Shown: piece after piece, positions 1-64,000 of the stretch
Numbering within the stretch: the first letter of the stretch is position 1
How the letters are laid out: each line of letters opens with the position of its first letter
Origin: Corallococcus sp. EGB
GTDB taxonomy: Bacteria; Myxococcota; Myxococcia; Myxococcales; Myxococcaceae
Reading direction: 5' to 3'
DNA length: 64,000 nucleotides
Assembly (NCBI RefSeq): GCF_019968905.1
Contig: NZ_CP079946.1
Location: forward strand, 5,857,356-5,921,355
Program-made: the position numbers and the translations under genes
The notes under the pieces: generated by a model
The model's database searches: none
The model's input: the letters and a program-made list of their open reading frames with translations, nothing else
Told to the model about the DNA's origin: nothing

Positions 1-869
1 CCGATGCTCAGGTCCGAGTTGCCCACCCCGGACAGCGTGAGGGCGGACGTCGCGTCCCCACCCGGCAGGAGCGCCTTCTGGAGGTTCGCGGTGGCCGTCA
101 GGCGCCCCGTGATGTCCGTGGGGTACTTGATGCCGTAGCGGTCGCGGCTGTTGCGGCGGATTTCGACGAACTGGACCTCGGAGAGGATCATCCGCTTGAT
201 GCCGACGACGAGCAGGTTCTCCACCTTCTCACCGATGGCCTTGGTGATCAGCTCCGCCTTCTGGAGGTCCTGCTGGCTCTCCACGGAGCCCTCCAGGAAG
301 ATGGTCGCGCCCACCACGTTGGCCTGGACGTTCTTCAGGCCCGCCTTCTGGAAGGCCGCGTTCAGGTTCTGCGCCACCAGCTTCTTGGCGTTGGGGGCGA
401 TCTTCACGAACGACTTCACGTTCGGATACAGGCTGACCACCTGCTCGATGCGGTCCGCGTCCTGCGTGGTGTAGGCCTGACCGTCCAGGTAGATGCGGTC
501 GCCCACCATGCGCACGGACACGCCTTCGATTTCACCCAGCAGGCGCTTGATCTCGGAGATGACCTCGTTGGGGTCCTGCTTGCGGACCGTCACCAGGTAG
601 CTGATGCGCTGACCCGAGGACTTCCAGACGAGCAGCGTCGTCTTGCCTTCCTGGTTGCCGGTGACGAGCAGCTGGCCGGTGCCGAGCGTCTTCACCTCGG
701 CGATGGAAGGATCACCCAGCGCGACGCGGCTGAGGCCGGGAATGGTGAGCACCTTCTGGGTACCCACGCCCAGGGCGACGGAGCTGCCCTCCTGGGCCTG
801 GGCGGGAGCGCTGGCAACCACCGTGACGACGGCGCCGAGCGCCAGGGCTTGCGTGAAGCGAGTGGACAT
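1..869 (-). CDS. cpaC: Tad/Flp pilus secretin, CpaC/RcpA family (N-terminal ~289 aa in window; C-terminus lies beyond window start)
   Basis: Minus-strand ORF running off the window edge, ATG at 869 preceded by GAAGGGGA. Translation MSTRFTQALALGAVVTVV... has a signal peptide, a pilus-formation N-terminal region, a BON-like segment (ISEIKRLLGEIEGVSVRMVGDRIYLDG) and the start of secretin N/secretin domains. Confidence 0.75.
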   Translation of the reverse strand, partial: MSTRFTQALALGAVVTVVASAPAQAQEGSSVALGVGTQKVLTIPGLSRVALGDPSIAEVKTLGTGQLLVTGNQEGKTTLLVWKSSGQRISYLVTVRKQDPNEVISEIKRLLGEIEGVSVRMVGDRIYLDGQAYTTQDADRIEQVVSLYPNVKSFVKIAPNAKKLVAQNLNAAFQKAGLKNVQANVVGATIFLEGSVESQQDLQKAELITKAIGEKVENLLVVGIKRMILSEVQFVEIRRNSRDRYGIKYPTDITGRLTATANLQKALLPGGDATSALTLSGVGNSDLSI

Positions 870-915
870 CGTGTGAATCCCCTTCTTGCGTACGCGCGCC
901 CGGCCTGACGGCGCG

Positions 916-1452
916 CTATCCCAGATGTTGTTGCTGCCACCACATGGCCCAGAAAGTCCCAAGCGCGATGGAGACGCCGTAGGGGATGTGTCGCGCGGGA
1001 GCGGGCGAGGTTTCCTCCCGCATCCATTTCATCCGCACCGCCCAGCGGCGGGCCACCGCCGCCAGCGTGTCCCAGACGGCCCCCTGCCACAGCAGCGTGA
1101 CGATGGCCTGCAGCGCGCCCGTGAGCGAGATGAAGGCCGCCGCCGCGAGCACCGTGGGAAAGCCCAACACGCAGCCCACCCCCGCCATCAGCTTGACGTC
1201 ACCCCACCCCATGCGCCCGCGCAGCGCACCCGGCACCAGCAGCAGCGCGAGTCCCGCGCCCGCCACGAGCCCGCTCACCCACCCCGACTCCAGCCCGCCC
1301 ATCCCCTCGGACACACCGCGCAGCCCGAGCCCCAGCACGATGAGCGGATAGGTCACGGCGTTCGGGATGAGCCGGCGCAGAACGTCGGTCACCACCGAGA
1401 TCACCAGGGCCACTCCCAGAATCGTCCAAAGCGCGAGCTGAACAGGTGTCAT
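916..1452 (-). CDS. cpaA: Prepilin peptidase, A24 family (CpaA/TadV-like)
   Basis: 178 aa multi-TM protein with ATG start. Hydrophobic helices and conserved Asp-containing motifs typical of Flp prepilin peptidases; sits next to the secretin gene. Confidence 0.75.
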   Translation of the reverse strand: MTPVQLALWTILGVALVISVVTDVLRRLIPNAVTYPLIVLGLGLRGVSEGMGGLESGWVSGLVAGAGLALLLVPGALRGRMGWGDVKLMAGVGCVLGFPTVLAAAAFISLTGALQAIVTLLWQGAVWDTLAAVARRWAVRMKWMREETSPAPARHIPYGVSIALGTFWAMWWQQQHLG

Positions 1453-1564
1453 TCGACACCTGCTTCCATGGGAAGCAGGCGACCCCCATCAAACAATGGA
1501 GGCCCGGAGCCCGTCAATTCCTGAACAGGAGCATCGCGCCGTGGGGCCCTGCGTCATCCCGGCG

Positions 1565-2425
1565 TCAGTGGATGACGAGGCGGATCTTCTCGCTGCAGAT
1601 GAAGTACTCGTCCCCGTCTTCAACCTTGCGGCGCTTGATGCGCTGCTTGTTGAACCAGGTCCCGTTCGAGGAGCCGAGGTCCTCGATGTAGAAGTCTCCG
1701 CCGTCGCGGGCGATGACGGCGTGCTCGCGCGACACCTTGCCGGAGTTGATGACGAAGTCGCAGTGCTTGCCGCGGCCGATGACGTAGCGGTCCTTGACGA
1801 TCTTCTCCTGCTCGCCGGACTCGGTGACGAGGTAGAGCGAGGCGCCCTCCTCCTCCTCGTCCGCCTCCTCCATGGGCTCCTCTTCGGCCTCTTCGGGAGC
1901 CTCGTCCTGCATGTCGTCGAGCGGCGGCTCCTCCTGCTCCGGCAGGGGCTCCTCCTCGTCCTCGATCATGTCGTCCGCGGCGGGCGGGGGCGGCTCGTTC
2001 TTGCCCTTGATGAGCCGCTCCAGCTCGGCGGCCGTCTCCAGGACGCGCTCGGCGACCTCGCGGCGCACCGGATCATTGTCCAGCCCGTTGGAGGACGGGC
2101 GCTCGTCCACGTTGCGCGCGGCGGGGCGTGCGGGCGGCGGAGCGGGGCTCAGCACCGGCGGAGCGCCCTTGGCGGCGGCGGCCGGAGCCGGCGCGGCGGC
2201 AGGACGCGCGGCCGGGGCGGACGCGGCGGCCGGCACCGCCGCCACGACGGGCTCGCCCTTGGTCCTCACTTCGATGAAGCCGTTGAGGCGCGCGAACATG
2301 AAGAGCGCCTGGTTGATGAGCGCGTCGCGATCCGACCCCATCTGCAGGGCCATCTCTTCGTACGTCTCCCACAGGTGCTCGGCGATGCCGACCTTGCGTG
2401 CGGGACGGGAGTTCTGATCGATCAT
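1565..2425 (-). CDS. FHA domain-containing protein (C-terminal FHA, acidic/Pro-Ala-rich linker)
   Basis: 286 aa. C-terminal ~100 aa YVIGRGKHCDFVINSGKVSREHAVIARDGGDFYIEDLGSSNGTWFNKQRI is a canonical FHA fold motif; ATG start at 2425. Confidence 0.75.
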   Translation of the reverse strand: MIDQNSRPARKVGIAEHLWETYEEMALQMGSDRDALINQALFMFARLNGFIEVRTKGEPVVAAVPAAASAPAARPAAAPAPAAAAKGAPPVLSPAPPPARPAARNVDERPSSNGLDNDPVRREVAERVLETAAELERLIKGKNEPPPPAADDMIEDEEEPLPEQEEPPLDDMQDEAPEEAEEEPMEEADEEEEGASLYLVTESGEQEKIVKDRYVIGRGKHCDFVINSGKVSREHAVIARDGGDFYIEDLGSSNGTWFNKQRIKRRKVEDGDEYFICSEKIRLVIH

Positions 2426-2488
2426 CGGTCTTGGCTCGGGAAATGCTGGACGTGGGGAACGATAGCAGAGCCGGCCGGGCGCGCCCAG

Positions 2489-4762
2489 TTACTGGAACGC
2501 CCGGAGATACGTGAGGTTGTCCACGTTGTCGCTGATCGACTCCAGGGCCACCTGGAGGATGCCGTCCGCCGAGGGGTACGCGACGTAGGCCAGGCTGGAG
2601 CCCGCCACGTCCGCGGCGACCACCGATGAAGGCAGGGTGTAGACCGACAGGTTGCTCGCCGAGCTGGTATCCACGCCGAAGACGAACCGGCGGAAGCGCG
2701 GCTGCAGCGTCACCACGAAGCGGTCCCCCGCCGCCAGCCGGCACCCGGTGTTGGGCGCGCAGATGGTCGGCGTCAGCGTGAGCGTCAACGGCGGCGGCAC
2801 GTACTTCGTGGGCGACGTGGGCGAAGGCAGGCCCAGGTCGAAGTCGTTCGGGTGGTAGTAGTAGTCCAGGAACCGGGAGACCGTGTACGGCTCGTTCACG
2901 TCCAGCCGCTGCACGTACGTGTCGCTGCTCTCCAGGCCCGCGTAGAGCACGAAGGGCTTCACGTTCGGGCCCGCGCGCACGTCGAACGAGGGGTACGACG
3001 CGCACGGCGCCACGGCCTCGACGACGGCCGGGTTGGACAGGTCCGGATAGAGGCGCGTCAGGCCATTGCCCTGGTCCTCCAGGCGGAGGATGGGGATGCT
3101 CGCCGCGCAGGGGCCCGCGTTGTTGGCCAGCACGATGGAGTCCCCGGGCACCACCCCGCGCGCCATCGCCAGCGACGTTTCGATGAGGAGCGGCGGATCC
3201 TCCTGGGTCACGTCGCGCCTGAGGCCGATGAGTCCGGGCAGCAGGCCCTGGTAGACGAAGCGGTACGTCCCGCCAGGCACCGTCCCGTTGCAGAGGAACG
3301 CGGTGATGTTGGTCGTCCCGTTCACCAGGGGGCAGCCCGGCTCGTTCACGACGACGCCCTGGGCCTGGTCCGTGCGGGAGACCTCAGTGCCGTCGCGCAG
3401 GTCCGAGGCCACCGACGCGTCCAGCGGCCCCTTTTGGGGATCGGGATTGCGATCCAGGTTGAACGCGCGGCGCTCGTCGGCGCGGAACAGGGTGATCTCC
3501 CCGCTGGACGACGGCATGATGCCCAGCAGCGGGATGGTGGTGAGGTAGGCCACGCCGTCCGACAGCAGCTCGCGGACCTGGAGCCCCGTGACCAGGGTGA
3601 GGCCCGTGGGCAGGCCCGCGGTCGGCCGCAGGGTCAGCATGGGCGCGCCGGTGACGTCGCGGGCGAGCGATGGCGTCGTGGACGGCGCCACCGACGGATC
3701 CGGCACGTTGTCGAGCGCGATGACGCCCTCGCAGTCCGACGAGTTGCACGTCAGCTCATCCAGCACCGCGAACACGAAGCGGCCCGCGGGCCAGGTCTCG
3801 ATGCAGATCGTCGAGGTGATGGTACCGTCCTCGGCCTTCACAGGCCTCTCCGTGCTACCGGCCGGGCATGCCCCATTCACCTTGTCCTTCTGCACTTCGT
3901 ACATGGGGTTCGTGGCCACGAGCCGCGCCGGGATGTCCACCAGGTCCGTGTACGTGGGCACCGTGAAGGGCGCCGGGCGCGGCCGCTTGTAGGCGACCTC
4001 CACGTTGGTCCCGTCCGCCACGACGCGCACGAGCCGGCTGGTGCCGGACACGTTGCGGATGGCGACCACCAGCGAGTCCGTCACGTTTTCCTGCGGGGGC
4101 AGCGAGATCATGGACATCACCGTGTCCGCCGGCTTGAGGCAGAAGACAGGCAGCGCGGGGGGCAGCGCGGCCGCGTCGAAGCCGTCCGGTCCGGGCAGGT
4201 CCTGGCGCATCACCACCCCACCCCCAAAGGGGCCGCACAGCTGCTCGGCGGCCTCCGGGCGTGTCTGGAGCGCGTAGTACAGGACGCTGGGCGCGCCGGG
4301 CGCCACGGGGGCGTGCGCGGCGAAGGCCGTGATGAGCTGGCCGGTCGCCAGGCGCGTCACCTCGTTGAGGCGCGCGCGGTCCGCGGCCACCACGGAGATG
4401 CCGCGGCCGCCGGAGCTGCGCGCGTAGACGTACGGGCCCGACACCTCGTTGCCGTTGGCGTCGTAGCCCACGTCGCGGGTGAGCGAGTCCGGCCGCGCGA
4501 TGACGGGGATGGACAGGGGCTCCAGCGGGTTGGGCGCGGGGATGAACTCACGCGGCGAGCGCGCCAGGTCCAGCACCCGCAGCTCATCCCGGTCCTGCGA
4601 GGTGACGAAGATGAGCTGGTTGGAGAGCACCACGTCGTACGTGCCGGAAAGGCCGGCGGCGCCCGCGGTGGAGGTGGTGTTGGAGCAGGCGAGCGCGAGG
4701 CTCGCGCCGCTCAGCAACAGGGCAGCAAGAAAGCCGCGCTTCAAGGTCGGTTCTCCTGGCAC
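2489..4762 (-). CDS. Large lipoprotein, YVTN/beta-propeller-like repeats
   Basis: 757 aa. N-terminal signal peptide with lipobox (LALAC) and repeated YVYA/FVTS-type beta-propeller blades. GTG start at 4762 overlaps the stop of the upstream paralog. Confidence 0.6.
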   Translation of the reverse strand: MPGEPTLKRGFLAALLLSGASLALACSNTTSTAGAAGLSGTYDVVLSNQLIFVTSQDRDELRVLDLARSPREFIPAPNPLEPLSIPVIARPDSLTRDVGYDANGNEVSGPYVYARSSGGRGISVVAADRARLNEVTRLATGQLITAFAAHAPVAPGAPSVLYYALQTRPEAAEQLCGPFGGGVVMRQDLPGPDGFDAAALPPALPVFCLKPADTVMSMISLPPQENVTDSLVVAIRNVSGTSRLVRVVADGTNVEVAYKRPRPAPFTVPTYTDLVDIPARLVATNPMYEVQKDKVNGACPAGSTERPVKAEDGTITSTICIETWPAGRFVFAVLDELTCNSSDCEGVIALDNVPDPSVAPSTTPSLARDVTGAPMLTLRPTAGLPTGLTLVTGLQVRELLSDGVAYLTTIPLLGIMPSSSGEITLFRADERRAFNLDRNPDPQKGPLDASVASDLRDGTEVSRTDQAQGVVVNEPGCPLVNGTTNITAFLCNGTVPGGTYRFVYQGLLPGLIGLRRDVTQEDPPLLIETSLAMARGVVPGDSIVLANNAGPCAASIPILRLEDQGNGLTRLYPDLSNPAVVEAVAPCASYPSFDVRAGPNVKPFVLYAGLESSDTYVQRLDVNEPYTVSRFLDYYYHPNDFDLGLPSPTSPTKYVPPPLTLTLTPTICAPNTGCRLAAGDRFVVTLQPRFRRFVFGVDTSSASNLSVYTLPSSVVAADVAGSSLAYVAYPSADGILQVALESISDNVDNLTYLRAFQ

Positions 4763-6276
4763 ACGCTGGTGCCCTGGTTCGGATCGCGCTGCTGCTGGAT
4801 GCCCAGCTTCGCCACCAGCCGCGCGTCCTGGGGACGCGCCAGGTCGGGGATGTCCACGATGGCCACCTGGCTGTCACCGAAGTTGGTCACGAACATCCGC
4901 GCCGCGTTCGTCCCGGCGGGGTTGTCCACCGTCAGCCCGAAGGCCTGAGACGGGTTGCTGGTCTGGTTGAGGTTGTTGACGAGCGGCACCTGCGCCACGA
5001 CCTGCCCGAGCGCCTCATCGTAGAGGGACACCGCGCTGTCGCCGGTGCTCGTCACCGCGATGATGTTGGTGTCCGCGTTGGACGTACCCGGCGTGCGCGA
5101 GATGAGCTCCATGTCGCTCACGCCATCAGGCATGGGCACCGCGGACACCACCCGGAAGAACGGCTGGGTGGCGGCGGCGCCAGGGACCGCGTCGTACTCG
5201 AAGTCGATGGTGAGCAGCGTGTCGGGGCCGCGCGCCAGCAGGTAGAGCCGCTCTCGCACGAAGTTCGGACGCGCCGCCAGCTCCGCCGCCGTCACCGGCC
5301 GGGGCACCACGCGCGCCGCGCGCGCCTCGCGGATGCGGAACACCGACTTCAGCGAAGGCTCCAGGATGATGCCGGTCTCGTTCTTGTCCACCAGCCGCAG
5401 CACGAAGTTGGCGGCCACCGTGCCGTTGACCCCGGCCACGAAGTTGCGGCCCGTCACGTAGAGGTAGCCCGCGCCCACCGTCACCGAATCCGAGCCGCCG
5501 TAGGCGAAGCCGTTGGGCGACAACGGGATGAAGCCCAGCGTGTCCCGCGTGGGGTTGTCCAGCTTCACCGTGGCCAGATAGCTCTCGAAGTTCTTGCTGG
5601 ACTTCGCCGGCGAGTCCGCCGCCTCCGAGTGCGTCACGTACAGGTTGCCGCTCGCGTCATCCACCGTCACGCCAATGGGCGACGGGGCGCGCGGCAGGCC
5701 GGAGCGGCCCTCGTCGCTGAGGGACGAAGGGATGTCATCCGTGAGCGACAGCGCGCCATTGCGGCAGTCCTTGCCACCCTGCACGCAGGTGAGCGTGGGC
5801 GCGCCGCCAGCCTCCAGGCCCACGTCCACGGCGTTCAGGTTGTTCCCCTCCGCTCGCGAGGGCACGAACAGGCGTGGCAGCCCGGTCGCCGGGTTCACCC
5901 ACAGGCCCAGCTCGCCCGCGAAGCTGCGGATCTGCACGAGCGACTCCTGCGCGGACGACAGGTCCTCGAAGGCGAGCGCGGAGTCCGGGAGCGCGCTGCC
6001 CAGGTGGGGCAGCGCGACCGCCTGCCCGTCCTGTTGCGTGCGCATCGCCTCCAGGTTCAGCGCCATCACCGAACCGGAGTCGTAGCAGTTGTCGAAGTTG
6101 GCGTTCGCGAGGAAGAGGTAGCCGTTGCTCGCTGCCGGGCCGCCCGCCGCTGGAGGGCGCCAGAACGCCACCCCGCTGGGGTACACGAAGCGGGTGGACG
6201 GAGGCGGGTTCGGTTCGGATTCAATCGAACACGCCCCGAGGAGCAGCAGCGCGGGAGTCAGGAAGTAGAGGCGCAT
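4741..6276 (-). CDS. Lipoprotein, YVTN beta-propeller family (paralog of 2489..4762)
   Basis: Track ORF 4741..6414. The internal ATG at 6276 gives MRLYFLTPALLLLGACS (lipobox). Motifs GNLYVTHSEA and MFVTNFGDSQVAIVDI are typical of YVTN propeller repeats. Start choice is uncertain. Confidence 0.55.
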   Translation of the reverse strand: MRLYFLTPALLLLGACSIESEPNPPPSTRFVYPSGVAFWRPPAAGGPAASNGYLFLANANFDNCYDSGSVMALNLEAMRTQQDGQAVALPHLGSALPDSALAFEDLSSAQESLVQIRSFAGELGLWVNPATGLPRLFVPSRAEGNNLNAVDVGLEAGGAPTLTCVQGGKDCRNGALSLTDDIPSSLSDEGRSGLPRAPSPIGVTVDDASGNLYVTHSEAADSPAKSSKNFESYLATVKLDNPTRDTLGFIPLSPNGFAYGGSDSVTVGAGYLYVTGRNFVAGVNGTVAANFVLRLVDKNETGIILEPSLKSVFRIREARAARVVPRPVTAAELAARPNFVRERLYLLARGPDTLLTIDFEYDAVPGAAATQPFFRVVSAVPMPDGVSDMELISRTPGTSNADTNIIAVTSTGDSAVSLYDEALGQVVAQVPLVNNLNQTSNPSQAFGLTVDNPAGTNAARMFVTNFGDSQVAIVDIPDLARPQDARLVAKLGIQQQRDPNQGTSVCQENRP

Positions 6277-6435
6277 CAGAGGGGGGCGGAGTGTAGGAAC
6301 GCCGCCCCGCCCCGGGCAACTGAATAGGGCCATGGCTATTCCCGGTCGCCCTCCCGCGGACATCCACCCCCGTCCGGAAGGCGTGCGCCGCTCCCCTGGA
6401 GGGGGAACGGGCACGCTCCGGCGGTGAAGCGGCGG

Positions 6436-8535
6436 TCAGGCCTCGGCCTGGATCTTGGAAAAGTCCGCCACCTGGTTGAACAGGGCGCCAATCTCCGTGA
6501 GGAACCGGATGCGGTTTTCCCGCAGGTCCTTGTCCTCGGCCATCACCATCACCTTGTCGAAGAAGGTATCCACGGCGGGCTTCAGGCTGGTGATCTCCTT
6601 GAGCGCGCTGGCGAAGTCGTCCGCGCGCACATGCTCGCCCACCCTGGCGCGCGCCTGGGTGAAGGCGGTGTGGAGGTTCTTCTCCGGCTCGTCCGTGAAG
6701 CGCTGCGGGTTGGTCTGCCCGCCGGCCACGTCCTTGCCCTGCTTCTCCACGATGTTGACCACGCGCTTGAACGCCGCGGCCAGCGGCTGGAAGTCCGCAT
6801 GGCCCACGAGCACGCTCAGGGCATCCAGGCGCTTCTTCGCCGCCACCAGGTCGTCGAAGCCCACGGCCAGCACCGCCTCCACGACGTCCGTGCGGTGCTG
6901 CTCGCCCCACAGCGCCTTGAGGCGGCCGCGGAAGAACTCCAGCACCTGCTCGCGCGGGGCCGCCTCACCCGGCTTGCGCTTCACGTTGGCCAGCTTGGGG
7001 GCCAGGAGGCGCAGCGCCTCGTCCACCGCGGCGGACAGACTGAAGCGGTAGCCGCGCCCCAGCACGATGCGGATGATGGACAGACACGCGCGGCGCAGCG
7101 CGAACGGATCCGCCGCGCCCGACGGCGCCTTGCCGATGGCGAAGATGCCGCACAGCGAGTCCAGCCGGTCCGCCAGGCCGATGAGCGCGCCCGCGTCCTG
7201 CGACGGCAGCGCGTCCTCCGCGCCGCGGGGCAGGTAGTGCTCGAAGATGGCCAGGGCCACCGCCTCGGGCTCGCCGCCCGCGCGCGCGTACTCGCGGCCC
7301 ATCACGCCCTGGAGCTCCGGGAACTCGCCCACCATGCCGGTGACGAGGTCCGCCTTGGACAGCGTGGCGGCGCGCTCCACCGTGGCGGACTCCCCTGCCC
7401 TGCCCGTGGCCTGGGCCAGCCAGAGCGCCAGCGAGCGGAAGCGCTCCACCTTCTCCAGGTACGTGCCCAGCTGCCCCTGCCACACCACGCGGCCCAGCTT
7501 CTCCACGCGGTCGGCCAGCGGGGCGCGGCGATCCTCGTCGAAGAAGAAGCGCCCGTCCGCGAGCCGCGCCGCCAGCACGCGCTGGTAGCCGCGCAGGGAC
7601 AGCTGCTCGTCGCGCACCGGCGTATTGGACACGGCGATGAAGCGCGGCAGCAGCTTCCCCTTCGCGTCCGTCAGCGAGAAGTAGCGCTGGTGGCTCTTCA
7701 TCTCCTGCACCAGCACCTCCGGCGGCAGGTCCAGGTGGCGCTCCTCGAAGCGGCCCACCACGGGGCTCGGCAGCTCCACCAGGTTCGTCACCTGGTCCAC
7801 CAGCCCCTCGTCCTCCAGCAGCTGCGCGCCCTCGGCCTTCGCCGCGGCGGTCACCCTGCGCACCAGCTCCGCGCGGCGCTTCGCGATGTCCGCCACCACG
7901 TGCGCCTTCTCCAGCGCGGCCTCGTAGTCCGACGGCGCCTTCAGCACGATGGGGCCCGGCGCGAGGAAGCGGTGGCCGTAGGTCGTCCGGCCCGCCTTCA
8001 CGTCGCCCAGCACCACCGGCAGCTCCGTGTCGCCCAGCAGCGCCACCATCCACTGCACCGGGCGGGCGAACGCCGTGTCCACGTCACCCCAGCGCATGGA
8101 CTTCTTGAAGTTGATGCCGTGCACCGCCGCGTGCACCGCGTCCTGGAGGATGGCCTCCGCCGGACGGCCCTTCTCCTCCACGCGCGCGGAGACGTACTCG
8201 CCCTTGGCCGTGGTGGTGCGCCCGAGCGCGTCCACGGACAGCTTGAGCCCTTCGGCGAACTTCTCCGCCGCCTTGGTGGGCTTGCCCTGCGCGTCGAAGG
8301 CGGCCTTGGCGCTGGGGCCCAGGACCTCCTTCGTGATGTCCTCGCCCGCGTCCGCCACGTCGCGGACCCAGACGGCCAGCCGGCGCGGCGTGCCGAACGT
8401 GCGCACCGCGCCGTGCTTCAGGCGGGCATCGGCCATGCGCTCGGTGAGCACGCGCTTCAGGTCCTCCAGCGCGGGGAAGATGAACGACGCAGGGATCTCC
8501 TCGGACCCAATCTCCAGCAGCAGATCACGCGCCAC
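6436..8535 (-). CDS. glyS: Glycyl-tRNA synthetase beta subunit
   Basis: 699 aa. N-terminus [18 protein letters not shown] aligns to GlyS; GTG start. Confidence 0.95.
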
Positions 8536-9517
8536 GGGACACCTCCGCCTTCTCCTTCTTCTCCACCGGCTTGTTGAGCTGCACCGTCTTCCAGTAGTCG
8601 CTGGCGGGCTTGCCCTCCAGCACCGGCGGCTGCTCGCCCACGGTCCACGGCGTCTTCGTCAGCGGGTAGCCCAGACGCTCGCGCATCTGCAGGTAGCCCT
8701 CCGCGCACAGGCGCGCGTTGTCACGCACGCGCTTGATGAAGTTGGCGCGCTCGGTGACGGAGATGGCGCCGCGCGCGTCCAGCAGGTTGAACGTGTGCGA
8801 GCACTTCAGCGCGTAGTCGTACGCGGGCAGCGGCAGGTGGCGCTCGATGAGCCGCTTGCACTCCTTCTCGTACGCGTCGAACAGCGAGAAGAGCATCTGC
8901 GGGTCGGACTCGTGGAGGGCGTACTTGCTCATCTCCACTTCGTTCGCGTGGAAGACCTCGCGGTACTTCACGCCCTTGACCCACTCGATGTCGTAGACGT
9001 TCTCCACGTTCTGCAGGTACATGATCAGGCGCTCGAGCCCGTACGTCAGCTCCGCGGCCACGGGGCGGCAGTCGAAGCCGCCGCACTGCTGGAAGTAGGT
9101 GAACTGCGTCACCTCCATCCCGTCGCACCACACCTCCCAGCCCAGGCCCCAGGCGCCCAGCGTGGGGGACTCCCAGTCGTCCTCGACGAAGCGGATGTCG
9201 TGCTCCAGGGGATCCATCCCCACCTTCCGGAGCGACTCCAGGTACAGCTCCTGGACGTTCTTGGGGGCGGGCTTGAGGATGACCTGGAACTGGTGGTGCT
9301 GGAACAGGCGGTTCGGGTTCTCACCGAAGCGGCCGTCGGCGGGGCGCCGCGAGGGCTGCACGTAGGCGACGTTCCAGGGCTCGGGACCGAGCGCGCGCAG
9401 GAACGTGTACGGGGCCATCGTGCCCGCGCCGACTTCCGTGTCGTACGACTGGGTGACGATGCATCCCTGGTCGGCCCAGTGCTTCTGGAGCGTGAGGATG
9501 AGGTCCTGGAAATACAT
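8525..9517 (-). CDS. glyQ: Glycyl-tRNA synthetase alpha subunit (with ~30 aa C-terminal extension)
   Basis: 330 aa. [17 protein letters not shown]...QFQVILKP...TQFTYFQQ are hallmark GlyQ motifs. Stop at 8525 overlaps the glyS start by 11 nt. Confidence 0.95.
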
Positions 9518-9606
9518 GTTGGCGAGTCCTTCTCGCAGTGCGTCGAAGGCGAAAGCGGAACGCGGCGGACCCTAGTGAGGGGGTCCAGGAGCGTCAAGGA
9601 CGGCGG

Positions 9607-11874
9607 TCAATCCGCGTAGGCCGGGAGGTCGGCCAGTCGAATCTGCAGCTTCGTCACTTCACCGGGACGGATGGGAGCAGACAACAGCTTGCTCGTTCCG
9701 CCGGGGTCCTGCGGGTCCACCACACGCAGACGGTAGGTGCCCACGGGGAGCGGGAACTTGCTCAAGGGAGACGTTCCCAGCTGCGTGGCGCCGTCGAACA
9801 CGGCCGCGTTCTTGGGCACCGTGTAGAGCGTGAGCCAGCCCAGGCCCGCCTTCGCGGCGCCCTTCGAGGTGGACGTGTCGAGCACCTCCGGGTTCGCCTC
9901 CTGCGTGACGGTGGTGATGGGCTCCGGGGCCTCGGGCTTCGCGGGGCGCGTCTCCGCCTTCGCCACCGCGGGCTTTTCCGCCACGGCGGGCGCAGCGCTG
10001 GCGCCGGCCGGCCTGGCCTTGTGGCTGCCCTTGCTCCCAGGCGCCTTCTTCGCGTCGGCGGCCGTTGTCTCCACCACGGGTTCGGATGGAGGCGAAGGCG
10101 CCACCTCCGGCGCCTTCTCGGGCTCGGGGGCGGTCTTCTGGGCGAATCCAGGAGGCGGACCGGAGGGCTTGGGCGGCCACTGCCCGTTCGCGGCCGGGTC
10201 CACGGGCGGAGGCGGATCCAGCTCCGCCTGCACCCACTGCTTCGCGGACTCGTATGCCGGCATGAACACGCGGCGGACGGGCTCGAGCGTCGCCAGATAG
10301 GCCACGCCGCCGAGGAGGACGAGCAGGAACAGGCGCATGCCCCAGCCGGAGCCTTCACGGGCGGGGGTGGCCGGGGGCGGCGCTTCGGCGCCCTCTTCTT
10401 CCGCGTGACGCGAGGCCCGGGCGGAGTTGCGCGCGGGACGGGCAGGAAAGCGCCGGGTCTGGAGCTCGCTGGGCGGATCCATCAGCCCCTCGGGCTGGGA
10501 CGCGCCCCGGGCTTCGGCGGGTTCGGGCCGCGTGCCGGGACGGGCGCGCGAGGGCCGGGCGGCGTCCGGAGGAGGACGCACCACGCGGGGAATGGGCGCC
10601 GCGTCCGAGGGACGCTGCGCTCGTGGCGTCACGGTGGGCGTGTTGACACGCGACGCACGGGCATCAATGGCGTCCGCGGCGGGACGCGGCGTCGCGCGAG
10701 GGCCGGGCGTCGCGGACTCGGTCGCGGCGCGGCGGGCGGGCGTGGGCTTGGGAGACTGCGCGGTGTCCGCGGGCGGGGCCTCCGCGTGCGGCGACTTCAC
10801 CTGCGCGGTGGGCGCCGCGGCGGCCTGAACACTCCCCTCCTCCGCCTGGAGCGCGCCGGCGGCCTCGCTGACGCGGGCGTCCTCGGCGCGGCTGGCCAGC
10901 TCCAGGAGCGTGCGCGTCTTCTGGCGCTTCTCCTCGAAGAGCTCGCCCATGACGGCGGCCATCTGGTCTTCGTCGAACAGCTCGGAGCCCAGCGTGGCCT
11001 CGATGGCGCGCGCCATCTCCCGGCACGTGCCGAAGCGCTGGGCGGTGTCGCGCGACAGCGACTTGAGCACCACCGCTTCCAGGGCCTCCGGCACGGCACC
11101 GTTGAGCGAGCGCGGCGCGGGGATCTCCCCGTCCACGATCTGCATCATCACGGCGGCCTCGCCCGGGGCGTTGAACAGGCGCTGACCGGTCAGCAGTTCG
11201 TGGAACATCACGCCCGTGGAGAACTGGTCGCTGCGGCCGTCCAGGTCCTTGTTGCGCACCTGCTCCGGGGACATGTACCCGCTGGTCCCCTTCACGGTGC
11301 CCACCTGCGTGCGCCCCAGCTTGCCGCGCGCCTTGGCGATGCCGAAGTCGATCACCTTCACGACGCCGTCGTAGGTGATCATCACGTTCTTCGGGGACAC
11401 GTCGCGGTGCACCACCGCCACGGGACGGCCCGACGGATCCATGAAGTGGTGGGCGTAGTGCAGGCCCAGGCACGTGTCGCGCATCACGCGCGCGCTGAAG
11501 CCCAGCGGCAGCGTGTAGTTGCGCCGCGCCGCCATCTTCACCACCTGCTCCAGGTTCTGGCCCGGCAGGAACTCCATGGCGAGGTACAGCTCGCCGTCCT
11601 CCTCCCCCAGGTCGAACACCTGTCCGATGTTCGCGTGCGAGAAGGCCGCGGTGATGCGCGCCTCGTCGAGGAACATCTTGACGAACTGATCGTCCTTCTT
11701 GATGTCGGGGAGGATCTGCTTCACCGCCACGAACTTGCGGAAGCCACCGGGGCCGGAGGTGTACGCGAGGAACAGCTCCGCCATCCCTCCCATCGAGAGT
11801 CGGGTGAGGATCTCGTATTTTCCGATGCGCCGCCCCCGGTCGGGATCTTCTCCGGCGCCTCCCTGCATGCTCAT
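9607..11874 (-). CDS. Ser/Thr protein kinase with long disordered linker, TM segment and C-terminal PEGA-like domain
   Basis: 755 aa. Hanks kinase motifs (VAVK, HRDVSPKNVM, DFGIAKA, SPEQ) are followed by a ~300 aa Pro/Ala/Arg-rich low-complexity linker, a hydrophobic helix and a C-terminal PVGTYRLRVVD (PEGA-like) region. Confidence 0.9.
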   Translation of the reverse strand: MSMQGGAGEDPDRGRRIGKYEILTRLSMGGMAELFLAYTSGPGGFRKFVAVKQILPDIKKDDQFVKMFLDEARITAAFSHANIGQVFDLGEEDGELYLAMEFLPGQNLEQVVKMAARRNYTLPLGFSARVMRDTCLGLHYAHHFMDPSGRPVAVVHRDVSPKNVMITYDGVVKVIDFGIAKARGKLGRTQVGTVKGTSGYMSPEQVRNKDLDGRSDQFSTGVMFHELLTGQRLFNAPGEAAVMMQIVDGEIPAPRSLNGAVPEALEAVVLKSLSRDTAQRFGTCREMARAIEATLGSELFDEDQMAAVMGELFEEKRQKTRTLLELASRAEDARVSEAAGALQAEEGSVQAAAAPTAQVKSPHAEAPPADTAQSPKPTPARRAATESATPGPRATPRPAADAIDARASRVNTPTVTPRAQRPSDAAPIPRVVRPPPDAARPSRARPGTRPEPAEARGASQPEGLMDPPSELQTRRFPARPARNSARASRHAEEEGAEAPPPATPAREGSGWGMRLFLLVLLGGVAYLATLEPVRRVFMPAYESAKQWVQAELDPPPPVDPAANGQWPPKPSGPPPGFAQKTAPEPEKAPEVAPSPPSEPVVETTAADAKKAPGSKGSHKARPAGASAAPAVAEKPAVAKAETRPAKPEAPEPITTVTQEANPEVLDTSTSKGAAKAGLGWLTLYTVPKNAAVFDGATQLGTSPLSKFPLPVGTYRLRVVDPQDPGGTSKLLSAPIRPGEVTKLQIRLADLPAYAD

Positions 11875-11968
11875 GGCGGGGCGGATGTTACCCGCCAGGC
11901 CCTCCCAGGTCGATGATCGTCTTTACTGCCGGTCCGTCCGCTGGAGCCAGGAGCCCCGGGAAAGCGGC

Positions 11969-12757
11969 TTAGGCGCCAAAGCGCTGGCGCCGCACGTCGA
12001 GCATCCAGCCCTCGAGCGCCGCCACCGCCGCCGGTTGAGGCTCCAGAGGCAACACGGAGCCCGCGTCCGCCGCGTCGAGCACCGCGAACGCACGCGACAC
12101 CTCGCGCTGCCACTGCTCGCTGAGGGCTGCATCCAACTCGATGCGCTCACCGCGCTGCTTGCGCTCCACCAGCGCGTGCGCCTCGCCAAAGCCAAACGGC
12201 TCCAGCAGGACGGTGACGTCCGTCTCCACCTCGCCCGTTCGCAGCGCATGCGCTCCGGTGAGCGTGGTGCGCAGCACGTACAGCAGCTTCTTCACGGAGC
12301 GGAAGCCGCTCTTCTCCCATTCACGCAGCTGCCCCTGCGCGAAGCCCCGGTAGTGCCGGTGGATGCGCCGCGACAGCACGGCCCGCACCAGGGGCCGCAG
12401 CGTCTCCAGCTCCGGCAGGGCCCGCACGGTGATGGCGCCGAGCACCCGCTCGATGTAGTTGCCGTTGCCCTGGAGGATGCCCAGCAGCACGGGCTGCAAT
12501 TCGTTGGACGAGTAGTCCACCTCCACCCCCTCCAGCACCTCCATCCGCTCCGCCGGCACGTGCCGTGGCTGGAGGCCCAGGAGCGCGGCGGTGGGCGCGA
12601 TGTGGATGCCCTTGAGGTCCAGGTCGCTGTCATGTGACGGGAAACCGTACGCATGCGCGCCGGACAACGAGATGACCAGGTGCTCGCGCTCGAGGGACTC
12701 GGCGTCCAGCACGCGGTCCGCCATCCGTTCCTGATGCTCCGTCAGCTTGCCCTTCAT
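11969..12757 (-). CDS. Minimal Pol-beta superfamily nucleotidyltransferase (PF10127/RlaP-like predicted nucleotidyltransferase)
   Basis: 262 aa. LSGAHAYGFPSHDSDLDLKGIHI matches the GS-x(9-13)-DxD nucleotidyltransferase signature and is followed by a helical C-terminal domain (KKLLYVLRTTLTGAHALRTGE). Its ATG overlaps the upstream gene stop (ATGA). Confidence 0.7.
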   Translation of the reverse strand: MKGKLTEHQERMADRVLDAESLEREHLVISLSGAHAYGFPSHDSDLDLKGIHIAPTAALLGLQPRHVPAERMEVLEGVEVDYSSNELQPVLLGILQGNGNYIERVLGAITVRALPELETLRPLVRAVLSRRIHRHYRGFAQGQLREWEKSGFRSVKKLLYVLRTTLTGAHALRTGEVETDVTVLLEPFGFGEAHALVERKQRGERIELDAALSEQWQREVSRAFAVLDAADAGSVLPLEPQPAAVAALEGWMLDVRRQRFGA

Positions 12758-14040
12758 TCCATCCCTCCTTCCAGCGCCGGAGCCTCCGGCGCGTCACGGC
12801 CCAGCGGCCCGGGCGTCTTCAAGACCCAGCGCCGCGCCACTTCGGCCCCCACCCGCCGCAGCAGCTGGTCCGCGCGGGCGTAGTCCGGATGTTCCGGCAG
12901 CCGGCTCTCCCGGTGCGCGGCCTCCAGCGCAGGCGCCATCGACTCCGCGTCGCGCAGCACGTCCTCCAGTGGCACCTGTCCGCCCTTGATGTCGAGCAGC
13001 CGCGCCTTCAGCGACCCCGTCGCCTCGAAGGTGGGCACTCCGTCGCGCAGCCAGCCCGTCGCCAGCGACACCAGCCGCAGCAGGTTGTAGGCGTTCTTCG
13101 GCCGCAGCTCCCGCGCGGCTGGAGGACGCTGGCCGCCGCCGCGCGCGTACGCCGTGAGCGCCGCGAAGTCGTTCGCCGCGAGCAACCCCTGGTCCCAGAG
13201 CGAGCGGTAGAGCTGCTTGACGTACGTCTTCGCCGCGAGCACCGCGTCCTCGGGCGTGGGCGCCGCGCGGGGCGACACGGCGGCCAGGCGCCTGGCCACC
13301 TCGTCCAGGTCCGGCGTGGGGTCCTCGCACAGCCACGCGAGCAGCAGGTCGCGGTGCTCGGCCAGCCGCTGACTGCGGGTGAGCTTGTCGAGCTGGCTCA
13401 TGGCGTAGCGTCCGAAGCTCCCGAAGATGGCCTTGGAGACGAACGCCTCCCGGGCCTCCAGCACCCACGTGCCCAGCTCATCCACCGGCGTCGCGCCGGG
13501 GACGAACAGGGTCTCCAGCGTGTTCGGATCCGCGCGCAGCGCCTGCTCCACCGTCTTGCGGACCTCCCAGTACGTGGTGCTGCCATCCGCGCTCACCAGG
13601 TCCTGCGGCGGCTGCCCCAAGCCCAGCGTCCACGGCAGCGGCAGCGCGAACACACCGCGCACGTCCACATCGGAGCGCTCATCCGCCAGCCCCCAGGCGT
13701 GACTGCCCACGCGCGTCTCCAGCACCACGCACGGACGCAGCGCGCCCCAGGCCGCCTCGCGCCGCTGGGCGAACTGCACCTGGCCCACCCGCCGGGGCAC
13801 CAGCTCGTCGCGCGCGAACCACACCTCGCCCACGCCCACGATCTGGATATCGAATCCGCCGTCATGCGCGCGCACGACGCGGCCCACCACGCCCTGGGGA
13901 ATGCGGCGTCCGGACAACACGCGCTCCACGCGGGTCGTGACCTCGGTGCCATGCGGCAGCGGCACGGACAACCGGTCGACCTGCTCCAACCCACGGACCC
14001 GCGCCGGGGTGGAAGAAGCGCTCTCACGGGTGTCGCTCAT
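12754..14040 (-). CDS. Pol-beta superfamily nucleotidyltransferase paralog with extra N-terminal ~90 aa beta-rich domain
   Basis: Track ORF 12754..14604 overlaps the kinase gene out of frame. The internal ATG at 14040 is preceded by AGGAGGG. GSHAWGLADERSDVDVRGV carries the same nucleotidyltransferase signature as the neighbour, with a C-terminal KNAYNLLRLVSLATGWLRDG helix. Confidence 0.65.
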   Translation of the reverse strand: MSDTRESASSTPARVRGLEQVDRLSVPLPHGTEVTTRVERVLSGRRIPQGVVGRVVRAHDGGFDIQIVGVGEVWFARDELVPRRVGQVQFAQRREAAWGALRPCVVLETRVGSHAWGLADERSDVDVRGVFALPLPWTLGLGQPPQDLVSADGSTTYWEVRKTVEQALRADPNTLETLFVPGATPVDELGTWVLEAREAFVSKAIFGSFGRYAMSQLDKLTRSQRLAEHRDLLLAWLCEDPTPDLDEVARRLAAVSPRAAPTPEDAVLAAKTYVKQLYRSLWDQGLLAANDFAALTAYARGGGQRPPAARELRPKNAYNLLRLVSLATGWLRDGVPTFEATGSLKARLLDIKGGQVPLEDVLRDAESMAPALEAAHRESRLPEHPDYARADQLLRRVGAEVARRWVLKTPGPLGRDAPEAPALEGGME

Positions 14041-14117
14041 CGGTCCCTCCTGGATGGGGTGGTGGCCACGCGGGACGCAGCGAAGCACGCGAGCCTGACC
14101 CGGCCCGGTGCCTCCCG

Positions 14118-15134
14118 TCAGCGCGGCGCGATGCGTCTCACTGCGGGAACTGGTGGAAGCAGCCCCTCGACTTCGGATGCCAGGGGAAGCGCCGCCACCG
14201 CCCCCAGCTTCGTCACCACGCGGGCCCCCACGCCCGCGGCGAAGGTCATCAGCGCGACCAGGTCCTCGCGCGTCGCGCCCTCCAGTGACGCCGCGTCGCC
14301 ATACCCCCGCACCAGCCCGCTCAACATCGCGGACACGAAGCCGTCGCCGGCGCCCGTCGTGTCCACCACCGTCACCTGGGGCGCGGGAACGGAGAGGACC
14401 TCGCCCCGCCAGAGGAACACCGCCCCGCGCGGCCCCAGCGTCACCACGGGCAGCCGCACGCCCTTCGCGGCCAGGACGTGCAGGGCCGCCTCCGGCGAGT
14501 GCTCGCCGGTGGCGAAGTGGATCTCCTCCTCGGACAGCTTCACCACCGTGCACAGCGGGAGCATGCGGCCCAGGAGGACTTGAAGCTCCTCGGGCTGTGT
14601 CCACACGTGCAGCCGCAGGTTCGGGTCACAGCTCACCAGCATCCCGGCCTCACGCGCCAGGGTGAGCATGCGCACCATGGCCTCACGCGCCTCGGGCAGG
14701 AGCAGGGAGTTGGAGCCGCAGTGAAGCGCCTTCGCACGCCGAACGAAGTCGCCATCCACGTCGGAGTCGTCCAGCAGGAACTCCGCCGACCGCGTCCGGA
14801 AGTACGTGAAGGTACGCTCGCCATGCGCATCCAGCGAGACGAACAGCAGGCCCGTGCGAGCGTGGTCCACCTGGCGCAGGCGGCTCACGTCCACGCCATC
14901 CGCCGCCAGCCGGTCCCGCAGGAAGTGGCCGAACTCGTCGGAGCCCACCACGCCCACCATCGCCGAGCGCAGCCCCAACCGCGCGAGCCCCACGGAGACA
15001 TTGGCCGGAGAACCGCCCGGCGCCGGCTTCCACGCCTCCACGTCCCGCACGCGCGCGGCACCACCGGCCACGGGAAGGAAGTCCACCAGCGTCTCGCCGA
15101 CACACACCACGTCCAGCGGTCCGGCTTCGTGCAT
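14118..15134 (-). CDS. PfkB-family carbohydrate/nucleoside kinase (ribokinase superfamily)
   Basis: Track ORF extends to 15602 as an Arg/Ala-rich extension. ATG at 15134 gives MHEAGPLDVVCVGE...; the C-terminal DTTGAGDGFVSAMLSG is the PfkB signature. Confidence 0.8.
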   Translation of the reverse strand: MHEAGPLDVVCVGETLVDFLPVAGGAARVRDVEAWKPAPGGSPANVSVGLARLGLRSAMVGVVGSDEFGHFLRDRLAADGVDVSRLRQVDHARTGLLFVSLDAHGERTFTYFRTRSAEFLLDDSDVDGDFVRRAKALHCGSNSLLLPEAREAMVRMLTLAREAGMLVSCDPNLRLHVWTQPEELQVLLGRMLPLCTVVKLSEEEIHFATGEHSPEAALHVLAAKGVRLPVVTLGPRGAVFLWRGEVLSVPAPQVTVVDTTGAGDGFVSAMLSGLVRGYGDAASLEGATREDLVALMTFAAGVGARVVTKLGAVAALPLASEVEGLLPPVPAVRRIAPR

Positions 15135-15163
15135 GACCCTTCCCCTGGGGACCGCGCCGCCCG

Positions 15164-15898
15164 TCAGTCCAGGCCCACCTGCGCCATGAACTCCACGCTC
15201 TTCAGCTTGCGGCCCACGTGGTGCGCGATGAAGACGTTGAGCAGCCCCCGCGCCCGAGCGCGCAGGTCCGCGGGCAGCGGCGTGCGCTGACCTTCCTGGA
15301 GCGAGCGCAAGCCCGCCAGCAGCGCCACCGGCACCGGCACCGAGTCGCGCGCGCGTCCGCCACAGGGCTCGCACACCGCGCCACCATGGCCCTGATCGAA
15401 CCGGGGCCGCTCGCCGGGCTGGCCGCCACACAGCGAACAGGAGTCGAAGCGCGGCATCAGCCCCGCCTGCGCCAACGCCGCCAGCTCGAACGCGAGCAGC
15501 GACGTGGGCCCGGCCTCCTTCGCGTCCAGCCGGTGCAGGTAGCCCTCCGCCAGCTCGAACAGCTCCGGGTGAGGCTCGTGGTCGCGCGTGAGCTCGCGGC
15601 ACAGCTCCACCGCGTACAGCGCCCGGGCGATGAGCGACAGGTCCTCACGCGCGGCGTAGAAGCCCGCGACGATGTCCGCCGAGTCCAAGCGCACCGTGCT
15701 GCCGCGCGTCTCCACGAGCTGGACGCGCAGCCGCATGAACGGCTCCAGCGCCCCCGCGAAACGGCGCTTGCTCTTGCGAGCGCCCGCGGCGAACGCGGTC
15801 AGCTTGCCGTGCTCACGTGTGAGCAGCGTCACCAGCCGGTCGGACTCACCATAGTCCACCGTGGACAGCACGAACGCGTCGTCGGCGTACCGCTCCAT
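15164..15898 (-). CDS. recO: DNA repair protein RecO
   Basis: 244 aa with an N-terminal OB-fold region and the C-terminal Cys cluster CSLCGG...CEPCGG typical of RecO. Confidence 0.85.
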   Translation of the reverse strand: MERYADDAFVLSTVDYGESDRLVTLLTREHGKLTAFAAGARKSKRRFAGALEPFMRLRVQLVETRGSTVRLDSADIVAGFYAAREDLSLIARALYAVELCRELTRDHEPHPELFELAEGYLHRLDAKEAGPTSLLAFELAALAQAGLMPRFDSCSLCGGQPGERPRFDQGHGGAVCEPCGGRARDSVPVPVALLAGLRSLQEGQRTPLPADLRARARGLLNVFIAHHVGRKLKSVEFMAQVGLD

Positions 15899-15907
15899 GA
15901 TCCCTCG

Positions 15908-16294
15908 TCAACGCGCGGCGGGGGGCGGGAGCTTCCCGGACAGCACCAGGAACAGGCCCGCGCCCAGGAGCACGATCGCCAGGAGGATGGCCAGGATGAG
16001 GTACGCCCGCTTGCGCCGCGCCTTCTCGAGCTGCGCCGGCGAAGGCGCGGGCACCGCCCGGTCCACCTCCTCGTAGCGCAGCGCCGCCTCCTCCGGCGAC
16101 AGGCCGATGACCTGCGCGTACGCGCGGATGTAGTTCAGCACGAACACGCGCTCGGGCAGACGCTCCACCTGCCCCGCCTCCAGCGCCGCGACGAGGCTGG
16201 GGGGAATCTTCGTCTCCCGGGAGACGTCCTCGCGCGACATGCCGCGAAGCTCGCGCTGCTGGCTGAGGTATTTGCCGAAGTCGACGTGGTCCAC
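15908..16294 (-). CDS. HTH (XRE-like) membrane-anchored protein, RodZ N-terminal-like
   Basis: 128 aa. MSREDVSRETKIPPSLVAALEAG...RVFVLNYIRAYAQVIGL resembles the RodZ HTH, followed by a single TM helix. GTG start. Confidence 0.55.
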   Translation of the reverse strand: MDHVDFGKYLSQQRELRGMSREDVSRETKIPPSLVAALEAGQVERLPERVFVLNYIRAYAQVIGLSPEEAALRYEEVDRAVPAPSPAQLEKARRKRAYLILAILLAIVLLGAGLFLVLSGKLPPPAAR

Positions 16295-16315
16295 GGTCTT
16301 TCGGGGCCCCCGCGG

Positions 16316-17074
16316 CTAGAGGTGGTCCAGCAGTGAGCGACAGTGGTCCTTGAGCACCGACTCGTTCGGCTGGGCCTTGGACTCGCAGGTCGCGAACGCC
16401 TTCTTCGCCTCCTCGACCCGCCCGAGCTTCGCCTGGCACACGCCTTCGCGCTGGTAGGCCTCCGCCACGTCCGGGCACTTCTCACGGTAGTGGGCAAACT
16501 GCCGGCACGCCTCCTCCGTCTTGCCCGTCTCGTCGTAGATGATGCCCAGGTTCTTGTAGCCCAGGCAGAACTCCGGGTTCGTGGTGACGGCGGCCTTGAT
16601 GTTCTGCACCGCGTTCACCGTGTCGCCCTTCTTGTAGAGCGCCCAGCCCAGGTTCCCCTGCGCGGAGAAGCCGTAGCGGTACTGCATGTCGTTGAGCGAC
16701 TCCTCGTACAGCTTGATGGCGTCGTCGTAGCGCTCCTGGTCCAGGCGCAGGTTGCCCAGATTGGTGCGCGCGTCGGAGAAGGTCGGCCGCAGCTTCAGCG
16801 CCTTCTCGTAGTGCGACGCCGCCTCGTCGAGCCGGCGGAAGGACAAGTGCAGCAGCAGGCCCACCGCGTTGTGGGCCTCCGGGTTGTCCGGGTTCTGCTC
16901 CAGCGCCTTCTGGTACTCCGCGAGCGCGTCCTGCACCGCGCCGTGCTGCTGGGCCTGCACGCCCAGGTCGTAGTGGATCTCCGAACTCCGGCGCTCCTTC
17001 TCCGTGGGGACGTGCGCGCAGCCCGCCGACGCGAGCGCGAACGCGAGGAAGCAGGAGGAAGTGATGCGGGACAT
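16316..17074 (-). CDS. Tetratricopeptide-repeat lipoprotein (PilF-like TPR)
   Basis: Track ORF 16316..17668. The internal ATG at 17074 gives MSRITSSCFLAFALASAGC (lipobox), followed by several TPR units (AEYQKALEQNPDNPEAHNAVG..., EKALKLRPTFSDARTNLG...). Confidence 0.7.
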   Translation of the reverse strand: MSRITSSCFLAFALASAGCAHVPTEKERRSSEIHYDLGVQAQQHGAVQDALAEYQKALEQNPDNPEAHNAVGLLLHLSFRRLDEAASHYEKALKLRPTFSDARTNLGNLRLDQERYDDAIKLYEESLNDMQYRYGFSAQGNLGWALYKKGDTVNAVQNIKAAVTTNPEFCLGYKNLGIIYDETGKTEEACRQFAHYREKCPDVAEAYQREGVCQAKLGRVEEAKKAFATCESKAQPNESVLKDHCRSLLDHL

Positions 17075-17097
17075 GGGTGCCAATCCAGGGTGGAGGG

Positions 17098-17562
17098 TCA
17101 GAACGCGGCCAGGAAGCGGCCCAGGGTGGTGGCGACGTTGCGCTTCTCTTCGGCGCGGGCCTTCACGGCGGGCACGAGCGTGGGCTCCCGGAAGAACACG
17201 GGCAGCGTCTTCAGCCACTCGTCCTGCTGCGCGGGGGCCGCGGAGCGCCAGTTCGCGTTGTCCATCATGAAGCCCAGCGACTCCACGAACGCGAGCGCGT
17301 CGTCCTCGTCCTCGCGCAACTCGTCCGCGGACTGGATGCGCCGGCCGGACACGTACACCGCGCAGTCCCCCGCCTCCACCAGGTACAGGTACACGAAGAC
17401 GCCCGCGCTCTGTCCGCCGCGCAGCCCCACCACGAAGGCCTGCGCGGGCCCGGCCTGCTTGCCGGGAATGGCCACGTGCGGCGTGTTGAGCGACAGGTGC
17501 AGCGCGAGCACCTGGTCGCGGCTGGCGGGGAGACCCCGGTAGCGCTCGTCGATGGTGAACAC
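17098..17562 (-). CDS. Hypothetical protein
   Basis: 154 aa ORF with coding-like codon usage in the same-strand array; no recognisable motifs. GTG start. Confidence 0.45.
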   Translation of the reverse strand: MFTIDERYRGLPASRDQVLALHLSLNTPHVAIPGKQAGPAQAFVVGLRGGQSAGVFVYLYLVEAGDCAVYVSGRRIQSADELREDEDDALAFVESLGFMMDNANWRSAAPAQQDEWLKTLPVFFREPTLVPAVKARAEEKRNVATTLGRFLAAF

Positions 17563-17585
17563 CGTCGTCTCCCTTCCCGCGCACC

Positions 17586-18269
17586 CTAGCGGGTGGTGAG
17601 CGTGAACTCCTCGGTCGCGTCCTGCGCGTCCGCAGCCGTCTTCTGGAAGCGGATGAGGGGCGTGTCAATCATCACGTTGCCGCCGCCCTCGTTGCCCTCG
17701 CCGATGATCACCTTGAAGACGTTCCCGGGCGACGTGCTGCGGCGGCTGCCCCCGTTCACCTTGCGGGCAATCAGCGTCACCGCGTTCGCGCCGGGACGCA
17801 ACTGGCTGGTGATGTCCATCACCACCTGGTCTTCGTTGTTGCGCAAACGACGCAGCCAGCGCGAGTTCACGTACACGTCGATGTCGAAGTCCGTCATGCC
17901 CGGCGTCGTCTGCTCCGTCACCAGCCAGTAGCGCTGGGTGATGCGCGCCGGCGCAGACGTGGCCGCCGCGGGAGCGGCCGGTGCGGGAGCCTGCGCGACG
18001 ACGCCCGCATCCGGGGCCGCGGCGGCTGGGGGCGTGGCGGTGGTCGGAGCCGCCGGCGTGGGCGTCACGGTCGTCACGCGGGCGGCGTAGCCCGGCGCGT
18101 CGATGTAGATGTTCCCCTCGGCGTCGATGCGGACGGTGGCCTTCTCGAAGCGCGTGTTCGTCACCCCGTCGATCTTCACTCCGTTCAGGAAGACCGAGCC
18201 GGCCAGGGCCAGCATGGGGACGAGCGAGGCCGCGACGGTGAGGGCAATGCGGGCGGACGGGCGTGACAT
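17586..18269 (-). CDS. Secreted hypothetical protein with Pro/Ala/Thr-rich linker
   Basis: The internal ATG at 18269 gives MSRPSARIALTVAASLVPMLALAGS (signal peptide), a PTPAAPTTATPPAAAAP linker and a C-terminal globular domain. Confidence 0.5.
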   Translation of the reverse strand: MSRPSARIALTVAASLVPMLALAGSVFLNGVKIDGVTNTRFEKATVRIDAEGNIYIDAPGYAARVTTVTPTPAAPTTATPPAAAAPDAGVVAQAPAPAAPAAATSAPARITQRYWLVTEQTTPGMTDFDIDVYVNSRWLRRLRNNEDQVVMDITSQLRPGANAVTLIARKVNGGSRRSTSPGNVFKVIIGEGNEGGGNVMIDTPLIRFQKTAADAQDATEEFTLTTR

Positions 18270-18431
18270 GGGGGCGTTCCTCCAGGAATCCTCAACAGTC
18301 CCGGGAGCTTGCAAACGACTTAGCGCACCCGGGGGAGCGGGACAAGGCGGGGACGGCCTCCCTTGGAGCGCTCCGCCGCCGCGAACATCCGCCGGGCGGT
18401 CCGTCTTCCTGCCCGGCCGAGCGCAGGCGGC

Positions 18432-19193
18432 TCAGGGCGCCGCGGTCGGCGTCTCGTCGGGCGTCGGCGGAGGCGGCTCGCGCTGCGCGAGCGCCCAGTC
18501 TCCGCCCAGGCCATGGCCCTCGCGGAAGCGGCGGAAGTCGCGCCGCACGGCCCGGGGGTAGCGGCGGAACTTCTCCAGTTCTCCGGCCTTGATGGCGTCC
18601 CGGATGCGCGTGGGGCCCGCGTTGTAGGCCATCAACGCCAGGTCCAGGTCGCCGCCGAAGCGGCCCTGCAGGTTGCGCAGGTAGCGGATGCCCAGGCGCA
18701 CGCAGACGGCGGGATCCGCCACCACCTCCTCGCGCGACAGCTTCAGGCCCTCCTTCTCCGCCAGGAAGTGCAGCGTGCTGGGCTTGATCTGCATCAGCCC
18801 CCGGGCGCCCTTCTCGGAGACGGACTCCTCCTCGAAGTCGGACTCCACGTCGATGAGGGCCAGCACCAGCAGCGGGTCATACCCCGTGCGGCGCGACTCC
18901 TCGTCGATGGCCTGCCCCAGCCGCCGGCGCAGCGTGAGCCCCAGGTCCGGGGCGCGCTTGGCCAGCACGGCGTCGATGAGCGCCGCCTCCTCGGAGATGG
19001 CCTCCTGCGCCACCACCTCAGGAACCACGGACGGGGGGGTGGGCTCCTCCAGGAGCGGCACCACCCGCGCGGACACCACGAGCGCCACGCCCGCGAGCAG
19101 CGGGAGCCGGGAGCACCCGCTGCTCAGGGCATGCAGCCCCGCGAAGAACCGCGTTCCCCACGACCTGCCGCCCGAGGCGGCGGGTCCACTCAC
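18432..19193 (-). CDS. Lytic transglycosylase (SLT domain) protein
   Basis: 253 aa. ...ESDFEEESVSEKGARGLMQIKPST...AYNAGP matches the SLT catalytic region (ES...GLMQ...AYNAG). GTG start overlapping the stop of the upstream phasin gene (GTGA). Confidence 0.75.
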   Translation of the reverse strand: MSGPAASGGRSWGTRFFAGLHALSSGCSRLPLLAGVALVVSARVVPLLEEPTPPSVVPEVVAQEAISEEAALIDAVLAKRAPDLGLTLRRRLGQAIDEESRRTGYDPLLVLALIDVESDFEEESVSEKGARGLMQIKPSTLHFLAEKEGLKLSREEVVADPAVCVRLGIRYLRNLQGRFGGDLDLALMAYNAGPTRIRDAIKAGELEKFRRYPRAVRRDFRRFREGHGLGGDWALAQREPPPPTPDETPTAAP

Positions 19194-19540
19194 TTGCGGT
19201 GCTCCAGGGCCTGGATGCGTTCGTTCAGACGCTCCAGGCGAGCGCCCATCGCCTGCAGTTCCTCGCGACGCGGCAGCTTCAGGAGGGTCAGGGTCGCGCG
19301 GACCCGCTCCTCCACGTTGTGCTCCAGGTCCTTGCGGTGACCCGTCAGCCGCTCCGCGAACTCACGGGCCTGGCGCTTCACCTCGTCCTGACTCCAGCCC
19401 GCGACGGATGCAACGCGCTGCACGGCCCGGGACGCCTCCTCCTCCGCCGTGTTCACGGCCAGAAGCGCCTGGCTCCAGATCCGCTCGAATGCCTCCGCCA
19501 CGGAGGTCTTCTCTCGGGGGGCCTCGGTGTTGTTGTCCAT
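19190..19540 (-). CDS. Phasin-family protein (PHA granule-associated protein, TIGR01837-like)
   Basis: 116 aa from the ATG at 19540 with a GGAG RBS. An all-helical, charged sequence (FERIWSQALLAVNTAEEEASRAVQRV...LERLNERIQALE) typical of small phasins. Confidence 0.55.
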   Translation of the reverse strand: MDNNTEAPREKTSVAEAFERIWSQALLAVNTAEEEASRAVQRVASVAGWSQDEVKRQAREFAERLTGHRKDLEHNVEERVRATLTLLKLPRREELQAMGARLERLNERIQALEHRK

Positions 19541-19644
19541 GAAGTCGCTCCGGGAGTTACCCCAGGCCCTCCCGGTGGAAGGAACCTGAGGCATTCAAAG
19601 GGGTTTGCGACCTAAGCACACCCCATGGGTGATGAAAACGCTGC

Positions 19645-20103
19645 TCAGGCCCGCGGGCTAGACGCCGCCCCGGCCGAGTTCTTGGTCGACCGGTGAGCAC
19701 GCCGGGTGGGCTTCAGGAGCACATCCAGCTTCTTCGAAAGGCGGTTCAGCTCGCGGGTGATCTGCTCCACCTGGGACTGGCTGGCAACTCCCACCGCCTC
19801 GACAACCTTCGTCTGCAGCCCGTCCAGACGCTTGCGCAGCTCCACGCCCGCCGCGTCCACCTTCTTCGTCAGCTCCTGAACGCGGGGATCCGCGCGCAGC
19901 TCACCGGCCTGCACCTTCGTCCACAGGGCCTGGACCTCCTTCGCCGCCACCTGGCCCCGCGTCTCCAGCGCGCGGAAGGCCTTGTTCGCCTCCCCCTCCA
20001 GCCCCTGGAACCGCTTCTGCGCCTCGGAGAGCCGCCCCTTCAGGAAGGCCTCCACGTTCTGCGTCACGCCCGTCTTCTCGCTCGTCTCACTCGTTGTCGC
20101 CAT
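19645..20103 (-). CDS. Phasin-family protein paralog
   Basis: 152 aa from the ATG at 20103, preceded by GGGGGGAG. Helical and charged, similar in composition to the downstream phasin; has its own promoter. Confidence 0.55.
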   Translation of the reverse strand: MATTSETSEKTGVTQNVEAFLKGRLSEAQKRFQGLEGEANKAFRALETRGQVAAKEVQALWTKVQAGELRADPRVQELTKKVDAAGVELRKRLDGLQTKVVEAVGVASQSQVEQITRELNRLSKKLDVLLKPTRRAHRSTKNSAGAASSPRA

Positions 20104-20149
20104 GTCGCGCTCCCCCCCGGGTGTTCCGGGTTTCGTAACGTGATGCGTC

Positions 20150-20177
20150 AACATAACGCACCGCGACATGCTGTCAA
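20150..20177 (-). promoter_or_regulatory. Sigma70-type promoter for the phasin gene (TTGACA-16 nt-TATGTT)
   Basis: Minus-strand sequence cgcTTGACAgcatgtcgcggtgcgtTATGTTgacg. The -35 box is at 20172..20177 and the -10 box at 20150..20155, about 40 nt upstream of the ATG at 20103. Confidence 0.55.
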
Positions 20178-20199
20178 GCGAACACGGTCCGAAGTGTGC

Positions 20200-20243
20200 A
20201 AAACGAGAAAGCCGCCGTCCCGGCATGACACCAGGACGGCGGC
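20200..20243 (-). terminator. Intrinsic terminator downstream of rpoC
   Basis: Minus strand: GCCGCCGUCC-13 nt loop-GGACGGCGGC followed by UUUCUCGUUUU, located 37 nt after the rpoC stop. Confidence 0.6.
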
Positions 20244-20279
20244 TGGCTCACGAAGCGTCAGGGACGCCTCGGGGAAACA

Positions 20280-24491
<4,212 letters not shown>

Positions 24492-24623
24492 GTTGCCTCC
24501 GAAAACTTATGAGCGCCCGAGGCGCCAAACGTTTCGGGCCCCCGCCCTGCGCCCGGCCAGCCGCTCCCCCCACGAGGAAGCAGCCGGCCGGTCAGGCGGG
24601 CGCACCGGCTTCTTTGAAAAGGC

Positions 24624-28850
<4,227 letters not shown>

Positions 28851-29031
28851 TCGGTCTCCGGGGACGGCTGCTCGGGCGGGGCAAACTTCAGTAACGCGCG
28901 GCGGCGCCGGGAAATTTGGCAAATGTCAAATGGGCAAAGCCGGCGCCCCAGCATAGGGAGCGCCGGCCTGCTCATCCGATCAGGCGGCTACCCGGGATTT
29001 CCCGGAAGAACAGGGCAGCCCCTGTACAGAA

Positions 29032-29409
29032 CTACTTGATCTCGACGGTGGCGCCAGCCGCGGTGAGCTGGTCCTTGATCTTCTTGGCGTCGTCCTTGTT
29101 GACGCCTTCCTTGACCGTCTTGGGCGCGCCCTCGACCAGGTCCTTGGCCTCCTTCAGGCCCAGGCCGGTGATGGCGCGGATCTCCTTGATGACGTTGATC
29201 TTGTTGGCGCCGGCGTTCGCCAGCACCACGTTGAACTCCGTCTTCTCCTCAACCGGAGCGGCGGCGGCAGCACCACCACCACCGCCCGCGGCAACGGCCA
29301 CGGCGGCGGCGGACACGCCCCACTTGTTCTCCAGCAGCTTCACGAGCTCGCCCGCCTCGAGGACAGTGAGCTTCGAGAGTTCTTCAGCAATCGCGTTCAA
29401 ATCGGCCAT
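29032..29409 (-). CDS. rplL: 50S ribosomal protein L7/L12
   Basis: 125 aa; ...[22 protein letters not shown]... Confidence 0.95.
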
Positions 29410-29501
29410 GGAACTGTTCCTTCTGGTTGACTAACGGCCGGCGACCCATTTGGGTGGCTCGGCCGAAGAGGTTGCGGTAGAAAAACTTCTCGGGACGATT
29501 A

Positions 29502-30020
29502 CTACCCCTGCGACTTGTCCGCGTGCGCCTGGATGACGCGCGCGAGGCTCGACGCGGGGGCCGCGATGGTCCGGACCAGCTTGCCTGCAGGCTGGTTGAG
29601 CATGCCGAGCAACTGCCCGCGCAGCTCGTTCAGGCCCGGCAGCTTCGCCAGCGCCTTCACGCCGTTGGCGTCGACCTTGTTACCGGCGACGACGGCGCTA
29701 CGGACCTTGATGGTCTCCATGTCCTTGATGAAATCCATCAGGATCTTCGCAGGAGCCACCTCGTCGTCGTAGCTGATGCAGAGGGCCACGGGACCGGTGA
29801 AGTCATCCGAGATCACGGAGACGGACGTACCCTGAGCGGCACGGCGCGCCAGCGTGTTCTTGATGACCTTGTACTCGACCTTGCCCTCGCGGAACTTGCG
29901 ACGGAGCCGAGTGACGGTCTCGACGTTCACCTTGGACGACTCCACGAGCACCGCGGTCTTGGTCCGCGTGAACTTCTCGTGAAGGTCCTTGATCATCTCT
30001 TCCTTCTCGCTCTTCAGCAC
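29502..30020 (-). CDS. rplJ: 50S ribosomal protein L10
   Basis: 172 aa; GTG start with an AGGAGGTGA RBS. Confidence 0.95.
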   Translation of the reverse strand: MLKSEKEEMIKDLHEKFTRTKTAVLVESSKVNVETVTRLRRKFREGKVEYKVIKNTLARRAAQGTSVSVISDDFTGPVALCISYDDEVAPAKILMDFIKDMETIKVRSAVVAGNKVDANGVKALAKLPGLNELRGQLLGMLNQPAGKLVRTIAAPASSLARVIQAHADKSQG

Positions 30021-30417
30021 CTTGACTCACCTCCTTCATGGCCCGACCTGACGGTCGGGCGTGATGCCTGGGCCAAAGTGGCAGAGCGAGAGAGGAGCCT
30101 CCGAGAGGCACCACACCGCACCTCCAGTCTCGGCAGGGCTGACCTTGCGGCCGTTTGAACCAGGAGTGGATGGACGGCCCGACCGGTTGCCCGGTTCCCA
30201 ACGGACGCGTCTTCCCCAATCCAGGTCCCTGCTGTCATGAACCAGGTCGGAACGCCGCGTCTCACGACATGGCGCTCCAATTGCAAAAGCCGGGGGCCTA
30301 TACCCCCGGCTTTCGCAAAGATCCAGCACTTTCTATCGGACCAATGTTCTGCGGGCGACAGGACTGACGCTCCCCGTCAGGGAGCGCACCCTTCCCTGCC
30401 CGTCCTGACACCCGCGA
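30021..30417 (-). promoter_or_regulatory. rplJ (L10) leader region, putative autoregulatory L10(L12)4-binding leader
   Basis: ~400 nt non-coding spacer between rplA and rplJ, conserved in position with the bacterial L10 leader. Only short spurious ORFs overlap it. Confidence 0.4.
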
Positions 30418-31131
30418 CTAGCGGTGACGCGCCAGGATTTCCTGGGTGTCGAGCTTGATGCCCGGCCCCATGGTCGTCGAGATGGCGATGCCCTTCAGGT
30501 ACACGCCCTTGGCGGTGGCCGGCTTGAGCTTCATCACCAGGTCCACCAGCGCGTTGAAGTTCGCCTCGAGCTTGTCCGCGGCGAAGGAGGCCTTGCCCAT
30601 CTTGGCGTGGACGATGCCCGCCTTCTCCGCGCGGAAGTCCACCTTACCGCCCTTGGAGTCACGGATGGCCTTGGCCACGTCCATGGTCACCGTGCCGACC
30701 TTCGGGTTCGGCATGAGGCCGCGGGGACCGAGCACCTTACCGAGGCGGCCGACGATACCCATCATGTCCGGCGTCGCGATGACGGTGTCGAAGTCGAGGA
30801 AGCCCTCCTCGATGCGCTTCTGGAGGTCCTCCGCGCCCACGATGTCGGCGCCGGCGTTGGCGGCCTCGGTGGCGCGCTCGCCCTTGGCGAACACGGCCAC
30901 GCGCACGGTGGCGCCGGTGCCGTGCGGGAGCACCACGGCGCCACGGACCATCTGGTCCGCGTGCTTCGGGTCCACGCCCAGGTTGATGGCGACGTCGACC
31001 GTCTGGTCGTACTTCGTCGCGCGGGCCTCAACGGTCTTCTTCAGCAGCGCGAAGCCCTCGGCGACGGCGTAGCGCTTGTTGCGGTCCACCAGCTCGTTGG
31101 ACGCGCGGAACTTCTTTCCGGAGTTAGCCAT
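30418..31131 (-). CDS. rplA: 50S ribosomal protein L1
   Basis: ATG at 31131 gives [21 protein letters not shown]...; 237 aa. Confidence 0.95.
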
Positions 31132-31159
31132 TGCAGGAATCCTTGAGAATGAGGGCGGG

Positions 31160-31606
31160 CTAGCCGACGACGTCGATGCCCATGGAGCGCGCGGTGCCAG
31201 CAATGGTGTTCATGCAGGCTTCGATGGACGCGGCGGTGGTGTCCTGGATCTTCTTCTTGGCGATCTCCTCGAGCTGCTTGCGGGAGATCTGCCCCACCTT
31301 CTCCTTGCCCGGCTTCTTCGCGCCCGAACCCTTCTTCTTCTCCGTGTGGAGACCCGCGGCCTTCTTGATGAGGATGGCGGCGGGAGGGGTCTTCAGGATG
31401 AAGGTGAAGGAGCGGTCCTGATACACGGTGATGATCACCGGGATGATCAGACCCTCCTTGGCCTCCGCCTGCGTCTTGGCGTTGAACTGCTTGCAGAACT
31501 CCATGATGTTCACGCCCTGCTGACCGAGCGCGGGGCCGATCGGCGGGGCGGGGTTCGCCTTGCCGGCGGGGATCTGCAACTTGACCTGACCTGTGACCTT
31601 CTTCAT
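31160..31606 (-). CDS. rplK: 50S ribosomal protein L11
   Basis: 148 aa; [33 protein letters not shown]... Confidence 0.95.
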
Positions 31607-31714
31607 CGGCGGACTGCTGCCTTTCGAGGGGGTGGTTCCGACGGATCGCCAGACGGGGCGACCCTCCCACCCGTGATTCCACGCCCGTCACCCGGGCGCG
31701 GAAGACTGTTGAAA

Positions 31715-32263
31715 CTAGCCGGTGGTCTTTTCCACCTGCATGAAGTCGAGCTCCACGGGGGTCGCACGACCGAAGATGCTGACGAGCACGCGCACGCGGC
31801 CCTTCTCCGGGTTGACCTCTTCCACGGTGCCATTGAAGTTGGCGAACGGGCCGTCGATGACGCGCACCGTGTCGCTGGTCTCGAACTGGACCTTGGGCTT
31901 GGCCTTGTGCGCGCCCTCGGTGACCTGCGCGGTGAGGCGCTCGACCTCGCGGTCCGACATGGGCCGGGGCTGCTCGTTCTGCCCCACGCCCGGGAACCCC
32001 GTCACCTTGGAGGTGTTCTTCACCAGGTGGACGGTGATGTCGTTGAGCTCCATCTGGACGAAGATGTAGCCGGGGAAGAGCTTGCGGCGGGTGGTCTTCT
32101 TCTCGCCGTTCACCATCTCCACGACCTGCTCCATGGGGATGAGGATCTCACCGATCAGATCCTGGTCCTGCAGGCCCTTGAGGCGCACCTGCTCTTCCAG
32201 GTTCTTCTTCGCCTGGTTCTCGTAGTTCGAGTAGGTCTGGACCGTGAACCATTTCTTCGCCAT
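31715..32263 (-). CDS. nusG: Transcription termination/antitermination factor NusG
   Basis: ATG at 32263 gives MAKKWFTVQTYSNYE...KOW domain; 182 aa. The ATG overlaps the secE stop by 1 nt. Confidence 0.92.
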   Translation of the reverse strand: MAKKWFTVQTYSNYENQAKKNLEEQVRLKGLQDQDLIGEILIPMEQVVEMVNGEKKTTRRKLFPGYIFVQMELNDITVHLVKNTSKVTGFPGVGQNEQPRPMSDREVERLTAQVTEGAHKAKPKVQFETSDTVRVIDGPFANFNGTVEEVNPEKGRVRVLVSIFGRATPVELDFMQVEKTTG

Positions 32264-32706
32264 TACAGCTTCCCCCACAGGGCAGGCAGCCACTCCACCA
32301 TCAAGTTGTACGCGACGGTGTCGATGCAGAAGAGCAGAACGGCCGCCACCAGCGAGGCGACGACCACGGCCATGGTCGACGCGCGGGTCTCCGACCAGGT
32401 AGGCCAGGTGACCTTCATCAGCTCGGACGCCACGTCGATGGAGAGAGCGTGCGTGCGAGGGTGGAAGTAGGACGCCAGCACCAGGACCAGGGCGGCCACG
32501 TAGCCCACCAGCGTCGACACGCGCCAGCCGAGCCCCTCGAAGAGTTCGACGTCGCTCCATCCGAACCGGCTCCAGAGCAACCCGAAGACGTGCTCCAGGA
32601 AGAGGGCCAGGACGATGCCCGCGACGAGATAGAAGATGACCACGAGCCGCTTGGGGTCGATGCCCGAGCGGTTAGCCTGCTGGCTGGCCTCAGATGCCGT
32701 CGCCAT
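32263..32706 (-). CDS. secE: Preprotein translocase subunit SecE (long 3-TM form)
   Basis: 147 aa with three hydrophobic helices, in the conserved secE-nusG position. Confidence 0.85.
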   Translation of the reverse strand: MATASEASQQANRSGIDPKRLVVIFYLVAGIVLALFLEHVFGLLWSRFGWSDVELFEGLGWRVSTLVGYVAALVLVLASYFHPRTHALSIDVASELMKVTWPTWSETRASTMAVVVASLVAAVLLFCIDTVAYNLMVEWLPALWGKL

Positions 32707-32794
32707 GGTGCCTCACGAGGGACTGCGGAAGCGGGACTGCGAAAATACAGGGACCCCCGGCACCGCTCGGTACCGGGGGTCCCTGTACTGAAGC

Positions 32795-32870
32795 TGGCAG
32801 GCCAGGAGGGATTCGAACCCCCAACACGCGGATTTGGAGACCGCTGCTCTACCGTTGGAGCTACTGGCCT
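32795..32870 (-). tRNA. tRNA-Trp (anticodon CCA)
   Basis: Cloverleaf AGGCCAG...CTCCAAA...GGTTCGAATCC...CTGGCCTGCCA between secE and rpmG; CCA end encoded. Confidence 0.9.
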
Positions 32871-32893
32871 AAACCTTCAATGAACCAGACGAC

Positions 32894-33058
32894 CTAGACC
32901 TTGCCTTCTTTGTGGTCCGTGTGCTTGCGGCAACGAGGACAGAACTTGCTCAGCTCGAGCTTGTCCTGGCTCTTCCGCTTGTTCTTCGTGGTCGTGTAGT
33001 TCCGCTCCTTGCACGTGGTGCACTCGAGCGAGATGATGGAACGATTACCCTTCGGCAT
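32894..33058 (-). CDS. rpmG: 50S ribosomal protein L33
   Basis: 54 aa [54 protein letters not shown] (not in the ORF track because it is short). Confidence 0.9.
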
Positions 33059-33082
33059 GGCTTATCTCACCAGATGCGAGAA

Positions 33083-33108
33083 GGGAAGGCTACAGAAGCA
33101 GCCCTCCC
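33083..33108 (-). terminator. Putative weak terminator/attenuator after tuf
   Basis: Imperfect inverted repeat GGGAAGGCT-8 nt-AGCCCTCCC in the 94-nt tuf-rpmG spacer, followed by a UUCUCGC run on the minus strand. Confidence 0.3.
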
Positions 33109-33152
33109 CTCCGCAACTCAGTGCCCGTGGTAGCTGGTCGGCGGGAGGCCGA

Positions 33153-34343
<1,191 letters not shown>

Positions 34344-34359
34344 GACACTCCTCGAAAAA

Positions 34360-34435
34360 TGGAGCCCTGAACCAGGATTGAACTGGTGACCTCATCCTTA
34401 CCAAGGATGCGCTCTGCCAACTGAGCTATCAGGGC
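34360..34435 (-). tRNA. tRNA-Thr (anticodon GGT)
   Basis: GCCCTGATAGCTCAGTTGG...CCTTGGTAAGG...GGTTCAATCC...CAGGGCTCCA, immediately upstream of tuf. Confidence 0.9.
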
Positions 34436-34456
34436 TTGGCGATGCACTACAACGGT

Positions 34457-34532
<76 letters not shown>

Positions 34533-34541
34533 ATTGCCGAG

Positions 34542-34625
34542 TGGAGAGAGGTGGATTCGAACCACCGTAGGCGTAGAGCCGGCAGATTTACAGTCTGCTC
34601 CCTTTGGCCGCTCGGGCATCTCTCC
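34542..34625 (-). tRNA. tRNA-Tyr (anticodon GTA), long variable arm, CCA not encoded
   Basis: GGAGAGATGCCCGAGCGGCCAAAGGGAGCAGACTGTAAATCTGC...GGTTCGAATCCACCTCTCTCCA followed by CTC. Confidence 0.85.
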
Positions 34626-34707
34626 AGATATTCGCTTGTGGTCCTGCGCGCTGCTCTCTACACCATCTTGCTGCGTCCCGGGCCCTTATCCGCGGCCCGT
34701 CCTACCT

Positions 34708-34780
34708 GGCCGGCGGCGGGATTTGAACCCGCGACCTACTGATTACAAATCAGTTGCTCTACCGACTGAGCTACACCGGC
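34708..34780 (-). tRNA. tRNA-Thr (anticodon TGT)
   Basis: GCCGGTGTAGCTCAGTCGGTAGAGC...GATTTGTAATC...GGTTCAAATCC...CGCCGGC; 3' boundary +/-1 nt. Confidence 0.85.
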
Positions 34781-34800
34781 ATCCATCCAGCAACTGCCCC

Positions 34801-34829
34801 GCCCTACCTCATCCCGGGCGGACCGTCAA
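34801..34829 (-). promoter_or_regulatory. Putative promoter of the tRNA-tuf operon (TTGACG-17 nt-TAGGGC)
   Basis: Minus-strand TTGACGgtccgcccgggatgaggTAGGGC about 20 nt upstream of the tRNA-Thr(TGT) 5' end. The -10 box is weak. Confidence 0.3.
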
Positions 34830-34905
34830 CCACCCGGCAGCGACTTGAGAGGCGCGACCTTTTAGAAGCCCCCACTCTCCAAGTCAAGGAGATTGATCCG
34901 GGGTT

Positions 34906-35706
34906 TCAGCGGGAAGGACGGCCCCGCTGACGTGCGACTTCGTATAGCAGAATCGCGGCGGAAACCGACGCATTCAATGAACCGACCTGACCTCCCATGG
35001 GAATCCGGAGGCGGAAGTCGCAGTGCTTGAGGACGCCCTCCCTCACGCCCGCCCCCTCGGCGCCCACCACCAGCGCCAGGGGCCCGTCCAGACGGGCGCT
35101 CCACAGGGGCTCGGAGCCCTCCACGTCCGCGGCCGCGACCCAGAGGCCCGCTTCCTTCAGCTCCTCCAGGGCGCGGGAGATGTTGGTGACGCGCGCGATG
35201 GGGCAGTACTCGACGGCGCCCGCGGAGGCCTTGGCCACCGTGCCCGTCACCTGCACGGCCCGGTCCTTGGCGAAGACGACGCCGTGGGCCCCGAGCGCGT
35301 GGGCCGAGCGGATGATGGCGCCCAGGTTGTGCGGATCCTGGATGCCGTCCAGCACGACGACGAGCGCGGGCTGCCCCTTGGCCTTCGCGGCGTCGAGCAC
35401 GTCCTCCAGCTCGACGTACTGGAAGCCGCGCAGCTCGGCGACCACGCCCTGGTGCACGCCGCCATCCGCCATCGCGGCCAGCCGCTCGCGGCCGACCTTC
35501 TCCACCCGGACGCCCGCGTCGCGCGCGCGGCTGAGCAGCTCGCCCGCGGCCTTGGCGCCGACCTGCCCGTCGACGATGAAGAGGCGCTCCACCGCGTCGG
35601 GGTGGGCACGCAGGGCTTCCAGCACGGGGTTGACACCATGGACGTAACGCGGGGCTTCGTGGCCGCCGCGTTCACCCCCAGAAGGCTTCGAGGAGCGCTC
35701 GCGCAT
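34906..35706 (-). CDS. rlmB: 23S rRNA (guanosine-2'-O)-methyltransferase RlmB (SpoU/TrmH family)
   Basis: 266 aa with an N-terminal L30e-like substrate-binding domain and SpoU motifs (GAIIRSAHALGAHGVV, LVVGAEGAGV, GSLNASVSAAI). Confidence 0.85.
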   Translation of the reverse strand: MRERSSKPSGGERGGHEAPRYVHGVNPVLEALRAHPDAVERLFIVDGQVGAKAAGELLSRARDAGVRVEKVGRERLAAMADGGVHQGVVAELRGFQYVELEDVLDAAKAKGQPALVVVLDGIQDPHNLGAIIRSAHALGAHGVVFAKDRAVQVTGTVAKASAGAVEYCPIARVTNISRALEELKEAGLWVAAADVEGSEPLWSARLDGPLALVVGAEGAGVREGVLKHCDFRLRIPMGGQVGSLNASVSAAILLYEVARQRGRPSR

Positions 35707-35711
35707 GGGGA

Positions 35712-36158
35712 CTACTGGACCTCCACGGGCAGCGAGAAGGACTTCTTCTGACGGGCGCAGATCTTCTCCGTGCAGATGAAGAAGGTCAGCGTGGCGTCCA
35801 GCGTGCCCTTGCCGGCGGACATCGCGGTGAAGGGGACCTCGAAGCGCGGATCCACGAACTGCTGGCCGGCGGCCTTCTTCGCCACGGACTGGTCACGCGT
35901 CAGCGTCTTCTGGGCGGGCGTCAGCTGCGTGCCCTTCAGCTCCAGCTTCAGCGGGGCTTCGTCGGAGACGTGGGCGCCGGGCTTCGACTTGATGGCGAGC
36001 ATGAACGTGCCCTGCCCTCCCGCCTTCACCTGCGTCGACGTCCCCTCGGTGGTGACTTCGTAGAGGGTGGCGGGGTCCACGTCCTGGGCCAGCACCGGCG
36101 CGCCGACGAGCGTCAGCAGCAGGGGGGCCAGGGTCGTGAGGCGGCGGGAGCTGGGCAT
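35712..36158 (-). CDS. Secreted hypothetical protein
   Basis: 148 aa with signal peptide MPSSRRLTTLAPLLLTLVGAPVLAQD, a GGAGA RBS, and a conserved C-terminal CTEKIC pair. Confidence 0.5.
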   Translation of the reverse strand: MPSSRRLTTLAPLLLTLVGAPVLAQDVDPATLYEVTTEGTSTQVKAGGQGTFMLAIKSKPGAHVSDEAPLKLELKGTQLTPAQKTLTRDQSVAKKAAGQQFVDPRFEVPFTAMSAGKGTLDATLTFFICTEKICARQKKSFSLPVEVQ

Positions 36159-36223
36159 GGGTGTCTCCAGGAAGGCGGCGTTCGTATACCGGGGCTTCGG
36201 ACGCTCGGGGAGCGCTTTCTCTT

Positions 36224-37198
36224 CTAACTCCGCGGCGCGCTCACCTTCACGGTGCCCTTGCGCCCCGGTGGCGGAGGCAGGGACTGGGGCGTCTCCAGGG
36301 CGGCGGTCCAGACGGGGGCGGCGCCGGCGACGAGGGCCTCCGCCCGCTGGATGATGGGCGTGGCCAGGTCCATCCCCGTCGCGGCCTCCATCTCCAGGAG
36401 CGCGGGCGAGCTGTTCACCTCGAAGACCTTGGGGTGCCCCTGGACGTCCAGGATGTCCACCGCGGCCACCTCCAGGCCCACGAGCCGGGCGACCTTCTCC
36501 GCCATGTCGCGATGGCTGGGGGACAGCGGCAGGGCCTCCAGCCGGGCGCCCCGGTTGAGCGTGTGCGAGAGACGGCCGGGACGCGGCTTGCGCAGCACCC
36601 CGGCGATGGCCTCGCCGCCCACCACGAGGACGCGCACGTCCTGGCCGGTGCTCCGCACGTACTCCTGCATGACGAGGTTGTGCCCCAGGCCGAGCACCGC
36701 CTCGAGCGCGGCCTCCAGCGACTGGAGGCTTTCGCAGACCATCACGCCGTGCTTCTCCTGGCCCTGGAGGAGCTTCACCAGCACGGGGACTCCGCCCACG
36801 AGCCCGACCATCTCCTTGAGGTGGGCGGCGTCCCGGGCCATCACCGTGGCGGGGATGTCGATGCCGTGGGCGGACAGGAGCTGGAGCGCGCGCATCTTGT
36901 TGCGCGACTGCGCGATGGCCTGGGCGTGGTTCACCAGGGGGACGCGCGCCAGGCCGAACTGGTTCACCACCGCGAGCCCGTAGGTGCTGATGGACAGGGC
37001 GATGCGCGGGATGACGACGTCGGTGGGCGTGAGCTTCTTGCGGTCGTAGAAGAGGGTCGCCTGGCTGCCCCCGTCCAGATGCATCTGCACCCGGAGCGGG
37101 TTGAGCACGCGGACCCGGTGTCCCCTCGCTCGCCCTGCCTCGACGATCCGCCGCGTGGACGAGATGGATGCGGAGCGCGAGAGGACAGTGATTTTCAT
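36224..37198 (-). CDS. rimK: RimK-family alpha-L-glutamate ligase (ATP-grasp)
   Basis: 324 aa; ATP-grasp motifs ...PVLVKLLQGQEKHGVMVCES...QEYV...DVRVLVVGGEAIAG... Confidence 0.8.
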   Translation of the reverse strand: MKITVLSRSASISSTRRIVEAGRARGHRVRVLNPLRVQMHLDGGSQATLFYDRKKLTPTDVVIPRIALSISTYGLAVVNQFGLARVPLVNHAQAIAQSRNKMRALQLLSAHGIDIPATVMARDAAHLKEMVGLVGGVPVLVKLLQGQEKHGVMVCESLQSLEAALEAVLGLGHNLVMQEYVRSTGQDVRVLVVGGEAIAGVLRKPRPGRLSHTLNRGARLEALPLSPSHRDMAEKVARLVGLEVAAVDILDVQGHPKVFEVNSSPALLEMEAATGMDLATPIIQRAEALVAGAAPVWTAALETPQSLPPPPGRKGTVKVSAPRS

Positions 37199-37276
37199 GG
37201 CGGAGGCGACCGGCTCGGCGAGGACCCTATAATCCCCGCCCCCTCCCGCGTAAAGCCACCTCCGCCTGCCTGCCGC

Positions 37277-38593
37277 CTAGAGCTGGCGGATGGCGCGCAC
37301 TTCGACCTTGACGGGATCTTCCGGGCGCGACGCCTCCAGCTTCGCGCAGGAACTGCCCGTGAACCGCACGCCCAGCCTGTCAGGGTTCGACAGGTCCAGC
37401 GACCAGGTGTCGGGGCCCGCGAGCGTGCGCTCGCCGTCGATGTAGACGACGATGAGCTTCTCATCGGAGGGCAGCTGGCTCGGTTCGAGCTGGGTGAAGC
37501 ACGGCTCGCCCGGCTGGATCGCCTCGCTGATCGACTTCAGGGCCGCCGCCAGTTCCTCTCGGTTGCCCGCCTGGTAGAAGGCACGGTTGCACGTGCCGGT
37601 GGCGAAGTCGCAGGTGTCTCCCGCGCCGCAGTCGATGTTGGCCTTGCAGTCACGTGCGTAGCCACCCGCGCGCGCCATCTCGTTGAGGACGCTGGGGCCG
37701 TCACCCGATGACGTCTCCGCGCCGAACCCGATGACGATGGTGGAGATCTTGTTCGTCTTGAGCGCCTCCACTGCCGCCACGGAGGCGTTCTTGTCGAGGC
37801 AGCCGCGGCGGTAATACGGGCTCTGCGGCGTCGTGCACTGGCTCAGTGTTTCGAGCGTGCAGCGGCACTCGGCGCTGCTGCCGTCGATCTTGTTCTTGTC
37901 GTTGCAGTTGGGCAGACCGTCGGTCAGCAGGATGATGATCTGGTCGCGATCCTTGGAGTCGACCTTCATCTTCGTGCCCACGAACTCCAAGCTCGCGCTC
38001 GTCGGCGTACCACCCTGGGGACGGTTGTCGCCACCGTTTGGGATACCCTGGAGCTTGTCGTTGACCAGGCTCGCGTAGGACTGGAGATCCAGATCTGAAT
38101 CCAGGTCGAAGGGGATCTCCGCGCGGACGCTCTGGTTGTCAGCGGCAGCCGCCATGCACAGCTGGGCTACGGTCGCCGATTGTCCCGGGGGCAGCGGAGG
38201 CAGGGGCGCCGGGTAGGTGGTCAGACCGAAGCGGACCAGCTTGCCGCTCTCGCTGAGGAACGGACCCATGGCGCCCTGGAGCTCCGACCAACGCGTGGGG
38301 CACTTTGTCGTGTCGCAGGGATACTTCTCGCCACACTCGATCTGGCTGCCGTCCACCGTGATCGTGCAGGCCGGCAGCTGCCCGTTGACCGGATGGGTCA
38401 TGGAGCCAGAGGTGTCCACGAGGAGCATCACGTCCGGCTTGCTCTTGCGGGCGGTGATCACCGTCTCCTTCGTCGTCTGGGCGATCGCGAGCGGATCCAC
38501 CGGCTCGAAGTCATAGGTCTGACAGCCGGCCATGACAGCGACACCGAGGGTGCCGGCCAGCAGTGCGCTCAGGGGGGTCGACTTGGCGCGCAT
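37277..38593 (-). CDS. von Willebrand factor A domain lipoprotein, Cys-rich
   Basis: Track ORF extends to 38935. The ATG at 38593 gives MRAKSTPLSALLAGTLGVAVMAGCQ (lipobox). VWA MIDAS motif DVMLLVDTSGSM, plus multiple Cys-rich segments (CDTTKCPTRW, CRCTLETLSQC, CKANIDCGAGDTCDFATGTC). Confidence 0.7.
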   Translation of the reverse strand: MRAKSTPLSALLAGTLGVAVMAGCQTYDFEPVDPLAIAQTTKETVITARKSKPDVMLLVDTSGSMTHPVNGQLPACTITVDGSQIECGEKYPCDTTKCPTRWSELQGAMGPFLSESGKLVRFGLTTYPAPLPPLPPGQSATVAQLCMAAAADNQSVRAEIPFDLDSDLDLQSYASLVNDKLQGIPNGGDNRPQGGTPTSASLEFVGTKMKVDSKDRDQIIILLTDGLPNCNDKNKIDGSSAECRCTLETLSQCTTPQSPYYRRGCLDKNASVAAVEALKTNKISTIVIGFGAETSSGDGPSVLNEMARAGGYARDCKANIDCGAGDTCDFATGTCNRAFYQAGNREELAAALKSISEAIQPGEPCFTQLEPSQLPSDEKLIVVYIDGERTLAGPDTWSLDLSNPDRLGVRFTGSSCAKLEASRPEDPVKVEVRAIRQL

Positions 38594-38811
38594 AGGCTTT
38601 GAGGGTTTCCTTCCAGGGGGGAACGACGGACTGCGAATGCCCCAGCGTAACGCGTGGACGCCCACCGAGGCTACAGCGTCGCGAGGCATGCGGGTTTCAT
38701 TCAGGTAGTGCTGCCAAGTTGCAACGTCAGTCGATCCGCGGGGGCAAGTCCGGTTCCGCTGTCGGACATCCCCCTCCTTCCAGAGGGAAGGAAACGGCTC
38801 GGGCATCCCGC

Positions 38812-39204
38812 TCAGAGCGTGAGGACGCGCGCGCCTTCGGTCAGCCTCCAGATGGAGGCCAGGCCCATGACCTCGTCCAGGGTGCCGTGAAGTTCCTGGG
38901 GCGAGAAGCCGCAGATGCGCACCGTGGTGTCGCAAGCCACGAGCTTCGCGCCCAGGGCGCGGGCCTCCTCCAACATTCGGGCCGGCGTGGGGACATTGAG
39001 CCCTTCAGCCCGGGCTGCTTCGGTTCGCTCGCGCTCGCTGTGCGCCAGGCCGAAGCCGCCGCGGACCAGCTGGCGCAGGGCCTCGAAGGCGAAGACGAAG
39101 TAGACGTCGTCGCCCATCGCGGCGGCGGTGATACCCATGGAGGCCGCCTGATAGGCGGGCTCGTACGTGGCGTGCTGGAGGAAGAAGAAGACGCGTCCGG
39201 CCAT
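38812..39204 (-). CDS. DsrE/DsrF-like family protein
   Basis: 130 aa; VFFFLQHATYEPAYQAASMGITAAAMGDDVYFVFAFEAL...KLVACDTTVRICG matches the DsrE-fold pattern. Confidence 0.55.
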   Translation of the reverse strand: MAGRVFFFLQHATYEPAYQAASMGITAAAMGDDVYFVFAFEALRQLVRGGFGLAHSERERTEAARAEGLNVPTPARMLEEARALGAKLVACDTTVRICGFSPQELHGTLDEVMGLASIWRLTEGARVLTL

Positions 39205-39285
39205 GATGGACCGACCTTAGCGTCATCGAGTCCGGACCGGCAGCCGTCGTATAACGGGACTCCCCTTCCCCACCGGGAGCCCCGC

Positions 39286-39942
39286 ATGCCGAGCCAGCTT
39301 TTCCGCCCCCGCGGTGTTCGTCCCTCGCCGGTCCCCTTCCATTCCGCGCCCTCGCGATGGGTGGCGCTGGCCGGCCTCGCCGTGCTCGCGGGCGCGGCGC
39401 CCCCGTCCGAGGCGGCTCCGGTCCGCGCGCGGGTCGCGGCCACGGCCTCCGTTCCCCCGGCCGCGGTCGTTCCCGGGCCGCTGCGCGCGGAGACCCTGCA
39501 ACTGCTCTCCCAACCGGCCGTCGCTTCCGAGGCGGCGTGGCGCAAGCTGGGGCCGGAGGTCGTGCCCGTGCTCGCGGCACTCGCCGAGGATACGAGCGTC
39601 CCCGATGCGCAGCGGATGGGGGCCGTGACGGCGTTGGCTCGCGTGGAGTCTCCCGAGGCGGGACAGACGCTCCAGGCGATGCTGGAGGATCCGCACCGGC
39701 CTTCGGACGTCCGCTCGCAGGCGGCCGCCGCGCTGGGCCAGCGCCTGGGATTCGAGGCCGTGACGACGCTGCGGGCCCGGCTGGAGGATCAGGATCTGCG
39801 GATCCGCGAGGCCGTGGCCCAGGCGCTTGGCCGGCTGGGCGGACAGCAGGTGCGCGAGGTGCTGGAGGAACGGCTTCCCCTGGAGGAGGTACCCCAGGTG
39901 CGGGAGGCGCTCCAGCAGGGACTCACGCTGGCGGAGCCCTGA
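39286..39942 (+). CDS. Secreted HEAT/PBS-lyase-like repeat protein
   Basis: ATG at 39286 (in frame with track ORF 38599..39942). Signal-like RWVALAGLAVLAGAAPPSEA, then repeated ...DVRSQAAAALGQ.../...RIREAVAQALGRLG... HEAT-like units. Confidence 0.55.
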   Translation: MPSQLFRPRGVRPSPVPFHSAPSRWVALAGLAVLAGAAPPSEAAPVRARVAATASVPPAAVVPGPLRAETLQLLSQPAVASEAAWRKLGPEVVPVLAALAEDTSVPDAQRMGAVTALARVESPEAGQTLQAMLEDPHRPSDVRSQAAAALGQRLGFEAVTTLRARLEDQDLRIREAVAQALGRLGGQQVREVLEERLPLEEVPQVREALQQGLTLAEP

Positions 39943-40029
39943 GCCGGACGCCGGGCATGGTGGGGACGGGTGCCCGGGTGGACTGCTCGGGGCTCGCGTC
40001 GGGCGGGACGTTCCGTTAGATGGGAGGCC

Positions 40030-40725
40030 ATGCGCCCCACCGTCCTCCTCTTCGACATTGATGGCACCCTCGTCACCACCGGCGGTGCCGGTCGCCGCGC
40101 CATGGGCCTGGCCTTCGAACAGCTGCACCAGCGGCGCGACGCTTGCGACGGCTTCAGCATGTCCGGGATGACGGACCGGGCCATCGTCCGCAAGGGCCTG
40201 GGCATCATCGGACAGGCCGACACCGAGGACGCCATCAGCGCGGTCATCGATGCGTACGTCGCCCACCTGGGCCTGGAGGTCCCCAAGGTCGATGCCCGTG
40301 AGTACCGGCTTCACCCGGGCATGCGCGAGGCCGTGATGGAGGCTCGCTCACGGTCGGGCTTCGCGGTGGGCCTGGGCACCGGCAACGTGCGCGCGGGGGC
40401 CAAGGTGAAGCTGGACCGCGTGGACATCCATGACCAGTTCGCCTTCGGCGGCTTCGGCTGCGACTTCGAGGACCGCGTGGCCCTCATCCGGCACGGCGCG
40501 CAGGCCGGGGCGGCGCAGCTGGGCCATCCGCTGGAGGCGTGCCGGGTGGTGATCATCGGCGACACGCCCAAGGACGTCGCGGCCGCCAAGGGCATTGGCG
40601 CGGAGACGATTGGCGTGGGCACGGGCAACTTCACGCCCCAGGCGCTGCGCGACGCCGGGGCCGAGTGGGCCTTCGCGGACCTCACCGCCCCCGGCGCCAT
40701 GGAGGCCCTGCTCGTCGGCCGGTGA
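40030..40725 (+). CDS. HAD-superfamily hydrolase (phosphoglycolate phosphatase-like)
   Basis: MRPTVLLFDIDGTLVTT (DxDGT motif I), ...GLGTGN..., ...VVIIGDTPKDVAAAKGIGA (motifs III/IV). Confidence 0.8.
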   Translation: MRPTVLLFDIDGTLVTTGGAGRRAMGLAFEQLHQRRDACDGFSMSGMTDRAIVRKGLGIIGQADTEDAISAVIDAYVAHLGLEVPKVDAREYRLHPGMREAVMEARSRSGFAVGLGTGNVRAGAKVKLDRVDIHDQFAFGGFGCDFEDRVALIRHGAQAGAAQLGHPLEACRVVIIGDTPKDVAAAKGIGAETIGVGTGNFTPQALRDAGAEWAFADLTAPGAMEALLVGR

Positions 40726-40767
40726 AGGTGTGGTATCTCCGCCGCCCCTCCGAGGAGTCATCCACGC

Positions 40768-41898
40768 ATGTCGTCCACGCTCGAATCCTATGAGCTGATC
40801 CGCTTCGCCGAGGCCTTCGAGGCCCGGCTCGCCACGGCGGAGGAGATGATTGTCGGCAGGCCGGGGCTGGAGGCCGAGAAGCAGTGGCTGGCCTCCGCGC
40901 TGGAGCGCCTGCGCGAGGCCCGGGAGCCCGCGGGTGGCCTGCTGGAGCAGGTGAAGGACCTGCCGGAGCTCGACGAGGCCCGCGAGGAGTTCTCGTTCGA
41001 CCAGCAGGGCCGCTGGGTGGATGCACTGGAGAAGCTGCACGCCGGCATCACCTTCACCGCCAGCAGCCGCGCCCCCGTCATCGAGGCCCTCTTCCCCCAC
41101 CTCAAGTTCCCGCAGCTGCGCCGGGCGCCCGTGGAGATGGTCAACGAGTACGCCACGTCGTACGAGCGGCGGCTCAAGAGCGCCTACGTCACGCGCATCT
41201 TCTCCCGCGATGACTTCGCCATGGTCCGCCCCGTCGTGGATCAGGTCGCCGCGATGTTCGCCGCGTGGACCGCGAGCCTGTCCCCCACCCCGCTGCCGCC
41301 GGATCAGGAGGCCGCCCTGCGCGAAGCCCTGGTGTCGCTGGGACGGCGGTTGGATGTGGCGCTGCGGCAGGGACGGCTGCTCGCGGAGGCCGCGCTCGTC
41401 CCTGTCCCCGGGGTCTTCGAGGCCGCGGGCCTCACCCTCAAGCCCCGGAAGCGCGCGGGCAAGTCGCTCGCGCTCTCCGCCGAGGACGGGGCTTCGGACC
41501 TCTTTGGTGAAGAGGGCGACCCGGGCGTGGAGGACACGTTCGAGGGGGCGGAGGCTCATGGCGACGAAGTGACCGCCGACACGTCGGCGGTCGAGGACGT
41601 CGTGGAGGAGGGTTCCGATACCGAAGCCGCCCCGTCACCGGAGGCAGCCAGCTCCGAGGCCGATGCTTCGGACGGCGGTGACACGGAAGCGGCTCCGGCT
41701 GCTTCGGGACCCGTCGCCCCGGAGACGCCTGTCGCGGCGCGTCCCTCCCGGCGGGGCCGTCCTCCGAAGAACGCGGCTCCGGCCGTGGAGACCGCGCCAG
41801 CCGAGGCCCCTTCGGAGGCTCCGGCCTCCTCGGCTCCCGAGGCCGTGCGCCCCAAGCGCCGCAAGAAGACCGACCCGTCCGAGGCTGGGACGCCTTGA
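40768..41898 (+). CDS. Hypothetical protein with acidic low-complexity tail and C-terminal AT-hook (RRGRPPK) / basic patch
   Basis: 376 aa. Structured N-terminal 2/3, then D/E/S/A-rich region, then PSRRGRPPKN (AT-hook consensus) and KRRKK. Confidence 0.5.
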   Translation: MSSTLESYELIRFAEAFEARLATAEEMIVGRPGLEAEKQWLASALERLREAREPAGGLLEQVKDLPELDEAREEFSFDQQGRWVDALEKLHAGITFTASSRAPVIEALFPHLKFPQLRRAPVEMVNEYATSYERRLKSAYVTRIFSRDDFAMVRPVVDQVAAMFAAWTASLSPTPLPPDQEAALREALVSLGRRLDVALRQGRLLAEAALVPVPGVFEAAGLTLKPRKRAGKSLALSAEDGASDLFGEEGDPGVEDTFEGAEAHGDEVTADTSAVEDVVEEGSDTEAAPSPEAASSEADASDGGDTEAAPAASGPVAPETPVAARPSRRGRPPKNAAPAVETAPAEAPSEAPASSAPEAVRPKRRKKTDPSEAGTP

Positions 41899-41943
41899 GA
41901 CCCGACGCGCGGTGAAGCTCCCGCCGTGAAGAGGAACCCGGAC

Positions 41944-44508
41944 ATGGCGGACGTCGCCCTTCCCATCGATCCCCTCCTGCCGGACATCGTCTCCACGCTC
42001 CGGAGTTCGCGGTCGCTCGTGCTCGAAGCGCCTCCGGGCGCGGGCAAGACGACCCGCGTTCCCCGCGCGCTGCTGGAGGCGGGGCTGGGCGCGGGCAAGG
42101 AGATTGTCGTCCTCCAACCCCGGCGGCTGCCCACCCGGCTCGCCGCTCAGCGCGTGTCCGAGGAGATTGGCGAGCGCGTGGGCGAGACCGTCGGCTACCA
42201 GGTCCGCTTCGAGGACGTCCGCGGTCCCAAGACGCGCATGTCCTTCGTCACCGAGGGCGTGCTCGGCCGTCGCCTGCTCACCGACCCCACGCTGCGCGAC
42301 GTGGGCATCGTCGTGCTCGACGAGTTCCACGAGCGGCACCTGTCCGCGGACATCTCGCTCGCGCTGCTGCGGCGGCTGCAGGAGACGGCCCGCCCCGACC
42401 TCAAGCTCGTGGTGATGTCCGCGACCCTGGAGGCCGAGCCCGTCCGCGCGTACCTCGGCGGCGCGCCTTCCCTGCGCTCCGAGGGCCGCCGCTTCGACGT
42501 CAGCGTCGAGTACCTGTCCGCGCCGGATGACCGGCACCTGGATCAACAGGTGCTCTCCGCGCTCAAGCGCCTGTTCACCCAGGGCGTCGACGGCGACGTG
42601 CTCGTGTTCCTTCCCGGCGCTGGGGAGATCCGCCGCGCTCGCGACACCTGCGCGGAGTTCGCCGAGCGCCACGACGCGGACGTGCTCCCCCTCCATGGCG
42701 ACCTCTCCCCCGCGGAGCAGGACCGCGCCGTGCGCCGCAGCTCGCGCCGGAAGATCATCCTGTCCACCAACGTCGCGGAGACGTCCGTCACCATCGACGG
42801 CGTCGCGGTCGTCATCGACAGCGGACTGGCTCGCGTGGCGTCCCACTCGCCGTGGTCCGGCCTGCCGCAGCTCAAGCTGGGCAAGGTGAGCAGGGCCTCC
42901 GCCGTCCAGCGCGCCGGCCGCGCCGGCCGCACCCGCGCCGGACACTGCGTGCGCCTCTACACCCAGCACGACTTCGACGGCCGGCCCGACCAGGAGGCTC
43001 CGGAGATCCGCCGCACCGACCTGGCCGAGACCGTGCTCTCCCTGCGCGCGTCGGGCGTGAAGGACCTGACGGCGTTCCCGTTCTTCGAGCCGCCCCCCGC
43101 CCCCGCCCTGGAGGCCGCGGAGGCGCTGCTGCGCCGGCTGGGCGCGGTGGATGCCCGAGGCCAGGTGACGGAGGTGGGCCAGCGGCTCCTGCGCTTCCCC
43201 GTCCACCCGCGACAGGCGCGCGTCATCGTCGAGGGCGAGCGCCGGGGCGTGGGTGGCGATGCCGCCGTGCTCGCGGCCCTCATGGGCGAGCGCGACATCC
43301 GCCGCGAGGCCCGCGCCAACCTGGGTGGCGGTGGCCGCGCGTCCGCGCTCGTCAGCGGCCCTTCCGACCTGCTGGAGCTCCTGGAGCGCTTCCGCGAGGC
43401 CGGCCGTTCGGGCTTCAGCTCCGGCCGCATGCAGTCCTTGTCGCTGGACGCAGGCGCCGTGCAGTCCGTGGAGCGCGTGCAGAAGCAGCTGCGCCGCGCG
43501 GTGCGGGAACAGGGGGCGCGCCCCAGCCGCCCCGAGGACGTGGAGCAGGCGCTGATGCTCAGCGTGCTCGCGGGCTACCCGGACCGCGTGGCCCGCAGGC
43601 GGCGGCCCCGCTCTCCGGAGCTGCTCATGTTCGGCGGCGGCACCACCAGCCTGTCCGAGTTCAGCGTCGTCCAGGACGCGGACCTGATGGTCGCCGTGGA
43701 TGCCGAGGAGCGCCCGGGCCGCGGCGCCGTCGTGCGGCTCGCCAGCGCCGTGGAGGCCGAGTGGCTGCTGGACCTCTACCCGGACGCGCTGGAGGAGGTG
43801 GACACCCTCCAGTGGAACCCGGACTCGCGCCGCGTGGAGCGCCTCACGCGGCTGGCCTACGGCAACCTCATGCTGGAGGAGACGCGCACGCCCGCCCCTC
43901 CGTCCGAGGAGGCCGCGCGCGTCCTGGCCGAGGCGGCGCTCGCCGCGGGCCCGGAGCGCTTCGCGGAGCCCGAGGCGCTGGAGCAGTGGCGCACGCGCGT
44001 GGAGCTGCTCGCCAAGGCGTTCCCCGAGGCGGGCTTTCCCACCGTGGACGCGAACTTCATGCGCGACGCGCTGGCGTCCCTGTGCGTGGGCGCGCGCAGC
44101 TTCTCCGACCTGGAGGGGCTATCGCTGCTGGACGCGCTCTACGCGCGCCTCACCTCCGAGCAGCAGCGCCTGCTGGCGAACCATGCCCCCGAGCGCGTCA
44201 CCCTGCCCGGCGGGCGCGGCGTGAAGGTGCACTACGAGCCCAACAAGCCGCCCTGGGTGGAGTCACGGCTGCAGGACTTCTTCGGGATGGCGCAGGGGCC
44301 CAGCGTGGGCGCGGGCCGCGTGCCGCTGGTGCTGCATCTGCTGGCCCCCAACATGCGCGCCGTTCAGGTGACGACCGACCTGGCGGGCTTCTGGGAGCGT
44401 CACTACCCGGCGATCCGCAAGGAGCTGTGCCGCAAGTATCCCCGGCACTCGTGGCCCGAGGATCCGCGCCACGCCCAGCCACCCGCGCCCCGTCCTCCGA
44501 GGCGCTGA
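41944..44508 (+). CDS. hrpB: ATP-dependent RNA helicase HrpB (DEAH-box)
   Basis: Walker A GAGKTT, DEFHER, SATL, TNVAETSVTIDGV, QRAGRAGR; C-terminal HrpB domain. ATG at 41944 with a GAGGAA RBS; the track ORF begins at GTG 41926. Confidence 0.9.
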   Translation: MADVALPIDPLLPDIVSTLRSSRSLVLEAPPGAGKTTRVPRALLEAGLGAGKEIVVLQPRRLPTRLAAQRVSEEIGERVGETVGYQVRFEDVRGPKTRMSFVTEGVLGRRLLTDPTLRDVGIVVLDEFHERHLSADISLALLRRLQETARPDLKLVVMSATLEAEPVRAYLGGAPSLRSEGRRFDVSVEYLSAPDDRHLDQQVLSALKRLFTQGVDGDVLVFLPGAGEIRRARDTCAEFAERHDADVLPLHGDLSPAEQDRAVRRSSRRKIILSTNVAETSVTIDGVAVVIDSGLARVASHSPWSGLPQLKLGKVSRASAVQRAGRAGRTRAGHCVRLYTQHDFDGRPDQEAPEIRRTDLAETVLSLRASGVKDLTAFPFFEPPPAPALEAAEALLRRLGAVDARGQVTEVGQRLLRFPVHPRQARVIVEGERRGVGGDAAVLAALMGERDIRREARANLGGGGRASALVSGPSDLLELLERFREAGRSGFSSGRMQSLSLDAGAVQSVERVQKQLRRAVREQGARPSRPEDVEQALMLSVLAGYPDRVARRRRPRSPELLMFGGGTTSLSEFSVVQDADLMVAVDAEERPGRGAVVRLASAVEAEWLLDLYPDALEEVDTLQWNPDSRRVERLTRLAYGNLMLEETRTPAPPSEEAARVLAEAALAAGPERFAEPEALEQWRTRVELLAKAFPEAGFPTVDANFMRDALASLCVGARSFSDLEGLSLLDALYARLTSEQQRLLANHAPERVTLPGGRGVKVHYEPNKPPWVESRLQDFFGMAQGPSVGAGRVPLVLHLLAPNMRAVQVTTDLAGFWERHYPAIRKELCRKYPRHSWPEDPRHAQPPAPRPPRR

Positions 44509-44525
44509 GGGCGGCGGCACCGCGA

Positions 44526-45005
44526 CTACAGCCGCTTGTGCATCTCCAGGTGGTCGATGCCGGCCTCGTCGAAGACGGCGCCGACGGGCTGGTAGCCGTG
44601 CTTCTTGTAGAAGTCGAGCGCGTAGAGCTGGGCGTGCATCATGATGCCGTTGTAGCCGCGGCGGCGCGCTTCCTCCTCCAGCGTCGTGAGGAGCTTCGAG
44701 CCCACGCGGGCCTTGCGGTGCGACTGCAGCACCGCCATGCGGCCGATCTGGCCCCATGTCCCCGGCTGCCCGGCGGGCGGCTCCGGCAGCTTCACCAGGC
44801 GGCCGGTGCCAATGGCGTGGCCGCCCTGGTAGGCCAGCACGTGGTAGGCGTTGGCGTCCTCGGCATCGCGCTCGATGCCTTCGGGCACGTGCTGTTCCTC
44901 GATGAACACGACCTCGCGGATGGCGAGGGCCTGCATGAGTTCCGCCTCGCCCTTGATCTGGGCGACGGTGACGGGTGCCGGGGAAGTCTCGGGAGGCGTC
45001 GGCAT
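44526..45005 (-). CDS. GNAT family N-acetyltransferase
   Basis: ...AYHVLAYQGGHAIGTGRL...IGRMAVLQSHRKARVGSKLL... is an acetyl-CoA binding motif (R/QxxGxG/A). ATG at 45005. Confidence 0.75.
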   Translation of the reverse strand: MPTPPETSPAPVTVAQIKGEAELMQALAIREVVFIEEQHVPEGIERDAEDANAYHVLAYQGGHAIGTGRLVKLPEPPAGQPGTWGQIGRMAVLQSHRKARVGSKLLTTLEEEARRRGYNGIMMHAQLYALDFYKKHGYQPVGAVFDEAGIDHLEMHKRL

Positions 45006-45267
45006 GGCTGAGGGCAAGGTACACAAAAGCCCGCGCTGCCAACAGGCGGAAAAATGGCCGGCCTCCCGCCCCGAAGTGCCTCCCGCACGGCCGGTCCGTC
45101 CCCTGCCCCCTGACCTCGGTCGGGCTTGTCGTGAAAGCCCCGCCGCATCGGGTCACCTGGTGACCACAACCCTCGTGCGTCGGGGCCTCCCGGAGGGCGC
45201 TCCCCGCCCGGGGTGAAGCCGCCTGGAGCGGATCCCCCTGGGGGAGGGCATGGTAGGATTCGAGGCA

Positions 45268-46317
45268 ATGCGTACCCGAGCCCTCTTCGCCCTGTCCCTG
45301 GGCCTGCTGTCGACGCCCGCGCTCGCCCAGAAGGAGTTCTTTTTCGGTACCGGAGAGCCGCCCGTGTTCCGCGAAGCGGACATGGACAAGCGGTTCCTCC
45401 GCTCACGGGTCAATCAGGCCCTGGTGCAGGGGACGAGCGACGCGAACTGCGCCCAGCTCGTGGGCGCGCTGCTCACCCTGGTGGGCGAGTCCGCGCCGTA
45501 CTTCCACAAGCGCGACGAGAACTTCTACCTGGATCCCGTGTTGATCCAGGCGCTGGGCACGCAGCTGTCCACGCCGCGCTTCCCGGCGAACATGTACATG
45601 GTGTCGATGATCCGCCGGATCCTCATCGACAAGCGGCTGCCGCCGGAGTGGATGCAGACGGCGGTGGCGCTCGCGCCGTACTACCCGCCGCTGGACCTGA
45701 GCAAGCTGCGCTTCATCGCGGATGGCGTGAAGCCCGTGGACAGCTTCTTCTTCACGCTGCCCGCGATCCTGGAGCGCTACGACGTGGAGGTCATCAAGGC
45801 CAACGCCACCGCGGCCAGCGTGGCGGACGCGAAGTTCCGCGACGACTACCTCGACAAGGAGGTGGCCTTCGCGGGGCTGGAGTTCATCGACGCGAAGCTG
45901 GAGACGCCCAAGAAGCGCGGCAAGAAGGGCCCCCCGCCGGAGCCGCCCGCGCTGGTGGCCCGGCTCGTCTACTACCTGCCGGATCCGGGCAATGACGGCC
46001 TGCTGGCGGGGCTGACCTACGGCAAGCCCAAGGTGCGGCCGGCGATCAACATCACGGCGCGGCTGAAGGAAGACCAGTACATGCAGCTGACCCAGCTGCC
46101 GAAGGGCGCCCGCGTGCTCCTGCGCGGCCGCTTCTGGGAGTACCGCAAGCAGCTCAAGGATCTGGAGGTGCGCGATGCGTACCTCTTCCAGGACCGGGAC
46201 TGGGCCAAGAACCCCGCGCTCGCGGACCCCAACGCCGTGGCGGCCTGTCCGCTCGCGTTCAACGACCTGACGGGCACCGCGCCCGTGCAGCCGGGCGGCT
46301 TCGGCAGCAAGCGCTGA
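45268..46317 (+). CDS. Secreted hypothetical protein
   Basis: ATG at 45268 gives MRTRALFALSLGLLSTPALAQ (signal peptide); 349 aa, no recognised domain. Confidence 0.5.
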   Translation: MRTRALFALSLGLLSTPALAQKEFFFGTGEPPVFREADMDKRFLRSRVNQALVQGTSDANCAQLVGALLTLVGESAPYFHKRDENFYLDPVLIQALGTQLSTPRFPANMYMVSMIRRILIDKRLPPEWMQTAVALAPYYPPLDLSKLRFIADGVKPVDSFFFTLPAILERYDVEVIKANATAASVADAKFRDDYLDKEVAFAGLEFIDAKLETPKKRGKKGPPPEPPALVARLVYYLPDPGNDGLLAGLTYGKPKVRPAINITARLKEDQYMQLTQLPKGARVLLRGRFWEYRKQLKDLEVRDAYLFQDRDWAKNPALADPNAVAACPLAFNDLTGTAPVQPGGFGSKR

Positions 46318-46466
46318 GCGTGCGCCATCCCGCGTTCCGCACACCCATCCCGGGGGCGGCACCCTGCCCGTGCCGCCTCCTCCGCGCCCTCCTCCTGAGA
46401 CCGCCCCCGTCCTGACTGGCACGGCCGCTGCTCATGCCCGCGCATCCCTTGCGCGCGAGGCATGGC

Positions 46467-55861: not shown

Positions 55862-56761
55862 GTGGAAGCCTCTTTTCTCGACCGCGGCGCCGCGCTCCAG
55901 GAGCGCAACCGGAAGGTCCGCTTCGTCCTCCTGGCCATCCTCGTGGCCAACTGGGTGGTGGCCATGGCCAAGCTCGTCTTCGGCCTGATGGCCCAGTCCG
56001 CGTCGGTGACGGCGGATGGCCTGCACTCGTTCATCGATGGCAGCTCCAACGTGCTGGGCCTCGTCGCCATGGGCGTCGCGTCGCAGCCGGCGGACGAGGA
56101 CCACCCCTACGGCCACGGCAAGTTCGAGGCGCTCGCGTCGCTGGGCATCGGCGCGATGATTGGCGTGGGCATGCTGGAGCTGGGGCGCATGGCGTTCGAC
56201 TCGCTCCTGCACGACAAGCACCCCACGGTGTCGGTGACGATGGCGGCGGTGATGGTCTGCACGCTCGTCATCAACCTGGCCGTGACGCGCGTGGAGCGGC
56301 ACTACGGGGAGAAGCTGAAGAGCTCGCTGCTGCTCGCGGACGCGCAGCACACGCTGTCGGACGTGTTCGTGAGCATCGCGGTGCTCATCTCCATTGGCCT
56401 GGTGGCCCTGGGCTTTCCGCGCGCGGACGGCCTCGTCGCCCTGGCCGTGATGGTCTTCGTGGCACGCGTGGCCTACGGCATCGTCCGGCAGGCGGTGGGC
56501 ATCCTCTCCGACACGGCGCGCCTGGATCCGGCGCAGGTGACCCAGCACACGCTGTCGGTGGCGGGCGTGCGCTCGTGCCGCGATGTACGCAGCCGGGGCA
56601 TGGAGGAGAGCGTGTACGTGGACCTGAAGATCGAGGTCGACCCGCAGCTCACCACCGCGCAGGCCCACGAGGTCGCGGACAAGGTGGAGGAGACGCTGCA
56701 GGGCGCCTATCCGCAGGTGGTGGACGTGGTGGTCCACGTGGAGCCCGCGAGGGCCCGCTAG
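55862..56761 (+). CDS. Cation diffusion facilitator family transporter
   Basis: 299 aa; six TM helices, HSFIDGSS and DEDHPYGHGKFEA metal-site motifs, C-terminal cytoplasmic domain. GTG start. Confidence 0.85.
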   Translation: MEASFLDRGAALQERNRKVRFVLLAILVANWVVAMAKLVFGLMAQSASVTADGLHSFIDGSSNVLGLVAMGVASQPADEDHPYGHGKFEALASLGIGAMIGVGMLELGRMAFDSLLHDKHPTVSVTMAAVMVCTLVINLAVTRVERHYGEKLKSSLLLADAQHTLSDVFVSIAVLISIGLVALGFPRADGLVALAVMVFVARVAYGIVRQAVGILSDTARLDPAQVTQHTLSVAGVRSCRDVRSRGMEESVYVDLKIEVDPQLTTAQAHEVADKVEETLQGAYPQVVDVVVHVEPARAR

Positions 56762-56783
56762 AAGAAACACGAAGGCCGCCTTC
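56762..56783 (-). terminator. Putative terminator after gcvP (possibly bidirectional with the CDF gene)
   Basis: Short GAAGG-ccg-CCTTC hairpin followed on the minus strand by UGUUUCUU; lies between convergent stops at 56761 and 56834. Confidence 0.35.
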
Positions 56784-56833
56784 CGATGCGCTGGAAGACG
56801 GCCCCGGTGCGTCAGGTCAGCGAGCTTCGAACG

Positions 56834-59767
<2,934 letters not shown>

Positions 59768-59849
59768 GAAGGTCGGCGTCCGAGCGGGCTCGGTGCCACA
59801 TGGAGCGTCTCTAACAACCGGGACGCCGGACTTCTTGCGCGCGCGGTGG

Positions 59850-60233
59850 CTACTTGGTGTGCGGCTCGTAGGCAGCGGCGTCCAGGAGCTTGTCCACCTG
59901 GCTGGCGTCCGAGGGCTCGATCTCCACGATCCACCCCTTCCCGTACGGGTCGGAGTTGATGAGGGACGGGCTGCCCGTGAGGTCCTCGTTCACCTTCACC
60001 ACGGTGCCGGAGATGGGGGCGTACAGGTCCGAAACGGCCTTGGTGGACTCGATGACGCCGAAGTTCTTGCCCTCGGTGAGCGTGGCGCCCAGCTTCGGCA
60101 GCTCCACGTACACGACGTCGCCCAGCGACTCCTGGGCGTGGTGCGTGACGCCCACCACCACGGTCTTGCCCGTGGCACGGGCCCACTCGTGCTCCTTCGT
60201 GTACTTCAGGTCCTGCGGGATGGTGTCAGACAT
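59850..60233 (-). CDS. gcvH: Glycine cleavage system H protein
   Basis: ATG at 60233 gives [18 protein letters not shown]...; lipoyl-lysine motif [12 protein letters not shown]; 127 aa. Confidence 0.95.
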
Positions 60234-60271
60234 GGAGGCGGCTCCTCGCAACAGGTGCGAACGGGAGGGAA

Positions 60272-61357
60272 TCAGGACTTCTTGAGGAAGGGGGTCTTGA
60301 CGACGACGGCGGGCACGGCGCGGCCGCGGATCTCCACGTCGAAGGTGGAGCCTTCCGTGGCGAGGTTCGCGGGCACGTAGCCCATGCCGATGGACTTCTT
60401 CACCGTGGGGCCCATGGTGCCGCTGGTGACCTCGCCCACGCGGGCGCCGTCCTTGAGGAGGGGGTAGCCGTGGCGCGGGATGCCGGCGCCCGTGAGCTCG
60501 AAGCCCACGAGCTTGCGCTCCACGCCCCTGGCCTTCTGCGCGACGAGCGCGTCCTTGCCGATGAAGCCGCCCGCCTTGTCCAGCTTGACGATCCACCCCA
60601 GGCCCGCCTCCAGCGCGGTGTGCGAGTCGTCGATGTCATTGCCGTACAGCGCGTACTTCATCTCCGTGCGCAGCGAGTCGCGCGCGCCCAGGCCGCAGGG
60701 CTTCACGCCGTCCGGCTGCCCGGCCTCCAGCAGCGCGTCCCAGAGCTTCACCGCGTCGCCGGCGGCGCAGTACAGCTCGAAGCCGTCCTCGCCGGTGTAG
60801 CCCGTGCGGGAGATGATGGCCTTCACGCCGGCCACCTCCCCTTCGGTGAAGCGGTAGGTGCCCACCTTGGACAGGTCCGCCCGCGTGAGGCGCTGCACCA
60901 GGTCCACGGCCTTGGGGCCCTGGATGGCGATCTGCGCGAACTCGTCGCTGCGGTCCACCGGGGTGACGCCCTCCGCGCGCGCCTTCATCCAGGTGAAGTC
61001 CTTCTCGCGGTTGCTCGAGTTGACGCAGATGAGGATGCGCTCGGGGCTGAAGCGGTAGGCGACGACGTCGTCGACGAAGCCGCCCACGTCGTTGAGCAGG
61101 CCCGCGTAGACGGCCTGTCCGTCCTGGATGCGGGCGAGGTCGTTGGAGATGAGCCGGTTCACGGTCTCCAGCGCGCCGGGGCCGGTGAACTCAATCTCCC
61201 CCATGTGGGAGACGTCGAAGAGGCCGACGGCGTTGCGCACGGCTTCGTGCTCGCCGATGACGGACGAGTACTGCACCGGCATGTCCCAGCCCGCGAAGTC
61301 GACCATGCGGGCCCCCAGTTTGCGGTGGGCCTCGTTGAGGGGCGTACGCCGGGTCAT
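60272..61357 (-). CDS. gcvT: Glycine cleavage system aminomethyltransferase T
   Basis: ATG at 61357 with a GGAGA RBS gives [30 protein letters not shown]; 361 aa. Confidence 0.9.
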
Positions 61358-61458
61358 TGACATCTCCATTGGACAGGGGGGAGGTGAAACGGCGCGGACT
61401 ATAGCGGCGCACCTTCTCCGATCAAGGCCGACGCGGAAGGGACTAAGCTGCCGCGAAC

Positions 61459-62331
61459 ATGAAGATCCGCAACTGCCTCAACCCCTCCAAGCCGAGCTTC
61501 TCCTTCGAGTTTTTTCCTCCCAAGACGGACGCCGGCGTGGCCTCGCTCCTGCGCACGGTGGAGGAGCTTGCGCCGCTGGAGCCGGGGTTCGTGTCGGTGA
61601 CGTACGGGGCGGGCGGGAGCACGCGCGACCGGACGGTGGAGTTGGTCACCCACATCAAGCAGCACTCCGGCATCGAGGCGATGGCGCACCTGACGTGCGT
61701 GGGGCACACCCGCGACGAGCTCCGTGACGTGCTGCGCCGGCTCGACGCGGCAGGCATCGAGAACGTTCTCCTCTTGCGAGGGGACCCGCCCCAGGGGCAG
61801 GCGACCTTCGAGCCGGTGCCTGGGGGTTTCCGCTACGCGGAGGAGTTGGTCCGATTCGTCCGAGAAGAGGATTTCAACTTCTGCATCGGGGGTGCGTGCT
61901 ATCCGGAGGGCCACGTGGAGACGGCGTCGCGCGAGGACGACCTCAAGCACCTGAAGGCCAAGGTGGATGCGGGGATGGACTTCGTGGTGACGCAGCTCTT
62001 CTTCGACAACGCCTTCTATTTCGATTTCGTGGAGCGGGCGCGGCGGGTGGGCATCAATGTCCCCATCGTTCCCGGCATCATGCCCATCACCAACTACGAG
62101 CAGGTCCAGCGCTTCACGCGCATGTGCGGCGCGACAGTGCCCATGCGCCTGGCGTTGCAGATGGAGCGCGTGAAGGATCAGCCGGACGCGGTGGTACAGC
62201 TGGGCGTGGCGCACGCCACGGTGCAGTGCATGGAGCTTCTGGCGCGCGGCGTGCCGGGCATCCACTTCTACACACTGAACAAGTCCCCCGCGACGCGGAT
62301 GATCGTGGGCGCGCTGAAGGTGCGGTCATGA
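61459..62331 (+). CDS. metF: 5,10-methylenetetrahydrofolate reductase
   Basis: 290 aa; FSFEFFPPKT...VSVTYGAGGSTR...HLTC... are MetF hallmarks. Confidence 0.9.
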   Translation: MKIRNCLNPSKPSFSFEFFPPKTDAGVASLLRTVEELAPLEPGFVSVTYGAGGSTRDRTVELVTHIKQHSGIEAMAHLTCVGHTRDELRDVLRRLDAAGIENVLLLRGDPPQGQATFEPVPGGFRYAEELVRFVREEDFNFCIGGACYPEGHVETASREDDLKHLKAKVDAGMDFVVTQLFFDNAFYFDFVERARRVGINVPIVPGIMPITNYEQVQRFTRMCGATVPMRLALQMERVKDQPDAVVQLGVAHATVQCMELLARGVPGIHFYTLNKSPATRMIVGALKVRS

Positions 62332-62750
62332 GCGGTCCGGGTCCCCAGCTGGCGCCGAATGATCCGCGCTTCAAGATCTTCCAGATCGTGCGCTTCCCGG
62401 CGTTCTTCCTGCTCATCGTGGGCGTGCTGCACGTCGCCTTCAGCCTGCTGGGCGCGACGCTGGCGGCGCTGAAGGTGGCGTCGCCCTTCTCGACGCCGGG
62501 GCAGGCGCCGGTGGTGCTGGAGTTCACGGTGGGTTTCTCGCTGGCCATCGTGGGCGGAGTCCTCTGCGGGCTGCTGGCCATCTGGGGCGCGTTGAACGCG
62601 ATGAAGCTCAAGGGCTACGGCCTGGCGACGGTGGGCGCCATCTGCGCGATGTACACGCTGACGCCGGGGTGCTTCATCGGCGTGCCGGTGGCGGTGTGGA
62701 TGCTCTTCACGCTGCGCCGTGAGGGGGTGCGCGAGGCCTTCGCGCCATGA
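62328..62750 (+). CDS. Small integral membrane protein (4 predicted TM helices), unknown function
   Basis: ATG at 62328 overlaps the metF stop (ATGA), and its stop overlaps the hom start (ATGA). 140 aa, hydrophobic helices FPAFFLLIVGVLHVAF / LAIVGGVLCGLLAIWGAL / FIGVPVAVWMLF. Confidence 0.5.
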   Translation: MSGPGPQLAPNDPRFKIFQIVRFPAFFLLIVGVLHVAFSLLGATLAALKVASPFSTPGQAPVVLEFTVGFSLAIVGGVLCGLLAIWGALNAMKLKGYGLATVGAICAMYTLTPGCFIGVPVAVWMLFTLRREGVREAFAP

Positions 62751-63802
62751 GCCCGCGCGCCGTCCGCACGGTGCGCTTCGTGCTCACGGGGCTGGGCCAC
62801 GTGGGTGTGCCGCTGCTGGAGATCCTCCAGTCGCGCGCGTCGCTGCTGATGGAGCGCTACCGGCTGGAGCTGTTGCCGGTGGGGCTGGCGGACTCGGGTG
62901 GAGCGGCGGTGGCGCCGCAGGGGTTGGACATCGGGGCGGTGCTCGCGGTGAAGCGGGCGAGGCACTCGGTGGCGTCGCTGCCGGTGGTGGGGCGTCCGGG
63001 GATGAGCGGGCGCGAGCTGGTGCGCGAGGTGAAGGCGGACCTCCTGCTGGAGGCCACGCCCACGAGCTTCCAGGATGGACAGCCCGGGTTGGACATCACG
63101 CGGGAAGCGCTGATGCGGGGCATGGCGGCGGTGCTCGCGAGCAAGGGGCCGCTGGTGTTGGGGTTCCAGGAGCTGGCGCACTTGAGCGACCTGGAGTCGC
63201 CGGGCCGCCCTCCCCTGCGCTTCAGCGCGGCGGTAGGCGCGTCGATGCCGCTGGTGAACGTGGGCCGCAGGGACCTGGCGCTGGGGAAGTTGGGCCGGTT
63301 CGAGGGCGTGCTCAACAGCACCAGCCACCTGCTCCTGTGCCGCATGGCGGAGGGCAGGACGTACGAGGCCGCGCTGGCGGAGGCGCAGGCGCTGGGCATC
63401 GCGGAGACGGACCCCACGCTGGACGTGGATGGTTGGGACACGGCGGGCAAGCTGGTCATCCTGGCCAACGCGGTGATGCGCGTGCCCACGGCGCTGAAGG
63501 ACGTGTCCGTGACGGGCATGCGTGGCGTGACGCGGACGGCACTGGACGCGGCGAAGGCGAAAGGCGGCCAGGTGCTGCTGCTGGCTCGCGGGGAGCCCGT
63601 GGGCCCGGAGCGGTGGGAGTGGAGCGTGAAGCCCACCGCCGTGGACGCGGCCCATCCCCTGGCCCGGCTGGGCGCGATGGAGATGGGCGCGGTGTTCCGC
63701 AGCGACCTGCACGGCGTGAACACCGTCATCAACGGTGAGCAGGGCGCCCGGGGCACGGGCGCGGCGATGTTGAAGGACGTACTCGAAATCTTCCCGGACT
63801 GA
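62747..63802 (+). CDS. hom: Homoserine dehydrogenase
   Basis: 351 aa; NAD-binding VRFVLTGLGHVG, catalytic-domain motifs. Confidence 0.8.
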   Translation: MSPRAVRTVRFVLTGLGHVGVPLLEILQSRASLLMERYRLELLPVGLADSGGAAVAPQGLDIGAVLAVKRARHSVASLPVVGRPGMSGRELVREVKADLLLEATPTSFQDGQPGLDITREALMRGMAAVLASKGPLVLGFQELAHLSDLESPGRPPLRFSAAVGASMPLVNVGRRDLALGKLGRFEGVLNSTSHLLLCRMAEGRTYEAALAEAQALGIAETDPTLDVDGWDTAGKLVILANAVMRVPTALKDVSVTGMRGVTRTALDAAKAKGGQVLLLARGEPVGPERWEWSVKPTAVDAAHPLARLGAMEMGAVFRSDLHGVNTVINGEQGARGTGAAMLKDVLEIFPD

Positions 63803-63810
63803 GGGCTTCA

Positions 63811-64000
63811 GCCCAGGGACTTCATGAGCCGCTCCAGGAGCGGCTCCACGAGTTCCTGTCCGCGCAGCTGGGAACGCCAGCGGTGCGGAATCCCGTTCAG
63901 GCCGTGGATGAGGCCCGCGATGCCGCCCGCGACCGCGGCCGTCGTGTCCGTGTCGTGGCCCAGCCGGATGGCGGATCTGACGACCTCTTCGTAGGTCTTC
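63811..64000 (-). CDS. ADP-ribosylglycohydrolase family protein (C-terminal fragment; gene continues beyond window end)
   Basis: The reverse translation of the last 190 nt ends ...AIRLGHDTDTTAAVAGGIAGLIHGLNGIPHRWRSQL... with a stop at 63811. GHDTDTTAA...AGA matches the ARH/DraG metal-site motif. Confidence 0.5.

Follow-up and report, generated by a model that had tools for sequence, protein, structure and literature searches.

The RlaP family (Pfam PF10127) comprises more than 10,000 proteins, and its first biochemistry, reported in December 2025, dealt with single-chain enzymes encoded in rtc operons (PMC12776372). PfRlaP and PaRlaP are the only RlaPs of known activity (Carruthers, Fatma and Huang, bioRxiv 2025, PMC12776372). 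These enzymes of Pseudomonas fluorescens and P. aeruginosa add one or two NMPs to RNA 3'-OH ends and prefer mimics of damaged tRNA; the RlaP active site is described as having 'three strictly conserved aspartic acids', and among the macromolecules of E. coli the tested members of PF10127 modified RNA only (PMC12776372). In a related context, tRNA L-arrays are reported to neighbour rtcB and to be co-induced with rtcB and hflX under translational stress (PMC7790460; PMC8421152).

We analysed a 64-kb stretch of DNA (the window) in which two adjacent genes encode members of PF10127. As in the Pseudomonas RlaPs, the nucleotidyltransferase core precedes a C-terminal helical domain that is closed by its last helix, the short protein has the conserved acidic residues, and the same function, nucleotide addition to RNA 3'-OH ends in RNA repair, would be predicted for the pair. 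The Pseudomonas enzymes, however, are single proteins whose genes lie between rtcB and rtcA under the control of RtcR, whereas here two diverged paralogues are encoded by genes that are coupled or, in relatives, fused, at a locus without an RNA ligase. The long subunit further departs from the Pseudomonas enzymes by an SH3/KOW-like N-terminal domain, an insertion of ~85 aa in its helical domain and a serine at the position aligned with the third aspartate.

The closest solved folds (Foldseek) are those of ANT(4') and of AadA, AAD(9) and LinB, which likewise consist of a nucleotidyltransferase core and, after it, a helical domain. ANT(4') is active as a dimer, so that joint action of two such modules has a precedent. 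ANT(4') and its relatives nevertheless share only 10-15% identity with our proteins, belong to another Pfam family, act on small molecules, form homodimers and not heterodimers or fusions, and have no KOW/SH3 domain. GlnE, the glutamine synthetase adenylyltransferase, has two modules with opposing activities on a protein substrate, but it bears no sequence-family relationship to the pair, for which opposing activities are not indicated.

Two paralogous members of the RlaP family

The proteins encoded by the long and the short gene (Table 1) each have a Corallococcus sp. EGB counterpart of 100% identity. An earlier note on this DNA had taken both genes for RlaP-like Pol-beta-type nucleotidyltransferases, and the HMM search bore this out. 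The short protein matched PF10127 with an E-value of 1.9e-25 (90.4 bits, profile positions 24-248 of 249) and the long protein with an E-value of 1.2e-19 (71.5 bits, residues 105-224, the nucleotidyltransferase half only), both above the gathering cut-off of 23 bits. Because of its insertion the long protein covers only profile positions 20-144, whereas a shorter relative (P0479) covers positions 18-248. PF10127 was the sole match among Pfam and NCBIfam models: no NCBIfam model matched either nucleotidyltransferase, and neither had Pfam or NCBIfam membership in the ANT(4'), AadA or Lnu families. Sequence searches of a PDB copy that apparently did not hold the PfRlaP crystal structure, made with the single proteins and with a 55-sequence profile, returned nothing relevant. 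The subfamily formed by these double RlaPs is ~25% or less identical to the characterised RlaPs or those of phages.

Alignment of the long family with the short family by hhalign gave a probability of 98.9% and an E-value of 2e-17 over 201 columns. The aligned columns take in a K..Y..LR..TG helix and a C-terminal LP..P motif common to both, and the alignment places the ~85-aa insertion in the helical domain of the long protein. The two proteins are thus, as had been proposed from the same helix, paralogues over both domains.

Table 1. Features of the predicted RlaP pair, as positions in the window.
Feature	Position	Strand	Description
Long (predicted RlaP) subunit gene	12754-14040	-	428 aa, begins MSDTRESA; ORF and start codon; SH3/KOW-like N-domain, nucleotidyltransferase core, helical domain with ~85-aa insertion
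N-terminal SH3/KOW/Tudor-like beta-barrel, long subunit	13789-13959	-	residues ~28-84
Nucleotidyltransferase core, long subunit	13441-13728	-	residues ~105-200; G112-S113, D124-x-D126
GGAGG Shine-Dalgarno for short gene	12764-12768	-	6 nt upstream of ATGA
ATGA stop/start overlap of long and short genes	12754-12757	-	sequence read directly
Short (predicted RlaP) subunit gene	11969-12757	-	262 aa; canonical RlaP architecture; nucleotidyltransferase core (G33, D45-x-D47, D81) and helical domain (K156, Y160, R163)

Conservation of the pair and natural fusions

The overlap of the two reading frames by ATGA, already pointed out in the earlier note, is present on the minus strand (Table 1), and translation of the two subunits is probably coupled through it. 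Chance falls far short of explaining the arrangement, to judge from relatives: in 66 of 80 species-level Myxococcota (myxobacterial) loci the short gene comes immediately downstream of the long gene, the same 4-nt overlap (ATGA/GTGA) recurs in 82 related loci, and ~24 more loci have other short overlaps; an 8-nt overlap was seen in 11 loci. In other Myxococcota lineages the two modules are found in a single chain, in the same order, the long one N-terminal and the short one C-terminal (21 clusters when grouped at 50% identity, ~80 at 90%). Since the coupling overlap is conserved and the natural fusions keep the same order, the pair is very probably a functional unit and a stoichiometric heterodimer, as had been suggested on the strength of the overlap. 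About 10 loci of a Hyalangium-like clade have a long gene but no short gene beside it; there the heterodimer may not be obligatory, or the partner may be encoded elsewhere in the genome.

Identity falls from 92-96% within Corallococcus to 83-87% in Myxococcus and 77-80% in Archangium, with long-protein orthologues at 63% or more across Myxococcota. Because identity tracks taxonomy, the pair behaves as vertically inherited core genes, a pattern that fits a housekeeping or stress function. Between Corallococcus and Myxococcus the long protein is the more conserved of the two (85% against 75%).

Active-site residues

The note had read an intact GS and DxD signature in both genes. This held for the long protein (G112-S113 and D124-x-D126) and for the D45-x-D47 of the short protein, but the glycine motif of the latter is by alignment G33-A34 and not G-S, serine and alanine alternating at this position among relatives. 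Residues G33, D45, D47 and D81 of the short subunit are invariant in alignments of relatives, as are G112, S113, S123, D124 and D126 of the long subunit in two alignments (A1, and A3 with 55 sequences). The GSDD residues are kept in all of the more than 160 relatives tabulated, and the glycine, the D-x-D and the K/Y/R helix are invariant in both modules across 55 sequences.

The third catalytic carboxylate of the long subunit is ambiguous in these alignments. The residue that hhalign places opposite D81 of the short protein is Ser154, and this position is serine in all 143 long proteins tabulated from the unfused clade, whereas its equivalent in the N-modules of fused relatives is D or E in 52 of 54. 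The long subunit may therefore not be catalytic. A shifted third carboxylate is plausible, however, since D152, two residues ahead of S154, is clade-invariant and E159 nearly so (A or S in ~11 of the 143 unfused-clade proteins).

Structure models

AlphaFold2 modelled the concatenated long and short pair with a pLDDT of 88.9 and a pTM of 0.84, and a natural fusion (P0406) with a pTM of only 0.58 despite a pLDDT of 93; support for a fixed arrangement of the modules is therefore mixed. Each module was modelled as a nucleotidyltransferase core with a helical domain, a build that resembles ANT(4')/KNTase, AadA, GlnE and HalB, and the helical domains also match HEPN-like domains. The extra N-terminal beta-domain that had been described for the longer paralogue was recovered as a beta-barrel at residues ~28-84 with fold matches to SH3, KOW and Tudor domains, and RNA or a partner protein is a possible ligand of it. 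When APC-corrected mutual information was computed between the halves on 116 non-redundant paired sequences, clade-defining positions dominated, and the signal did not lend itself to reading as contacts.

Neighbouring genes

The three neighbours named earlier, PfkB, RecO and a Ser/Thr kinase, were all confirmed, the first with a match to PF00294 (E 1e-63). All three flank the pair in each of the 12 Corallococcus loci, and in no genome locus out of 68 from elsewhere. The proposal that the kinase and the paired nucleotidyltransferases form one module did not survive the synteny check, whose outcome is the one that the note had named as refuting: PfkB is a neighbour in Corallococcus only, and within 6 kb of the pair or fusion it is missing from the 68 other genome loci and from every metagenomic or fused locus. 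By its profile PfkB looks like a common sugar kinase of the fructokinase or IolC type. From these neighbourhoods, PfkB, RecO and the Ser/Thr kinase do not appear to belong to the system of the RlaP pair. We also considered PfkB as an RNA 3'-kinase acting upstream of RtcB and rejected it on the same synteny and profile evidence.

Clustering of all flanking ORFs from 170 loci uncovered no conserved third partner. Ser/Thr kinases were the sole flanking family to recur across unrelated contexts, with ORFs within 6 kb of the pair in 30 of the 170 loci and directly adjacent to it in several unrelated contexts. The excess is about two-fold and is weak because protein kinases are very numerous in Myxococcota; being also not phylogenetically independent, it led us to reject the Ser/Thr kinase as a member of the system. 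With the PADLOC models (CD-NTase/CBASS and Hailong included), neither the two nucleotidyltransferases nor PfkB gave a match at an E-value of 0.01 or lower. The suggested defence role thus lost ground, the pair consisting moreover of vertically inherited core genes and not of patchy island genes.

Links to RNA repair

No RNA ligase, RtcB, RtcR or Ro60/Rsr gene was found in the 64-kb window, and ~95% of the related loci are also without an RNA-repair neighbour. The absence of RtcB had been held against a role in RNA repair, an argument weakened by three independent relatives that adjoin RtcR, RtcB, Ro60 or a tRNA array. In one (L085), the gene for the fusion P0406 and an RtcR gene have divergent transcription. 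In another (L074), a TROVE/Rsr-like ORF, rtcR and rtcB come after the pair. The third (L118/L123) has the order HflX, long RlaP, six tRNA genes, Ro60, five tRNA genes and RtcB. Three independent RNA-repair-linked loci in 1.23 Mb of flanking DNA correspond to a Poisson P of ~0.003 if each 9-Mb genome is generously credited with one rtcR and one rsr. These relatives thus share with the known Rtc/Ro RNA-repair loci and tRNA arrays the genes for RtcR, RtcB, Ro60 and HflX and the arrays themselves; the locus in the window differs in having none of them, and in the related loci no Y RNA was detected by Rfam. Rfam models applied to the window region, L074, L085, L087 and L123 found no Y RNA or other family, the only hits being the tRNAs of L123. 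Upstream of the L085 fusion, a strict GG-N10-GC filter gave no sigma-54 promoter, and by eye only a partial TGGCAC-N5-TTTT was seen.

Proposed function and alternative readings

We lean towards the reading that the pair is a heterodimeric RlaP-type RNA 3'-end nucleotidyltransferase for RNA or tRNA repair, kept as a chromosomal core pair across Myxococcota. The two genes would then encode two subunits of one Pol-beta-type enzyme of PF10127, the short one a canonical RlaP (D45, D47 and D81 core with helical domain) and the long one a diverged RlaP whose helical domain is enlarged and whose N-terminus bears the SH3/KOW-like barrel. Through the ATGA overlap the subunits would be made in roughly equal amounts, and they would form a complex, whose assembly is suggested by the conserved coupling and the natural fusions. 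Because of the homology with the characterised Pseudomonas enzymes, this complex would most likely use NTP to add one NMP or a few to the 3'-OH of RNA, probably tRNA, that has been broken or trimmed. What ribonuclease damage has removed might in this way be restored before religation, within an RNA-repair or translation-stress response, and the KOW/SH3-like domain of the long subunit would help to hold the RNA or a partner protein.

A division of labour, in which only the short subunit is catalytic and the long subunit of the unfused clade is a non-catalytic scaffold whose KOW/SH3-like barrel and enlarged helical domain serve RNA binding, targeting or regulation, seems to us rather unlikely. 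The serine opposite D81 in every tabulated long protein of the unfused clade where the fusions mostly have D or E, the replacement of E159 by A or S in some of the former, and the location of the extra domains on the long subunit all favour it, but G-S and D-x-D are kept in every long homologue examined, the invariant D152 and nearly invariant E159 make a shifted carboxylate plausible, and the long protein is better conserved than the short one. Such a catalytic and non-catalytic partnership would be a variant of the heterodimeric RNA 3'-end enzyme and not a different function. Less probable again, and to be regarded as unlikely, is a two-site RNA-end processing machine specific to Myxococcota and relatives, more than a duplicated filler of ends, that constitutes a ligase-independent branch of the translation-stress response. 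Within that reading, nucleotides might be added by one module and proofread or removed by the other in the manner of GlnE; alternatively, the KOW/SH3-like domain might hold a nicked tRNA while the modules work on its two halves; and the frequently adjacent Ser/Thr kinases might exert regulation.

Functions away from RNA ends fared worse. That the pair is an ANT(4')/Lnu/AadA-like dimer adenylylating an antibiotic or other metabolite is very unlikely, as the likeness is at the fold level only (10-15% identity, TM ~0.45-0.5) and by sequence the proteins belong to PF10127, whose tested members are RNA-modifying only (PMC12776372); the linked genes of relatives are those of RNA repair and not of resistance or biosynthesis, and a KOW-like domain with vertical, phylum-wide inheritance is unlike a resistance gene. 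Antibiotic adenylylation would serve soil predators that meet and make antibiotics. We give still less credence to a signal synthase making a short oligonucleotide or cyclic nucleotide messenger in the manner of HalB or the CD-NTases. The fold similarity to HalB, at the fold level only, and the Ser/Thr kinases near the pair, to which such a signal could be tied, speak for it, but no effector or receptor gene is conserved beside the pair, the kinase excess has the weaknesses given above, PADLOC and CD-NTase matches are absent, and the characterised RlaPs extend RNA ends and make no free oligonucleotides. Hardly credible at all is a modification, signalling or defence module of PfkB with the paired nucleotidyltransferases, including PfkB as the 'missing' RNA 3'-kinase: the confinement of the PfkB flank to Corallococcus, its ordinary sugar-kinase profile, the lack of a PADLOC match for any of the three proteins and the core, vertical inheritance of the pair all argue against it. 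For annotation, this corrects a tempting operon inference, as the adjacent kinase is apparently not a partner of the pair.

A heterodimeric RNA 3'-end repair enzyme, if that reading is right, would enlarge the known set of RNA-repair components and make RNA repair accessible to tests in myxobacteria, whose genomes encode several RtcB paralogues. It also raises the question of why a second site should be needed, be it active or degenerate. The locus represents a distinct and widespread RlaP subfamily in which two diverged modules, one with a KOW/SH3-like domain, are made together or fused, and which is carried by at least 302 species-level genomes and hundreds of metagenomic contigs. In phages, the search returned only distant single RlaP-like genes (24-29% identity), in actinophages and a Burkholderia jumbo phage.

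Conservation of the gene pair

All genes from recO to the Ser/Thr kinase gene share one orientation. The stop codon of the long gene overlaps the start of the short gene as ATGA, with a GGAGG 6 nt 5' of the ATG, and database proteins of Corallococcus sp. EGB are 100% identical to both products. These coordinates, the overlap read from the sequence and the Pfam matches confirm the gene pair and neighbors described in an earlier note on this DNA. The RlaP assignment made there is likewise supported, with PF10127 matches well over the Pfam cut-off for both nucleotidyltransferases.

Features of the Corallococcus window and of related loci
Locus	Feature	Position	Strand	Product or content
Window	recO	15164-15898	-	244 aa; RecO by Pfam
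Window	PfkB-family kinase	14118-15134	-	338 aa; PfkB by Pfam
Window	Long nucleotidyltransferase	12754-14040	-	428 aa; PF10127 (RlaP) by Pfam
Window	Short nucleotidyltransferase	11969-12757	-	262 aa; PF10127 (RlaP) by Pfam
Window	Ser/Thr kinase	9607-11874	-	755 aa; Pkinase by Pfam
L085 (ENA contig ctg321412, 1.38 Mb)	Fused RlaP P0406 and divergent RtcR gene	5022-9046		P0406, 681 aa
L074 (MAG)	Short gene	7275-7641		Partial
L123 (metagenome contig Ga0138256_10009318)	tRNA-array and RNA-repair island	2014-10300
L086	Class-I SAM methyltransferase	6244-6999		Methyltransf_11/25
L091	Three tRNA genes	547-802		His, Ile, Ile
L087	RlaP-HAD-IA fusion P0479	3456-5162		568 aa

The earlier note also suggested that the PfkB kinase and the two nucleotidyltransferases could form one module and proposed a synteny check. 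Scanning one genome per species gave 302 loci with a relative of the long protein, and flanks were counted on the best 80 of these, which were Myxococcota throughout, with identity to the long protein tracking taxonomy. Among these 80, the short gene lay directly downstream of the long gene in 66, and PfkB, recO, the Ser/Thr kinase and glyQ stood beside the pair in 12/12 Corallococcus loci and in 0/68 loci outside the genus. Over all loci, the junction was a 4-nt ATGA/GTGA overlap in 82 cases and an overlap of 8 nt in 11. Gene calls on three further contigs gave entirely different neighbors, and when all ORFs flanking 170 loci were clustered without bias, no third gene proved to be conserved. 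PfkB accompanies the pair solely in Corallococcus, the kind of outcome that the note named as refuting, and the kinase module is not supported; the suggested stoichiometric pair or heterodimer, by contrast, is strongly supported by the regular adjacency of the short gene. The unit consists of the two nucleotidyltransferases, without the PfkB kinase.

The long gene is solitary in around ten Hyalangium-like loci (L046-L051, L053, L058, L067, L070), where the downstream DNA lacks a short gene for 1.4 kb or more. In L050, a gene resembling purine nucleoside phosphorylase by eye is found instead, on the opposite strand. In Hyalangium versicolor (L053), a stop codon replaces the conserved W158 of the long gene, suggesting decay or a sequencing error. 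One assembly titled "Comamonas sp. KCTC 72670" (L018, BNCN01000014.1) encodes a long RlaP with 86% protein identity to that of Corallococcus amid Myxococcus-type flanks, and is probably mislabelled or contaminated.

Paralogy and active sites

BLASTP aligned the G...DxD stretch alone between the long and short proteins (E 4e-5). Profile-profile comparison of the two families gave a 98.9% probability and an E of 2e-17 over 201 columns, spanning the nucleotidyltransferase core, the K..Y..LR..TG helix that had been noticed earlier as shared, and a C-terminal "LP..P" motif. Judged by these profiles, the two are true paralogues. Relative to the short protein, the long one has ~85 extra residues inserted in its helical domain, which is why Pfam covers just its N-terminal half.

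A GS...DxD signature had been read in both proteins. It holds for the long subunit, all tabulated homologues of which retain G112-S113 and D124-x-D126; in the short subunit, the aspartates are kept but the glycine motif by alignment is G-A, with Ser and Ala alternating among relatives. G33, D45, D47 and D81 of the short subunit are invariant in the alignment. The long-subunit position aligned with D81 is Ser154, a serine in all 143 proteins of the unfused clade, and is D or E in 52/54 fused N-terminal modules. D152, two residues upstream of S154, is clade-invariant and E159 nearly so; from this alignment, the third carboxylate of the long subunit may be shifted, or its catalysis weakened.

Natural fusions and predicted structure

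An exhaustive profile search uncovered many proteins of 640-725 aa with a long-type module at the N terminus and a short-type module at the C terminus, and a second search gave ~80 fusion clusters, those with names coming from Myxococcota or "Deltaproteobacteria" metagenome-assembled genomes. The module order matches the gene order in the window, the classical signature of two proteins acting in one complex. When the concatenated window pair was aligned with 54 fusions, the glycine motif, D-x-D and K/Y/R helix were invariant in both modules.

AlphaFold2 support for a fixed interface between the modules is mixed. With natural fusions in the alignment, the concatenated window pair was predicted at pLDDT 88.9 and pTM 0.84, a pTM above what confident placement of only the larger of the two modules, at 62% of the chain length, would allow, so that this model implies a defined module arrangement; with a similar alignment, the natural fusion P0406 reached pLDDT 93.2 and a pTM of only 0.58. 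No solved structure was detectable by sequence search. Among solved folds, Foldseek places ANT(4')/KNTase, AadA, AAD(9) and LinB nearest (E 1e-4 to 1e-2), and the helical parts resemble HEPN-like domains. The fold resemblance to HalB and antibiotic nucleotidyltransferases comes from the Pol-beta scaffold that they have in common.

Two fused genes have further neighbors: a methyltransferase gene ends 1 bp before the one in L086, and three tRNA genes lie just upstream on the opposite strand in L091. A separate variant (P0479, P0467, P0477 and P0478), with named sources in Planctomycetota MAGs only, joins a long-type RlaP to a C-terminal HAD-IA hydrolase and has a shorter helical domain with a full-length PF10127 match. 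In L087, its gene stands between one for a SpoU/TrmH-like RNA 2'-O-methyltransferase, on the upstream side, and two downstream protein kinase genes.

Possible roles in RNA repair or defense

RlaP owes its name to an association with RNA ligases. The 64-kb window contains no RtcB, RtcR or Ro60, bearing out the reported absence of RtcB. RNA-repair neighbors were found in three independent relatives of the subfamily. In L085, the fused P0406 gene is divergent from a gene for an RtcR-type activator (RtcR and sigma-54 activator domains) across 372 bp containing only a partial sigma-54 -24/-12 match (TGGCAC-N5-TTTT), with no RtcB or RtcA within 7 kb. L074 has a TROVE/Rsr-like ORF, rtcR and rtcB after the pair; its short gene keeps only residues ~5-36 and 168-262, the nucleotidyltransferase core being missing, and the TROVE and rtcR genes are split over several ORFs, damage that may stem from long-read assembly errors or real decay. 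The third, L123 (L118 is the same organism), reads HflX GTPase, long RlaP, six tRNA genes (Gln, Phe, Lys, Ser, Gly, Thr), Ro60 (TROVE and vWA_Ro60 domains), five tRNA genes (Asn, Val, Glu, Arg, Pro) and RtcB, with more tRNA-like matches beyond; no short partner is visible and Rfam gave no Y RNA there. Long tRNA-gene arrays reportedly adjoin rtcB and, under translational stress, are induced together with it and with hflX (PMC8421152). The flanks of the related loci amount to 1.23 Mb; meeting three RNA-repair loci there has a Poisson probability of ~0.003, under the generous assumption of one rtcR and one rsr in every genome. The association with RNA repair is real but rare, most loci having no informative neighbor.

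Two Pseudomonas RlaPs were recently reported to use RNA as sole substrate among E. coli macromolecules, adding one or two NMP to 3'-OH but not 3'-phosphate ends, preferring, on a cleaved-tRNA mimic, the end left by the break, and able to restore aminoacylation of a tRNA short of one nucleotide (December 2025 preprint, PMC12776372). Low-identity homology and the rare neighborhood links suggest that the pair is probably an RNA nucleotidyltransferase of this type. The defense role proposed earlier is not supported: PADLOC matched no defense model, and the genes follow taxonomy in their conservation (63-96% identity) and occupy ordinary chromosomal surroundings that change from genus to genus, a pattern that suits a core function passed on vertically, not a mobile defense island. 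Within the recently characterized RlaP RNA nucleotidyltransferases, the locus represents a new architecture, its two modules being coupled or fused and one of them bearing a KOW/SH3-like domain; it is a moderately interesting lead for myxobacterial RNA-repair biochemistry.

In 30/170 loci (among them the window, L030, L034, L035, L042, L062, L063, L087, L088 and L094), a Ser/Thr protein kinase gene lies no more than 6 kb from the RlaP pair or fusion, about twice the chance expectation for Myxococcota in loci that are not phylogenetically independent. The kinase gene is directly adjacent in several gene contexts that are unrelated: it is downstream and co-oriented in the window and L087, upstream and divergent in L030 and in Archangium, and upstream but co-oriented in L062/L063.
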